Program-made: the position numbers and the translations under genes
The notes under the pieces: generated by a model
Told to the model about the DNA's origin: nothing
Seen by the model: the letters and a program-made list of their open reading frames with translations, nothing else
Databases searched by the model: none
Source of the DNA: Nitrospirota bacterium
GTDB taxonomy: Bacteria; Nitrospirota; UBA9217
DNA: 64,000 nt
Direction of reading: 5' to 3'
NCBI GenBank assembly: GCA_963840455.1
Contig: CAWIYV010000001.1
Span: forward strand, 96,001 to 160,000
In this document: positions 1 through 64,000 of the stretch, one piece after another
Numbering within the stretch: position 1 is the stretch's first letter
Layout: every line of letters begins with the position of its first letter

Positions 1-53
1 AAACATGAGCCAAATTGTCAGATACCATAAAATATTGAACATACACGTTTCCC

Positions 54-82
54 TTGACAAACTCCTCCAATGACGATACTAT
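54..82 (+). promoter_or_regulatory. sigma70-type promoter
   Basis: TTGACA-17 nt-TACTAT upstream of the receiver gene. Confidence 0.6.
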
Positions 83-107
83 TTTCAATGAAAAGAGGGA
101 CATGACT

Positions 108-479
108 ATGGACACTAAAAAGATATTGATCGCCGACGATAACCAGAACATCCGAGACGCCCTTACGTATCTCCTCGAGGATGAAGGATATGAGCTCCTT
201 CTCGCCAAGGACGGCGCCGAGACGCTGCGGAAGGTCCGCGATCTCCGGCCCGATATCCTTTTCCTGGACATCATGATGCCGGAGATCAACGGTTATGATG
301 TATGCCGGACCATCAAGGCCGACCCCCTGTTGAAGGACACGTATGTCATCATGCTGACGGCCAAAGGGCAGGTCGCGGAGCAGGAGCGCGGGAAGGAAGT
401 CGGCGCCAACGAGTACATCGTAAAGCCGTTCAGCCCCATGGAGATCCTCGCCAAAGTAAAGAGTATCTTCCGCAATTGA
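108..479 (+). CDS. single-domain response regulator (receiver)
   Basis: ILIADD, FLDIMMP, MLTA and KPF receiver motifs; SD AGAGGGA before ATG 108. Confidence 0.9.
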   Translation: MDTKKILIADDNQNIRDALTYLLEDEGYELLLAKDGAETLRKVRDLRPDILFLDIMMPEINGYDVCRTIKADPLLKDTYVIMLTAKGQVAEQERGKEVGANEYIVKPFSPMEILAKVKSIFRN

Positions 480-486
480 CCTCCCT

Positions 487-1161
487 ATGCTCAATGACGG
501 CATTGCACTGAAGGCCCGCGAGGCGTTCGAGAAAGGTTCCGCCCTGGCAGAGCAGGGGAACCATGAGCAGGCCATCATCGAGCTGAAGAGCGCCGAGGTT
601 CTGTTCCGCCAGATCGATGTCAAGGGCCACCCCTTCACCATTCCCCTGGCGAATGGAGTTTCGGGTCTGGCGAACACCCTCGTCCTTATCGGTCTCTCTC
701 ATCAGAAGCTGGGCAACTATCAAAAGGCTGTCCAGTACCTCGAGTCCAGTTTCATCAATTCCAAGTTCGAAAAAGCGCATCATTTTACAAAATTCGCCGA
801 AATCATCAACGAGAACCTCCTCGCCAGTTATGATAAGATGCTGTCCCTGCACCTGTTGGACAGGACTGAGGACATTCTTGAGGGCGCTCCCGAGATCAAC
901 ACGGCCTTTCAGTTCCCCTTTTCGCTGAACAAGGATGCGATCATTCTTGCCAGGCTCTACGAACTCTCCCCGGAGCGATACAGGAGCCACCAGAACTTCT
1001 ATCGTAGGGCAAAAGAGAAGGACAGCGAGATCAGAAAACGCGAAAAGAAGTCCGACGAGGCAAGCATGAGAAAGCTCAGCTTCCTCATCTGGAGCATTCT
1101 CATCATCATCTGGGCCGTTTACGGAACGGTCGTGATCGATGCCCTATTGATCCAGAAATAA
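487..1161 (+). CDS. TPR-like helical-repeat protein with C-terminal membrane anchor
   Basis: TPR-like segments (LIGLSHQKLGNYQKAVQYLE) and a hydrophobic C-terminal helix. Confidence 0.6.
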   Translation: MLNDGIALKAREAFEKGSALAEQGNHEQAIIELKSAEVLFRQIDVKGHPFTIPLANGVSGLANTLVLIGLSHQKLGNYQKAVQYLESSFINSKFEKAHHFTKFAEIINENLLASYDKMLSLHLLDRTEDILEGAPEINTAFQFPFSLNKDAIILARLYELSPERYRSHQNFYRRAKEKDSEIRKREKKSDEASMRKLSFLIWSILIIIWAVYGTVVIDALLIQK

Positions 1162-1177
1162 TACCGCGGAGGTGCTG

Positions 1178-2341
1178 ATGAACCCTGAAGAGATAAAAAA
1201 ACATTCCTCTGAACTGATGGCAATGCTCATCAACGGCGCCATCGGGCTCAACACGGTCCAGGGCATCGAACTCGGTTTTTTTGATTGGATACCGCTGAAC
1301 AAATCCATCTCCGCCCAGGAACTGTCAGGACAGCTGGGATATGACATCACGAAGGTCGAACGCTGGCTGCGCTTCGCGCTCACCTACGGATATATCAACA
1401 GATCGGGAAACGGTTATTCATTGACAACCAAGGGATCGCTCCTGCGACGGGGCACTCCCAGCCCCGACCTGCTCGGACTGCACCACATGTTCAGTTATTT
1501 TACCAAGGCCGTTCAGTATTCCAAGGACGCTTATCAAAAAGGCGTCGGCCTTGACAGCATCACGCAGGGCAAGATCAGCCGTGATTATATTCCCCGTGTC
1601 GCTTCCCACCTTTCCAAGGCCTCAGCGGAGTTCTTCAAGTGGTCTGGACTTTCGACCGGCCACACCATCCTCGATCTCGGCTGTGGAGACGGATCAGTGC
1701 TCCGGGAGATCGTAAAAACCTGTCCCGGTGTCAGCGCAACGGGGATCGACATGAACGTCCATACCATTGAGCAGGGGAAGCGCAAGGACTCGGAAGCAGG
1801 TCTTCAGGACCAGATCGATCTTCAGGTCGGCGACGTTACGGATATGTCGCGCTTGCCGGACAATGCGTTCGATTGGGTGTATGCGTTCAACGTGTTCCAT
1901 TTCCTTCCCATCGTAAAGCGCGAGAAATTCATTCGGGACATGATCCGGATCTCCCGGTACGGGATCTTCTTTAATCAGGTGGTTGCGAACAATATCCAGA
2001 CCATCTCCGTGGATGTACTGCTGGCGACACTGTTCACGGATTTCACCGGATTCTTCACCGAGGCTGAAGCCGACGACCTGATCAGGAAGGTCAGCGCCCA
2101 GCATCATACGTTCATGCCGGTCATCCAGGGAGAATCGCGGCTGGTGGTCATCTATACCTCCAGGAACGATATTCCACTGCACCGTATCATGAGCTTTCCG
2201 GAGGCCGACTCATTGAAGCTGGCAACTGCGAACATCAAAACGGCAAAGGAGCTTCTTACATCCGAACTGCAATCGCTTTCGGGGCTCACGCTTAACCCTG
2301 ATGCGTTGCGCAAATTCGCGATCAAAGCACTGTTCCCCTGA
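1178..2341 (+). CDS. class I SAM-dependent methyltransferase with N-terminal winged helix and possible C-terminal HhH-like domain
   Basis: ILDLGCGDG motif I, GID, GDV and FD motifs; N-terminal ISAQELSGQLG wHTH; SD GGAGG favours ATG 1178 (GTG 1172 is the alternative). Confidence 0.8.
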   Translation: MNPEEIKKHSSELMAMLINGAIGLNTVQGIELGFFDWIPLNKSISAQELSGQLGYDITKVERWLRFALTYGYINRSGNGYSLTTKGSLLRRGTPSPDLLGLHHMFSYFTKAVQYSKDAYQKGVGLDSITQGKISRDYIPRVASHLSKASAEFFKWSGLSTGHTILDLGCGDGSVLREIVKTCPGVSATGIDMNVHTIEQGKRKDSEAGLQDQIDLQVGDVTDMSRLPDNAFDWVYAFNVFHFLPIVKREKFIRDMIRISRYGIFFNQVVANNIQTISVDVLLATLFTDFTGFFTEAEADDLIRKVSAQHHTFMPVIQGESRLVVIYTSRNDIPLHRIMSFPEADSLKLATANIKTAKELLTSELQSLSGLTLNPDALRKFAIKALFP

Positions 2342-2356
2342 TACGAGTGTAAACCC

Positions 2357-4174
2357 ATGGAACTCAATGTCTCAAAGAAGATCATTTACAGCGAACTGGT
2401 CATTATCGCTGTTATTTTTTCCACCTTGATCCCCTATATCCTGGTGAGCATGCAGTTCTCGACCACCCACCTTTTCCACTACCTCTTTATCACAATAGTC
2501 ATTCTTGCGCCGATCGGCATCTTTTCAGCGTACTATTTCATGGAACGATGGGAATGCCGGCCTATTGAAATGCTTTCGTTCTACTTGAAACGCGGGCTGA
2601 ACCCGCCCGATGATGTCATGTCCGAAGCACGAACAAGGGCGCTGAACCTGCCTATTGTCCACGCCGCTACGGTCCTCATTCGTTATGAGCTTGTGACCCT
2701 CTTCGACTGCCTGTATATGGGGACGATAGGCGGACTTCCGCTGAAAGAGAACATCAAGCTCGGATTGTATGCCGGTATCGGGCTCGCATTCTTCCCCATC
2801 TTCTCATTCTTCCTGACGGAGCGTCTTTTGTACCCCGTTCGCCAGTTCCTCGCGGAGAAGACCAGGAACATCGTCATTGATGAGTCCAAGGTAATCCACA
2901 TCAATACGCGTACACGGCTCGTGTCCATTCTCCTGGCTACCGTTACGGCCCCCCTGGTTGCTTTGGGTGTCCTGATGTACCGGCGGGTCGGCATGGAGCT
3001 CAGCTCCATGCTGTCCGCGTTCTCACCGAACCAGCCGGTGATGGACCAGCTCTTCAATCTGATCTTCCTGGTCACCGTCACCACGCTTATTCTGACCTCG
3101 GGCATCGGCGTCCTGCTCGCTACCAGCATCTCGAACCCGCTCGGTCACATGGTCAGCGTCATACGGCGCCTGGAAAAGGGCGACCTTAATGCCCGTTCCA
3201 ACCTTATTTCGAACGACGAGATCGGCGTATTGTCCCAAAGTTTCGACAAAATGGCGCAGGAGATCGAGAAGAACCGGGTCGAACTGGAGGACCTGAACCG
3301 GAACCTCGAGTTCCGCGTTGCCGAAAAGACTGAGAACCTGACCAAAGCCTACGAGCGGCTCCAGCTCTCGAACCAGAACCTCGCTGTCGCGAACCGCGAG
3401 CTCGAGCTTGCGAACAAAAAACTGAAGGAGCTCGATCAGCTCAAATCAGACTTCATCTCGGTCGTATCCCATGAATTGAGGACGCCGCTCACTTCCATCA
3501 AGGCGTTCACCGAGCTGATCCTCATCAAGCCCCGCATGACCGCCGAGAAGCGGAGCCGGTTCCTATCCATCATCAACAACGAAACGGACCGCCTCGCCCG
3601 ACTGATCAACGACATCCTAGACCTCACCAAGATCGAAGCGGGCAAGCTGAGCTGGCACGTAACCCAGGTCTCACTCCCCGAGGTCATCAGGACCTCGGTG
3701 ACCAACATCCAGTCCCTTGCCGATAATAAGAGCCTTGTCATGCAACTGAACATTCCTGACCCCCTGCCCCGCCTCTACGGTGATCGGGACCGTCTCGTAC
3801 AGGTCATTACCAATATTCTCTCTAATGCGATCAAGTTCACGCCCGACGGAGGAAGTATCTCGATCGAGACCTCGTACGAGGAACAGCCTCGAAAGCAGAT
3901 CATGGTGCATATCACGGACACCGGCGTCGGCATCCCTCACAAGCACCTGGACACCATCTTCGAGAAGTTCCGACGATCCGGAGACGCGTTGACCAATGTT
4001 AATGAAGGAACCGGCCTCGGTCTTGCCATTACTAAGCAGATCGTAGAATACCACGGCGGCCGGATCTGGGCAGAGAGCACTCCTGGCAGCGGGTCAACAT
4101 TCTCCTTCACTCTCCCGCTGGATAAGGTCTGGAAGATCGAGGGTGATCACCTGATGACCGCGATGGACCTGTGA
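2357..4174 (+). CDS. sensor histidine kinase (about 6 TM helices, HAMP, HisKA, HATPase)
   Basis: VSHELRTPL H-box, NILSNAIKF N-box, DTGVGI and GTGLGL; HAMP DEIGVLSQSFDKM. Confidence 0.93.
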   Translation: MELNVSKKIIYSELVIIAVIFSTLIPYILVSMQFSTTHLFHYLFITIVILAPIGIFSAYYFMERWECRPIEMLSFYLKRGLNPPDDVMSEARTRALNLPIVHAATVLIRYELVTLFDCLYMGTIGGLPLKENIKLGLYAGIGLAFFPIFSFFLTERLLYPVRQFLAEKTRNIVIDESKVIHINTRTRLVSILLATVTAPLVALGVLMYRRVGMELSSMLSAFSPNQPVMDQLFNLIFLVTVTTLILTSGIGVLLATSISNPLGHMVSVIRRLEKGDLNARSNLISNDEIGVLSQSFDKMAQEIEKNRVELEDLNRNLEFRVAEKTENLTKAYERLQLSNQNLAVANRELELANKKLKELDQLKSDFISVVSHELRTPLTSIKAFTELILIKPRMTAEKRSRFLSIINNETDRLARLINDILDLTKIEAGKLSWHVTQVSLPEVIRTSVTNIQSLADNKSLVMQLNIPDPLPRLYGDRDRLVQVITNILSNAIKFTPDGGSISIETSYEEQPRKQIMVHITDTGVGIPHKHLDTIFEKFRRSGDALTNVNEGTGLGLAITKQIVEYHGGRIWAESTPGSGSTFSFTLPLDKVWKIEGDHLMTAMDL

Positions 4175-4281
4175 ACTCTCCCGCCCTTGACGCTTGCTCG
4201 TCGTTTTGCCTGATCGACCTCGCACCTTCAGTGGCCCAATAATAGTGCCCGTTCGTATCGAACGTTCTCCGGAGGCTGTCT

Positions 4282-5538
4282 GTGAAGCGATTGATCCATT
4301 GGCTTGCCGCTGCCCTGCTTCTTCTGTTCATCCTGTCACCGGAATCCTATGCTGCCGGCTTCCGGCTCCCCGACCAGAGCGCATCGGCCATGGGAATGGC
4401 GGGCGCCTTCGTCGGGCAGGCCGACGATGCCTCTGCGGCGTGGTACAATCCCGCCGGGATGACCCAGCTGGCGGGAACTCAGGTCGCTGGCGGGATGATC
4501 GCGATTTACCCCTCGCTCACTCATGAGACAGCATCCGGGCAAACCGATGTCGCGGAGCGGCAGTTCCATTTTCCTGCCCATTTTTACGCGACTCATTCCC
4601 TGAACGACAGGACCGCCATCGGCATATCGATCAATAATCCCTTCGGGCTCTCCACGGACTGGAGCGACACGAGTGCAACACGCTACGTCGCAACCTTTTC
4701 CAACATCGTTACGACCGCAATAAACCCCAGCCTTGCATTCCAGGCAACACCCGATCTCTCTCTTGCTTTTGGTCTGACGTATGTCTCCATGCGGGCAACC
4801 ATGGAGAAATTGGCGAACTTCGGTCCCGCCGGTCAGTATGATTCGCGCCTCGCCGGGGACGGTGATGGCTGGGGAGCAAATCTTGCCGCACTTTACAAGG
4901 TCTCAGAGGCTATGCACATCGGGCTCACCTACCGAAGCAGGATCAAGGTCGATCTTGACGGCACCGCCAGTCTGACGGGAGCAGGACCCCTGGCCTCATC
5001 AGCCCCCGGTTCGTCGAGCATAACCCTCCCTGACCTCATCGATCTTGGCATTTCCTACAAAGTATCAGAGAAATTGCGCCTGAACGCGGATATCGACTAT
5101 ACGATGTGGTCGACCTACGACCGCCTCGTCGTCACATCGAATACCATTCTTCAGATTACAACACTTTTGGGTAGTCCAACGGACACGCAGACGTCGGAGA
5201 AACAGTGGAAGGACGTCTGGTGTCTGAGGTTCGGCGCGCAGTACACGCTGTCGGAGCAGTGGAAGCTACGGGGAGGGCTCGTCTATGATCAAAACCCCAT
5301 GCCGGATTCCCACTTCGAGACATCCGATCCTGACTCGGACAGGATAGGCGTCACTGCGGGATTCGGCTATTCGGCCGGCAGGATGACCGTCGATGCGTCC
5401 TACATGTATCTCAAGTTCCTGAACAGGACCATCAGCAACAGCCAGATGGACGACCAGACGCCGGATCCCTCTGTACTGAACGGCACCTACCGCTCCCAGG
5501 CGCATTTGTTCGCCCTTACCGTCGGTTATCGATTCTAA
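4282..5538 (+). CDS. FadL/OmpP1/TodX outer-membrane long-chain fatty acid/hydrocarbon channel
   Basis: signal peptide, then AGF...GMAGA...DDASAAWYNPAGM FadL signature; C-terminal YRF. Confidence 0.9.
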   Translation: MKRLIHWLAAALLLLFILSPESYAAGFRLPDQSASAMGMAGAFVGQADDASAAWYNPAGMTQLAGTQVAGGMIAIYPSLTHETASGQTDVAERQFHFPAHFYATHSLNDRTAIGISINNPFGLSTDWSDTSATRYVATFSNIVTTAINPSLAFQATPDLSLAFGLTYVSMRATMEKLANFGPAGQYDSRLAGDGDGWGANLAALYKVSEAMHIGLTYRSRIKVDLDGTASLTGAGPLASSAPGSSSITLPDLIDLGISYKVSEKLRLNADIDYTMWSTYDRLVVTSNTILQITTLLGSPTDTQTSEKQWKDVWCLRFGAQYTLSEQWKLRGGLVYDQNPMPDSHFETSDPDSDRIGVTAGFGYSAGRMTVDASYMYLKFLNRTISNSQMDDQTPDPSVLNGTYRSQAHLFALTVGYRF

Positions 5539-5653
5539 CAGCGATCCGAAAGCAGGCAGCGGGACCGCGTCCGACGCTGCTGGTACAGAAACGACCTTCC
5601 CGAACGGCAGGCATATTGAAAGACCCGCGTGTCCCGCGTTCCGCGTTATGCCC

Positions 5654-5683
5654 TTGACATCACTCATGTTTTGGAAGTAAAGT
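5654..5683 (+). promoter_or_regulatory. sigma70-type promoter directly before ATG 5689
   Basis: TTGACA-18 nt-TAAAGT. Confidence 0.45.
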
Positions 5684-5688
5684 AGCCC

Positions 5689-7950
5689 ATGCCACGCCTG
5701 CTCCGGACCCTCCAGGAACACGGGCTTCTTACTCCAGCCCGCATTATATTCCTCTTCCTGGTCATACTCTCCCTCATCATCATTCTCGGACAATTCTTTC
5801 ACCAATCGCTCCAGGATGCGATGGCGGAACAGTTCAACAAGCAGCAGCTCCTCCTCGCCCAACAGGTCGCCATCAACGTGGAAGGTTTCCTCGACCACGC
5901 GTACAAGGACATCAGCATCATTTCGCGCCTTCCCGACATCCTGCGCATCGGCCGGAGCCCCCAGGCTCGTTCAGTGGTGCAGGGCATCCACTACCATATC
6001 GAGGGCGACATTCTCGTGACTCTCCAGGTCCTGGACCGCACAGGCACGATCCTGTACGACAGCGGCAATCCAAGCCGCGAGGGCGCCAGCGTCGCGGACA
6101 CGAAGTACTTCCACCGGGCGACCACGCTGCGCCGGAACGAGCACCTCGTCACGGACCTCATGAACATAACCGGAGACCGTTCCGATCCCAAGCAGTTCGC
6201 CATGGCCGTCCCGATCTTTCAGACGATGGCAGGATCGAAGGAGATTCGGTTCAGTGGTGCTGTCCTCGCGGTCCTCTCCGTGAACGGCATCACCCAGAAA
6301 TACCTCTTGCCCGTCAAATCCGGCACCCGGGGCTACGCATGGATGATGGACAGCGACGGAACGCTTCTCTACCATCCCACGCAGCCGCAGATGGTCGGGA
6401 AGAACCTTTTCCAGACGGACCGTTCCTGCTTTCAATGCCATCGCTCGTTCAACGCGGAAAAACGGATGATCGAGGGGAAGGCCGAGACCTTCGGCTACTA
6501 TGAAGCGCCGGGAGGCGAGAACAAGCTCGCCGCTTACTACAAGTTCCCGGTCGGGGTCCGCTCCTGGTTCGTTGTTGTGTCCGCTCCCTACTCCGACGTC
6601 ATCGCCCTGATGAGCAGAAGCCGCTTCCTCTATTCATCCCTGATCATCTCTGTTTTCATCGTCACGCTGGCGGCTGCCGGCGTCCTGATCATCATCAATC
6701 GCCAGAAGATCATGGCCGAGGAGAAGGCAACTCACCTCGAAAACCAGCGGCGGCTGGAGCAGGAGATCGTCGTCGCCAAGAACTATCTGGAGAACATCAT
6801 CGAGAACACGAAGACGAACCTCATCGTCCTGGACCGCGACCTCAATGTGAAGACCGTCAATACGGCCCAGGCCATAACGCTCGGCAGGCCCAAAGAGGAC
6901 ATCCTCGGCCGCCACTTCTTCAGCTTCTTCCCGGACAATCTGCGCCCCTATGACGGGATCCCCATCGAGACGCTCCTGCACAAGACCCTGTCCGCAGGCA
7001 ACAGTTACGATGTCAAGGAGTACCAGGTGACGGGCCTTCAGCGTGAGCCGATCTACCTGGACATGATCGTGAGCCCTCTGCTCATCGCCGGCAGGGTGGA
7101 TGGCATTGTCATCACCAGCAGTGACGTGACGAAACGCGTGCTGCTCGAGGAGGCGCTCAAGAAGTACACCACCGAGCTCGAGGACCGCGTCGCACGGGAG
7201 GTGGAGCATCACCGCCGGCTCGAGCAGCAGGTGATCCACTCCGAAAAGCTCGCCGCGCTCGGCCGTCTCGCCGCAGGCGTCGCCCATGAGATCGGCAACC
7301 CCCTCACGTCCATCTCGACCTTCGCCCAGCTCCTCCGGGAAATGGCAACGGACGAATTCGCCCAGAGCAGTCTCGATATCATCAATACCCACATCCAGCG
7401 CATCACTGAGATCGTGCGCCAGATGTCCGCTTTTTCCCGCCCCGGCGAGGCGAACATCAGGCTGCACCAGGTCAACGACATCCTCACAGCATCGCTCGAC
7501 CTCATGAAGTTCGACAAGCGCATGAAAAGCACCATCGATATCAAGATCAACCTCGACCAGGATATCCCGAAGACCATGATCGATGAAGGCCAGATCGCCC
7601 AGGTCTTCATCAACATCATCCTGAACGCTCTGGACGCCATGCCAGAAGGTGGTAGGCTGACGGTAACAAGCCATCACGGCCTGAACAGCCAGGGCCTTGA
7701 CACGATCTTCATCGATTTCGCCGATACGGGAACCGGCATCCCTCCGTCCGATGTGGAGAGGATCTTTGATCCTTTCTATACGACCAAGGAGGCGGGCAAA
7801 GGAACCGGGCTCGGCCTTTCGGTCAGCTACAACATCGTGAAACGGTTCAAGGGGGACATTAAGGTCGCCAGCCAGCTCGGCAAAGGGACCACGTTCACCA
7901 TCACACTGCCGGTCCTGATCGAGCCGCGCAAGGAGCCCTCGCATGGATAA
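5689..7950 (+). CDS. sensor histidine kinase with periplasmic Cache domain containing a CxxCH heme-c motif, PAS, HisKA, HATPase
   Basis: two TM helices flank a Cache-like region (GYAWMMDSDGTLLYHP) with CFQCH; AHEIGNPL H-box; FDPFYTTK...GTGLGL. Confidence 0.9.
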   Translation: MPRLLRTLQEHGLLTPARIIFLFLVILSLIIILGQFFHQSLQDAMAEQFNKQQLLLAQQVAINVEGFLDHAYKDISIISRLPDILRIGRSPQARSVVQGIHYHIEGDILVTLQVLDRTGTILYDSGNPSREGASVADTKYFHRATTLRRNEHLVTDLMNITGDRSDPKQFAMAVPIFQTMAGSKEIRFSGAVLAVLSVNGITQKYLLPVKSGTRGYAWMMDSDGTLLYHPTQPQMVGKNLFQTDRSCFQCHRSFNAEKRMIEGKAETFGYYEAPGGENKLAAYYKFPVGVRSWFVVVSAPYSDVIALMSRSRFLYSSLIISVFIVTLAAAGVLIIINRQKIMAEEKATHLENQRRLEQEIVVAKNYLENIIENTKTNLIVLDRDLNVKTVNTAQAITLGRPKEDILGRHFFSFFPDNLRPYDGIPIETLLHKTLSAGNSYDVKEYQVTGLQREPIYLDMIVSPLLIAGRVDGIVITSSDVTKRVLLEEALKKYTTELEDRVAREVEHHRRLEQQVIHSEKLAALGRLAAGVAHEIGNPLTSISTFAQLLREMATDEFAQSSLDIINTHIQRITEIVRQMSAFSRPGEANIRLHQVNDILTASLDLMKFDKRMKSTIDIKINLDQDIPKTMIDEGQIAQVFINIILNALDAMPEGGRLTVTSHHGLNSQGLDTIFIDFADTGTGIPPSDVERIFDPFYTTKEAGKGTGLGLSVSYNIVKRFKGDIKVASQLGKGTTFTITLPVLIEPRKEPSHG

Positions 7951-9301
7951 GACGAACATCCTGGTCGTTGACGACGAAAAGGACATCTGCCGTGCGCTGA
8001 ACATCATCCTGTCCAAGGAAGGGTACGCAGTGACCGAAGCGTACAACGGCGAACAGGCCGTGGATCTCCTGAAGAAGCTGACCTTCGATATCATCATGAC
8101 CGACATCAAGATGGACAAGATGGACGGGTTCGAGGTCCTCAAACAGGCCCAGTCCCTCGCCCCGGGTTCGTCGGTCGTTATGATGACCGCCTTCGCGTCG
8201 GTGGGGTCCGCTGTGGAGGCCATGCGGAAGGGAGCCGCAGACTACATCACCAAGCCGTTCATCAACGATGATATCCGCCTCACCATCAAGCGCATTGTCG
8301 AAAGCCGCGAGCTCCAGATGGAGAACCAGATCCTGCGGCAGGAGCTGAGCCAGCGGTGCATATCCTTCAAAAACATCATCGGCACTTCCGATGCAATCCA
8401 AAAGGTCTTCTCGGTCATGGAGAAGGTCATCCCGAGCAAAGCTAACATCCTCATCACCGGCGAGAGCGGGACCGGCAAGGGTCTCGTCGCCCAGGCCATC
8501 CACGAGTCGGGCCCCCGCATGGACAAGCCGTTCATCTCCATCAACTGCGGCGCCATCCCCGAAAACCTTCTCGAGAGCGAGCTCTTCGGTCACAAGAAGG
8601 GCTCGTTCACCTCGGCCATCGAAGACAAGAAAGGCCTCATTACCATGGCAAACAGCGGCACCCTCTTCCTCGACGAGGTCGGAGAACTTCCTTCTTCCCT
8701 CCAGGTGAAACTGCTCAATGTCATCCAGAACAAAGAGCTGACCCCTGTTGGTGATACCCGGGTCATCGCCGTGGACATTCGGGTCATTGCGGCGACCAAC
8801 GCAGACCTCATGCAGCGGGTAAAGGACGGCCGTTTCCGCGAGGACCTGTTCTACCGTTTAAACGTCATCGAGATCAGGATCCCGTCGCTCCGGGAACGCA
8901 AGGACGACATCCCGCTCCTGATCAAGCACTATCTCCAGGTGTTCAACGACGAGGCTGGGAAGAAGATCAAGGACATCGATTATGAGGCGATGCAAGCGAT
9001 GCTCGCTTATGATTGGCCGGGCAATATCCGGGAGCTGCGGAACACGCTGGAGCGGGCCGTGGTGCTCGCCGAGGGCGACATCGTCACGCTGCACGACCTG
9101 CCGGACAAGTTCAGGTCACTGGACCTGGAGGGCATCGCCACTTCGTCGCTGAGACAGGCGCTGGACGATTACGAGAGGGAATATATTCGCAGGAGCCTTT
9201 CGGAGAACAGGGGCAATAAAGAAGCGACAGCAACGCGGCTGGGCATCGACCTGGCCACACTGTACCGCAAATTGAAGAAGCTCAGGATCGATGCGGCATG
9301 A
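7943..9301 (+). CDS. sigma54-dependent response regulator (NtrC family)
   Basis: receiver, GESGTGK, ELFGHKKGSFTSA (GAFTGA variant), FLDEVGE, WPGNIREL, Fis-type HTH; overlaps the kinase stop. Confidence 0.93.
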   Translation: MDKTNILVVDDEKDICRALNIILSKEGYAVTEAYNGEQAVDLLKKLTFDIIMTDIKMDKMDGFEVLKQAQSLAPGSSVVMMTAFASVGSAVEAMRKGAADYITKPFINDDIRLTIKRIVESRELQMENQILRQELSQRCISFKNIIGTSDAIQKVFSVMEKVIPSKANILITGESGTGKGLVAQAIHESGPRMDKPFISINCGAIPENLLESELFGHKKGSFTSAIEDKKGLITMANSGTLFLDEVGELPSSLQVKLLNVIQNKELTPVGDTRVIAVDIRVIAATNADLMQRVKDGRFREDLFYRLNVIEIRIPSLRERKDDIPLLIKHYLQVFNDEAGKKIKDIDYEAMQAMLAYDWPGNIRELRNTLERAVVLAEGDIVTLHDLPDKFRSLDLEGIATSSLRQALDDYEREYIRRSLSENRGNKEATATRLGIDLATLYRKLKKLRIDAA

Positions 9302-9389
9302 GCGGCGGGAACGCCTTGCGAAACGGCTTTAGTCAATTAGACATGAACTTCCACACAAACTGGTGAAAAATACTCAAGCAAGACAAATC

Positions 9390-9461
9390 TTTGACAGAAC
9401 AACAGGATTGACCGAATTTTTTTAAACCTTGATCCGCCTTTATCCGGGAAATCCCGTCAAA
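9390..9461. repeat. imperfect inverted repeat between convergent genes
   Basis: TTTGACAG...ACAGGATT versus ATCC...CCGTCAAA arms. Confidence 0.35.
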
Positions 9462-9489
9462 AGAACTCTTTCATTCCGCCTCGTCCGGG

Positions 9490-9759
9490 TCAGGGAATGA
9501 GGTCCTTCTTTTCCTCCTTCGGCACTTCAAAGGTCTGTGTCTTCTCTTCCTGAGGCACCTCGAAGGTGTCCGACCACTGCCGGTTGCTCCCCTCGTCGAG
9601 CCTGACCTCGGTCACACTCGACGCCGGCAGCGATACGTACTGGAGCCGGCTCTTGATATAGACCTCGGTGTCGGACACCTCGACCAGCGTGCCCCGGTAG
9701 GACGTCCCATTCGCAATGACCTCGACCTCCTTGCCGATCATTTCCACGATGTCAGGCAT
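9490..9759 (-). CDS. small Sm/LSM-like beta-barrel protein with duplicated acidic tail
   Basis: MIGKEVEV..NG..YRGTL..V pattern resembles the Sm1 motif; SD AAGGAG. Confidence 0.55.
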   Translation of the reverse strand: MPDIVEMIGKEVEVIANGTSYRGTLVEVSDTEVYIKSRLQYVSLPASSVTEVRLDEGSNRQWSDTFEVPQEEKTQTFEVPKEEKKDLIP

Positions 9760-9801
9760 GTTTGCTCTCCTTTCCCATCATCGGTTTGCTGTCCTCCGAG
9801 A

Positions 9802-11118
9802 TCATATCTCCAGACGTCCCCACGACTGCTTCCGGTATCGCCACAGGAGGATCATCATCCTTATCAGCCAGTCAATGATCATGACGGACCAGATATAGCG
9901 TATTGGCGCCTTGAACACCGTAGCGAGCAGTGCGGTGAGCGGCAGCCGCACAAGCCACATTCCGGCGATGGTCGCGAACATGATGAAACCGGTATCCCCC
10001 GCCCCGCGGAGCGAGCCGGTGAGCACCATGCTGAACGCCAGCGGCACCTGCGCGAAGGCAACGATCTTCATGTAGAGTATACCATAGCGAATGACCTCGG
10101 GATCACTGGTGAACAGCCGGAGGAGCACATAGGGAAAGAAAAAGAACAGGAGGCCCATGGAGGACATGAGGATGACCGCGAGGCGGTTCGCCTCGAAGGC
10201 AGAGAGCCTCGCCTCGTCGGGCCTTCCGGCGCCAAGGTTCTGGCCGACCATGGTCGCAGCCGCCACCGCGATACCATACCCCGGCATAAACGAGATCGCC
10301 TCAATGGCAAGCCCCACCTGGTGCGCGGCATAGACCGTCGTGCCATAGAGCAGGATGACCTTGGCGAACACCATCGAACCTGCGTTCTGCAGGAAACGGT
10401 CGACGAGGATCGGCCAGCCGAGTCTCATGGTCATCGTCGTCAGCCGCATCTCCAACTTTCGCGAGAGGACGATGTAGCGCCGCTCCAGGGAGCGGGTCAG
10501 GAGGAACGCCGTACCCAGGCATTCCGATACCGCTATGGCGATCGCGGCGCCCTTGACGCCCATCGCCGGAAATCCCCATTTGCCGTAGATGAGCGGATAG
10601 GCAACGACCACATGCAGGATGTTTACGATCAGCGTGGCGTACAGCGGCGTCCGGGTGTCGCCAGCTCCGTGCATGATGCCCGAAAGGACATTGATGGAAA
10701 TAGTGAAGAGGATGAAGGTGAAGATGATCTTCGAGTAGGAGTACAGGATATGCTGGACCTCGTCGTTCGCACCGAGCAGTCCGGCCACCTTCCAGCCTGC
10801 CGCGTGCCCCAGCACCATGACGATGATCGCCGCCAGGACCGCTGCGAGCATCGCCTGGTACGCGGCCCTGCCCGCCTCATCCTTCCGGTCCGCACCCCAA
10901 AGCTGGGAGACCAGGACCGTCACGCCGACATTGATGCCCCAGGAAACGCTCATGACCACAAAGATCATGATCTGCGCCACGCCGACAGCGGCGATTGCCG
11001 ACGCGCCGAGCCCGCCGACCAGGAAGATGTCCACAATGCCCACGGACCGTTGGAGAAAGCTTGACAGGACCACAGGAACGGCAAGCCGGAACATCTGTTT
11101 TCGAATCATATTCTGCAT
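9802..11118 (-). CDS. MATE family efflux transporter
   Basis: about 12 TM helices; VDIFLVGGLGASAIAAVG, GAGDTRTP, MGVKGAAIA, VGQNLGAG. Confidence 0.92.
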   Translation of the reverse strand: MQNMIRKQMFRLAVPVVLSSFLQRSVGIVDIFLVGGLGASAIAAVGVAQIMIFVVMSVSWGINVGVTVLVSQLWGADRKDEAGRAAYQAMLAAVLAAIIVMVLGHAAGWKVAGLLGANDEVQHILYSYSKIIFTFILFTISINVLSGIMHGAGDTRTPLYATLIVNILHVVVAYPLIYGKWGFPAMGVKGAAIAIAVSECLGTAFLLTRSLERRYIVLSRKLEMRLTTMTMRLGWPILVDRFLQNAGSMVFAKVILLYGTTVYAAHQVGLAIEAISFMPGYGIAVAAATMVGQNLGAGRPDEARLSAFEANRLAVILMSSMGLLFFFFPYVLLRLFTSDPEVIRYGILYMKIVAFAQVPLAFSMVLTGSLRGAGDTGFIMFATIAGMWLVRLPLTALLATVFKAPIRYIWSVMIIDWLIRMMILLWRYRKQSWGRLEI

Positions 11119-11188
11119 AACTAGTGTGTATATTCAGGATAACTGCAGGAGGGAGAAATCTACCATGAACTAAGGAGAACGCAGAGGG

Positions 11189-12028
11189 CTATTTCACCAG
11201 GGAGCGGACCTTCTTCATGTTCCGGGGATCGTCCTCTTCGGTCTCTTTCGGCGTTTCCATGATCTTCGGTATATCCTTGAACGCCCTGTGGTTCAGGAGG
11301 GCCTTGAAACCATCCTCACCGATCTTCCCCTCGCCGATGTGCCAGTGACGGTCCACGCGGGAACTGAAGTCCTTGAGGCAGTCGTTCAGGTGCATTCCCT
11401 TAAGCTTCTCCAGACCAACGGTCTCCTCGATCTTCTTCGCAACGGCATCGACGCCCTGCTTTGTCCGGACATCATAGCCGGCGGCGAACCCGTGGCAGGT
11501 ATCATAGCAGATCCCGATCTTGTCCTTATCGCGCAATCGCGAGATCACCTCGCTCACCTGTTCAAAGGTGTATCCCACATCCCCTTTTTCCCCGGCTGTG
11601 TTCTCGAGCAGGATGGTCGCCTGCGGCTTATGGAGCTTCATCGCCATGTTCAAAGCATCGGCCACGCGGCCGATCATCCATTCCGGTTCCTGGCCGCTCG
11701 CCGAGCCGAGATGGGTCACCAGATATTCCGCGCCAAGATGCTCGGTCCGCTCCAGGTCAATGACGAATTGTTCGATGGAACGCTGGTACAGATCAGGACG
11801 GGGAGACGCGAGGTTGATGAGGTAGTTCGTATGGACGAAAATCGGGCCGATGTCGTACTGCTCCCGCAGCCGCTTGAACTCGATGATATCGTCCTTATCG
11901 AGCGGCTTGACCGTCCATCCGCGGGGATTGCGGCTGAAGATCTGCATGGTTGTGCAGCCAAGCTCGTAGGCTCGCTGCACCGCGAGCGAAAAGCCGCCGG
12001 ATATGGAAACGTGAAATCCGATCCGCAT
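11189..12028 (-). CDS. nfo: endonuclease IV
   Basis: GFHVSISGG, HTNYLINLAS, LLENTAG, DTCH, HLND, DRHWHIGEG, METP. Confidence 0.95.
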   Translation of the reverse strand: MRIGFHVSISGGFSLAVQRAYELGCTTMQIFSRNPRGWTVKPLDKDDIIEFKRLREQYDIGPIFVHTNYLINLASPRPDLYQRSIEQFVIDLERTEHLGAEYLVTHLGSASGQEPEWMIGRVADALNMAMKLHKPQATILLENTAGEKGDVGYTFEQVSEVISRLRDKDKIGICYDTCHGFAAGYDVRTKQGVDAVAKKIEETVGLEKLKGMHLNDCLKDFSSRVDRHWHIGEGKIGEDGFKALLNHRAFKDIPKIMETPKETEEDDPRNMKKVRSLVK

Positions 12029-12029
12029 G

Positions 12030-15470
<3,441 letters not shown>

Positions 15471-15474
<4 letters not shown>

Positions 15475-16730
15475 TCCTTCGGCAGGACCACCCGGAACTT
15501 CGTTCCGGCATTCACCGTGCTCAAGACGTCGACCCTGCCGCCGTGGGCGGTTATCACCTTGTGCGTCAAAGCCAGGCCCATGCCCACGCCCTCGTCCTTC
15601 GTCGTAAAGAACGGAAGGAACACCTTTTTGAGGTTCTCGGGAGGGATCCCGGTGCCCGTGTCCCCGACGATAATGGTCAGATCTTTGTCCACCTGCATGG
15701 TCACGGACAGAGTCCCGCCGTCGGGCATGGCTTCAACAGCGTTCTGCATGAGATTGCCCAGGGCCTGGCGCATGAGCACCTCGTCGACCGGCGCCATGAC
15801 GTCGCTGATATCCAGGAACGTGCCGAGCGATGGTCTTCCGGACCGGGCCTGCAGGACGGTCTCGATGCAGGACTCCAGCAGGTGACGCATGTTCACGACC
15901 GTGCGGTTCAGCGACGTCGGCCGTGCAAAGGTCAGGAGGTCGCTGATGATGCGGTTCATCCCGACGATCTCCGCCTGGATGTCCCTGATGACGGCCTGCC
16001 CTGCGTCATCCTGCTTTCTGGCGAGCAGGCTCAGGTAACCTGCGATCACCGCCATGGGATTCCTGAGCTCATGAGCAATGCCCGCCGACATCTCTCCAAG
16101 GGCCGTAAGCCGCTCCTTGAGCTCGATCTGCTGCTGAAGGCGCTTCACCTCGGTGAGGTCGGAAAAGGACAGGATGACACCGAGGGTCTTTCCCTGCCGG
16201 TCTCTGAGGAGCGCGGTATTGAATCCGAGCCATATCCGCTTGCCCTTTCTCAGCAGTTCTGCTTCCATTCGCCGGGAGAGAACGTGCGTTTCCCGTGTCT
16301 CCCGGACCAGCCGGCAGGTATCGCCATTCCCGAAGATCTCGTCGCAGGTCCTGCTCAGGCCGCTGCCACGCTCCATCCCCAGGATCTCCTCGGCAGCGCG
16401 GTTCATCGAGGCGGCGAGACCGTTCCCGTCAAAGGTGATGACCCCGCTGGTGACGCACTGGAGGATGTTCTCCGTATAGCCTTCGACGTTCTCTGCCCGC
16501 TGCTCTGCGAGCGAACGGAGCCGTTCCAGCTCCCTCTCCTTCTCTTTGAGCTGGCGGGTGACATCCTGGAAGGCGTTGATGATGAAGCTGACGTCCTGGG
16601 TCTTTTCCTGCCTTTCAGGCTTCAGCCCCAATTCGCGCCGATACCGCTGCGTCATGCCCCAGATGACGAGCGCCCCTACCGCGACCACCAGCACTCCCGT
16701 GACCAGTATGGGAAGGACGGACGCGGTCAT
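15471..16730 (-). CDS. PAS sensor histidine kinase (PilS/NtrB-like)
   Basis: N-terminal TM, PAS, AHELRNPM, FFTTK, GMGL. Confidence 0.9.
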
Positions 16731-17554
16731 GGACGGAAAAACCCGAAATACCAGCTGATGATATCAGCGCCGTAGAACAGGGTGAGCAGTGTACCAAAGG
16801 CAAGGTAGGGTCCGAAGGGGATGACTTTGTCCACCTGGTGTTTCTTCAAGGCGATGAGCGTCATACCCACAATGGAACCCGTCAGCGCGCCCAGCATGAT
16901 GGTCAGGAACGCCCCTTTCCAACCCAGGAAACAGCCGACCATGCCCATGTACTTCACGTCGCCGCCGCCCATGGCCTCGACCTTCCTGAACTTTTCCCAA
17001 AGCCATCCGATGATGAAGAGCGGAGCGGCCCCCAGGACGAGTCCGACGAGGGAGTTCACGAACCCGGTGAGGTAGGTTCCTGCTGAGGGAAGGAGCTTTC
17101 CCAGACCGAAGGCCATCGGCGGCTCGAGTGCGGACATGAAGAGCGGGGCCGCGAGCAGACCGATGACCATGCCGGGGAGCGTTATGACATCCGGTATGAT
17201 CTGGTGGTCAAGATCGATGAAGGTGATGACGAGGAGGGCCGAGCACAGCACCATGACCAGCCCCGCCTCTCCGGTCATCCCGAATGCGGCGTACGCCCAC
17301 AGGTACAGCAGGCCGTTCAGGAGCTCGACAAGCGGGTATCGCCAGGAAATGGGCAGGCCGCATGAGCGGCACTTGCCGCGGAGCGCAATAAAACTTACCA
17401 GCGGTATATTGTCGTACCAGCGGATCGGCGTCCTGCAGCGGGGGCACTGAGACCGAGGGCTGACGATGGACTGTTCGCGGGGAAGCCGCACGATGCAGAC
17501 ATTCAGAAAGCTCCCGACGATGAGACCGAAGAGGAACACTACCACGAAGATCAT
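16727..17554 (-). CDS. pilD: prepilin peptidase/N-methyltransferase
   Basis: GSFLNVCI, CPRC...CRSC Zn site, IDLDHQIIPD, MGGGDVK, IPFGPYL. Confidence 0.95.
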   Translation of the reverse strand: MIFVVVFLFGLIVGSFLNVCIVRLPREQSIVSPRSQCPRCRTPIRWYDNIPLVSFIALRGKCRSCGLPISWRYPLVELLNGLLYLWAYAAFGMTGEAGLVMVLCSALLVITFIDLDHQIIPDVITLPGMVIGLLAAPLFMSALEPPMAFGLGKLLPSAGTYLTGFVNSLVGLVLGAAPLFIIGWLWEKFRKVEAMGGGDVKYMGMVGCFLGWKGAFLTIMLGALTGSIVGMTLIALKKHQVDKVIPFGPYLAFGTLLTLFYGADIISWYFGFFRP

Positions 17555-17919
17555 GCAGACCTCTCGTCATGGCTGGCTGGTGCAGGTTTCAGGACCTCGG
17601 CCTCGCGCCGCAGGTCATCCAGGAGGATTTCCCGGTCCTTCTGATAACGCTCGATCTTATCCACTGCCGACGCGATCTCGTAGTTCTTGAACAGGAGGTC
17701 AAAGGTACTGGGAAGGGTATCGTTCTCCTTCATTTCGAGGAGCTTCTGGCCGATGAATTGCTGCTGCTCGCGCACCTTGGCCTGAATGCCGTCGATCTGG
17801 ATTCTGAGCCGTACAATGGTGATCTCTGCCTTCACGCGGTCTGAGAATGTCGCGGCAAAGGACGCCAGCTTTGCATAGCCCTTCTGCAGATTGATCAGCG
17901 TCTTTTCCCAAACGGTCAT
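17551..17919 (-). CDS. hypothetical coiled-coil protein
   Basis: SD GAAGGAG before ATG 17919; stop overlaps the pilD start. Confidence 0.65.
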   Translation of the reverse strand: MTVWEKTLINLQKGYAKLASFAATFSDRVKAEITIVRLRIQIDGIQAKVREQQQFIGQKLLEMKENDTLPSTFDLLFKNYEIASAVDKIERYQKDREILLDDLRREAEVLKPAPASHDERSA

Positions 17920-17931
17920 AGTGGCGGCTCC

Positions 17932-18009
17932 TTCAAGCGGAGCAAGGGTCCAGGGTCGCAGTGGCAATCATGTCCGGCGGTCCTATTGCCCATGATCCCT
18001 GCTCCTTGA
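17932..18009. repeat. long imperfect inverted repeat
   Basis: TTCAAGCGGAGCAAGGGTC ... GATCCCTGCTCCTTGAA. Confidence 0.5.
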
Positions 18010-18056
18010 ACAATGATCTGGATTACCGGTTACTGTATCAGAATACCCTTCAAATA

Positions 18057-20495
18057 TCAACTTACTGTTACCAGGCCGAGCTTCCCCGCCCATTTGCGCC
18101 GTACCGCATCCCGTAGCGCCGGCGATGCCGCCAGTTCTGGGTCCGCCTTCGTCAGCTCGAAGGCCTCGGTCCGTGCCTTTTCCAGCAGATCGGCGTCGCG
18201 GAGGATGTTCGCGGCCCGGAGATCAGGCAAGCCCGACTGCCGGGTGCCGAAGAACTCCCCCGGCCCCCGGAGACGCAGGTCCTCCTCGGCGATAGCGAAG
18301 CCGTCGTTCGTCCGTACAAAAGCATTCAGCCGGTCCCGGGTCTCATCGACGAACATCCGCGGCCCCATCAGGACGCACAGGGACTGGTGTGTGCCCCTGC
18401 CCACCCTGCCCCGGAGCTGGTGGAGCTGGGCCAAGCCGAAGCGCTCCGGGTGTTCGATGACCATGACCGACGCGTTCGGCACGTCGACCCCCACCTCGAT
18501 GACCGTGGTAGAGACAAGAATATGGACAGCGCCGGACTTAAAGGCTGCCATGACCGCTTCCTTTTCAGCGCCTTTCATCCTGCCATGCAGGAGGCCGACC
18601 TTCCATTTGGAGAAAACATCCTTCTGAAGATGGGCAGCCATCTCGGTCGCCGCCTTGAGGTCGCTCTTCTCCGTCTCTTCGACCAGCGGATAGACCACGT
18701 ACACCTGCCGCCCTTTCGAGATCTCGCCCTCCAGGAGCTGGTAGGCCTCGAGCCGTTTGTTCTCGAAATAGAGCCGGGTGATGATGGGGCTCCTTCCGGG
18801 AGGCATTTCGTCGATCACCGACACATCAAGATCGCCGTAGACAGTGAGCGCGAGCGTCCGCGGGATGGGCGTGGCGGTCATGACGAGGACATCGGGTTCG
18901 TAGCCCTTGGACTTGAGCGTGGACCGCTGCATCACGCCAAACCGGTGCTGCTCATCGATGATGGCCAACCCGAGCTTGTGGAAGTGCACGTCCTGTTCCA
19001 GCAGCGCGTGCGTGCCGACCATGATCTGCGAGACGCCGGACGCGATGTCTGCCAGCACGGTCTCCTTCGCTTTCTTCCTCAGGCTGCCGGTCAGGAGGAC
19101 GACCGTGATTCCGAGAGGCACGGCAAGCGCGACAATGTTCCGGTAATGCTGTTCAGCGAGGATCTCCGTCGGCGCCATGAGACACGCCTGGTAGCCGTTC
19201 TCCACGGCCAGCAGGGACGCGACGAGGGCCACCACGGTCTTGCCGCACCCTACGTCGCCCTGTACCAGCCGGTTCATAGGGTGCTCTGATGCCATGTCCC
19301 GCTTGATCTCGGCAATGACCCGCTCCTGGGCGTTGGTCAGCGTGAACGGCAAGCCCTTCCTGAGGGCAGCCTCGAGCTTCACCGGCGGTTTGAACGATAT
19401 GCCCTTCTTCTCGAAGGTCACGCCCCGTTTCCTGAGCGCCAGGCCCAGTTCCAGGACAAAGAGCTCTTCGAAGCTCAGGCGCCGATGGGCAGCACTCATC
19501 CCCCGGTTCAGAATATTGATGTCCTTCTCGTGCTCGGGAAAGTGTACTTCGCGGACCGCATCAGCAGCCGGCAGCAGTCCGTATCTCTTCTCCAGCGCCG
19601 CGGGGAGCGGCTCCGGGACCGAGCCCGCAGCCCCGTCAACGATGCTCTTCATGATGCTGCGGAGCGCACGCGCGGACAGGCCTGCGGTGGTCCGGTAGAT
19701 CGGAACGGTCCTTCCGGTATGGATCAGCAGGCTTTCGGGGTCATCGTCATCCAGGACCTCATAATCGGGGTTGTCGATCTGCGGCCTTCCTCCCTTGTAA
19801 GAATTGGCCTTCACGATGCCTGACAGGATCACTTTCTGGCCCGTCTTGAAAGCCTTCTGCATGAAGGGCTGGTTGAACCACGAGCCGACCAGTACGCCGG
19901 TCCCGTCCTTGATGACCAGCTCGAAGACCTTGATCCACTTGCGCCGGGTCTGCACGACCTCCGCGGAGATCACTTCGCCGGAAACCGTTTCAAAGGCCCC
20001 ATAGGTGAGCCGTGCGATCTTTTTTAAATTTCCCCGGTCCTCGTATCGCCAGGGAAGATAGGACAGGGCGTCCTCGACCGTGGCGATACCCAGCTTTTTC
20101 ATGAGCTCCGCCCGCTTCGGACCAACGCCTTTGCAGTACTGGACCTGAGTGTCCAGGTGCAGGTTGGTCGTCTCGTTGGTGGACTTGCGGAGCCGTTCAG
20201 GCCCGTTATCCGGCCGCGTGGCGGCCTCGCGTCCGAATACATCGATGGCAGTAATCGCCTGCAGGATATGCGATCTCTTCATATCCGGGGTAAGAGCATC
20301 GAAGCCGCTGAATAGGTCCTCTAGGGCGGACATACCACGGCTGTCGCCTGACAGACGCCGTATTTCCCGGACTTGGGCGAGGACGAAAGGTTCGAGGTCG
20401 GTGAGGCTCTTCAGGTGGGCAAAATCATCACGGGAGGCATACCGGAGCGGCTTTTTGAGCCTTTCCAGGATGGTCTTGAGGTCGTCAGAACTCAT
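18057..20495 (-). CDS. recG: ATP-dependent DNA helicase RecG
   Basis: wedge domain, [42 protein letters not shown]. Confidence 0.97.
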
Positions 20496-20598
20496 GAATT
20501 ATTAATTTTATTGAAATTTTCCTTGCATGCAATGTGATGTTATGGTAGCATACGCCTGCTTTTTAAGCAATCATTTTCCGGATCCAGGAGGACTCCCC

Positions 20599-20793
20599 GT
20601 GGCAGGTACATGTCAGATATGTGGCAAGGGCGCGCTGAGCGGCAACAAGGTGAGCCATGCGAACAATAGATCAAAGAAAATATCCAAGCCGAACCTTCAG
20701 AGCATCAAAGCGCTTGGCCCCAACGGCGCCCACGTCCGCATGCATGTCTGCACCCGCTGCATCCGCTCCGGCAAGGTCAAGAAGGTAAGCTAA
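20599..20793 (+). CDS. rpmB: 50S ribosomal protein L28
   Basis: CQICGK...GNKVSHANN...PNLQ...CTRC; GTG start after AGGAGG. Confidence 0.95.
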
Positions 20794-21019
20794 CATCTTC
20801 CGCCGACCGCGCCGCCGGGCCTCCGGCGGTGCGGTATCCCATCGCCCTTTCCCGGGCAGCCTGCCGTACACGCAATTCCGACGATCTTTTACTTACCGCC
20901 TCACTTGTCCGCAGCCTGCATGATCGGCGAGAGCAGGCGGATCTGCCATTGTCCTGCAGCCGAGCAACAGACCGCGATAGGATGCATCCGCTGCGGTTGA
21001 CGATCGTCGAGGTATTGAT

Positions 21020-21430
21020 ATGGTGAAGGACAGAACAGGATCGTTCATATGTGCTGCGGTATTCCTTGCCGTACTGGCGACCGCCGGGCTCGCCGATGAG
21101 CCATTGAAGTGTGCTGAGTGCGGGATGCCGGTCGATGTGGCAGCACCCTTCTCTTCGAAGATCGTTGCGGGAGACCATACGCTGTATTTCTGTGATATCG
21201 GAGACCTGCTGGTGTACCTCAGGGAAAGGAAGACAGATCCAACGTACGCCCGGGTCAAGGATTACCGATCCGGAGAATGGATCGAGGCGGCAAAGGCATT
21301 CTATGTTCATGAACCAAGGCGGTTCATGACCCCCATGGGATGGGGAGTTGCCTCGTTCAAGAACAAGAAGGACGCCGAGGATTTCGGCGTACCTTCAGAC
21401 ATCACTGCTGTCTCCCGGCGGCTGAAATGA
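21020..21430 (+). CDS. NosL-like / TRASH-type exported metal-binding protein
   Basis: signal peptide, CAECGM, YFCDIGDL, VKDY..GEWI.A..AFYV, TPMG.G. Confidence 0.8.
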   Translation: MVKDRTGSFICAAVFLAVLATAGLADEPLKCAECGMPVDVAAPFSSKIVAGDHTLYFCDIGDLLVYLRERKTDPTYARVKDYRSGEWIEAAKAFYVHEPRRFMTPMGWGVASFKNKKDAEDFGVPSDITAVSRRLK

Positions 21431-22062
21431 CCGATGACCGGCTGGCCATGCCTTACCGTTCACCAGGCCCCCTCTCACGCATCGGCAGGTTCACGTGTCC
21501 CCTGCTGCTGCTGTTCCTGCTTGCAGCATGCCAGACAACCCACCCAACCGTTTCGTCCGGGCAGCTTCCGTCTAAACATCCAAAACCGGCCATTAGTGGT
21601 CCTGACCTGGAAAAGAGGATCCATGCCATGATCAACCGGGAACGCGCAGCGCACGGCCTCTCCCCTCTGGCATGGGACGAGGCTCTTTCCCGTATCGCGC
21701 GTGGCCACAGCAAAGACATGGCGGGCCGCGGTTTTTTCAGCCACGACTCCCCTGAGGGCCGGGATTTCTTCTTCCGGTACCGACAGCAGGGCTATACTTG
21801 CGCGCTTCGCATCGGGAATACCATCCACACCGGCGCGGAGAACATCGCGCTCAACAGCCTGTACCGCTCGATCACCACGATCAATGGTGTCGCCTATCAT
21901 GACTGGAACACCGCGGAACAGATCGCGCTATCCACAGTCCAGGGATGGATGAACAGCCAGGGCCACCGCAACAACATCCTCACCCCTCACTGGCTGAACG
22001 AGGGCATCGGGGTCTTCATTTCGACCGATGACAAGGTGTACATCACCCAGAATTTTTGCTGA
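21427..22062 (+). CDS. CAP/SCP domain lipoprotein
   Basis: lipobox LAAC, NRER..HGL.PL, HSKDMA, ENIA, WMNSQGHRNNIL; start may be 21448. Confidence 0.88.
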   Translation: MTDDRLAMPYRSPGPLSRIGRFTCPLLLLFLLAACQTTHPTVSSGQLPSKHPKPAISGPDLEKRIHAMINRERAAHGLSPLAWDEALSRIARGHSKDMAGRGFFSHDSPEGRDFFFRYRQQGYTCALRIGNTIHTGAENIALNSLYRSITTINGVAYHDWNTAEQIALSTVQGWMNSQGHRNNILTPHWLNEGIGVFISTDDKVYITQNFC

Positions 22063-22078
22063 CACTCGGACGCGTTCG

Positions 22079-22549
22079 CTAGCGCGTCGCTACCCGCGCC
22101 GGGTAGTCATCTCCGGTGATGTAGTTCTCCAGCTGATTGATCGTCGCTTCCTGGCTCCGCATGATGGAATTGACGACGTCGCCGATGCTCACGACGCCGA
22201 TGACCTGTCCGCCATCCAGCACCGGCAGATGCCGCACATGATTGTTGGTCATCAGCATCATGCATTCCTGCAGGTTCATTTCCGGAGAAGCGCAGATCGC
22301 CGGAGAGCTCATGAGTTCGCCCACGGTGGTCGACCGGGACGATTTCCCCTTCAGGATGACCTTCCTCGCGTAATCACGCTCGGAAAATATACCCACCAGC
22401 TGTCCCCCGTCCTCCATGACCAGCAGCGCTCCTACATCGTTGTCCGCCATGACCTCCAGCGCGGCGTACGCCGTTGCTCCCGGAGGCATGCCCAGATAAC
22501 CATGCCCTTTGGTGTTCAAGATGTCGTTTACCAACGTTGTCGTATACAT
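22079..22549 (-). CDS. stand-alone CBS-pair domain protein
   Basis: VGALLV..GQLVGIFSERDYARK, VRHLPV, VVSIGDVV; SD AAGGAGG. Confidence 0.92.
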   Translation of the reverse strand: MYTTTLVNDILNTKGHGYLGMPPGATAYAALEVMADNDVGALLVMEDGGQLVGIFSERDYARKVILKGKSSRSTTVGELMSSPAICASPEMNLQECMMLMTNNHVRHLPVLDGGQVIGVVSIGDVVNSIMRSQEATINQLENYITGDDYPARVATR

Positions 22550-22600
22550 ATTGTACCCCTCCTTCCCTTGAGATAGGTTCGGACGCGAACGTGCAACAAG

Positions 22601-22646
22601 CAAAAAGCCGGACATACCGAAAGTGATTCCTTCGGCAGCCCGGCTG
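22601..22646 (-). terminator. intrinsic terminator overlapping the 3' end of the riboswitch aptamer
   Basis: minus strand AGCCGGGCTGCCGAAG-GAATCA-CTTTCGGTATGTCCGGCT-TTTTG. Confidence 0.8.
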
Positions 22647-22709
22647 TCTTTTCCAAAGACCCGTTGCTTTCCGCGCCCTCTTCACAGAGGGTTTGGCTTT
22701 ATCGGGAAT
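22626..22709 (-). ncRNA. c-di-GMP-I (GEMM-I) riboswitch
   Basis: minus strand CGATAAAG-CCAAACC-CTCT-GTGA-AGAG-GGCGCGG-AAAGC-AACGGGTCT...AGACAGCCGGGCTGCCG fits the GEMM-I consensus with a GNRA loop and receptor. Confidence 0.92.
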
Positions 22710-22912
22710 GATCCATGACTATTCTTCTCTTGGTATGTACATAACACGCGCATTCCCTGCTGTCAAATTGATGTTTTGATTGACAGAAGACCTCAATTCA
22801 TTACTTGAGCGCGCCATGGGAAGAACGGTAACAAAGACGATCGGCTGGAAGATCACGGTGTGAGGCAATCGATGCGATTGCTCGCCCAATGGGACAAGGC
22901 TATCCCGTCCAT

Positions 22913-23950
22913 CTACTGTTTGAGCAGGAAGAACTCCGCAACATACAGCAATAACAGGATAAACCATCCTGCAAGAATGACAAATTCTATGGTTGCACGG
23001 TAGGAAATGCTGAAGTTCTCCGTCGCCATAGTATAGACGTCCTCGAGCATGTCCAGCTTTTCCTTGATGTCCGCCGCCCAGGCATCGAGATGGAATTTCC
23101 TTGCAATGACCGAATACAGCTTTGCCGAGTACCAATCCCCGATGAGCTTGATATTATGTTCGATGGTCTCTGATTCCAGGATGGACTGTGTCCGCATCTC
23201 GATGATCTCCTTCAATATCCTGCGGATGTCACGGGTCCTGATCAAGGGAAGCTTTTTCGGGGTCCTGAGAAGATTGAGGGTCTTTTCCAGCCTTCGATCG
23301 AGATCATCGGCGAGGATCCTCGACCGGAGCAGCTGGAGATTTGCTATCTCGAAAAGTTCAATATTGCTCTTGAAGTCCCCTGCCGCGTCAAAGATGAAAG
23401 CCCCGTCCCAGTCCACGATCGTAATATCATCCTTGCCGTATTTCAGATGGGTGGCGAGCGTTGCGGAGACCTCTTCCTCATCAAGAGGCTCGTTCTCATT
23501 CTTGAGGAACGCCACGATCTTCTCGCTGAAGAGGGAAAGATAGACCTCCGGATCGCCCTGATACCCGGAGATGCAATAGACGCTGTATTCTTCATCGAAA
23601 TCCCTATTGCAGACGTATTCCGCAAGTATCTTGCGGCATTCTGTCACAAGCCTTCTCTTGAACTCCAAGGTAGAATCCGCGAGGATATCAGCCACGCTCA
23701 CCGATGCCTCGACAACAAGGACATCGGGCAGATAGGCCTTGACCAGAAACCCCACTTCTTGTCCATCCACATTTCGCGATTCCTGCTTGATCACCTTCTG
23801 TTTCGGTATCACATCAGGATAGCTCGGCGCACTCCTGATCGCCTTGATCTCAACGACCTCGCTCGCCTCCAGGTTCATGCAGGTCTGTCCGATCATAAAA
23901 ACGACAACAGAGCCAGGTATCTCTTGTATTTCGCTCACAGGATTTTCCAT
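22913..23950 (-). CDS. DUF155/RMD1-like protein with C-terminal TM helix
   Basis: GDWYSAKLY...FHLDAW...IKEKLD pattern plus hydrophobic C-terminus; family assigned from memory. Confidence 0.6.
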   Translation of the reverse strand: MENPVSEIQEIPGSVVVFMIGQTCMNLEASEVVEIKAIRSAPSYPDVIPKQKVIKQESRNVDGQEVGFLVKAYLPDVLVVEASVSVADILADSTLEFKRRLVTECRKILAEYVCNRDFDEEYSVYCISGYQGDPEVYLSLFSEKIVAFLKNENEPLDEEEVSATLATHLKYGKDDITIVDWDGAFIFDAAGDFKSNIELFEIANLQLLRSRILADDLDRRLEKTLNLLRTPKKLPLIRTRDIRRILKEIIEMRTQSILESETIEHNIKLIGDWYSAKLYSVIARKFHLDAWAADIKEKLDMLEDVYTMATENFSISYRATIEFVILAGWFILLLLYVAEFFLLKQ

Positions 23951-23957
23951 GAATGCG

Positions 23958-24488
23958 TTACCGGTCCTTATTGGGCACTTCAGCTGAATACGGGAATTCC
24001 CCGGCACCGAAGGCCTGGATGCTGAATATGATCAGCGAGATGATCCCCCATCCCAGTCCGAGGACCACACCGGCGTCAATGATCCCCCTCCAGGGTTGTG
24101 AAACGAAACTGACCATGACGATAAGAACGATGATGCCCAGCGTAAGGGATATGGACGTGATCTTCCTGCGCTTTGTTGCATGGAAATACCCCATGCAGAA
24201 GAACGGCGCCAGAATGACATGATCGATGCGGGGATTCTGCCGCAGATGGCGCGCCCGCGCTGCGGTGCGCGGGGAAAAGGCCTTCTGGAAACCCTTGTAG
24301 CCTTCGGCATAGGCCATGCCGAGGACGACGACGACCAGTGATGCCCAGTGGTACCAGGCGAAAGGATGGGTAAAGGCGTCAACAGCCTTCGGCCAGAGCC
24401 TAAAACAGGCGCTCAGAAGCAGCGCCAGGACCCCTCCCAGCCCCCAGAGGGCTCCCAGGATCCCGAGGATCGTCGATCTTTTTTCCAT
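23958..24488 (-). CDS. hypothetical membrane protein
   Basis: several TM helices; MAYAEGYKGFQKAFSPR and LAPFFCMGYFHA look like conserved motifs. Confidence 0.7.
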   Translation of the reverse strand: MEKRSTILGILGALWGLGGVLALLLSACFRLWPKAVDAFTHPFAWYHWASLVVVVLGMAYAEGYKGFQKAFSPRTAARARHLRQNPRIDHVILAPFFCMGYFHATKRRKITSISLTLGIIVLIVMVSFVSQPWRGIIDAGVVLGLGWGIISLIIFSIQAFGAGEFPYSAEVPNKDR

Positions 24489-24545
24489 AGGATATTCCCG
24501 TGCCTTTCTCTCATGCAGTTACTACGCGACAGCAGCGCCTGTTGT

Positions 24546-25850
24546 CTAATGCCCCATCAAGATCGAGCCGCCGGTGAAGAATGTCCCTGCAACCGCCGCT
24601 ATCATAAGGCACGCAAGCGTTGCTGCAGCAAGCGATCGGAATCCGACCCGGGCAAGGTCGCCGGTCCGCGATGGCGCCAGCGCAGCGGTCCCTCCCACAA
24701 AGATCGCCACGGAAGGGATATGTGCGAATCCACAGAGCGCATATGCTGCGATCAGCGCTGAGCGGGGATCGTGGATCTGGCCGGCCGCAAGCGCTGCTGC
24801 CAGGTCCTGATAGGACTTCACCTCGGTCAGGATCGCCCGTTCTCCTATCAGCCGCGCCACGACAGCCGCATCAGAAGGCGGGACGCCGATGATGAGCGCA
24901 AAGGGATAGAACAGGTAGCCGAGCAGGCCCCGCAGCGTCCAGTCCACGTGGGTGCCAAGGAGCGCGTTGATCTGCCCGCCGATGCCCGAGACGATCATAT
25001 CGAGCAGCGCGACCAGGCCCAGGAGCGCGAGCAGCAGGGCGATGATGCCGAGGACCAGCTTGAACCCTGCGTCAGCCCCGTTGATGATCGCCTCCATCAG
25101 GGTGGACTCCTTCTGATAGTGGGGATGCAGGTCCACGCCGAGGGTCTCCGGTCTCCCTGTCTCGGGAAGCATGAGCTTTGACATGACGATCGCTGCCGGC
25201 GCGCCGATGATCGACGCGGAGACAAGGTGCCCCGCGATGGTGGGGAACTGCCGCTGCAGGATGAAGACATACAGCGCCATGACGCTCGACGCGATGGTGG
25301 CCATGCCGCCGGTCAGGATGGTGCAGAGCTCCGACTGCGTCATCGTAGCAAGGTGCGGCCGGATGACCGTGGCCGACTCGACGCCAACGAAGATGTTCGC
25401 CGCAGTGGAAAGGGACTCCGCTCCGCTGATCCGCATGAGCTTCGTGAATGCCCGGGAGAAGATGCGCACAAGCCAGGGCAGCACCCCGATATAGTACAGG
25501 ACCGCCATGAGGCTCGCGAAGAACACCACCGTGGGCAGCGCCTGGATGGCGAGAATAAAGCCGAGGGACTCCTCGCCCATCTCGTTCTTCATGCCGGGGG
25601 GAAGAGCAAGCCTTCCGAACAGGAATTTCGTTCCCGCCGTGGCGCTCTCGAGCACCTTGTCAACCGAGGCATTGATGACCAGAAAGACCTTGGTGCCCGC
25701 CGGGACCAGGAAAATGACCGCTGCGAACAGAAGCTGGAGCGCCGTCCCCCAGACCACGACCCGCCAGTTCACGACCTTCCGGTCCGTGGACAGCGCCCAG
25801 GCGACCGCCATCAGTACAAAGATCCCGCTGAAGCTGATGAGATTATACAT
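24546..25850 (-). CDS. NupC/CNT concentrative nucleoside transporter
   Basis: ALPTVVFFASL, GAES...ANIFVG, GMATIA, YALCGFA; start at ATG 25850. Confidence 0.92.
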   Translation of the reverse strand: MYNLISFSGIFVLMAVAWALSTDRKVVNWRVVVWGTALQLLFAAVIFLVPAGTKVFLVINASVDKVLESATAGTKFLFGRLALPPGMKNEMGEESLGFILAIQALPTVVFFASLMAVLYYIGVLPWLVRIFSRAFTKLMRISGAESLSTAANIFVGVESATVIRPHLATMTQSELCTILTGGMATIASSVMALYVFILQRQFPTIAGHLVSASIIGAPAAIVMSKLMLPETGRPETLGVDLHPHYQKESTLMEAIINGADAGFKLVLGIIALLLALLGLVALLDMIVSGIGGQINALLGTHVDWTLRGLLGYLFYPFALIIGVPPSDAAVVARLIGERAILTEVKSYQDLAAALAAGQIHDPRSALIAAYALCGFAHIPSVAIFVGGTAALAPSRTGDLARVGFRSLAAATLACLMIAAVAGTFFTGGSILMGH

Positions 25851-25899
25851 CCTGGTCCTATCCCCTTCGCAAAACCGTAGAGAACAACAGCGCGATCGG

Positions 25900-26904
25900 T
25901 CAGCAGATCCGGGGCAGCATCTCCCCTGGAAGCATGTCCAGGATGCGGCTGCCGCCGATGGCTGTCTCGAGCAGCACCATGCCGGGGGCAGACCGGTCGA
26001 CGGTCCCAATGACCGCGGCGTTCCTGCCGTGCTCATGCGCCCGCATCGCGGTCACGATCCTGTCAGCATCACCGGGGTCCACAACGGCTGCCAGGATGCC
26101 TTCGTTCGCCACATAGAGCGGGTCCAGACCCAGCAGGCTGCACGCTCCTGTAACCGGCGGCGGAACGGGAAGTGACCGTTCGCGAATGCGGATGCAGAGG
26201 TCCGACTCCAGAGCCGCCTCTTTCAGCGTCGTGGCAAGGCCTCCCCGCGTAGGGTCTCGCATGAACCGGATCTTTCCAGTCGCCCGGTACATGGTCCTGA
26301 CCAGGCCGTTCAGCGGCCGGGTGTCGCTCACGACGGCGGGTTCGAAGGTCAGTCCGTTCCGTTCGGCAAGGATCGCGACGCCGTGGTTCCCGAGCTCGCC
26401 GCTGATGATGACCGCATCGCCATCCCGGATGTTCTTCGGAGAGATGTCGATGCCGTCTTTCAGAACACCGATCCCCGAGGTGTTGATGAACACACCATCC
26501 GCCTTTCCCTTGTTCACGACCTTGGTGTCGCCGGCCACGATCGTCACCCCCGCACGTTTTGCAGCGGACGCCATGCTTGCGATGATCCTCTTGAGGTCCG
26601 CCATCGGGAAGCCTTCCTCGATGATGAACCCTGCGGTGAGGTACAGAGGCTCTGCACCTGCCACGGACAGGTCGTTCACCGTTCCGCAGACCGCGAGGTC
26701 GCCGATATTGCCGCCGGGAAAGAACAAGGGTGAGACGACATAGGAATCGGTCGTAAAGGCAAGGCGCTTCGAGCGGACGGCCACGACCGCGGAATCACCG
26801 GCACCTGCATTCCCGAAGGCGGGATTAAAATGTTCCTGGATAAGGGCATGCATCAGTTTTCCGCCGCTGCCATGTCCCAGGAGGATCTTGTCCATGGTCG
26901 CCAT
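25900..26904 (-). CDS. hypE: hydrogenase maturation carbamoyl dehydratase
   Basis: HGSGG, TTDSYVV, GTVNDL, GDTKVV, RDPTRGG, C-terminal PRIC. Confidence 0.97.
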   Translation of the reverse strand: MATMDKILLGHGSGGKLMHALIQEHFNPAFGNAGAGDSAVVAVRSKRLAFTTDSYVVSPLFFPGGNIGDLAVCGTVNDLSVAGAEPLYLTAGFIIEEGFPMADLKRIIASMASAAKRAGVTIVAGDTKVVNKGKADGVFINTSGIGVLKDGIDISPKNIRDGDAVIISGELGNHGVAILAERNGLTFEPAVVSDTRPLNGLVRTMYRATGKIRFMRDPTRGGLATTLKEAALESDLCIRIRERSLPVPPPVTGACSLLGLDPLYVANEGILAAVVDPGDADRIVTAMRAHEHGRNAAVIGTVDRSAPGMVLLETAIGGSRILDMLPGEMLPRIC

Positions 26905-26912
26905 CGTACTCC

Positions 26913-27971
26913 TTACCGGTGCCCGTATTTATAATATGCCGCGCAGCTGCCTTCCGTGCTCACCATGCAGGGGCCTACGGGGCCGTCAGGCGTGCAGCCG
27001 GTGCCGAAGAGCGGGCATTCCGTCGGTACCTTGACCCCCCGCAGGATATCGCCGCAGGAGCACAGTTCCGGCTCGGCGATGCCCGTGGACTCGGGGCGGA
27101 AGCGAGCTTCCGCATCGAACTCCCGGTACTTCTCTCTCAACTTCAGGCCGGTTCCCGGCAGGACGCCGATCCCGCGCCAATAGGCGTCGGAAGGTTCAAA
27201 TATGTCGTTCAGGATCTCGACGGCCCGGGGATTCCCTTCCGGCCTGACAACCGTAGGATAGGCATTCTCCACCTTCGCCTCCCCTTTGGCGATCTGACGG
27301 ACGATCATCAGGATCCCCTCGATTATTTCGCCAGCCTCGAAACCGGTCACGACCGCGGGCTTTCGATAGTCCTTCGCGACGAATTCGTAGGGCGCGAGGC
27401 CTATGATCGTGCTTACGTGTCCCGGAAGAATGAAGCCGTCCACGCGTACGTCGGGGGCATCGAGGAGCGCCTTGAGGGCGAGCGGAACGGTCTTGTGCGA
27501 TGATAGGATGGTGAAATTCTTCACCATTTTTTTGAATGCGGCAAAGACAGTGCCGGCAATGAGCGGAGACGTCGTCTCGAACCCGGTGGCAAAAAAAACG
27601 ACCTGCTTCGAACCACTCTCCTGTGCAAGCGTCAAGGCTTCCATGGGCGAGTACATCACCCGGACGTCAGCGCCTTCTGATCGCGCTTCCAGGAGCGACT
27701 GTTTTCCGCCCGGCACCCGCATCATGTCCCCGAAGGTCACCAGGACCGTGTTCGGCTGTTTCGCGATCGAGATCGCCGCGTCGACGTCCCGGATGGACGT
27801 CACACAGACCGGGCATCCGGGGCCGCTCAAGAGCGTTATCGTGTTCGGAATGATCGAACGTATCCCGTGGCGGAATATCTCGACCGTATGGGTCCCGCAG
27901 ACCTCCATGAGCTTGAGCGGCCTTTGGATCGTTCCTGTCAGATGATGGAGCTCGTCGATCATCTGTTTCAT
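26913..27971 (-). CDS. hypD: hydrogenase maturation factor HypD
   Basis: MEVCGTH, GPGCPVC, GFETT, PGHVS, GPCMVSTEGSC. Confidence 0.97.
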   Translation of the reverse strand: MKQMIDELHHLTGTIQRPLKLMEVCGTHTVEIFRHGIRSIIPNTITLLSGPGCPVCVTSIRDVDAAISIAKQPNTVLVTFGDMMRVPGGKQSLLEARSEGADVRVMYSPMEALTLAQESGSKQVVFFATGFETTSPLIAGTVFAAFKKMVKNFTILSSHKTVPLALKALLDAPDVRVDGFILPGHVSTIIGLAPYEFVAKDYRKPAVVTGFEAGEIIEGILMIVRQIAKGEAKVENAYPTVVRPEGNPRAVEILNDIFEPSDAYWRGIGVLPGTGLKLREKYREFDAEARFRPESTGIAEPELCSCGDILRGVKVPTECPLFGTGCTPDGPVGPCMVSTEGSCAAYYKYGHR

Positions 27972-30361
27972 GATCTTGTTCCCTTCTTTAATCGCGCACG
28001 GACCAGGTATGCCTGTCCGAGCGAGATACATGCATCGTTTGGCGGCATCTGCACATTCGTATAAACACGCAGAGCGTCGGCCGCCAGCAGGTTCATCGTC
28101 CTGGTGAGCAGGTAGCGGTTCTGAAAAGTGCCGCCGCTCAAGGCAACGTCACGGATACCGGTCCTCTGATGGAGATAACGTACCGTCGTCCTGATGGCCG
28201 AAGCAATCGTGTTATGGAACCGCGTGGCTATTACCGGGTTCGGCTCTTTCCGTGTAAGATCGATTATCACTCCACGGATGGCATTGGAAAAATTAACGAC
28301 AGTATACTCATTCTTCTCCGTGAAAACAACCGGATACTCACTGTCGATACCGGCCTCCGTCAGCGCTTCGAGGGCCATCGCCGCCTCTCCTTCGAACGTG
28401 TTCCGGTCGCAAACCCCGATCATGGCTGAGACGGCGTCAAAGAGCCTTCCTGCGCCTGATGCCAGCGGCGACAGTTCCCGGATCGACGCGATCTTCGCGA
28501 TCTGTTCAATGGCCTCCCGGCCATACCGCTGCGGGAAACCGATCGCTTCAAGCTGTTCCATTGCATCGACATCTGCTGCCGAATTTATATAACTGACAGC
28601 CGTCCTCCAGGGCTCCCTGATTGCAGCTTCTCCACCGGGAAGCGGAATATAGCTGATCTGACCGGCCCGCTCAAAGCCGTCGACATCGGCGAGAAGAAAC
28701 TCTCCACCCCAAAGGTTGCCGTCCGTGCCGTATCCGGTCCCGTCGAAAGCAACTCCAATGATTTTTTCCGTAAGTCCGTGTTCGGCCATGACAGACCCAA
28801 TATGGGCATAGTGGTGCTGAATCGCGAAGAGCGGAAGATTACGCTTTATCCCCTGTTCCTTTGCCCACCGTGCCGACAGATAACCGGGATGCAGATCGTG
28901 AACAATCGCGGATGGATCCACGCGATAGACCTGCTTAAGATTGGCGAGACTTTCTTCATAGAACTTCAGGGTTTCATAGTTCTCCATGTCCCCGATATGC
29001 TGGCTGGGGATCGCAAACGATCCTTTGGTGAGGGTAAAGGTGTTCTTGACATCGGCACCGCAGCCCAGGACCTCGGGTCCGCTGTCGCGAAGGGCTATCG
29101 CCTCAGGGGCATAACCGCGAGCGCGTCGCAGGAACAGGAGAGACGGATATTCTCTCTCTTCCGAACGTCCGCCATTACGCTCTCCGATCCCAGCGTTCCG
29201 GACTCGCACCACTGAATCATCGACGCGCATGAAGATGTCCCGGTTGTGGAGCAGGAACGCATCCACGAGACCGGACAGCTTTTCCATGGCATCATCATTC
29301 CGGTGCACGATCGGCTCCTCAGACAGATTACCGCTCGTCATGATAAGTGTGGTCAAGGCGCTTGCTGCCGTACCAGGACCGCCACCCCTGCCCGAAAACA
29401 GTAAGGCATGCAGCGGCGTGTACGGGAGCATGCATCCGATATGCTGATTGTGCGGCGCTACAGCATCGGACAGCAGGAAGCGAGCCCTTTCTGGACGCTT
29501 CTTTTTCAGGAGCACGATCGGTCGCTTCGGTGATTCAAGCACTTCCTGTTCCATCCGTGTCAGTTCGCAGGTTCCCCGGATGACGTCGATGGATGCGGCC
29601 ATGACCGCGAACGGCTTGTTGCTTCTCCGTTTCCGCTCGCGCAGGATCGTGACCGCTTCATGGTTCGTGGCATCGCAAGCGAGGTGGTAGCCGCCCAGCC
29701 CTTTGATGGCAACGATGCCGCCCTTCTCCAGGACCTCGATCGCGGCGAAGAGCGGATCGCGCTCGTTCGTGGCATATCCGGGATTCAGGACCTTGAATTC
29801 ACACGCCGGCCCACACTGCGGACAGGCGATGGGCTGGGCGTGAAACCTCCGGTCTGCCGGATCATGATATTCCTTCGCACATGCCGTGCACATCGGAAAC
29901 ACGGCCATGGTCGTGTTCGGCCGGTCGTAGGGAACAGCGCGAGTGATGGTATAGCGAGGACCGCAGTTCGTGCAGTTGATGAACGGATAGCGATAACGGC
30001 GATCGCCTGGATCGTTCAGTTCTCGAAGGCAATCGCGGCAGAGAGAAACATCGGAGGAGATGAGCGTGAACGGACGGGTCTCGGAAGACTGCGTACTTTC
30101 GCGTATGGTAAACCCCTGATACCCCTGGAGCGGAAGCGGAGTGACCGCGACGTCGGTGATACGGGAGAGCGGCGGTGCTTCGGCGGGAAGACGGCGGATG
30201 AACTCAGGGACCGCAGAACCTTCGATATCGATATACACGCCGTCCGCGGTATTAGTAACGTATCCTGAAAGCCCGAGGCCGGTCGCAAGGGCATAAATGT
30301 AAGGCCGAAAACCAACTCCCTGGACGACCCCGGTTACTGCGATCTGAGCCCGTTCAGCCAT
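27968..30361 (-). CDS. hypF: carbamoyltransferase HypF
   Basis: acylphosphatase GVVQGVGFRP, two Zn fingers, YrdC domain, QHHYAH, DGTGYG. Confidence 0.97.
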   Translation of the reverse strand: MAERAQIAVTGVVQGVGFRPYIYALATGLGLSGYVTNTADGVYIDIEGSAVPEFIRRLPAEAPPLSRITDVAVTPLPLQGYQGFTIRESTQSSETRPFTLISSDVSLCRDCLRELNDPGDRRYRYPFINCTNCGPRYTITRAVPYDRPNTTMAVFPMCTACAKEYHDPADRRFHAQPIACPQCGPACEFKVLNPGYATNERDPLFAAIEVLEKGGIVAIKGLGGYHLACDATNHEAVTILRERKRRSNKPFAVMAASIDVIRGTCELTRMEQEVLESPKRPIVLLKKKRPERARFLLSDAVAPHNQHIGCMLPYTPLHALLFSGRGGGPGTAASALTTLIMTSGNLSEEPIVHRNDDAMEKLSGLVDAFLLHNRDIFMRVDDSVVRVRNAGIGERNGGRSEEREYPSLLFLRRARGYAPEAIALRDSGPEVLGCGADVKNTFTLTKGSFAIPSQHIGDMENYETLKFYEESLANLKQVYRVDPSAIVHDLHPGYLSARWAKEQGIKRNLPLFAIQHHYAHIGSVMAEHGLTEKIIGVAFDGTGYGTDGNLWGGEFLLADVDGFERAGQISYIPLPGGEAAIREPWRTAVSYINSAADVDAMEQLEAIGFPQRYGREAIEQIAKIASIRELSPLASGAGRLFDAVSAMIGVCDRNTFEGEAAMALEALTEAGIDSEYPVVFTEKNEYTVVNFSNAIRGVIIDLTRKEPNPVIATRFHNTIASAIRTTVRYLHQRTGIRDVALSGGTFQNRYLLTRTMNLLAADALRVYTNVQMPPNDACISLGQAYLVRARLKKGTRS

Positions 30362-30981
30362 TGAGCCCACGCATCGATCCCGGTTCCTGCAGAACATGAC
30401 ACCTCGAAGACCTTGAGCTTCGGGTTCAGCGCCAGGGAATCGTTCCTCATCTTATTGATGTCAACCTTCGTGTACGGCAGCAGGTCTATCTTGTTCAAGA
30501 CCAGGGCGGAGGATTCCTGGAACATGAGCGGATACTTGAGTGGTTTGTCATGGCCCTCTGCTATGGAGAGCACCATCATTTTGATGTCCTCGCCGACCTT
30601 GAACTCCGCGGGACAGACCAGGTTGCCCACGTTCTCGATGATGAGCATATCGAGCTCTTTGAGCGGCAACTCGTCCAGGACCTCGTTGATCATGTTCGCG
30701 TCAAGATGACAGGCGCCGCCGGTATTGATCTGCACGACCGGGATATCGAGCGCACCGATCCGTTCCGCGTCGTCCTGACCGACGATGTCCCCCTCAATAA
30801 CCCCTATCCGCAGATGCGGCTTGAGCCGTGTGATCGTCTGTTCAAGGAGCGACGTTTTCCCCGCTCCCGGTCCACCCATCAGGTTCGCGACGAATACCCC
30901 TGCTTCCTTGAACCGCTTTCTATTCTCCTCGGCGATCCTGTCGTTCGCTTCGAGGATTCTCGATACCACTTTAACTTTCAT
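30334..30981 (-). CDS. hypB: hydrogenase nickel incorporation GTPase
   Basis: GAGKT, CHLDA, ENVGNLVCPA, DKPLKYP, NKID; no His-rich N-terminus. Confidence 0.97.
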   Translation of the reverse strand: MKVKVVSRILEANDRIAEENRKRFKEAGVFVANLMGGPGAGKTSLLEQTITRLKPHLRIGVIEGDIVGQDDAERIGALDIPVVQINTGGACHLDANMINEVLDELPLKELDMLIIENVGNLVCPAEFKVGEDIKMMVLSIAEGHDKPLKYPLMFQESSALVLNKIDLLPYTKVDINKMRNDSLALNPKLKVFEVSCSAGTGIDAWAQWLNGLRSQ

Positions 30982-30998
30982 TGATAGCTTCCTTTTTC

Positions 30999-31030
30999 AT
31001 TCCGCACTTCGCACTCCGAATTCCGCACTC
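30999..31030. repeat. heptamer tandem repeat
   Basis: ATTCCGC ACTTCGC ACTCCGA ATTCCGC ACTC. Confidence 0.6.
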
Positions 31031-31032
31031 GA

Positions 31033-31572
31033 TCAATGCATTTCCATATCCGAGATCTCCATCTCCCGTCCCCGGGTGATCTCAAAATCGTTCGAGCCGC
31101 AGTGGGGACAGGCGAAGACATAGGGGACCTCTTTTTCGTCAAAATCCTTCTTACAGGTCTTGCAGTTCCCTCCGACCGGAACGATCTCGATCGTAAGCTT
31201 TGCGTTCTTTGCTTTCGTTGGTTCCTTGAGAGCATCGAAGGCGAACTGGAGCGATTCCGGCATCACGCCGGTGGCTTTGCCGAGCCGTACGGTCAAGGCG
31301 TCGACCACCGAACATCCTTGTTCGGCACATTGTTCATCAATGATCTCGATGATGCTGTGAGCAATAGAGGATTCATGCATGATCTCACCTGTCTGGAATG
31401 CCTCGGCCCTGATCGTCTGGATCGCGAAACCCGCGTGGACCAGGACAAAGTCGCCGAGCTGCGGCGTTTCGGGAAGCAACATGATGTTCACTTCCTTCCG
31501 GGCGCCGTACACGTCAATCGTCGCTATATCGTTATCGATGGAAATTATTTTTGAGGGGACCGCAAGACACAT
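31033..31572 (-). CDS. hypC-hypA: fused HypC-HypA hydrogenase maturation protein
   Basis: MCLAVP...LVHAGFAI (HypC) continues in frame, with no stop, into MHE...CKTC...CPHC...GRE (HypA, Met at 31380). Confidence 0.88.
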   Translation of the reverse strand: MCLAVPSKIISIDNDIATIDVYGARKEVNIMLLPETPQLGDFVLVHAGFAIQTIRAEAFQTGEIMHESSIAHSIIEIIDEQCAEQGCSVVDALTVRLGKATGVMPESLQFAFDALKEPTKAKNAKLTIEIVPVGGNCKTCKKDFDEKEVPYVFACPHCGSNDFEITRGREMEISDMEMH

Positions 31573-32042
31573 GGTATGTTCCACTCCCGGAGCTTTGCCA
31601 CAATGCGCTCGATAAGAACATCTTTCTTATCCCATATCTCCGGGGTCATGTCAAGACCGAGTTCGAGGCTCTTAGGCTGGATTCCGATGATACAGAGGTC
31701 CTTCGGGATGTTTCCCGACATCCGGACGATGCACAGGACATCCATAAGCCCCAGGTGGTGCATGGATGCCTTCTGGGTGAGCCTGATCGGGATCGAATCG
31801 TTCTCCAGGAGATCGATGTATCCAGGTTCCCGGTCGAAGTTCACCGCATCGACCATCATGACCTTTTCACGCCCTTCGATGAATGGGATAAGGTCGAGTC
31901 CGGCTGCGCCGCCATCCACGATCTCGACATAATCTGGCACCTCGTACCGACGTTCGAATTCGTTGACCGTATGCACACCGACACCTTCGTCGCTCATAAG
32001 GATATTACCGAGCCCCAGAATGGTAATGGTCGGTTCTTTCAT
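31545..32042 (-). CDS. hybD: hydrogenase maturation endopeptidase (HybD/HyaD)
   Basis: LGLGNILMSDEGVGV, VDGG, VDA, SMHH. Confidence 0.93.
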   Translation of the reverse strand: MKEPTITILGLGNILMSDEGVGVHTVNEFERRYEVPDYVEIVDGGAAGLDLIPFIEGREKVMMVDAVNFDREPGYIDLLENDSIPIRLTQKASMHHLGLMDVLCIVRMSGNIPKDLCIIGIQPKSLELGLDMTPEIWDKKDVLIERIVAKLREWNIPCVLRSPQK

Positions 32043-32065
32043 GGTTGTACTGCTCCTCCCTGAGC

Positions 32066-32108
32066 AAAAAAAAGCCCTCCGCCTCCAGATGAGGGGGCAA
32101 GAGGGCTT
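32066..32108 (-). terminator. intrinsic terminator between the structural and maturation genes
   Basis: minus strand AAGCCCTC...GAGGGCTT followed by a T run. Confidence 0.75.
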
Positions 32109-32130
32109 CGTGCAAACTGTTACAGATATT

Positions 32131-33831
32131 TTACAGGGCCTTCACCGTGATGATATCTTTCCCTTTCGCATCGACCATGTGAATGGCGCAGGCCAGACAG
32201 GGATCGAAGGAATGCACGGTCCGGAGGACCTCCAGAGGCTTTTCCGGGTCCGCCAGCGGCGTGCCGATGAGCGATGCTTCGTACGGGCCGGGTTGATCGC
32301 TTCCGTTCCGCGGGGCTGCGTTCCAGGTTGAAGGAACGACGCACTGATAGTTTTTGATCTTCCCGTTGTCAATGACGCTCCAGTGTGACAGGATGCCGCG
32401 CGGCGCCTCGTGGAAGCCAACGCCCTTGATCTCGCCGCTGGGGAACTTAGGCGCGTTGAAGGTCTTCACGTCGCCTTTGCCGATGTTGGCGACCAGAGCG
32501 TTCCACTGGTTCGTGCACTCATCTAACAGCACCGCGCAGCGCACGGCGCGGGCGCCGATGCGGCCGATGGTCGAATGCAGCGCTGCTGGTCCGACCTTGG
32601 TCTTGGCAACTGCACTGATCGTGTTTAGCATGTCGGTGACGTACTTCTTCGTCCCCGCATGACCGGCTGCGTACATGCAGAGCACATTGGCCAGCGGACC
32701 GACCTGGGCGGTCTTGCCGTTGAACGTCGGCGCCTTGACCCATGAGTATTTTCCATCATACTGCATGCCCGTGTGGTTCGGGTCCGTAGACTCCTCCCAA
32801 GGATGCTTGTTCCAGTCGCCCTTATACCAGGAGTGCTTGACGCTCTCTTTTACGCCGTTCTTGAAGAACTCGTCATTGAAGCTCTTGATGGGCTTAAAGG
32901 TGCTGAAATCGGCGTTCTCGATGTATCCGCCCGGAAGAGCAAAGGTCGTTCCCTTCGTGTCCATGGGCATATCAGGAGCCGAAAGATAGTTCGTCACGCC
33001 TTTGCCGTACCCGGTCCAGTCGGCATACAAGGCTGCTACGGCCGCCACATCTACGAGCATGGCGTTCCTCACGAAGCTCTGGACCTCGTCGATAAGTGTC
33101 TTGATGTAGTAGAGCCTCTCCATGTTGAGCGCCGACTGGTTCTCCGGATTGATCGCGTTCGCCACGCCGCCGACCGCCAGGTTCTGGATGTTCGGCGTCT
33201 TGGACCCCAGAATGGACACCACCATGTTGATCCTGCGCTGGTAGTGGAGCGCCTGGAGGTAGTGTGCAGTAGCAAGGAGGTTCACCTCGGGCGGCAGTTT
33301 CATGGCCTTATGGCCCCAGTAGCCGTTCGCGTAAATGCCGAGTTGGCCGCTTTTTACAAAGGTCCCCAGCCGGTCCTGGACTTCCTTCATGTGCTTCGTG
33401 CTGTTCTGGTCCCAGTTCGAAAGGCTCTCACCGAGCTGCGACGCCTTCTTGGGGTCCGCCTTCAGGGCTGAGACGATGTCGACCCAGTCAAGGGCAGCCA
33501 GGTGGTAGAAATGCACAATATGATCATGGACGCCATGGGCTGCCATGATCAGGTTCCGGATATATTGCGCGTTCAGCGGTATTTCGAGCTGCAGGGCGTT
33601 CTCAACCGACCTCACCGAGGCCAGTGCGTGAACAGACGTTCAAACCCCGCAGATCCGTTGGGTAAAGAGCCAGACCTCCCGGGCGTCCCTGCCCTTCACG
33701 ATGTTCTCGATCCCGCGCCACATCTGGCCGGACGACCAGGCCTTGCTGACCTTGCCGTTCTCCACTTCGCATTCGATGCGCAGATGGCCTTCGATCCTGG
33801 TGATTGGATCTATAACGATTCTTTTCGACAT
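32131..33831 (-). CDS. hybC: [NiFe]-hydrogenase large subunit (HybC, group 1c) with in-frame TGA, probable selenocysteine at residue 64
   Basis: ORFs 33640..33831 and 32131..33615 share a frame and join as RICGV-TGA-TSVHALAS; 566 codons; C-terminal DPCLACAIH plus a 15-aa cleavable tail. Confidence 0.9.
33598..33639 (-). promoter_or_regulatory. putative bacterial SECIS element
   Basis: 9-bp stem ACUGGCCUC/GAGGUCGGU (two G-U pairs) with GGU loop, 23 nt 3' of the UGA; lower GUUC/GAAC pairing possible. Confidence 0.75.
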
Positions 33832-33856
33832 TGTTCAGTGTCTCCTTCCGCGTAAG

Positions 33857-35038
33857 TTATGCGTGCTCAGCCTTCGGCAGCACGGGGAATGTCTTGACTA
33901 TATACAAATAGGCCATGATCTCGAAGGAAATGATGCCCAGCGTTATCATGGTCTCCCCGAACGAGGGGAAATAGTTCCAGTTGTTCCCGGGATTGAACCC
34001 GACCAGATACGTGTCGAAACGATAGACCGCTCCGGCCAGCACCATCGCAGCTGCCGCCAGAAAGAGCTGCTTGGGCCGAGAGCGGTTCGCTGCCTGCAGG
34101 AGGATGATGAACGAATAGACATACAGGGCGTTCTCGATCCAGAACGCAAGGGCGTACTTGTTGAACTGGAACGCCATCCCGAACGCACCCCGCCAGAGCA
34201 GATCAGCGACCCGCACCAGGAGATAGGCACCAATAAGCCAGGGGATGATCCCCGAGAGCTTCGACAGGAAGGGCATCTCGATCTCGCGCTTGAACCCAAT
34301 GGATGAATAGATGGACTCAAAGACCACCATCGCGTATCCCATGGTGATGGCCGAGATCAGGAAGAGCAGAGGCAGGAATCCCGTCTGCCAGAGCGGATGG
34401 AGCTTTGCCCCGGAGATATACATCAGCGTGCCGAGCGAGGACTGGTGCATGGTCGGCAGGAGTACCCCAACGGCAATGAAGACGAATAACCACTTGTTCA
34501 GCGTCTTATGGATGCCTTCGACCTTCCATCCCTGGACGAACTTCGGCAGCTTGTCCTTGTGTTTGATGATGCCTTCCAGAAAAGCAGGTGTGAATTCGAT
34601 CCAGAGCACGGTGGTATAGGTCATCACGCAGAAGGCGACTTCAAACATGGTCGAGTTGATATTCGCATACCACGGGGTGAAGAGTTTCCAGCCATTCCAG
34701 TACCGTCCGATGTCAACCATGATGGATGCGCCCGCAAGCGTGTAGCCAAATACGCCTGCGAGCAGCGCGGGACGGACAAGCGGATGATACTCACCTTTGT
34801 TCATGACATAGACCAGCAATGCCATGGAATATCCGCCACAGGCTATGGCCGTGCCCACAACCACGTCATAGGCGATCCAGATGCCCCATGGATAACCGTC
34901 GTTCAGGTTCGAGACAGCCCCGATCCCGAAGATGTAGCGGATGCCGATCAGGATGACCGCAACGCCGAACAAGCCGGCAAAGAACAGAAATGGCTTGGTC
35001 AAAACATTTCCGCCTAAGGGTCTGCTTTCTTCCGACAT
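33857..35038 (-). CDS. hybB: hydrogenase-2 integral membrane subunit (NrfD/PsrC family)
   Basis: LNDGYPWGIWIAYDV, DIGRYW, LPTMHQSSLG, YFPS. Confidence 0.93.
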   Translation of the reverse strand: MSEESRPLGGNVLTKPFLFFAGLFGVAVILIGIRYIFGIGAVSNLNDGYPWGIWIAYDVVVGTAIACGGYSMALLVYVMNKGEYHPLVRPALLAGVFGYTLAGASIMVDIGRYWNGWKLFTPWYANINSTMFEVAFCVMTYTTVLWIEFTPAFLEGIIKHKDKLPKFVQGWKVEGIHKTLNKWLFVFIAVGVLLPTMHQSSLGTLMYISGAKLHPLWQTGFLPLLFLISAITMGYAMVVFESIYSSIGFKREIEMPFLSKLSGIIPWLIGAYLLVRVADLLWRGAFGMAFQFNKYALAFWIENALYVYSFIILLQAANRSRPKQLFLAAAAMVLAGAVYRFDTYLVGFNPGNNWNYFPSFGETMITLGIISFEIMAYLYIVKTFPVLPKAEHA

Positions 35039-35055
35039 AGGTATCTCCCTTGTGG

Positions 35056-36009
35056 TTATTTGTGATCCTTCGTGTTCTTATGCACCACGTACAGCAGACC
35101 GCCGAGGAATACGATCGGCGCGATCATGCCTTTGTAGATCGTGTGATTCAGCGTTTCCGACCGCTTCGCATCCGAAGCTTCCGTCAGGCTCGGCATGCCG
35201 AGCTTTTCGAACGGCACACCGGTAAGATAGAGGATCTGCGTGCCGCCGCCATCTTTCTCGCCATAGATCTTCTGGATGTAGGGGGTCACATCCCGCTCGG
35301 TCGTGACCGATCCACCGAGTTGCTCTACCGGATAGTTCTGTCGGCTCCCCGGTTTGTACTGGAGCCGCTTCCTGGCTTCAGCGAGAAGGTCTTCCACCTT
35401 GCCGTATACCGTGGCTCCCGTGGGACAATTCTTGGCGCACGCCGCAAACTCGCCCTTCTTCATCAGGTGATCGCATAGCTGGCATTTGCGGATCTGCGGG
35501 AAGGCCTTTTCAAATTCGAACTTCGGAACATTAAACGGACAGGCAAGTTGGCAGTAACGGCACCCGATGCAATTACCCTTATCGTAGCTGACAACGCCGG
35601 TCTTCGGGTCCTTGATCAGTGCCGATACCGGACATGCTGAAACACACGCAGGGTCCGTGCAGTGCATACACTGCCGCTTGACGTAGGCATGGCCGTCCTT
35701 TTCCCGGTCCTTCGCCACCCCCGTACCGTCTTTATAGAGCTTGATGATATTTAAGGTCTTGGAATCATCGTCTAACGCATTGTCCCAGAGCTGATCGCTC
35801 GAGGAGAAGCTCGGCGGCATTTCATTCGCCTGTTTGCAGGCGGAGACGCAGGCTTTGCAGCCGGTGCAGACCGTCGAATCATAGAGAAAGCCTACCGCAT
35901 CCTTTGCTCGCTCCTTGGGCTCGCGGGCAAGGACCGGATGTGCACTGGACGCCGCCATGAGGCCGCCGGCTGCAGCAACTTTCAGGAAATCTCTTCGTTT
36001 AATTTCCAT
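35056..36009 (-). CDS. hybA: hydrogenase-2 Tat-exported 4x[4Fe-4S] ferredoxin subunit
   Basis: KRRDFLK Tat motif; CTGCKACVSAC, CMHC..PACVSAC, CIGCRYCQLAC, CQLC..CAKNC; C-terminal TM. Confidence 0.93.
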   Translation of the reverse strand: MEIKRRDFLKVAAAGGLMAASSAHPVLAREPKERAKDAVGFLYDSTVCTGCKACVSACKQANEMPPSFSSSDQLWDNALDDDSKTLNIIKLYKDGTGVAKDREKDGHAYVKRQCMHCTDPACVSACPVSALIKDPKTGVVSYDKGNCIGCRYCQLACPFNVPKFEFEKAFPQIRKCQLCDHLMKKGEFAACAKNCPTGATVYGKVEDLLAEARKRLQYKPGSRQNYPVEQLGGSVTTERDVTPYIQKIYGEKDGGGTQILYLTGVPFEKLGMPSLTEASDAKRSETLNHTIYKGMIAPIVFLGGLLYVVHKNTKDHK

Positions 36010-36029
36010 AGGTTCGTTCTCCCGTGGCC

Positions 36030-37166
36030 TTATTTTTTCCCTTTGCCTTCATCTTCACCCAGCTTATGAGCAACTTTATTCACTGCTGCGAACGCAGCTC
36101 CAGCGGCTGCCGCTGCGACGACAACACCTCCGATGGTCGCACCCGTGCTCGCACCTTGCCTTTCTGCGATGTGCGGATAGGTGTCTGGTGGGGTCACCAT
36201 ATGCAGGCTGGCCTTGGTGAAGAGCGGCTTATGGAATCCGATGCCCTTCTCAGAGCATCCAAAGCACGGATGACCGCATCCTACCGGCCATGTTCCAGCG
36301 CCAGTATCGCCGAATAGCAGAGAAGGGCAATTGTTGAATGTCTCAGGCCCCTTGCACCCAAGCTTATAGAGGCAATATCCCTTGCGATGGTTGTCATCAC
36401 CGAACTCTGTGGCGAACCGGCCAGCGTCAAAGTGCGGCCTGCGCTCGCAGTTCTCATGAATGAGCCTGCCATAGGCGAACTTCGGCCTGGCCAACTCGTC
36501 GAGCTCCGGCAGTTTCTTGAAAGTGACGAAGTACAGAACGGTCGAAAGGAAATTGTAGGGATTCGGCGGACATCCGGGGATGGAGACCACCGGCGTCTTG
36601 ATGCCTGCGTCGGTGAGTATCTTATGAACCGGTGTGGCACCTGTCGGGTTGGGATCAGCGGACGGTACACCGCCCCAGGACGAGCAGGAACCCATCGCCA
36701 CGATCGCGAAGGCATCCTTGGCCGTGTCTTTAAGGATGTCCAGGGCCGTCCTGCCGGCAATCATGCAATAGATGCCGTTGTCCTTGACCGGTATGGCGCC
36801 ATCCACGACGAGGATGAACTTGCCTTTGTTCTCCTTGATCGAGGTTGCTCGTGCTTCCTCAGCCTGATGACCGGAGGGAGTGCTGAGCGTTTCGTGGTAA
36901 TCGAGGGAGATGAGATCGAGGATAAGATGTTCGAGGGTGGGATGTGTGGCCCGAAGCAGCGATTCTGTACAACCGGTACACTCCTGCGCCGACAGCCAAA
37001 TCACCGGCGGGCGCTTCGCCGCTCCTGCAACGGCCTCTGCGATCTGCTCGCCGGCACCGAGCGGCAGCCCCATGCCTGCGGCCACAATACTGCAATACTT
37101 GATAAACTCCCTGCGTGACACACCAAGCTGCTTGCTGACCGATTCAGTATCTTTGTTCTTCTTCAT
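36030..37166 (-). CDS. hybO: [NiFe]-hydrogenase small subunit
   Basis: SRREFIK Tat motif, QECTGC, PGCPP, HENC, CLYKLGCKGP, HPCFGC, C-terminal anchor. Confidence 0.95.
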   Translation of the reverse strand: MKKNKDTESVSKQLGVSRREFIKYCSIVAAGMGLPLGAGEQIAEAVAGAAKRPPVIWLSAQECTGCTESLLRATHPTLEHLILDLISLDYHETLSTPSGHQAEEARATSIKENKGKFILVVDGAIPVKDNGIYCMIAGRTALDILKDTAKDAFAIVAMGSCSSWGGVPSADPNPTGATPVHKILTDAGIKTPVVSIPGCPPNPYNFLSTVLYFVTFKKLPELDELARPKFAYGRLIHENCERRPHFDAGRFATEFGDDNHRKGYCLYKLGCKGPETFNNCPSLLFGDTGAGTWPVGCGHPCFGCSEKGIGFHKPLFTKASLHMVTPPDTYPHIAERQGASTGATIGGVVVAAAAAGAAFAAVNKVAHKLGEDEGKGKK

Positions 37167-37307
37167 ACAACCCCCTCAAAGAAAAGAATATTCAAACAAT
37201 ATGCAGGCTTGTTGGTGAGACGATGCGACACAGAAGCATCAAGATTCATTCGGGCGTGAATAGTTTAGATAGTGATTAACAATATAAGAAAATATTATAG
37301 TTTTATC

Positions 37308-37323
37308 AGCAAATATCATGCCA
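37308..37323 (-). promoter_or_regulatory. sigma54 (-24/-12) promoter of the hyb operon
   Basis: TGGCATGATATTTGCT versus consensus TGGCACG-N4-TTGCW (one mismatch), in an AT-rich leader. Confidence 0.8.
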
Positions 37324-37463
37324 TGTATAAATATATGATTTATATAATTATATATACTACTTTCTAAATATTTATGACAATATCCGTCATACCATACGTA
37401 ACTTTTTGTAACAAATATGTGGATAAAATAATTATTTGTTGCACCATTATTATCTGATGATGA

Positions 37464-37802
37464 CTACTTCCCAAATGTCTTTATAATATATTCCGCTATT
37501 TCCTTTGCATCTTTGTCCGGAATGGACTTCACATCAAACGTGGTCATACCGGGGCCGGGCTTTCTCATAAGATTCACAATATCATCTTTGGATTTTATGT
37601 TGTTCGCTTCGCGGTCTTTTTTATGGAGGGTTTTCTTCGGATTGACGATATTTCCGCCGTCAGGATGGCAAAGCGCGCAGTGCTCCTTGAACAAGGATTC
37701 TCCTGACTTGCCACCAGCCTGTGCGCTGTTGCTTGAACCTATGAATAATACAAGTGAGATTGATACGGCACACAAGAGGACCCCGACAAATGGCTTTCGC
37801 AT
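37464..37802 (-). CDS. monoheme class I cytochrome c (c6/c553-like)
   Basis: signal peptide, CALCH, PGPGM axial Met; start 37802 or 37808. Confidence 0.9.
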   Translation of the reverse strand: MRKPFVGVLLCAVSISLVLFIGSSNSAQAGGKSGESLFKEHCALCHPDGGNIVNPKKTLHKKDREANNIKSKDDIVNLMRKPGPGMTTFDVKSIPDKDAKEIAEYIIKTFGK

Positions 37803-38049
37803 TTTCATGGCTCCTTTGTACAACAGGAATACTGTTGGCGGATACTGTGGAGATTATATCATAAAAAAAAATGATGGGAGATTTTTTTGTATATTTCTGT
37901 CCACAAGGCACAACAGGTGATGTCGAGAAGATGACCGGTCAATAGACCGCATCGATCATAAAACCTTCCTCGTTTGGAGCTTTATGACAACTGCCTCCAA
38001 GACCGATAATGAACGTTGGGTGTTCAATGAGCTGTCGGTGATCAACGGT

Positions 38050-38919
38050 CTACTGGCGAGCGTTGCGTCGATATGTTGCGTCACGGATGACCAGATAGCC
38101 TGATATCATGATGAGGAGACCGCCCGCCAGCGATGAAAAGGTCGGCCTCTCTCCGAGGAAAAGGACTGCCAAAGGTACGGCAGCAAGAGGCTCTATATAC
38201 CCGAGGATAGCGGCGTGCTGCGCCATTACCTTCCTCAGCGCGCTGAAATAAAGGAGCGGCGCGACCGTGGAATGGACGAGGCCGCCGGTGAGCAGGAGCA
38301 ATGCCGCCACCAGGGACACTTCATGATCGACCGCAAGCGCCACAGGCGCAGTTATCGCTATCGTGATCCAGAGGAGCACAACAACCGCCTTATGATGCAT
38401 TAACATTCGGCTGAGCTTGCGGGACAGGATGATCAAGCATGCATAGGCGACGCCTGAAACGGTCCCGGCAAGTATGCCCCGGGTATTCTCACCGCCCAGG
38501 TCGAGACCTCCGCCTGCAACAATGATCATCACCATGCCGGCTACCGCGATAGGAAGCGATATGAGGGTTATCTTCTGGAGCTTCTCAGCGATGAGCAACG
38601 GGGCGAGGGCCGCAACAATGACGGGAGCCGTATAGTGCGTGAAGACCGCGTTCGAAACCGTTGTGTGCCCCAGGGAATAGAAATAGCTGATGTTGTTGAC
38701 GACCGAGGAGAGGGCAAGCGCCGCGAACAACGGCCAGACGGTCAGCACGCCGCTCAGGTCCAGTTCCCCCCTTACTTTCAGGATGACGGGAACGGCAATG
38801 CTCGCGATAAGAGCGGTATAGAACAGAACGACCACGGGAGGCAAGGCGATCCAGCGGATCATGATCCCCCAGGTGCTCCAGATCAGCATGGCGGCAACGA
38901 TCTTCAGGTAGTTGTGCAT
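38050..38919 (-). CDS. EamA/DMT family transporter
   Basis: about 10 TM helices; IWSTWG, HYTAPVIV, YIEPL..V. Confidence 0.9.
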   Translation of the reverse strand: MHNYLKIVAAMLIWSTWGIMIRWIALPPVVVLFYTALIASIAVPVILKVRGELDLSGVLTVWPLFAALALSSVVNNISYFYSLGHTTVSNAVFTHYTAPVIVAALAPLLIAEKLQKITLISLPIAVAGMVMIIVAGGGLDLGGENTRGILAGTVSGVAYACLIILSRKLSRMLMHHKAVVVLLWITIAITAPVALAVDHEVSLVAALLLLTGGLVHSTVAPLLYFSALRKVMAQHAAILGYIEPLAAVPLAVLFLGERPTFSSLAGGLLIMISGYLVIRDATYRRNARQ

Positions 38920-39032
38920 CGAAGGAATAATGCAGATTCCGTACCGGAGGCTCCGGTCAATAAAAATGCGGAATGAAGAGCGTATCTATACGCCATCCTT
39001 CATTCCGCATGCGTTTGTTCATCTTCTTGAGA

Positions 39033-39146
39033 TGAATCCAGGAGCGAGCGCATTCCCCGCAGTTTGATGTGGGGGTAGCGAGCGATGAGAACACCTATAC
39101 TGCCGTGAGGATCGAATTCCCTGCAGCTTGCTGCAGGGAGCATCAA
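39033..39146 (-). repeat. ~115-bp double-hairpin repeat element (MITE/REP-like), copy 1
   Basis: reverse complement aligns with 51455..51570; contains palindrome CCCTGCAGCAAGCTGCAGGG. Confidence 0.85.
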
Positions 39147-40412
<1,266 letters not shown>

Positions 40413-40452
40413 TTACCATAATTTAGGTCGTTTTCACGCCTTCAACACAAAA

Positions 40453-40480
40453 GTAGGGACACGGCGCGCCGTGCCCCTAC
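40453..40480. repeat. GTAG-type REP palindrome
   Basis: GTAGGGACACGGC-GC-GCCGTGCCCCTAC. Confidence 0.75.
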
Positions 40481-40503
40481 GAATGACGCATAGCTTCAGA
40501 ATG

Positions 40504-41661
<1,158 letters not shown>

Positions 41662-41713
41662 CTGTTTTCCTCCCGGCCGGTGTGACTCGTATGTTCAAGG
41701 AAAAAGCCCTGCA

Positions 41714-41741
41714 TTTATAGCACAATCACGGTTTTTGTCAA
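41714..41741 (-). promoter_or_regulatory. sigma70-type promoter of metK
   Basis: TTGACA-16 nt-TATAAA with TGn extension. Confidence 0.6.
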
Positions 41742-41989
41742 GAGCAAATTGCTCATGAAGCACACAATATTGTGGTCTCTTCGGGCCGCACCCCAACTGG
41801 CTTGAAGAATCTTGGAACCGTGAGTCCCCGAACGATGTTGTTCTCCTTTTCCTGATATCGTATCCACACCGACCGGCCCCATGAACCTTGTTCTTGGGTA
41901 ACGAAAAATGCTTAAAAAAAATGCGGCGTATTGCCGCATGGTTGTAGCATCTATGGCAGAGCTGTCCCTATGGATTCTCCAATCTTACG

Positions 41990-43861
41990 TTACCTTCCCT
42001 CTCCCAGTGAAGCAGGGTCAAAGGCGCGGAGCGTGGGCAGGAAACCAGCACTGCCCGCCGGCGGGTTCATGACCCGCACTTCAAAGTTCACGCTGCCCCG
42101 GGCGGGGATCATCCCATCCCGAACTGCAGTCATTTTTTGTATATCTTCCGTCTTCGTTCCCCGCTTCGCCAAGAGTTCCCGCTCCTTGGCTGTATACAGT
42201 TGGATGCCGTTCATCATTTTCACCGTCGTCAGCACGACCTCCTTCGCGTCGCGGACCTCGGTCACCAGGTACCAGCCCAACTTTGGCTTGTCCGTCGTGT
42301 TCTGTATCGAGCCGGACACGACGAGGTCCCCGGTGGCGGGGTCGATGTATCCGTGTGCATTCGAGACCTGAAGCCCTGTCGGGACAAGCATATCTCCGTG
42401 TTTCTGACCTGGCTCCTGCATGGACTGTTCCATCCTCCCGGTGATGGTGCCCGTCTCGTAAAAGGCGAAAAGGACCACGACAAGAGAAACGACAAGACCT
42501 GCCTTCTGCAGGCCCGAGAGGTCGGCAGAGAGGGTTTCGTTTTTTTCGTTGATCAAGATGCGTCTCGCGACAACAACAAGAATGCTCAGAACAAAGGCAG
42601 CTGCCGCCGACATGATCGCATTCGCGACAATCAACTGCACGTTCAGGCCGGCACCCGACGCCAGGGAGATCATGATGGACTCACCGACACCGAAGCCAGC
42701 TCCGAAGACCGTTCCGATCAGGACGTTCACCAGGAAGAAGAGCTTCTTCCCGGCTTTCGCCTGGACAATGGATATGACGAGCCCTATCAGCACACTCATG
42801 CTGATGATGCCGCTTCCCGCAAGAGCGATGAGATGGACCAGGGACGCGCTTGCAAAGAACGGGACCAGCTTCATCACGATGCCTGCGGACAGGAGCAAGA
42901 GCGCCACGGTCGGCACAGCGCAACCCAGTCCCGCTACGGCACCGGTGATATTGCCGGACGCAAGAGGATGGACCGCATCCTGCACACCGGCAGCAACTGT
43001 ACGCGCAGTCTCTTCCCGGTCTTTCCCTGCGAACGACGCATCAGTCCCGATAGACCGAGGAATACTAAGGGCTGCGCCGAGGTCGATCTCTTCGTCACTC
43101 TCCTGCTGGGGCTGAGGCGCCGGTTTCTGCTTTGGCGGTGCTGTGAATACAGGTCCGGTCTTCAGCGGTACATCCCGGACCGGTGTGGGCTGCATCGTCA
43201 GTTCCGGTACGGCCTGCGGTTCCGATCCAGTTTCCAGGTCAGCTTTCGGTTCAGGTTCCGGCTCAGAGCCGTGATCAAGCGCAGGCGCCTGCTCTTCCGA
43301 TGAAGGCATCGCGAAGGCCGATTTTCGCTTCGGCTCCGATGAAAGATCATCGGGAAACTGCAAAGCTGCTTCCGCTTCGGCCGCCGCTTCAGGGGATATC
43401 TCGATCTCCGGGGCCACCTGCTCCTGCGATGCGTCGAAGGAAAAGTCGGGGCCACCGAATCCTTCCGCGGGATGTGCTGCCGATGACGCTGCGGCATGGG
43501 GCTCGCTGAAGTCGAAATCGCCCAGCGACACGGGTGGTATCTGCTGATCCTCCGCCGGTCGTTCATCGGCAGGCTGCTCCGCCAGAGGCCGATACTCCTG
43601 GGGTTTATACTCCTGCGCTTTCGACTGCGGTGTTGGCGGCGGCGACGGTGATGGTGGTACCGGTTTTAGTGCGGGAGCGGACGGCTGCGCGGCTGGAGCT
43701 ACGGTCTCAGTCTCGCGGGCGAGCAGGTCCATCTCAAAGTCATCCTTCGTGATGGTGATGACCTCAGCGCACTTAGAGCATTTGAACCGGATACCCTTTC
43801 CCGCTATCTTTTCGTCTGCCACGCGGAAAAGTTTGCTGCAGCTGGGGCACCGGATATTCAT
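41990..43861 (-). CDS. MJ0042-type zinc-ribbon membrane protein with DUF3426-like C-terminal domain
   Basis: CPSC...CSKC finger, Pro/Glu-rich linker, about 5 TM helices, LVVSGSIQN Ig-like domain. Confidence 0.75.
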   Translation of the reverse strand: MNIRCPSCSKLFRVADEKIAGKGIRFKCSKCAEVITITKDDFEMDLLARETETVAPAAQPSAPALKPVPPSPSPPPTPQSKAQEYKPQEYRPLAEQPADERPAEDQQIPPVSLGDFDFSEPHAAASSAAHPAEGFGGPDFSFDASQEQVAPEIEISPEAAAEAEAALQFPDDLSSEPKRKSAFAMPSSEEQAPALDHGSEPEPEPKADLETGSEPQAVPELTMQPTPVRDVPLKTGPVFTAPPKQKPAPQPQQESDEEIDLGAALSIPRSIGTDASFAGKDREETARTVAAGVQDAVHPLASGNITGAVAGLGCAVPTVALLLLSAGIVMKLVPFFASASLVHLIALAGSGIISMSVLIGLVISIVQAKAGKKLFFLVNVLIGTVFGAGFGVGESIMISLASGAGLNVQLIVANAIMSAAAAFVLSILVVVARRILINEKNETLSADLSGLQKAGLVVSLVVVLFAFYETGTITGRMEQSMQEPGQKHGDMLVPTGLQVSNAHGYIDPATGDLVVSGSIQNTTDKPKLGWYLVTEVRDAKEVVLTTVKMMNGIQLYTAKERELLAKRGTKTEDIQKMTAVRDGMIPARGSVNFEVRVMNPPAGSAGFLPTLRAFDPASLGEGR

Positions 43862-44265
43862 ACTGAATTTTCTCCTGGTCGCTTACACTAATATGACGGG
43901 CTTGAGGACTGTAGATCTTGCCGAAAGGAACGGAAGTTTCTGATTCGTATTGTAATATATTTTTTATTATAATTCTACTTGTCTATACTATTTTTTTTCG
44001 TCCCCGGCGTCTTCAGGAAGGGTCTTTTTTTCACCGGCGATCCGATATTCCTCCGAGGCCCAACGACCCAGATCCACTGAGCGGCATCGCTCAGAACAGA
44101 ACGGCCTGAAAGGATTGTCCTTCCAGGCTGTTACCTTTTTGCAGACAGAGCATTTTATCAGCATGTCGTTTCTTCACCATTCCCGCATCGGCAGCGATCG
44201 ATGCTTCCATGCCTTGTACTGTGCATTTTGCACGGTGCGTTCGTGTTCTGCGTGAGCCTCCACGG

Positions 44266-44940
44266 CTATTTCAGTTCATAGACCATCGGGACCTCGACCC
44301 ATCCTTTCACGTAAGGCATGGGCGCGGCCCGGTAGACCGTTTTGACCGAAGCCTCGTCGAGGATCTGCATGCCCGAGCTCCTGACCACGTCAACTGCCTC
44401 GATGTCTCCTGAAGGAAGCACCTTGAACCGGACAAGCACGGTGCCCTCGATGCCGCGCTCACGGGCGAACCGCGGATAGGTTTTGGCCTTTTCGATGGCC
44501 CTTTGCAGGTGCAGCATCAGATCCTGCGGGATCCCACCGCCGGTATCGCCGGCGGCATTCACGGCGCTGACGCCGATTCCTCGCTCCTCCGCACGGCCGC
44601 CGCCGCTCCCTGCGCCAGAAGGCGCAAACAGTTCCGGCATCGTTTCATGATGATCCGATCCGTCAGACCGGCTCGCCTCAACCGCAGCTCCATCAGCGGG
44701 CCTTGCCGGCACAGGAGCCGGAACAGGAACGGCATCGGACGCAGGAGATGACCGTACCGTTTGTCGTTGCCCACCGGCAGACGTCCCTTCGCCGACAAGC
44801 GATACCATGACCGCGCGTAGGGATTCTCCGGACCTTATGCCGCCGTAGTGCGCGAAGGCCAGAGCGCTGCCAAAGACCGCTGCATGCACCGCTAGAGACA
44901 GGACCAGGGTCCTCGATAATTTTGTTTCACCGTGCTTCAT
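44266..44940 (-). CDS. tonB: TonB energy transducer
   Basis: SLAVH TM motif, YPRFARERGIEG, SSG...LDEA. Confidence 0.9.
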   Translation of the reverse strand: MKHGETKLSRTLVLSLAVHAAVFGSALAFAHYGGIRSGESLRAVMVSLVGEGTSAGGQRQTVRSSPASDAVPVPAPVPARPADGAAVEASRSDGSDHHETMPELFAPSGAGSGGGRAEERGIGVSAVNAAGDTGGGIPQDLMLHLQRAIEKAKTYPRFARERGIEGTVLVRFKVLPSGDIEAVDVVRSSGMQILDEASVKTVYRAAPMPYVKGWVEVPMVYELK

Positions 44941-44969
44941 ACCATCTTCTCGTTGCGCTCTCGAAGCTG

Positions 44970-46811
44970 TCAGAAGGAGAACGATAAACCGCCGCGCACC
45001 TCCCGGGGAGGCATGGGATAGCCCTGAACAGTTTCATATTTTCTATCGAAGATGTTCGTCATAGCAAAATAGACCTCGGCACTTTTCCACTGGCTCAGTT
45101 TTTCCGCGATCTTCGCGTCATAGACCGAATAATGCCATACCGCCTCGCCGGGCCTCACGTAATTCTCTACCGCCCGGCCCTCCACGGTTAGATAGGTGTT
45201 CTTCTCCGGGAACACCGTCACGGCGCCTTTCAACTGTTTCTTCGGTATTGTGTAATATATCTTCTCTCCCGTGACCTCGTCAACAGGGTTTATGTACGTA
45301 TAGTTCGCCAGAAGAGTAATAACCGAGGCGATTCTGTACGTGGCCTCGGCCTCGTACCCACGGATGTGCGCCTTGCCTATGTTCTCGACCTGCATGGGGA
45401 ATACAGACCAGTTCCACTGGATGAGGTCTGCCACCCTGCGGTCGAAACCGGCAATCTTGACGGTGATCTCCTTGCTCAGTTGCTGTTCCACGCTCCCCTC
45501 ATATTCTTTCGCGGACTCGGGCTTCAGGCTCGGATTCCCGACCGCCCAGGACGTATTGAAATAAAGGTCATTGAACGTCGGGGCCCGGAAGCTCTTTCCG
45601 TAGGACGCGCGGAAGATGGTCCCGGTGCTCTTGAGGGAATACCGGCCGCTGACCTTGGGGCTGAACTTGTTCCCGTAAACGGAGTGGTCATCCTCCCGGC
45701 CGCCGACCACTATGATGAAGGGCTCGCCGATGCTGATCTCGTCCTGGAAGTAAAATGCATTCAGGGACGCTGCATGCTCCGCGGTCCCGTTCAGGGCATC
45801 GAAGCTGTTCAGCCGGTCCCGCCGTGTCTCATAGCCGGCCGTCAGCTGGTTCCACGAGGCGATAAGCCAGGTCAGTTGGGCCTCGCCCCCGTCGCTCGTT
45901 GTCTCGTAGTAATTGTTAGTCGGCGGATCCTGGAACCCCAGATCGTCCTGCTTACGGTAACCGGAGAGCCTGAGGTCGAACGATTGCCCGAACCGTGTCC
46001 GGTATGCGCCGCTGTATACCTGGTTCCGCTCCGACTGCCGGGCATTCGGTGTGGCCAACGGGACCCCGAGAAAAGTCAAGGTCGATCCCGGAGATCCGAC
46101 ATCCTCGGAGAGATAGTTAGCGGCGAATTCGAGCGACGAGGTTTTGGACAGTTCGTAACCCACCTTGCCGTTGAAGACCCACCGGTAGAGGTCGCCGTTC
46201 ACCCGATAGCCGTCTGAGGTCTCGCGTTTGCCTGCAACAGCATAGTACCATTCGCCTTTCCTTCCCTCTCCGCCGAGGTGGATAGAGTCATATCCGTGGC
46301 TCCCGGCAGAAGCGATGATGCTGCTCCTGTCCCCCTGCGGTTTCCTGGTGATAATGTTGATGACCCCGCCGACCGCATCGGAACCATAGAGGGCAGATGA
46401 CGGTCCTCTGACGATCTCGATCCGCTCGATGTCCTCCACGGACACCGGGAGAAAGGAGAGGTCGAATCCGCCGTCGCGGGACGAGTTCATGCGGATGCCG
46501 TCCAGGAGCACGAGCACCTGGGCGGAGGATGCCCCCCGGATGCTCATCGACTCGACAGACCCCGGCGTTCCAAAGTTCGCGATGTGTACGCTAGCCGCGT
46601 TCTGGACCGCTGTGGCAACGTCGGTCGCCCCCGACTTCCTGATCTCATCTCCGGTGATGACCGTCACCGACTGCGTCACGTCCTTGAGTTCCTTTTCCGT
46701 CTTTGTGGCCGTTACGACGACCTCGTCCAGCCTGACGTTGGCCTGTTGGGCCTGCAAGCCGGTCGGCATCACGACCGCCCATATTGAAGCAGCAAGAGCT
46801 ATCCGTTTCAT
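44970..46811 (-). CDS. btuB: TonB-dependent receptor, probable cobalamin receptor
   Basis: DEVVVTA TonB box, IERIEIVRGPSSALYGSDAVGGVINIIT, C-terminal Phe; preceded by a B12 riboswitch. Confidence 0.85.
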   Translation of the reverse strand: MKRIALAASIWAVVMPTGLQAQQANVRLDEVVVTATKTEKELKDVTQSVTVITGDEIRKSGATDVATAVQNAASVHIANFGTPGSVESMSIRGASSAQVLVLLDGIRMNSSRDGGFDLSFLPVSVEDIERIEIVRGPSSALYGSDAVGGVINIITRKPQGDRSSIIASAGSHGYDSIHLGGEGRKGEWYYAVAGKRETSDGYRVNGDLYRWVFNGKVGYELSKTSSLEFAANYLSEDVGSPGSTLTFLGVPLATPNARQSERNQVYSGAYRTRFGQSFDLRLSGYRKQDDLGFQDPPTNNYYETTSDGGEAQLTWLIASWNQLTAGYETRRDRLNSFDALNGTAEHAASLNAFYFQDEISIGEPFIIVVGGREDDHSVYGNKFSPKVSGRYSLKSTGTIFRASYGKSFRAPTFNDLYFNTSWAVGNPSLKPESAKEYEGSVEQQLSKEITVKIAGFDRRVADLIQWNWSVFPMQVENIGKAHIRGYEAEATYRIASVITLLANYTYINPVDEVTGEKIYYTIPKKQLKGAVTVFPEKNTYLTVEGRAVENYVRPGEAVWHYSVYDAKIAEKLSQWKSAEVYFAMTNIFDRKYETVQGYPMPPREVRGGLSFSF

Positions 46812-46839
46812 CTATCATGTCTCCTTCTTTCGAGGTTGT

Positions 46840-46982
46840 GGGAATGAGCCGTCTCCTGGCTGAGGACATCCTACTCTCCGGCCTTCCCATCCCGCTCGCG
46901 GGACAGTGGCTTGTCCGGATTTCGTTTCCATCACAGTTGCGTGACAGCGGGGGATTCCCACCCCCTTCCGCTTCTCATTCCC
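46840..46982 (-). ncRNA. cobalamin riboswitch (upstream of btuB)
   Basis: P1 GGGAAUGAG/CUCAUUCCC, CGGAA, GCAACUGUGA, GCCACUG, GGGAAGG, AGCCAGGAGAC B12 box. Confidence 0.88.
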
Positions 46983-47092
46983 TCTTGTATCCCGTCTTCC
47001 CTGTTTCCCTTGTCCATCCTGATCCTGTTCCTGCTGACGATCACCTCCTGAGTGGTGCCATGGGTCCTCTGTTCGCGCGAACAAGTCCATCT

Positions 47093-47866
47093 TCAGAACC
47101 ACTTTTCGTGCGTAATATACATTCCATGCTCGGCCTTCCGCAGCTCGATCGACACATCAAAAGCGTCACGGATCATCGGCCCGGTCAAGACGACATCCGG
47201 TGCCCCGATGCCGAGCACCGCGCCGTTCTTGATCACCATGACCTTCTCGAACTGCAGCGCCACATTGATGTCATGGAGCGCCATGACGACGGAAATGCCC
47301 TTCTGTTCCTGCAGCCGCCGCAGCAGCCGCAGGAACTCGATCTGGTACCTTATGTCCAGGTTCGCCAGCGGTTCATCGAGCAGCAGGATCCCCGCGCCCT
47401 GGATCAGCGTCATGGCAATGAACACCCTCCTGCGCTCCCCGCCGCTCAAGTTCGTCACGTAGACGTCCGCCTTGTCCAGAAGCCCTACGGTGTCCATCGC
47501 TTCATCAACGGTCATCGCCGGAGGGATATCGTAGGGGTACATCCCCATGCCCACGATCTCCCGGACCGTGAACGGCACGCTTACATCCAGATGCTGGGGA
47601 AAGTAGCACAGGAGTTTCGCCCGGTCCTTGTTCCGGTATGCGGCCAGCGGCTTGTCCCAGAGCCTTACGGTCCCGGTGTCCGGCCGAACCATGCCCGCGG
47701 CAAGCTTCAGGATAGTGGATTTGCCGGAACCGTTCGCGCCCAGAAGTCCGATGAACTCTCCCCCCCCGATGGCGAAGGCAAGGTCATCGATGATCCGTCC
47801 GGCGCCGGGATATCGGAAGGACACCCGGTCGAGCTCGAGAATGGGGCCGCTATACGCCGAGAACAT
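47093..47866 (-). CDS. btuD: cobalamin/iron-chelate ABC transporter ATPase
   Basis: GANGSGKST, LSGGE, LLLDEP, LHD. Confidence 0.85.
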   Translation of the reverse strand: MFSAYSGPILELDRVSFRYPGAGRIIDDLAFAIGGGEFIGLLGANGSGKSTILKLAAGMVRPDTGTVRLWDKPLAAYRNKDRAKLLCYFPQHLDVSVPFTVREIVGMGMYPYDIPPAMTVDEAMDTVGLLDKADVYVTNLSGGERRRVFIAMTLIQGAGILLLDEPLANLDIRYQIEFLRLLRRLQEQKGISVVMALHDINVALQFEKVMVIKNGAVLGIGAPDVVLTGPMIRDAFDVSIELRKAEHGMYITHEKWF

Positions 47867-48815
47867 CTTTTTTCCTTAACAGATAGAGAAAATACGGCGC
47901 GCCGATCACCGCGGTCACGGTCCCGGACGGAAGTTCCAGGGGCGGCATCAGCGACCTTCCGATCAGGTCCGCAAAGCACAGGAACGCCCCGCCTGCGACC
48001 GCTGAAGCCGGCACGAGGAGCCTGCTGTCGGCTCCGAGCAGGAAGCGCACGATGTGCGGCATCAGGAGCCCGATGAAACCGATGGTCCCTCCCAGAGACA
48101 CTGACGCCGATGTCATGAGCGCCATCGCCGCGAAGAGAATGAGCCGTTCCCGCTGAACGGCGAATCCGAGACTGTAGGCGAATTCGTCGCCCAGGATCAG
48201 TGCGTTCAACGCCTTGGAGCGGAAGAGCGCAATGCCGAGGCCAATGATGATGAAAACGGACGCCGAAGGGATCAGCGTCCAGTCCGCCATGGAGAGGTCG
48301 CCGAACATCCAAAGGACCGCCCGCCGAAGACCCTCGTCGCTCGACAGGGACATGAGCAGCATCAGAACAGCGCTGAACAGGAAGTTCAATCCGATGCCGG
48401 CAAGCAGGAGACGTTCGGGCCAGAGACCGCCGCGCTTCCAGCCGAACGCCCCAACGAGGATGCTGACGAGCGAGGCGCCGATGAACGCCGATACAGGCAC
48501 GCTCGATCCGCCGAAGACATAGAAACCCGCAAGAAGGCCGAGGGCTGCTGCAAGGGACGCGCCGCTGGAGATCCCCAGGATATAAGGGTCAGCCAGCGGG
48601 TTACGCAGGACGCCCTGCAATATGGCGCCGGAAGCGCCCAGGGCCATACCCATCAGCAGCGCGACCGCCACGCGCGGCAGCCGTATGGAGAGCAGGATCT
48701 CGCGCTCCATGTCCGTCATGGCAAGAGGATTGATCGTCCGGGGACCGGCGTACAAGGCCAGGACCAGGATGGCCGCGGCCATGAGCAGAAAGAGAGTGAT
48801 CCTTACTTTATGCAT
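47850..48815 (-). CDS. btuC: FecCD/BtuC family ABC permease
   Basis: IRLPR, RNPLADPYILGISSGA, IGFIGL..PH. Confidence 0.88.
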   Translation of the reverse strand: MHKVRITLFLLMAAAILVLALYAGPRTINPLAMTDMEREILLSIRLPRVAVALLMGMALGASGAILQGVLRNPLADPYILGISSGASLAAALGLLAGFYVFGGSSVPVSAFIGASLVSILVGAFGWKRGGLWPERLLLAGIGLNFLFSAVLMLLMSLSSDEGLRRAVLWMFGDLSMADWTLIPSASVFIIIGLGIALFRSKALNALILGDEFAYSLGFAVQRERLILFAAMALMTSASVSLGGTIGFIGLLMPHIVRFLLGADSRLLVPASAVAGGAFLCFADLIGRSLMPPLELPSGTVTAVIGAPYFLYLLRKKDVLGV

Positions 48816-49633
48816 GCCGCCAGTTCCTCGATCCCCTGCACGACCCGCGGGCCGAGCCGGTAGAGACTATCACTGACATAGCAGACCTTGTTGTTCCTGA
48901 CCGCGGGCACGGTCGCGAGCTTTTTCAGGATGCCCTGGGACACGGCCTGCATGTCCATCCCCGACCCCTTGCCGATGAACACAACCTCCGGCGCCTGACG
49001 GATGAGCTCTTCGATCGAAAACCGCGGATAGGCCGTCCTGGCGCCCGCTGCCGCGTTGTTCATGCCGAGCAGTGTGATCGCGTCATCGATCGCGGTTCCC
49101 GGGCCCGCTACCAGCAGGGGTTCCGGCCAGACGATGTACAGTACCTTCAAGCGCCGGGAAGACCGGTCCTTGACCAGCGAACGTTGTATCCCTGTTTCTA
49201 TCTCTCCAGCCAGTTTCTCACCGCGTGCCTGCGCATTGATGACCGACGCGAGCGCCCTGATGCCGTCAGGCAGTTCCGAAAGCTTCCGCGCGGTCCATAC
49301 GTAGGTGCGAAGCCCCATCGTCCGCAGCCGCTCGTCGACCTCCTGCGGGTTGCCGTCGGTGGTCATGACCACCAGGTCGGGCTTGAGCGCCACGATCGCT
49401 TCGAGCGACGGATTGGACAGCCCGCCGATCTTCTGTTTTTTCTTTGCCTCCTCCGGATGGTCGCAGAAACTGGTCACGCCGATGATCCGGTCCCCTGCAC
49501 CGAGTGCGAAGAGGATCTCCGTCGTCGCCGGGGACAGGGAGATGATGCGAGCAGGGGGCAATGCAGGTTCACCGGCATAGGATGACGGGGAGGCGTACAT
49601 AAGGAAGAAGAGCGTAATAAATAGTTTATGCAT
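48803..49633 (-). CDS. btuF: cobalamin-binding periplasmic protein
   Basis: RIISLSPATTEILFALG, CDHP, SLEAIVALKPDLV, YRLGPR; start 49633 or 49651. Confidence 0.85.
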   Translation of the reverse strand: MHKLFITLFFLMYASPSSYAGEPALPPARIISLSPATTEILFALGAGDRIIGVTSFCDHPEEAKKKQKIGGLSNPSLEAIVALKPDLVVMTTDGNPQEVDERLRTMGLRTYVWTARKLSELPDGIRALASVINAQARGEKLAGEIETGIQRSLVKDRSSRRLKVLYIVWPEPLLVAGPGTAIDDAITLLGMNNAAAGARTAYPRFSIEELIRQAPEVVFIGKGSGMDMQAVSQGILKKLATVPAVRNNKVCYVSDSLYRLGPRVVQGIEELAACIK

Positions 49634-49703
49634 TTGGCCGTCCATCTTCATTGGTGGAAGTGGTTTTCACGTTCCTCTGCGTCCACTGCGGTGAACGAGG
49701 TGC

Positions 49704-49742
49704 AAATAAAAATCCCCAGCCTTCTTGGGAAGACTGGGGATT
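49704..49742 (-). terminator. riboswitch-controlled intrinsic terminator
   Basis: minus strand AATCCCCAGTCTTC-CCAA-GAAGGCTGGGGATT followed by a T run. Confidence 0.85.
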
Positions 49743-49794
49743 AAGGTACACATTAACCCACACATGATCTTAACGCCGAAGACTGTGCGAGAAA

Positions 49795-49958
49795 CATCCA
49801 GGCAGGTCTTCTGGCTCTCCCCCTTCTGCCAGCCTTCCCAGTCATGCGCTGCATGACCAGTGGCCTCTATCGACAGATGGTTGGCCTTGCTTGCGCAAGG
49901 CCGGGATCACAGCGGCGGGTCCGCTCCCGGTTCTCACGGGATTCCCTTCGCCTGGATG
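49795..49958 (-). ncRNA. cobalamin riboswitch (upstream of btuF)
   Basis: P1 CAUCCAGGC/GCCUGGAUG, AGGGAAU, CCCGCCGCUGUGA, GCCACUGG, GGGAAGG, AGCCAGAAGACCUG. Confidence 0.92.
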
Positions 49959-49981
49959 AGTTCATATTGAGTTGTGACTTT

Positions 49982-50010
49982 CTTATATCATCCCCCGCGA
50001 CAAAAGTCAA
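49982..50010 (-). promoter_or_regulatory. sigma70-type promoter of the btu operon
   Basis: TTGACT-17 nt-TATAAG. Confidence 0.65.
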
Positions 50011-50071
50011 TCCGTTTGTCTTTCTGCTTCCCGCGTTGTTTTTTTTATTTATTATGGTATAATCTGCTCCG

Positions 50072-50149
50072 TTGAATATCCCTGCAGCAGCTTGCGGGGA
50101 ATCATCGATCCTCAAGGAAGTATCATCATCCTAATCGCCCCTTGGTTCA
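50072..50149 (+). repeat. internally deleted copy of the ~115-bp element, upstream of prfB
   Basis: TTGAA..CCCTGCAGCAGCTTGCGGGGAATCATCGATCCTCAAGG..CTAATCGC matches 51455ff; second hairpin missing. Confidence 0.75.
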
Positions 50150-50172
50150 TACCACGGAATGGGAGACAGGTC

Positions 50173-51298
50173 ATGCTGCTCGACGAACTGAAACAGGATC
50201 TTGCCACGGTCAAGGACCGGATAGAATCCCTCCGGAGGCATCTTTGACACCCCTGCCAAGGAAGCCCGTCTCAACGACCTCACCCGCCTGTTAGAAGCAC
50301 CCGATTTTTGGAACAATCAGGACAAGGCGAACACCACGCTCAAAGAGAAGGCCGCGATCGAGCGGTCGCTTCGGGACATGGCCTCCCTTGCCCAGCGCCT
50401 GGGCGACCTGGAGGCCATGATGGAGCTTGCCTCTGAAGAGGGGGGGGAGGCCATGGTCGAGGAACTTGCGCGGGAGACCGCCGTGATCCAGAGCGATATC
50501 TCCCGGTCCGAGATAGCCGCCCTCCTGTCGGAAGAGCTCGACATGGTCAATGCCATTGTCTCGATCCACCCGGGAGCAGGCGGGGTCGAGGCCCAGGACT
50601 GGGCCGAGATGCTGATGCGCATGTACCTCCGGTGGGCCGAAAAGAGCGGTTTCGGAAGGGATATCCTCGACTATCAGGCCGGTGAGGAGGCGGGTGTGAA
50701 GTCCGTGACCTTTACCGTGTCCGGCGACTATGCCTACGGCAAGCTCAAGGCCGAAGCGGGCGTCCACCGGCTGGTGCGGATCTCCCCCTTCGATGCCAAC
50801 AAACGGCGTCATACGTCCTTTGCTTCGGTCTATGTGTACCCTGAAGTGAAGGAGGACATCGATATCACCATCGATGAGAAGGACCTCCGTATCGACACCT
50901 ACCGCGCGTCCAGCGCCGGCGGCCAGCATGTGAACAAGACGGATTCCGCGGTCCGCATTACCCACCTCCCCACGAACATCGTGGTCCAGTGCCAGAACGA
51001 ACGGTCCCAGCTCAAGAACAAGAACGTCGCCATGAAGGTCCTCCGCTCTCGGCTCTACGAGCTGAGGAAGAAGGAACAGGACGAAAAGCTCGGCAAGGTC
51101 GTGAGCGAGAAGAAGGACATCGCCTGGGGCAGCCAGATCCGGTCCTACGTGTTCCAGCCCTATCAGCTGGTCAAGGACCACCGTACCGGCATGGAGACGG
51201 GCAATGTGAACGCCGTGATGGACGGCGAGATCGAGCACTTCATCGAGGCGTATCTGATGGGGAGGAAAGCAACGGGAGAGGGAAAGGACCTGGAGTAG
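50173..51298 (+). CDS. prfB: peptide chain release factor 2 with programmed +1 frameshift
   Basis: GGAGG-CAT-CTT-TGA-C slip site at 50234..50248; SPF and GGQ motifs in the +1 frame. Confidence 0.97.
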
Positions 51299-51454
51299 AG
51301 GATGGTCCGAAATCAGCCATGATGCAGCCAAAAAGCTGCCGCATGGCGGTCTTCGTACGGATGGGACTGGAGGTTCATTCCAGGAGGATAGTTGCTTCGA
51401 TCATTTGCTTATCTGCTCCTGGTCCGCGTGACGTCTTAGGTCCGTCATATTCTA

Positions 51455-51570
51455 TTGAAGCTCCCTGCAGCAAGCTGCAGGGAATCTTCGATCCTCAAGG
51501 TAAAACTATTTATTCTAATCGCTCGCTAACCCCGCAGCAAGCTACGGGGAATGCGCTCGCTCCTGGATTC
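51455..51570 (+). repeat. ~115-bp double-hairpin repeat element, copy 2
   Basis: CCCTGCAGCAAGCTGCAGGG ... CCCCGCAGCAAGCTACGGGG ... GCGCTCGCTCCTGGATTC. Confidence 0.85.
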
Positions 51571-51600
51571 GAAAATCCTCACCCCTCGCTCCGAACTGAT

Positions 51601-53406
51601 CTAAAGCCTCGCTATCTGCTGACCCCGCGATTCAACGTATTTTTTGACCCCCTCGAAGAGCGCCTCGGCAAGGTTCTGACGGTAGGCTTCCTTCTTTAAG
51701 AGCGTTTCCTCATCCGGATTACTGATGAATCCCACCTCCGCCAGTATGCTCGGCATCTCCGTGTTGATCAACACATAGAAGAACGCACGCTTCACCTTCA
51801 GATCGACCACCTTCTTCTGCGTCCTTTTCACATTGCTGATGAGCGCTCCCTGGACGGCATGGGCAAGCTGGAGAGACTCTTCCTGCTTGTCATCAGTGCG
51901 GAGGTCCTTCAGGATACGGTCGAGCTCGTTTCCCAACTGGCTCAGCGTCTTGCTGGATGTGGCGTTCTCGAAGGCCGCCGTTGCCATGGCGTCCCGGTCG
52001 GAAGCACGCAGGCTCTGGATGTAGGTCTCGATGCCCCGCGCCTTCCTCTTGCGGTTGGCATTCACGTGGATCGACACGAACAGGTCGGCGCCTTTCGATT
52101 TTGCGATGAACGGCCGTTGCTCGAGCTCGATGAAGACATCACGGTCGCGCGTCATGACGACCTCGCAGCCCAGCCGCTCCTTCACGAGCACGGCGAGCCG
52201 CTTGGCCACATCGAGCGTGATGTTCTTTTCCTTCAGCCCGCTCTTGCCGATCGCACCGGGGTCCTTGCCGCCATGGCCTGCGTCAATGGCAATGGTCTTG
52301 ATCTTGAGCCCCAGCTGCCGCGACAGGGACAACTTGGGGTCTGCTTTCGTGGACCGCTCGGTCTTCGGCACCGGAGGCGAAGGCGCGGGGGGCGCCGGCG
52401 GCTCAGGCTTGGCCTCAGCCTCTTTGTCCACAGGCGCTGCGGAAGGGTTTTCCGTCCCCTGCTCTGCATCGGCCGCATCCCCCGTGACGTCGATCACGAG
52501 CCGTTCAGGCTCGTGGAGCGGAAAGGCCGCATAGCTCTTGAGGCTCGCGAGGTCCAGCACCACGCGGACCGTGTCCGGCGCGTACTGGCTCGTACGCACC
52601 TGTTTCAGGATCCCGTCGTTCACGGGCAGCGGGTCCTTTTCAACGGAATCGTCCACCCGCGCGCCGAGGATGTCGAACACCAGACGGTCCGGGTTCTTGA
52701 GCTCGTGGGCCTGGAACTTGAGCATCCGGTCCTGGTCGATCACAATACGGGTATAGGCGCCGCCGGACCAGTACCGTACGTTCGTGACAATGCCCGCTTC
52801 CTTCGGCTTGCCCGGTGCCGCGATGATCGTTTCGGGCATTTTGCGGATCTCCGGCTCTTTCTTCTTTTTCTTGCTGTTCCGGGCCATGACCTTGATGCCA
52901 AGGCGCGCCTTTGCCTTATCGGTCCATGAGCTTGCAGGATAGGCCTCCGCCAGCTTCTTATAGGTATCCATTGCCGAAGCAGTGTCCTTCTTCTGCTCCT
53001 TGGCAATGATGATCACGCGGTAGAGGGCTTCAGGTGCACGGTCGTGTTTTGGATAGGATGCCTGGCACCTTGCGAATGAACGGGAGGCCTCGTTGAGGTC
53101 CTTGGACCAGCGGTTCAGCTGATATAGATCAAGATAGACCTCGGCGCGCTCGAAGCAGGAGTCCGCTGCGGAGGGGGTGGAGGGATATTTCTTTTCTACC
53201 AGCTCGAAGGTGCGGACGCAGTCCATCCAGTAGGAACGGTACTTTTTCTTTTTGGGGGATCGTTTTAGATCTGCGAGGCGCTCGCGGGCGACAGCAAGCT
53301 TGTGCCCGGCCTCGGTATTATAGGACGGGAAAGCATCGGCGGAGAACAGCAGCAGGAGTGTGCTTGCCAGGATGGCCGCCAGCAATGTACGGCCGCGTAT
53401 CACCAT
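51601..53406 (-). CDS. N-acetylmuramoyl-L-alanine amidase (TPR/BamD-like + AMIN + Amidase_3)
   Basis: IDAGHGGKDPGA, EKNITL, FVSIHVN, LAEVGFISN; AMIN NPDRLVFD; signal peptide from ATG 53406. Confidence 0.92.
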   Translation of the reverse strand: MVIRGRTLLAAILASTLLLLFSADAFPSYNTEAGHKLAVARERLADLKRSPKKKKYRSYWMDCVRTFELVEKKYPSTPSAADSCFERAEVYLDLYQLNRWSKDLNEASRSFARCQASYPKHDRAPEALYRVIIIAKEQKKDTASAMDTYKKLAEAYPASSWTDKAKARLGIKVMARNSKKKKKEPEIRKMPETIIAAPGKPKEAGIVTNVRYWSGGAYTRIVIDQDRMLKFQAHELKNPDRLVFDILGARVDDSVEKDPLPVNDGILKQVRTSQYAPDTVRVVLDLASLKSYAAFPLHEPERLVIDVTGDAADAEQGTENPSAAPVDKEAEAKPEPPAPPAPSPPVPKTERSTKADPKLSLSRQLGLKIKTIAIDAGHGGKDPGAIGKSGLKEKNITLDVAKRLAVLVKERLGCEVVMTRDRDVFIELEQRPFIAKSKGADLFVSIHVNANRKRKARGIETYIQSLRASDRDAMATAAFENATSSKTLSQLGNELDRILKDLRTDDKQEESLQLAHAVQGALISNVKRTQKKVVDLKVKRAFFYVLINTEMPSILAEVGFISNPDEETLLKKEAYRQNLAEALFEGVKKYVESRGQQIARL

Positions 53407-53449
53407 AATTTTCTGCTGTTTTTTAACCGAAATACGGGTGGATGTCAAT

Positions 53450-53479
53450 AAAAAAAGGCCCCGGTGCTTCGGGGCCTTT
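53450..53479 (-). terminator. intrinsic terminator after rplT
   Basis: AAAGGCCCCG-AAGCAC-CGGGGCCTTTTTTT. Confidence 0.85.
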
Positions 53480-53502
53480 GACCTTTTACTGCGGTTCACT
53501 GC

Positions 53503-53859
53503 CTACGCGGTCGCGGTCTTGGCGGATTCGGCAAGCTTGGTGAAACCCGCCGGATCGGATATGGCAAGGTCCGCGAGGATCTTGCGGTCCAGCGCCACAC
53601 CGTTCTTTGCCAGACCGGCGATGAACTTGCTGTAGGACAGTCCGTTCAGCCTGGCCGCCGCATTGATGCGCGCGATCCACAGCCGGCGGAAATCCCGCTT
53701 GCGGGCCTTGCGGTCCCGGTACGCATATTTCAGTGCATGGTCAACGGCTTCAGTAGCAGGGCGGAACAGCTTTGATTTTGCTCCCCAGTAACCCTCTGCT
53801 AGGTTGAGAACCCGCTTCCTTCTGGCCCGTGTTTTCGGGCCTCCTTTTGCTCTCGGCAT
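53503..53859 (-). CDS. rplT: 50S ribosomal protein L20
   Basis: [32 protein letters not shown]. Confidence 0.98.
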
Positions 53860-53972
53860 TGTACTATCCTCCTCGTAAATAGATCCCTGCTCACCCGAAG
53901 GATTGGCGGGAGATCAGGATGCCTTTTCCCTGATGCTCTCCGCATCCTCTGCAGCTCATGGTAAATCAGTCC

Positions 53973-54179
53973 TTAGTTCCCGTACGGGAGCATCCGTTTG
54001 ATGTTCGTGAGATTGTCCTTGTTCACTTCCACCGAGCCGGTCAGCCGGCGTCTCCGGGTGGCGTTCTTGCCGGTCAGCAGATGGCCCTTCCAGCCCTTCC
54101 TCCGCATCACCTTGCCTGATCCGGTCACCTTCAGCCTCTTGGCGGCGCTCCGGTTCGTCTTCAATTTCATCTTTGCCAT
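53973..54179 (-). CDS. rpmI: 50S ribosomal protein L35
   Basis: KLKTNRSAAKRLKVTGSGK. Confidence 0.96.
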   Translation of the reverse strand: MAKMKLKTNRSAAKRLKVTGSGKVMRRKGWKGHLLTGKNATRRRRLTGSVEVNKDNLTNIKRMLPYGN

Positions 54180-54269
54180 GGTGCTCCCCTTTCCCTCACG
54201 TCTATGATAAGTCGCCGATAATAGTTACGGGACCCTTTGCCGGTCAGCTCTCTCAGGCCGGGCCCCGGA

Positions 54270-54788
54270 TCATTTCTGGGGTTTTGCTGCAAGCATCAGG
54301 TACATGTTCCTTCCTTCCATGCGCGGGTGCTGTTCAACGATGGCAACCTGCTCGAGGTCCTTCACGATGCGCTCAAGGAGCGCCCGCCCCTGCTCCGGAT
54401 GGGCCATTTCCCTGCCCCGGAACATGATGCTGACCTTCACCTTGTCGCCGCCTTCAAGGAAACGCTTGATGTTGTTCGTCTTGAACGCGATATCGTGGTC
54501 GTCGGTCCGCGGCCTGAGCTTGATCTCCTTGACGGCAATGACCGTCTGATGTTTCTTGGACTCATGGGCCTTTTTGTTCATCTCGTACTTGTACTTGCCG
54601 AAGTCCATGATTCGGCAGACCGGCGGGACCGCCGTCGGCGCCACTTCCACCAGGTCGAGCCCCGATTCCTCGGCCTTCTGGAGCGCCTCGCGGAGCAGCA
54701 TGACCCCGAGCTGCTCGCCTTCCGAAGCGATGACGCGCACCTCCCTGGCCCTGATCAAATGATTGATCCTTGTCGTTATCTTAGAAAT
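54270..54788 (-). CDS. infC: translation initiation factor IF-3, probable ATT start
   Basis: RIN..I...EVRVI, LDLVEVAP...PPVCRIMDFGK, KEIKLRP; SD AGGGGGTG 7 nt before ATT 54788, no ATG available. Confidence 0.95.
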   Translation of the reverse strand: MSKITTRINHLIRAREVRVIASEGEQLGVMLLREALQKAEESGLDLVEVAPTAVPPVCRIMDFGKYKYEMNKKAHESKKHQTVIAVKEIKLRPRTDDHDIAFKTNNIKRFLEGGDKVKVSIMFRGREMAHPEQGRALLERIVKDLEQVAIVEQHPRMEGRNMYLMLAAKPQK

Positions 54789-54794
54789 AAACAA

Positions 54795-56735
54795 TCACCC
54801 CCTTGTCAATTCTGTTGTCGTGCTTTTGCTGGCAATGATATCCGTTACACGGTTCATAAACTCATCAAGCGGCATGGCACCGAGGTCTTTTCCGCCCCGT
54901 TCGCGCACTGCCACCGTATTCTGCTCGATCTCTTTGTCCCCCACCACCAGGATGTAGGGGACCTTTTCCATGGCAGCCTCGCGGATCTTGAAGCCGATCT
55001 TTTCGGACCGGGGATCCAGCTCCGCCCGGATGCCAGCTGCGCGAAGCCGGTCGCGCACGCCCTTGGCGTAGTCGAACTGCTTGTCGGAGATGGACAGGAC
55101 CTTTGCCTGCACCGGAGCGAGCCACACCGGGAACGCGCCGGCATAGTGTTCGATCAGCATGCCGAAGAACCGTTCGATCGATCCCAGGAGCGCCCGATGG
55201 ATCATGTAGGGCCGGTGAGCCTGGTTGTCCACGCCGACAAAGGTCATATCAAACCGTTCCGACATGTTAAAATCGAACTGCACGGTGGAACACTGCCACA
55301 ACCGTCCAAGGGCGTCCTTGATCTTGATATCGATCTTCGGCCCGTAGAAAGCGCCCCCGCCCTCATCTATTTCGTAGCTCAGGCCGACCTTTTCAGCGGC
55401 AACCTTGAGGGCTTGGGTAGCCTGCTCCCAGCGGGAACTCTCTCCCACTGACTTTTCCGGTCGCGTAGCAACATAGGCCTTAAAATCATCAAATCCAAAC
55501 GTCCGAAGCATCTTGACCACGAACGCGAGAACGCTGATGACCTCTGTTTCCATGTCTTCGGGTGCCACGAAAATATGCGCGTCGTCTTGAGTAAATCCGC
55601 GAACGCGAAGCAACCCATGCAGCACGCCCGAGCGCTCGAACCGGTATACCGTACCCAGCTCCGCATACCGCAGCGGCAGTTCACGGTATGAGCGCAGCTT
55701 GTTCTTGTAGATCATGATATGGAACGGGCAGTTCATCGGCTTTACATAATATTCCTGCCCCTCTATATCCATGGAGGAATACATGTTCTCCCGGTAAAAA
55801 CCGAGATGGCCCGACGTTTCCCACAAAGAACCGCGTCCAACATGAGGAGAATACACGAAATCGTATCCGCTCTTCAAGTGTTCGTCGCGCCAGAAATCCT
55901 CGATGGTCTTCCGGATCAGCGCGCCCTTCGGGTGCCACAGGACCAGTCCGCCTCCGGATTCCTCGGAGATGGAGAACAGGTCCAGGTCCTTGCCGAGTTT
56001 CCGGTGATCGCGCCTTTTGATCTCTTCAAGCCGCGTGACGTATTCATCCAACGCTTCCTTGTTCGGGAACGAGATGCCGTAGATGCGCTGAAGCATCTTG
56101 TTCTTCTCGCTGCCGCGCCAGTAGGCGCCTGCAATGGAAAGCAGCTTGAACGCCTTGATCCTGGCCGTGGATGGAACGTGGGGACCGCGGCAAAGGTCGG
56201 CAAAGTCCCCCTGCTCATAGATCGAGATCGCTTCATCGGGCAGTTCGCCGATAAGCTCCGCCTTGTAGGTCTCGCCTCTGTTGTTAAAGAACGCCAAGGC
56301 ATCGGCCTTGGAAATGTCTTTTCTTGTGATCGGCGTGGCCGCTTTGGCCAGCTCCGTCATTTTCTTTTCGATCTTCTCGAGGTCCTCGGGCGTAAAGGGA
56401 CGTTCGAGGTCGAAATCATAGTAGAACCCCTCTTCGATCGCAGGACCGATGGCAAGTTTTGCCTGCGGAAAGAGCTGCTTGACCGCATGCGCCATAAGGT
56501 GCGAAGTGCTGTGCCAGTACACTTCGTGTCCCTCAATGCTGTCAAACGTGAGGATCGCTATGGAAGCATCTTGCTCAACAGGAAGGTTCAGGTCCTGAAG
56601 CCGTCCATCGATCTTGATGGCGAGGGCGTCCTTTGCCAGGCGGGAACCAATCTTCTCGGCTACTCCCTGACCGGTGATGCCTGCGGGCACCCGTCTTTCG
56701 GAGCCGTCAGGCAGCCTCAGCCGTATCTCACTCAT
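54795..56735 (-). CDS. thrS: threonine--tRNA ligase
   Basis: TGS domain, [29 protein letters not shown]. Confidence 0.98.
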
Positions 56736-56777
56736 AGTTTGTCATGTTCTCTTATCGTGTTGATATACCAAGGAAAA

Positions 56778-56852
56778 TGGTAGGCCCGGGCGGTTTCGAA
56801 CCGCCGACCTCTACCGTGTCAAGGTAGCGCTCTCCCACTGAGCTACGAGCCT
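56778..56852 (-). tRNA. tRNA-Val(GAC)
   Basis: cloverleaf; anticodon arm CTACC-TTGACAC-GGTAG; GGTTCGAAA T-loop; encoded CCA. Confidence 0.96.
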
Positions 56853-56873
56853 ATGGACCTTTAGTGACCGTGA

Positions 56874-56902
56874 ATTCTATGAAATTTCCGGTTGTTTGTC
56901 AA
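56874..56902 (-). promoter_or_regulatory. sigma70 promoter of tRNA-Val/thrS operon
   Basis: TTGACA-17 nt-TAGAAT. Confidence 0.75.
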
Positions 56903-57142
56903 GGATAAAAACCTTGATTTCACAGAACATATTATCGTTTGGGGAAATCGGTGAACGAAGGGCAAACCACGAGGAAGATTAGGACAAAACCGGTATGATA
57001 AATTTGCGCACTACGACATTTGCGGACGAACTGCGATGATCGAAGGGCACGGGCAGTTTCCGGGAATGTATTTACACATTTTTCTTCACGGATTCATTCA
57101 TTACAATTGATCATTGGCTTATCTATTTTTTAATTAAAGAAC

Positions 57143-57173
57143 AAAATAAGCCGATCACGTAGTGACCGGCTTA
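57143..57173 (-). terminator. probable terminator after tRNA-Arg
   Basis: TAAGCCGGTCAC-TAC-GTGATCGGCTTA-TTTT. Confidence 0.65.
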
Positions 57174-57185
57174 ACAAAGCTTTAT

Positions 57186-57262
57186 TGGTGCCCCTGGGGT
57201 GATTCGAACACCCGGCACGCGGTTTAGGAAACCGCTGCTCTATCCACCTGAGCTACAGGGGC
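57186..57262 (-). tRNA. tRNA-Arg(CCT)
   Basis: cloverleaf; anticodon arm GCGGT-TTCCTAA-ACCGC; encoded CCA. Confidence 0.96.
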
Positions 57263-57267
57263 GTTAA

Positions 57268-57357
57268 ATTGCGGATTTCGGATTGCGGAATACTGCATTG
57301 AAGGTCTCCTTTGTCTTTGCTTTTTCAATCCGCAATCTGCAATCCGAAATCCGCAAT
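57268..57357. repeat. inverted arrays of heptamer repeats (AATCCGC family)
   Basis: ATTGCGG ATTTCGG ATTGCGG ... AATCCGC AATCTGC AATCCGA AATCCGC AAT. Confidence 0.8.
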
Positions 57358-57360
57358 ATA

Positions 57361-58332
57361 TTAAAGCATTCCCTCCAGGTCTATCTTCTTCCGCTTGGTA
57401 ATGGCCCGGAGCTTGTTCAGCGCCTGCGTCTCGATCTGACGCACCCGCTCCCGGGTGATGCCGAACTCTTTACCGATGCTGTCCAGGGTCATGGGCTCGC
57501 CGTCGTTCAGGCCGAACCGCATTTCCACGACCTTCTTTTCGCTCACCGAGAGCTGCTTCAGCCAATCGTCAATGTGCTCTCTCCGGCGGATATCATCGGA
57601 AAAGCTCGCCGGAGACAGGGCGTTGGTGTCCTGAAGGATGTCCTTGAGCGTGTCCTCTTCCTGGTCGCCGATGAGCATGTCCAGGGAATAGGTCTCACGC
57701 ACCACCTGAGAGATGCTCCGTACCTTGTCTATGGTAACCTTCATCTTCTTGGCGACCTCCTCTGTGGAGGGGTCCCGGCCGAGCTTCTGGGTCAGCTGGC
57801 GATTAGCGCGCATGTAGGAATTCACGATCTCGGCGATGTGCACGGGAAGGCGGATCGTGCGTGTCTGGTTCACGATGGCCCGTTCAATCGACTGTTTGAT
57901 CCACCAGGACGCATAGGTGCTGAATTTGAATCCCCGCTGGTACTGGAACTTCTCGACAGCACGGATGAGCCCCAGGTTGCCCTCCTCGATGATATCGGAG
58001 AACGGGAGACCGCGATTGATGTATTTCTTCCCGATAGCGACCACAAGCCGCAGGTTTGCCTCGATCATCCGTGCACGGGCTTCCTGGTCGCCCTGGGCGA
58101 TCAACTTTGCAAGTGATTGTTCCTGCTCGAAGGTAAGGAGGGGTGTCCTGCGGATTTCCTTGAGGTAATACTTGATGGCATCGAGACCTTTTTGGGATGA
58201 GCCCGCCTCGTCGTCGCCGCTGCCCGGTTGTTCCTTCTGGTTCAGCTTGTCCTGTGCGTCCTTTTCATCAAGCTCTTCGCCGTACTGCTCCGTGCCCATA
58301 ACGTCATCGACCGACCGTTCCCTCTCGCTCAT
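57361..58332 (-). CDS. rpoS: RNA polymerase sigma factor, RpoD/RpoS family (RpoS-like)
   Basis: [47 protein letters not shown]; lacks region 1.1. Confidence 0.8.
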
Positions 58333-58411
58333 TCACTCCCCTTATGCCCGGGAAAATATCGTCAGCGATGCTGCGTTCCCTGCGAGCTTGAGTCACCGGA
58401 AAGATTAAGAA

Positions 58412-58489
<78 letters not shown>

Positions 58490-58499
58490 CAAGGCTGAT

Positions 58500-58528
58500 A
58501 TAATATACTAACTTAGACTCTCTGTCAA
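58500..58528 (-). promoter_or_regulatory. sigma70 promoter of tRNA-Pro (and possibly the sigma gene)
   Basis: TTGACA-17 nt-TATTAT. Confidence 0.7.
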
Positions 58529-59832
58529 CGCTGTTTCTTCTTCGCCGCGATAAAATTGTCGAACGCTTCCTGAAAATAATCTTTCGACTGCCTGATGGTC
58601 TCCGGTACGCGTTTTTCGTAAAGGGCCCTGCCTTCGGTGATATCTTCATTCAGCAGGTCGTAGAACGTCCCCCTGGCTATGCCTTCAGCCACAGCCTCCT
58701 GATTGTACAGCGCAATATCGGAAACGATGAGCCGGGCGAACCGCCGCGCCCGTTCGACCTCTTCAGGATCCACCGCGACCTTCTGCGGTTCCTTCACCGG
58801 TGCTGCATACTCATCCTGTTCGAAGAAGGAAGCATCCAGCTTGAGCGACTCGTCCTGCATCGCCGGTCGCCTGATCTCCGGCTTCGGTGGTTCGGTCTTT
58901 GCTGCTACGGCCGGTGGCGGGGAGGTCTGCAGGGCTCTCGGCTCCTCAACCTTCGGCGGCGGAGCACCGGGGGCCGGTGATGACTGAGAAGAGAACCTCT
59001 TCCGGGCAATGTCGAGGGTCACCGGGACCTTGGGCAAAACGTCCGGAACTTCCGGCGCAATAAATCTTGCAGCCGGGACCTGCGGCGAATGTTTCGCTGT
59101 CATAGCGGCCGATGGTCGGGGGCTGAGTCCGGGAGCAGGCGATGCATCACCGGTCGATGCTGCCAGGTCCGGGGCAGCTGCCGGCTGGCCCGAGAGAAGC
59201 TGTCTGAGCTTCGGTACGAGCCTGTCCGGGATATGATGTTTTTCGATAAAATCGTCAGCACCGTAGAGCGTGACAGGATTTCGCTTATACGCCGTCAGGC
59301 CATATACGGAAGAAAGCAGGATGATCTTGATGTTCCGGGTGTCCGGGTCCCCTTTCAGGCGCTCACAGAGCTCAAAACCGTAGATACCGGTAAGGCCCAC
59401 ATCAACGATCATGACCTTGGGTTTGAGCGCAGTCGCCTTTTTGAGCGCATCAAGCCCGTCCGCGGCATGTACGACGGTCAGTCCTGCCTCCTTGACCACT
59501 CCCTGGACCATCTCAGCCACCAGCTTGCTGTCATGTGCCACGAGCATGAGCGAGGACGAAGGGGCAGGAACCGTTCTCTGCATAGACGCCGGTTCCGCTT
59601 TCGGCGCAGATACAGGTACCGTTACCGCCGGCGCCGGAGGTGGCGATGCAACGCTCGATGCCGGGGCGAACCAGGGCATGGCAGGTTCCGAAATAGGCTC
59701 TGATGCGGCAGGCGCAGACCTCCTGGCCAGATGGACCGTCCCGCATTTCGGACACTTGATCCGCACGCCGGCCTCGCTAAGCTTATCGTCGCTGACCTTG
59801 AGTTTCGCGCCGCATGTACAGGTTACGATCAT
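58525..59832 (-). CDS. zinc-ribbon + receiver domain protein with helical C-terminal domain
   Basis: CTC...CPKC finger, receiver (VAHD, IVDVGL, GADDFIEK), Pro-rich linkers, ARRFARLIVSDIALYN domain; start ATG 59832. Confidence 0.8.
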   Translation of the reverse strand: MIVTCTCGAKLKVSDDKLSEAGVRIKCPKCGTVHLARRSAPAASEPISEPAMPWFAPASSVASPPPAPAVTVPVSAPKAEPASMQRTVPAPSSSLMLVAHDSKLVAEMVQGVVKEAGLTVVHAADGLDALKKATALKPKVMIVDVGLTGIYGFELCERLKGDPDTRNIKIILLSSVYGLTAYKRNPVTLYGADDFIEKHHIPDRLVPKLRQLLSGQPAAAPDLAASTGDASPAPGLSPRPSAAMTAKHSPQVPAARFIAPEVPDVLPKVPVTLDIARKRFSSQSSPAPGAPPPKVEEPRALQTSPPPAVAAKTEPPKPEIRRPAMQDESLKLDASFFEQDEYAAPVKEPQKVAVDPEEVERARRFARLIVSDIALYNQEAVAEGIARGTFYDLLNEDITEGRALYEKRVPETIRQSKDYFQEAFDNFIAAKKKQR

Positions 59833-60527
59833 AGAACGCCGTATCTCCTCCCGCCCCAGAACGGGACCGTGCTCCTCTTGAACAGGCCGATGAGCATCAT
59901 CCCGGCGAGGAAGCCGCCGATGTGCGCATACCATGCAACACCGCCGCCTTCCCCCTGCGTGACCAATGCGTTCAGGAACTGGAACACAAACCAGAAACCG
60001 AGGACGACAATCGAGGGAACCTCGATCATCCGTACAAAGAACCCCAGGATGAAGAGGGTCAGCACCCGCGCCTGCGGATACAGAATCAGGTACGCACCCA
60101 GTACGCCCGAAATGGCCCCCGATGCCCCGATCATCGGGACCAACGATTGCGTGTTCGTCATCGCGTGGCTGACCGCTGCAACCATGCCGCAGAGCAAGTA
60201 GAACACGATGAAGCGGAACCGCCCCATAGCGTCCTCGACGTTATTGCCGAAGATCCAGAGATACAGCATGTTCCCGGCAAGGTGGAACAGTCCCCCGTGC
60301 AGGAACATGGAGGTAAACAACGTCACCCCGGCGGGAAACGGCCCGGGTAACGCCGTGGCCGCGTGAAAGAGCCGGGCCGGGACCAGCGCGAATGCCCCAA
60401 CGAAATACTCCCCCTGCCCTTCGCCAAGAGAGATCTCATAGAGGAATACGAGGATGTTAAGCGCGATGAACAACACGGTGACGATGGGAAATCGTTCCGT
60501 GGGGTTGGAATCCTTCAGTGGTATCAC
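59829..60527 (-). CDS. rhomboid family intramembrane serine protease
   Basis: SMFLHGG..HLAGNM, GASGA, AHIGG. Confidence 0.95.
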   Translation of the reverse strand: MIPLKDSNPTERFPIVTVLFIALNILVFLYEISLGEGQGEYFVGAFALVPARLFHAATALPGPFPAGVTLFTSMFLHGGLFHLAGNMLYLWIFGNNVEDAMGRFRFIVFYLLCGMVAAVSHAMTNTQSLVPMIGASGAISGVLGAYLILYPQARVLTLFILGFFVRMIEVPSIVVLGFWFVFQFLNALVTQGEGGGVAWYAHIGGFLAGMMLIGLFKRSTVPFWGGRRYGVL

Positions 60528-60770
60528 AACTCAACCTCGTCGCGCCACCCGCCTCGCTGGCTGCTCTGCGAATCAGGGCGCCGCTGGCCACCTGACAACA
60601 ATAACTGAATAAAAATACAGGATTTTGTTGGCTTTGTCAATAAATGGAGGGGACCCGAGCGGCATCGAAACGCACGTACTCCAAGCCGAACAGGAGCTCA
60701 CATCCGGCCCGGAAAAGATCAGGCCCGCCGGAGATCCCCAAGTCGGGCCAGGGGGTCAGGCGCTGGTTGA

Positions 60771-61120
60771 CTATTTGTTCTTCCCTTCACCCATTGCCCT
60801 CACCGAGATGAACGGCACAGCACCGCCGGTCACATTGGGAAGATGTCCGTCCCATTTATCAATGGCCTTCATCTGGGCCTCCACCTCGCGCAGTCGCACG
60901 AGTTCGGGTGACATGGCCTGACGCTGGAGCCGGAGCGCCTCGGCCTCGCCTGGGCCGTGGCGATCCTCTGCTGCGCCTCCACCTTGATGCGGTCCAAGTC
61001 CCGCTTGGCCTTGAGCGCCAGCTGCTCAGCGGTCTGCTTGGATTCAATGGTTTTGCTGAATTCCGGCGAGAACTCGAAATCCGTGATCGAAAGCTCGACC
61101 ACCATGATGCCGAACGGCAC
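60771..61120 (-). pseudogene. 5'-truncated, frameshifted prohibitin/SPFH (band 7) gene remnant
   Basis: ITDFEFSPEFSKTIESKQTAEQ...AQA continues after a 1-nt deletion near 60948 as EAEALRLQ...IDKWDGHLP.VTGG..PF; N-terminal half absent. Confidence 0.8.
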
Positions 61121-61147
61121 CCCCGGCGAGCATTGGATCGCTCAATC

Positions 61148-62581
61148 TTATTCCAGATATTGTCTCACATTGATCTTGGCAAGGTTTGGATCAATCGTAC
61201 CGAAGATCGAGCGTTTCGGGCGGCCGCCTTCTGTTTCCAGGAGGCTTACTTCAATGCCGGAATCCTTTTCGGAGCCATCGAACTTCGTAAGGAGCAGTAC
61301 CCGGGGCCTCAGCAGGTCCCTCGTCTGATGCATGACGATCCCGATCTCCCCGGTATCAAGCTTGACCAGCGTTCCGACGGGGTAAATGCCGACCATGTTG
61401 ACGAACGCCTTCACCAGAACGGGATTGAAGGCGGTCCCGCGCTTCTTCAGCATGATCCGGATCGCCTGGTCAGGCGGTGTCGCGACCTTGTAGTACACCC
61501 GCGCCGCAATGATCGCATCATAGATATCCGCCATCGCCACGATCTCCGAGAAGGGATGCATCTGGACCACGTCATCCATCCGGGGATACCCGCGGACACC
61601 TCCATGCTGGTGGTGTTCGAAGGCCGCAACCATGGCCAGCCTGGTCATGGCGGGAACGTCCGCCAGGATGAGCGCCCCCTCGACGGGATGACGCTTGATA
61701 ATCTGAAATTCCTCGTCCGTCAGCTTATCTGGCTTGTTGATGATCTCCAGGGGGATGCTCACCTTGCCGATGTCGTGCATCATCCCCGCGATGCCGAGCG
61801 CCGCGATCTGCGGCTTGTCAAAGGACAGGTAGCTCCCGAGTGAAATAGCAAGGACCGATACGTTCACCGAATGGGCAAAGGTGTACTCATCGTACATCTT
61901 GATGTTCGTCAATCCCACCATGGCATCGCGGTTCTCCAGGATGTCATCGACCATGGAGTGGACCATCGAACTGACCTTGCGCATATTGACGGCCTTTTCC
62001 AGATGCACGGACTGAACGATCTCCTTGACGGTGTCGAAGGCCTCGCTGAAGACCTCGTTCGCCTTCTTCTTCGATTCCTTGATGGCGCTTCCGCGCTTCT
62101 TGTCAACGAGGATCACGCGGTGCAGGACGATATGAGTGATATTTTCCTTCGCGATGACGCCCGCACCTCCACCTTGTGCAACAAAGTACGCCTCATCCTT
62201 GTTCATCAGGTTCGCGAACAACACCAGTTCATCCCGCGTGATCCCAGGCTTGAAGATGACACCTCCCACGTCCCGCGCGGTGAACTGCTCCATCAGCATG
62301 GACTGGCTCTGGTCGACCGGAACGGAATGGGTCTCGAAGAACAGTTCGCCCGCCACCAGGTAGAAGGCGACCTCTTTCCGCGACAGCAGCAGATCGTTGA
62401 TCTTGCTGAGGAGCTGATCTGCGGACGCGAGCAGGAACGGATGGGCAGCGGGATATACCGCCGCGGCCCTGACGACCCCGGCAATCTGCTGGAACGCAGA
62501 TTTTGCCGAGGCGATCAGCTGCTGCTTCGCATAAAACGACTGCCGCGCTTCTCTCCGGGCTTCACCCAGTTCTTCCTGCAT
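61148..62581 (-). CDS. HD-GYP domain cyclic dinucleotide phosphodiesterase
   Basis: YTFAHSVNV, MHDIGK, EHH, RGYP, ADIYDA. Confidence 0.92.
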   Translation of the reverse strand: MQEELGEARREARQSFYAKQQLIASAKSAFQQIAGVVRAAAVYPAAHPFLLASADQLLSKINDLLLSRKEVAFYLVAGELFFETHSVPVDQSQSMLMEQFTARDVGGVIFKPGITRDELVLFANLMNKDEAYFVAQGGGAGVIAKENITHIVLHRVILVDKKRGSAIKESKKKANEVFSEAFDTVKEIVQSVHLEKAVNMRKVSSMVHSMVDDILENRDAMVGLTNIKMYDEYTFAHSVNVSVLAISLGSYLSFDKPQIAALGIAGMMHDIGKVSIPLEIINKPDKLTDEEFQIIKRHPVEGALILADVPAMTRLAMVAAFEHHQHGGVRGYPRMDDVVQMHPFSEIVAMADIYDAIIAARVYYKVATPPDQAIRIMLKKRGTAFNPVLVKAFVNMVGIYPVGTLVKLDTGEIGIVMHQTRDLLRPRVLLLTKFDGSEKDSGIEVSLLETEGGRPKRSIFGTIDPNLAKINVRQYLE

Positions 62582-64000
62582 TGCCCTGTCTCCTCTGGAT
62601 CTCTGCGATGGCTGGCTCAGCTGCTGCGCGGAGCTCGTCCTGCGGTCTTCTGGCCTTCCACCACCTGACCTTCAAGTACCGTTTCAAGAACTCCGCGGTC
62701 TCGGCGTCTCCGATCTTTTCCAGTGTCTTGAACACTTCCTTGGTCAGTTCGTTCTCTTTCTTCTTGATCGGACGTCCTTCAAGGAACTCGGTAAGCGCCT
62801 GCGCCTCGCTCTTTCCCGCCCCGTGAATGCTGGCGAGACCCCGAATGGCGGAGAGCTGAATGTCACTGTCGATGTCATTGATGAAGCGGCAGAGCAGGAC
62901 CGCTGCTTTTTTCCCTCCGATGTTCAGGAGTCCCTTGATGACCTCCTGCCGAACCTGGATCTGCGTGTGGCTCGTAACCTTCTCCAGGAACGGAAGTGCA
63001 TCCTCTGAACCGCTGTCCCCGAGGATGTTCACGATGTTCCGGACCACGAACCACCGGCTGTCGGAGAGATGGCGCCCGATGATGGAGATCTGCTTCCTGC
63101 CGAGATCTTTCAGTATCTCGACCAAGTTTTTTCGAATGGTACGGTCCTTCTCGACCGCAAGGATCTCCAGCAGGACCGTCGTCGCCTCCCGGTCAAGCAC
63201 CATCAGGTAGGAATAAGCGGCAAGATATTCCGGCGACCCCTTCTTGTTCATGCGCATGTCGGTCACGACTGCGCTGATAACATCGCGGGAAGAAGCCTTT
63301 TTGATAGCCTCGACCATCCGTGGTTTGAACGCCGCATCCACCGGCAGATGATACGAGCGGACTATGATCGTCGCTAGGGCATAGTCCTTGGTCTTGAGCA
63401 GATAGGTCAGCATGTCCTCGAGCTGTTGCACGAGGCTCGAGAACTGGTCAAGCTCCTTCTCGGGATGCAGCGTGCGGTAAGGGTTCTTCACCAGGGGGAG
63501 CAGGAAGATCAGCGTTCTGACCGATGCCTCGATGATGTCTGACTCCATGCCCACTTCACTGATGATCTTCAGGGCCTCCATCTCTTCAGGCGTATATTCC
63601 GACAGCTCGAGCGCAATGCGGTACAGGTCCTCGGTGAGCGGTACGGCGGAGACCTGGGAGGGAGGGATGGCGGGAGCTGGTTTCTCCGGCTGCTTGGCAG
63701 CAGATCTTTTCAGGAGCGTGGCGATCTGCCTGACGGTCCATTGCCTGGAATACCGACCCGTTACAATCTCATGCAGCTCATCGGGTATGTGGCTCTGTGA
63801 TACCAGGGAACCTGCCACACCTTCGTACCCCGGCGCTCCAGCCTCCTGTCCTTCGCCTTTCTCCTCGCCCTGTTCCCGCACCTGTTCGGCGTCCATTTCT
63901 GCATACAGCTTCGCAGCAATGAACTTATCACGGTATTCAGGGTCCATGGCAAGGACCGACTTGGCCAGCCCCTCGAACAACTCATCACTCTGCTCCCGAT
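62562..64000 (-). CDS. HEAT-repeat protein (5' end outside the window)
   Basis: D.RWFVVRNIV.ILG and QVRQEVIKGL..IGG HEAT-like repeats; frame open to the window edge. Confidence 0.8.
   Translation of the reverse strand, partial: REQSDELFEGLAKSVLAMDPEYRDKFIAAKLYAEMDAEQVREQGEEKGEGQEAGAPGYEGVAGSLVSQSHIPDELHEIVTGRYSRQWTVRQIATLLKRSAAKQPEKPAPAIPPSQVSAVPLTEDLYRIALELSEYTPEEMEALKIISEVGMESDIIEASVRTLIFLLPLVKNPYRTLHPEKELDQFSSLVQQLEDMLTYLLKTKDYALATIIVRSYHLPVDAAFKPRMVEAIKKASSRDVISAVVTDMRMNKKGSPEYLAAYSYLMVLDREATTVLLEILAVEKDRTIRKNLVEILKDLGRKQISIIGRHLSDSRWFVVRNIVNILGDSGSEDALPFLEKVTSHTQIQVRQEVIKGLLNIGGKKAAVLLCRFINDIDSDIQLSAIRGLASIHGAGKSEAQALTEFLEGRPIKKKENELTKEVFKTLEKIGDAETAEFLKRYLKVRWWKARRPQDELRAAAEPAIAEIQRRQGNAGRTG

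What the first reader, a model, noticed from the sequence alone, without database searches (positions are those of the whole stretch)
33598..33660. Probable selenocysteine at a bridging Ni-Fe ligand: a non-canonical [NiFeSe]-hydrogenase of the Hyb (group 1c) type
Seen: the minus strand reads CAA CGG ATC TGC GGG GTT TGA ACG TCT GTT CAC = Q R I C G V * T S V H. The only interruption in the 566-codon large subunit is TGA (33640-33642), at the second Cys of the RxCGxCxxxH motif (codon 64). A 9-bp hairpin (ACUGGCCUC-GGU-GAGGUCGGU) follows, with its loop G 24 nt after the UGA. The C-terminal motif is DPCLAC (Cys, not Sec), and the cleavable tail and HybD protease are retained. Known: the second Cys of each CxxC bridges Ni and Fe (Cys64 in E. 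coli HybC). Characterised [NiFeSe] enzymes (HysA, VhuU, FruA) carry Sec at the first residue of the C-terminal motif, a terminal Ni ligand. Bacterial SECIS elements are hairpins just 3' of UGA with a G at the start of the apical loop. Inference: Sec was recruited independently to a bridging position, giving a Ni-(mu-Se)-Fe site. I know of no characterised natural example. Gene callers would split this gene or call it a pseudogene.
Basis: partly seen in the sequence, partly recalled or inferred. Interest (0 to 1): 0.95.

Follow-up and report, generated by a model that had tools for sequence, protein, structure and literature searches.

The report
Selenocysteine codon at hydrogenase bridging ligand
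The only uptake hydrogenase found in this bacterium has a conserved UGA where one of the two cysteines bridging nickel and iron normally sits, so it most likely carries selenium there; this enzyme type has been noted in print but never studied, and it is common in environmental bacteria.

Summary
Window 32131-33831 (-) is a 566-codon HybC-like [NiFe]-hydrogenase large subunit. Its only interruption is TGA at codon 64 (33640-33642), aligned with Cys64 of E. coli Hyd-2.

It is neither an assembly error nor a pseudogene:
- 29 of 35 Hyb-type orthologs in a 401-genome sample of the phylum carry the TGA.
- dN/dS is 0.03-0.17 on both sides of it.
- Independent metagenome and metatranscriptome contigs keep it.

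The genome has selA, selB, selD, tRNA-Sec and six other TGA-containing genes. The hairpin after the TGA has the same geometry as the genome's own formate dehydrogenase SECIS.

Selenocysteine at the bridging position is the best reading (about 0.7).

The idea is not new. Two papers cite Baltazar 2011 for bridging-Sec examples, one of them specifically for N-terminal CxxU in Group 1, and a 2026 paper describes CxxU/UxxU forms in Group 4.

What my searches did not find in print: how common the form is (72 intact genes among 80 fetched loci, several phyla), a Group-1 clade with both N-terminal ligands encoded by TGA, and systematic truncation of these genes in public annotation.

The parts
32131..33831 (-). 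hybC-like [NiFe]-hydrogenase large subunit: 566 codons plus TAA, one in-frame TGA
   Evidence: Translation with TGA=U. NCBIfam best hit is NF007778, hydrogenase 2 large subunit, 884.6 bits. Colinear with E. coli Hyd-2 chain 6en9_L over 1-566/1-567, E = 3e-238.
33640..33642 (-). UGA codon 64: proposed Sec (or Cys) at the Ni-Fe bridging ligand position
   Evidence: Aligned with Cys64 of E. coli HybC. The same codon is TGA in 28 verified orthologs. No alternative base in four laid runs.
33649..33651 (-). TGC codon 61: first (terminal) Cys of the N-terminal motif
33605..33625 (-). Putative SECIS hairpin: 9-bp stem (+15..+23 with +27..+35) and loop GGU (+24..+26)
   Evidence: 94.1% of cells paired across 15 orthologs. 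Same geometry as the FdhA1/FdhA2 hairpins of this genome.
32188..32205 (-). C-terminal motif DPCLAC (Cys545, Cys548), both Cys codons
32134..32178 (-). 15-residue C-terminal extension after His551 (presumed HybD substrate)
   Evidence: Mature PDB chains align only up to residue 551.
36030..37166 (-). hybO-like small subunit with SRREFIK twin-arginine signal and a hydrophobic C-terminal stretch
   Evidence: TIGR00391 465 bits, cut-off 179.5. Sequence.
35056..36009 (-). hybA-like Fe-S subunit
   Evidence: NF008134 439 bits, cut-off 263.
33857..35038 (-). hybB-like membrane (cytochrome b-type) subunit
   Evidence: NF008133 526 bits, cut-off 450.
31545..32042 (-). hybD-like maturation endopeptidase
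   Evidence: TIGR00140 154.2 bits, cut-off 151.8.
27968..31584 (-). hyp maturation genes: HypC-HypA in one frame (31033-31584), HypB (30334-30981), HypF (27968-30397)

Best explanation
hybC is a functional selenoprotein gene in a hybOABCD-hyp operon.

Proposed mechanism:
1. During translation the hairpin at +15..+35 recruits SelB carrying Sec-tRNA(Sec).
2. UGA64 is then read as selenocysteine.
3. After Hyp-dependent metal insertion and HybD cleavage behind His551, Sec64 takes the place of the N-terminal bridging cysteine. The result is a Ni-(mu-Se)-Fe active site in a periplasmic, membrane-anchored, quinone-linked uptake hydrogenase of the Hyd-2 type.

Shown: the gene, the conserved UGA, selection on both sides of it, the Sec machinery, a hairpin of native SECIS geometry, and RNA-library contigs spanning the site.

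Inferred: that Sec rather than Cys is inserted, that it bridges the metals, and any effect on catalysis. The engineered analogue, E. coli Hyd-1 C79U, stays active, so a working enzyme is plausible.
For: 1. Real and selected.
- TGA at codon 64 in 29 of the 35 Hyb-type orthologs (at least 71% identity) that cover the codon, in a 401-genome phylum sample. I verified 28 by my own translation.
- dN/dS is 0.025-0.127 for codons 1-63 and 0.039-0.167 for codons 65-566 in 8 of 8 pairs.
- Contigs of 2 DNA and 2 RNA libraries cover 33640-33642 without another letter. Variants at 33634, 33646, 33652 and 33655 are all third-position and synonymous.

2. Machinery.
- tRNA-Sec(UCA, G73), selB and selA adjacent, and selD that itself contains a TGA.
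- Five Fdh-like genes with an in-frame TGA.
- selA is over its cut-off in 27 of 28 other TGA-type genomes; the miss, G217, is 86% complete.

3. SECIS.
- FdhA1 and FdhA2 of the same genome have a 9-bp stem at +15..+23 and a GGG loop at +24..+26. HybC has a 9-bp stem at +15..+23 and a GGU loop at +24..+26.
- 94.1% of cells are paired in 15 orthologs, against 48% or less when the partner is slid.
- In the sister clade, 3 of 6 pairs show compensatory changes (31 cells), and 0 of 500 shuffles reach the observed value.

4. TGA is otherwise a stop here: it ends 718 of 1520 long frames.

5. G257 (one contig) and G178 carry the TGA gene but showed only a canonical tRNA-Sec and no selC*-like tRNA.

6. 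U64 aligns with HybC Cys64. Takano 2026 (Discussion) states that Sec in N-terminal CxxU is predicted to bridge Ni and Fe.
Against: - No protein-level evidence exists.
- The genome also has a conserved selC*-type tRNA with an 8-bp acceptor stem, U73 and a UCA anticodon. In published work this class delivers Cys to SECIS-dependent UGA codons.
- The hairpin alone is not significant (z = -1.52).
- Covariation in the window's own subclade is weak: 1 compensatory pair, and 17-22 of 500 shuffles reach the observed values.
- The loop G-U is the first two bases of a conserved Val codon, so its conservation is not independent evidence.
- One Cys-type ortholog (L029) keeps a similar, more stable fold. 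In the sister clade, Cys and Sec types do not differ in folding energy (p = 0.27).
- All six Cys-type genomes also have selA, so presence of the machinery does not discriminate.
- RNA-library contigs do not prove transcription.
Confidence: 0.7

Rival explanations
1. UGA64 is read as cysteine, always or when selenium is scarce. The selC*-type tRNA-Cys(UCA) would be delivered by SelB to the same hairpin. The mature enzyme would then be an ordinary four-Cys Hyd-2, or a Sec/Cys mixture set by selenium supply.
For: - The own genome has a tRNA with an 8-bp acceptor stem, a 4-bp T stem, a long variable arm, G1:C72, U73 and a UCA anticodon.
- BLAST finds homologues in 21 of 401 phylum genomes, all in the window's family. 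19 of the 22 fetched loci give an ARAGORN tRNA(tca) followed by a T discriminator, with compensatory acceptor-stem changes.
- selC*-like tRNA-Cys(GCA) genes occur in 3 of 5 other TGA-type genomes.
- Mukai 2017 (PMC5389517, passages read) defines this class and showed opal suppression with Cys. Takano 2026 states the same caveat for Group 4.
Against: - A canonical tRNA-Sec and five Fdh-like genes plus selD with in-frame TGA codons coexist in the genome, so SelB must deliver Sec.
- G257 and G178 have the TGA gene without a detected selC*.
- By BLAST, selC* was not found in G002, G011, G088, G113 or G009, which carry the TGA. BLAST may miss diverged copies.
- If Cys were always inserted, nothing would maintain TGA against TGC/TGT across 28 or more species.
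- No second selB and no second cysS were found.
Confidence: 0.22
2. The TGA is a true stop. The gene is a pseudogene, or it gives a 63-residue peptide plus a re-initiated 494-residue fragment.
For: Table-11 gene calling yields exactly these pieces, and public databases hold the 494-aa piece.
Against: - Purifying selection acts on both sides of the TGA.
- The TGA, and only this stop, is conserved in 28 verified orthologs.
- The 494-aa piece lacks both N-terminal Ni ligands.
- This is the only Group-1 large subunit found in the genome, and it sits in an intact hyb-hyp operon.
Confidence: 0.03
3. Assembly or sequencing error: the true codon is TGC or TGT.
For: None found.
Against: The same TGA is present in independent assemblies and in contigs of four independent runs. 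Those contigs show no other letter at 33640-33642, although neighbouring third positions vary.
Confidence: 0.01

Closest known systems
E. coli hydrogenase-2 (HybOABC, Group 1c; PDB 6EN9/6EHQ)
   Same: - Full-length colinear large subunit (E = 3e-238).
- hybO-hybA-hybB-hybC-hybD gene order.
- Tat signal on the small subunit.
- C-terminal tail and a specific protease.
   Different: Codon 64 is TGA instead of a Cys codon. The large subunit scores 884.6 bits, below the 969-bit equivalog cut-off of NF007778.
Canonical [NiFeSe] hydrogenases (HysAB of Desulfovibrio/Desulfomicrobium, Group 1a; Vhu/Fru of methanogens)
   Same: A UGA-encoded chalcogen ligand of Ni in a [NiFe] large subunit, depending on selABCD.
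   Different: In those enzymes Sec is the first residue of the C-terminal motif and a terminal Ni ligand. Here that motif is DPCLAC, with Cys. The HysA model scores 344 bits against a cut-off of 780, and the NiFeSe small-subunit model 236 against 470. This is a separate lineage and a different ligand position.
N-terminal CxxU sequences of Group 1 cited from Baltazar et al. 2011
   Same: Same motif position and same group, as described in Takano 2026 (Discussion read): 'two sequences from Group 1 ... [quoted passage not shown] Evans 2021, citing the same review, writes of 'purported examples' but names the C-terminal bridging Cys C579.
   Different: I could not read Baltazar 2011 (not held). 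I therefore do not know which organisms or subgroup those two sequences come from, or whether they belong to this clade.
Group 4 [NiFeSe] variants with N-terminal CxxU/UxxC/UxxU (Takano et al. 2026, PMC13582414)
   Same: [quoted passage not shown]
   Different: Those are membrane-bound, energy-converting Group 4 enzymes, and the form is rare there (about 0.2% by the authors' figure). Here it is a Group 1 uptake enzyme, and the Sec form is the majority among the sampled orthologs of the phylum (29 of 35).
Engineered E. coli Hyd-1 C79U (Evans et al. 2021, PMC8020662)
   Same: By the motif order C76-x-x-C79, C79 corresponds to the second N-terminal Cys. Its bridging role is recalled, not taken from the passages I read. 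The variant kept 13% of native H2-oxidation rate, the highest of the four Sec variants, and had a lower KM for H2.
   Different: The substitution is artificial, made by UAG/EF-Tu insertion in an O2-tolerant Group 1d enzyme. The variant was almost inactive under prolonged 10% O2. The natural enzymes here may carry compensating changes.
selC* tRNA-Cys / tRNA-ReC (Mukai et al. 2017, PMC5389517)
   Same: The second tRNA of this genome has the 8/4 architecture, a long variable arm, U73 and a UCA anticodon.
   Different: It has G1:C72 rather than A1:U72, and no adjacent selB* or cysS*. If it is charged, the single canonical CysRS would have to do it.

Membership tests
Group 1c Hyb-type [NiFe]-hydrogenase (Hyd-2) | Large subunit homologous over its full length to HybC | tested here: met
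   6en9_L E = 3e-238, 1-566 against 1-567. NF007778 is the best NCBIfam hit.
Group 1c Hyb-type [NiFe]-hydrogenase (Hyd-2) | Curated equivalog cut-off of NF007778 (969 bits) | tested here: not met
   884.6 bits. It is a relative of the E. coli enzyme rather than a strict equivalog by NCBI's threshold.
Group 1c Hyb-type [NiFe]-hydrogenase (Hyd-2) | Operon with small subunit, HybA Fe-S protein, HybB membrane subunit and HybD protease | tested here: met
   HybA 439 bits against a cut-off of 263, HybB 526 against 450, small subunit TIGR00391 465 against 179.5, HybD TIGR00140 154.2 against 151.8.
Group 1c Hyb-type [NiFe]-hydrogenase (Hyd-2) | Twin-arginine signal on the small subunit | tested here: met
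   SRREFIK near the N-terminus. The consensus motif is recalled.
Group 1c Hyb-type [NiFe]-hydrogenase (Hyd-2) | Four Cys codons for the Ni/Fe ligands | tested here: not met
   Codons 61, 545 and 548 are Cys. Codon 64 is TGA.
Group 1c Hyb-type [NiFe]-hydrogenase (Hyd-2) | HydDB subgroup assignment | not testable with these tools
Canonical [NiFeSe] hydrogenase (HysA type) | Sec at the first position of the C-terminal motif | tested here: not met
   DPCLAC, both Cys.
Canonical [NiFeSe] hydrogenase (HysA type) | NCBIfam HysA and NiFeSe small-subunit models above their cut-offs | tested here: not met
   NF045518 344.3 against 780; NF045520 236.5 against 470.
Bacterial selenoprotein gene | In-frame UGA aligned with Cys in homologues | tested here: met
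   Cys-type orthologs L029, L031, L032, L179, L183 and L192 have TGC or TGT at the same codon.
Bacterial selenoprotein gene | SECIS hairpin closely 3' of the UGA with G at the first or second apical-loop position | tested here: inconclusive
   The geometry is met and equals that of this genome's own FdhA hairpins, and the hairpin is conserved. However, z is only -1.52, the window's subclade shows weak covariation, and the loop G lies in a Val codon. No bSECISearch is available.
Bacterial selenoprotein gene | selA, selB, selD and tRNA-Sec in the genome | tested here: met
Bacterial selenoprotein gene | Selenium shown in the protein | not testable with these tools
   Needs 75Se labelling, mass spectrometry or X-ray absorption.
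N-terminal CxxU-type [NiFeSe] hydrogenase | UGA at the second Cys of the N-terminal RxCGxCxxxH motif | tested here: met
   RICGV-U-TSVH.
selC*/tRNA-ReC recoding system | tRNA-Sec-like tRNA with U73 and a UCA or GCA anticodon | tested here: met
   L002 1501-1594; conserved in relatives.
selC*/tRNA-ReC recoding system | Dedicated selB* or cysS* next to the tRNA | tested here: not met
   One selB over its cut-off and one cysS over its cut-off. The neighbours are a LysR-type gene and ORFs with no family hit. These are features of only some lineages in Mukai 2017.

The most novel reading that the evidence does not exclude
The N-terminal UGA codons of Group 1 hydrogenases in Nitrospirota and their neighbours may be a selenium-responsive dual code. 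With selenium, SelB delivers Sec and builds Ni-(mu-Se)-Fe sites. In the sister clade, with UGA at both N-terminal ligands, this would give a two-selenium site. Without selenium, the co-resident selC*-type tRNA-Cys(UCA or GCA) would use the same hairpin to insert Cys. One gene would then give two chemically different active sites. This would also be the prevailing uptake hydrogenase of a whole phylum, hidden by truncated annotation.
Probability: 0.2. Interest if true: 0.85.

Novelty: new member of a known kind. Interest (0 to 1): 0.6.

Why it matters
All [NiFeSe] chemistry studied so far concerns one position, the terminal C-terminal ligand next to the proton-relay glutamate. My searches found no isolated natural enzyme with selenium bridging Ni and Fe. 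The only data come from an engineered E. coli variant.

This window and its relatives show that such genes are common, conserved and probably expressed in wetland, soil and sediment bacteria. They also show that public annotation hides them as truncated 494-residue proteins. Surveys of hydrogenase diversity and of selenoproteomes therefore undercount them.

The genes give concrete targets for testing three things:
- what a bridging selenolate does to catalysis and O2 sensitivity;
- how one SECIS could serve two UGA codons nine bases apart (the UxxU clade);
- whether selC* tRNAs make the site switchable between Sec and Cys.

Tried and rejected
- Assembly error: rejected.
- Pseudogene or true stop: rejected on dN/dS and conservation.
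- Global TGA reassignment: rejected. TGA ends 718 long frames, TAG 415 and TAA 387, and hypF of the same operon ends in TGA.
- Membership in the HysA-type [NiFeSe] clade: rejected.
- Hairpin significance from folding energy alone: weak (z = -1.52).
- Test 'the hairpin is lost in Cys orthologs': only partly borne out.
  - Hyb clade: 49 Sec-type (47 CxxU averaging -12.3 kcal/mol, plus 2 short UxxU fragments that belong to clade 2) against 6 Cys-type averaging -9.4 kcal/mol. Mann-Whitney p = 0.01, not corrected for phylogeny. L029 (Cys) folds at -19.9.
  - Sister clade: 55 against 11, p = 0.27.
- One RNAalifold consensus for all Hyb-type Sec genes failed (-0.38 kcal/mol), because subclades use different hairpins. 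I then treated three groups separately. Subclade B's hairpin is 88.3% paired but shows no compensatory change.
- FastTree of 127 rows: at least 14 state changes, with Cys types nested among Sec types. The sample was selected for TGA and many forks are unsupported, so I draw no direction or number of origins from it.
- selA presence does not separate Sec-type from Cys-type genomes.
- Laid runs are contigs, so depth and any uncovered bins carry no meaning. RNA-library contigs do not prove transcription.
- Baltazar 2011 could not be read. Supplements of Takano 2026 and Mukai 2017 were not opened and may list Group 1 cases or these tRNAs.
- Not run: structure prediction, complex prediction, protein atlas, metagenome scan. 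They would not change the verdict.
Full report
**1. The observation**

TGA lies at 33640-33642. Read with TGA=U, the frame 32131-33831 gives a 566-residue protein with one non-standard codon, U64, in the motif RICGV-U-TSVH. Table 11 splits it into 63-aa and 494-aa ORFs.

Further details:
- The C-terminal motif is DPCLAC (Cys545, Cys548), followed by His551 and a 15-residue tail.
- The hairpin ACUGGCCUC-GGU-GAGGUCGGU lies at 33605-33625, and its first loop G is 24 nt after the UGA.
- On its own the fold is unremarkable: -17.2 kcal/mol, z = -1.52, and 15 of 200 shuffles fold as well.

**2. What the gene is**

- NCBIfam gives hydrogenase-2 large subunit as by far the best model: 884.6 bits against a curated cut-off of 969. 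The Hyd-1 type scores 509 bits and HysA 344 against a cut-off of 780.
- Against solved structures the best hits are E. coli Hyd-2 HybC chains. 6en9_L gives E = 3e-238, colinear over 1-566 and 1-567, and the first 103 residues align without a gap, so U64 aligns with Cys64.
- The neighbours on the same strand are a small subunit with an SRREFIK Tat motif, HybA, HybB, a HybD-type protease and hyp genes.
- tblastn finds no other Group-1 large subunit in the 4.03-Mb genome, which is 100% complete by marker genes.
- Close relatives' records are titled Nitrospiraceae or Nitrospirota MAGs (L088 at 90% identity, L113 at 89%).

**3. Is the TGA real and selected?**

*Relatives.* Among 41 related genomes, the same-genus species (5 of 5) and two further genera carry a single TGA at the same codon. 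Three orthologs at 72-78% identity have Cys.

*Phylum sample.* In an even sample of 401 genomes of the phylum, 125 have a homologue at E <= 1e-150.
- Of the 35 Hyb-type rows (at least 71% identity) that cover codon 64, 29 show one TGA and 6 show none.
- I translated 28 of the 29. Each has TGA at aligned codon 64 and no other stop. G244 was not fetched.
- All 6 Cys types have TGC or TGT there.

*Selection.* dN/dS between the window gene and 8 orthologs is 0.025-0.127 upstream and 0.039-0.167 downstream of the TGA.

*Sequencing runs.*
- The stretch or part of it occurs in contigs of 20 listed runs from 11 studies.
- I laid two DNA runs (wetland, soil) and two metatranscriptome runs (soil, sediment).
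- All four cover 33640-33642 with no alternative letter. The nearby variants at 33634, 33646, 33652 and 33655 fall on third codon positions and are synonymous.
- These are contigs, and RNA libraries can hold DNA.

*Genetic code.* TGA is the commonest terminator of long frames in this genome (718, against 415 TAG and 387 TAA), so the code is not reassigned.

**4. Sec machinery and SECIS**

The genome holds:
- a canonical tRNA-Sec (66.5 bits, UCA anticodon, G73);
- adjacent selA and selB;
- selD with its own TGA;
- five formate-dehydrogenase-like genes with one in-frame TGA each.

Folding 60 nt after each TGA shows the same geometry in three genes. FdhA1 and FdhA2 form a 9-bp stem at +15..+23 with a GGG loop at +24..+26. 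HybC forms a 9-bp stem at the same place with a GGU loop.

Conservation and covariation of the hairpin:

| Group | Sequences | Cells paired | Compensatory change | Shuffles reaching observed |
|---|---|---|---|---|
| Window's subclade | 15 distinct | 94.1% (48% or less when the partner is slid) | 1 pair | 17-22 of 500 |
| Second Hyb-type subclade (RFCGVU; 8-bp hairpin at +11..+30, loop GCUU) | 31 | 88.3% | none | not applicable |
| Sister clade (6-bp hairpin) | 53 | 92.1% | 3 of 6 pairs, 31 cells | 0 of 500 |

In the sister clade the paired bases lie in two codons four apart whose residues change together: Ser/Ala, Cys/Ala, Ala/Gly and Ala/Ser.

Two caveats:
- The loop G-U is the start of a conserved Val codon.
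- Cys-type relatives partly keep such folds. L029 folds at -19.9 kcal/mol. The Hyb clade differs at p = 0.01 and the sister clade does not (p = 0.27).

**5.

The tRNA-Sec model also hits a second gene (52.9 bits). It has an 8-bp acceptor stem, a 4-bp T stem, a long variable arm, G1:C72, a UCA anticodon and a U discriminator before an encoded CCA. Mukai et al. 2017 define this as selC* tRNA-Cys, and they showed Cys insertion at an opal Sec codon (PMC5389517, passages read).

- BLAST finds homologues in 21 of 401 phylum genomes, all in the window's family (20 of 63 besides G000). 19 of the 22 fetched loci give an ARAGORN tRNA(tca) with a T discriminator and compensatory acceptor-stem changes.
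- With the Rfam model on five TGA-type genomes of other families:
  - G240, G311 and G075 have selC*-like tRNA-Cys(GCA).
  - G257 (one contig) and G178 have only a canonical tRNA-Sec.
  - G075 showed no canonical tRNA-Sec at E <= 1e-6.
- No second selB or cysS was found in the own genome.

Cys insertion at UGA64 therefore cannot be excluded here. It cannot be the general explanation either, and it would not explain why TGA is kept.

**6. How widespread**

A degenerate pattern for R-x-[C/U]-G-V-U-T-x-hydrophobic-H was scanned over one genome per species of GTDB. Breakdown of the 80:

| Class | Loci |
|---|---|
| No hydrogenase homology | 6 |
| Hyb-type CxxU | 24 |
| Sister Group-1 clade (45-52% identity to the window protein), CxxU | 16 |
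| Sister Group-1 clade, UxxU (TGA at both N-terminal ligand codons) | 32 |
| Frames disrupted elsewhere | 2 |

- Record titles name Nitrospirota, Thermodesulfobacteriota, Chloroflexota (Anaerolineae), Spirochaetota, Nitrospinota and Methylomirabilota/Rokubacteria.
- Some of these records are the same genomes as G-handles (for example L088 and L028), so the sets overlap.
- In the phylum sample, my hand count of the 95 rows at 49-56% identity gives 51 with two TGA, 12 with one, 29 with none and 3 with TAG or TAA. The five two-TGA loci I translated are all UxxU, and the six one-TGA loci are all CxxU.
- All C-terminal motifs are Cys.
- A representative UxxU protein scores 648 bits on the Hyd-2 model, 631 on the Hyd-1 model and 581 on NF033181 against a cut-off of 600.

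**7. Public annotation**

Among the best 120 database relatives of the read-through protein, 12 are 485-495-residue pieces at 84-95% identity and 108 are full-length Cys types. Where a database protein equals one of my loci, TGA-type loci (L024, L172, L113) match 494-aa proteins and Cys-type loci match 566-aa proteins.

**8. Literature**

- *Takano et al. 2026* (PMC13582414; abstract, Introduction, three Results or Discussion sections read).
  - Describes 47 Group 4 sequences with N-terminal CxxU, UxxC or UxxU.
  - Calls UxxC and UxxU previously unrecognised.
  - Raises the tRNA-ReC caveat.
- *Evans et al. 2021* (PMC8020662; passages and Discussion read).
  - The engineered Hyd-1 C79U keeps 13% activity, has a lower KM for H2 and a higher activation enthalpy, and is nearly inactive at 10% O2.
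- A 2026 selenoproteome review (PMC13188914, passages) lists only UxxC hydrogenases.
- Searches found no description of the prevalence of Group 1 CxxU, of Group 1 UxxU, or of any characterised enzyme.
- Baltazar 2011 is not held, and supplements were not seen.
- That the second N-terminal Cys bridges Ni and Fe is established structural knowledge (recalled) and agrees with Takano's wording.

**9. Verdict**

The best explanation is a functional selenoprotein gene encoding a Hyd-2-type uptake hydrogenase with Sec at the N-terminal bridging position (0.7). Cys insertion, or mixed Sec/Cys insertion through the selC* tRNA, is the serious rival (about 0.2).

It is a further member of a kind already noted in print but never characterised. 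The added value lies in the demonstrated conservation, the breadth across phyla, the Group-1 UxxU clade, the co-resident selC* tRNAs and the annotation gap.

Noticed in passing
L033-L037, L055-L058 and others (for example L034 1501-3204, minus strand): A sister clade of Group 1 large subunits (45-52% identity to the window protein) carries TGA at both N-terminal ligand codons (RI-U-GV-U-TTVH) and has a Cys C-terminal motif, DPCMAC. It accounts for 32 of the 80 scanned loci and for 51 rows in the phylum sample. My literature searches found the UxxU form described only for Group 4.
   Followed up: partly
Own genome G000:C9:389439-389529 (L002 1501-1594), outside the window: A selC*-type tRNA with an 8-bp acceptor stem, 4-bp T stem, long variable arm, G1:C72, U73 and a UCA anticodon. 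It is conserved, with compensatory acceptor-stem changes, in 20 of 63 other genomes of the family. Its neighbour is a LysR-type gene, and there is no selB* or cysS*.
   Followed up: partly
L245 (G075), L247 (G311), L249 (G240): Long tRNA-Cys(GCA) genes (90-99 nt, long variable arm; U73 read clearly in L245 and L249) score on the tRNA-Sec model in three TGA-type genomes of other families. G075 showed no canonical tRNA-Sec at E <= 1e-6, although it is 100% complete by markers.
   Followed up: no
Own genome: C8:21374-24481, C8:28578-31700, C13:12639-15842, C9:238791-239519, C10:289793-290518, C14:252661-253584: Five formate-dehydrogenase-like genes and selD each carry one in-frame TGA. Four of the Fdh-like genes were translated and show a U-H-S motif. 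The organism uses Sec heavily.
   Followed up: partly
window 31033-31584 (-): HypC (starting MCLAVP) and HypA (starting MHESS) lie in one open frame with no stop between them. This may be a HypC-HypA fusion.
   Followed up: no
Alignments A1, A2, A3 (nt +11..+38 after the TGA): At least three different hairpin solutions follow the same UGA in different subclades (loops GGU, GCUU, and CGUGA or CGUGC). In the sister clade, residues at +7 and +11 covary (S/A, C/A, A/G, A/S) to keep base pairing. The RNA structure is shaping the protein sequence.
   Followed up: partly
P0003, P0012 and ten other database proteins: Public protein collections hold these genes as 485-495-residue N-terminally truncated 'hydrogenase large subunit' entries. 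P0003 alone stands for 136 member sequences.
   Followed up: partly
window 46851-46969 (-), 49784-49970 (-), 22630-22706 (-): Two cobalamin riboswitch aptamers (78-81 bits) and a c-di-GMP-I-GGC riboswitch (69 bits) lie in the window.
   Followed up: no
L103, L112: Two MAG loci carry the CxxU motif but have several further stops or a frame break in the large-subunit gene. They are either assembly errors or decayed copies.
   Followed up: no
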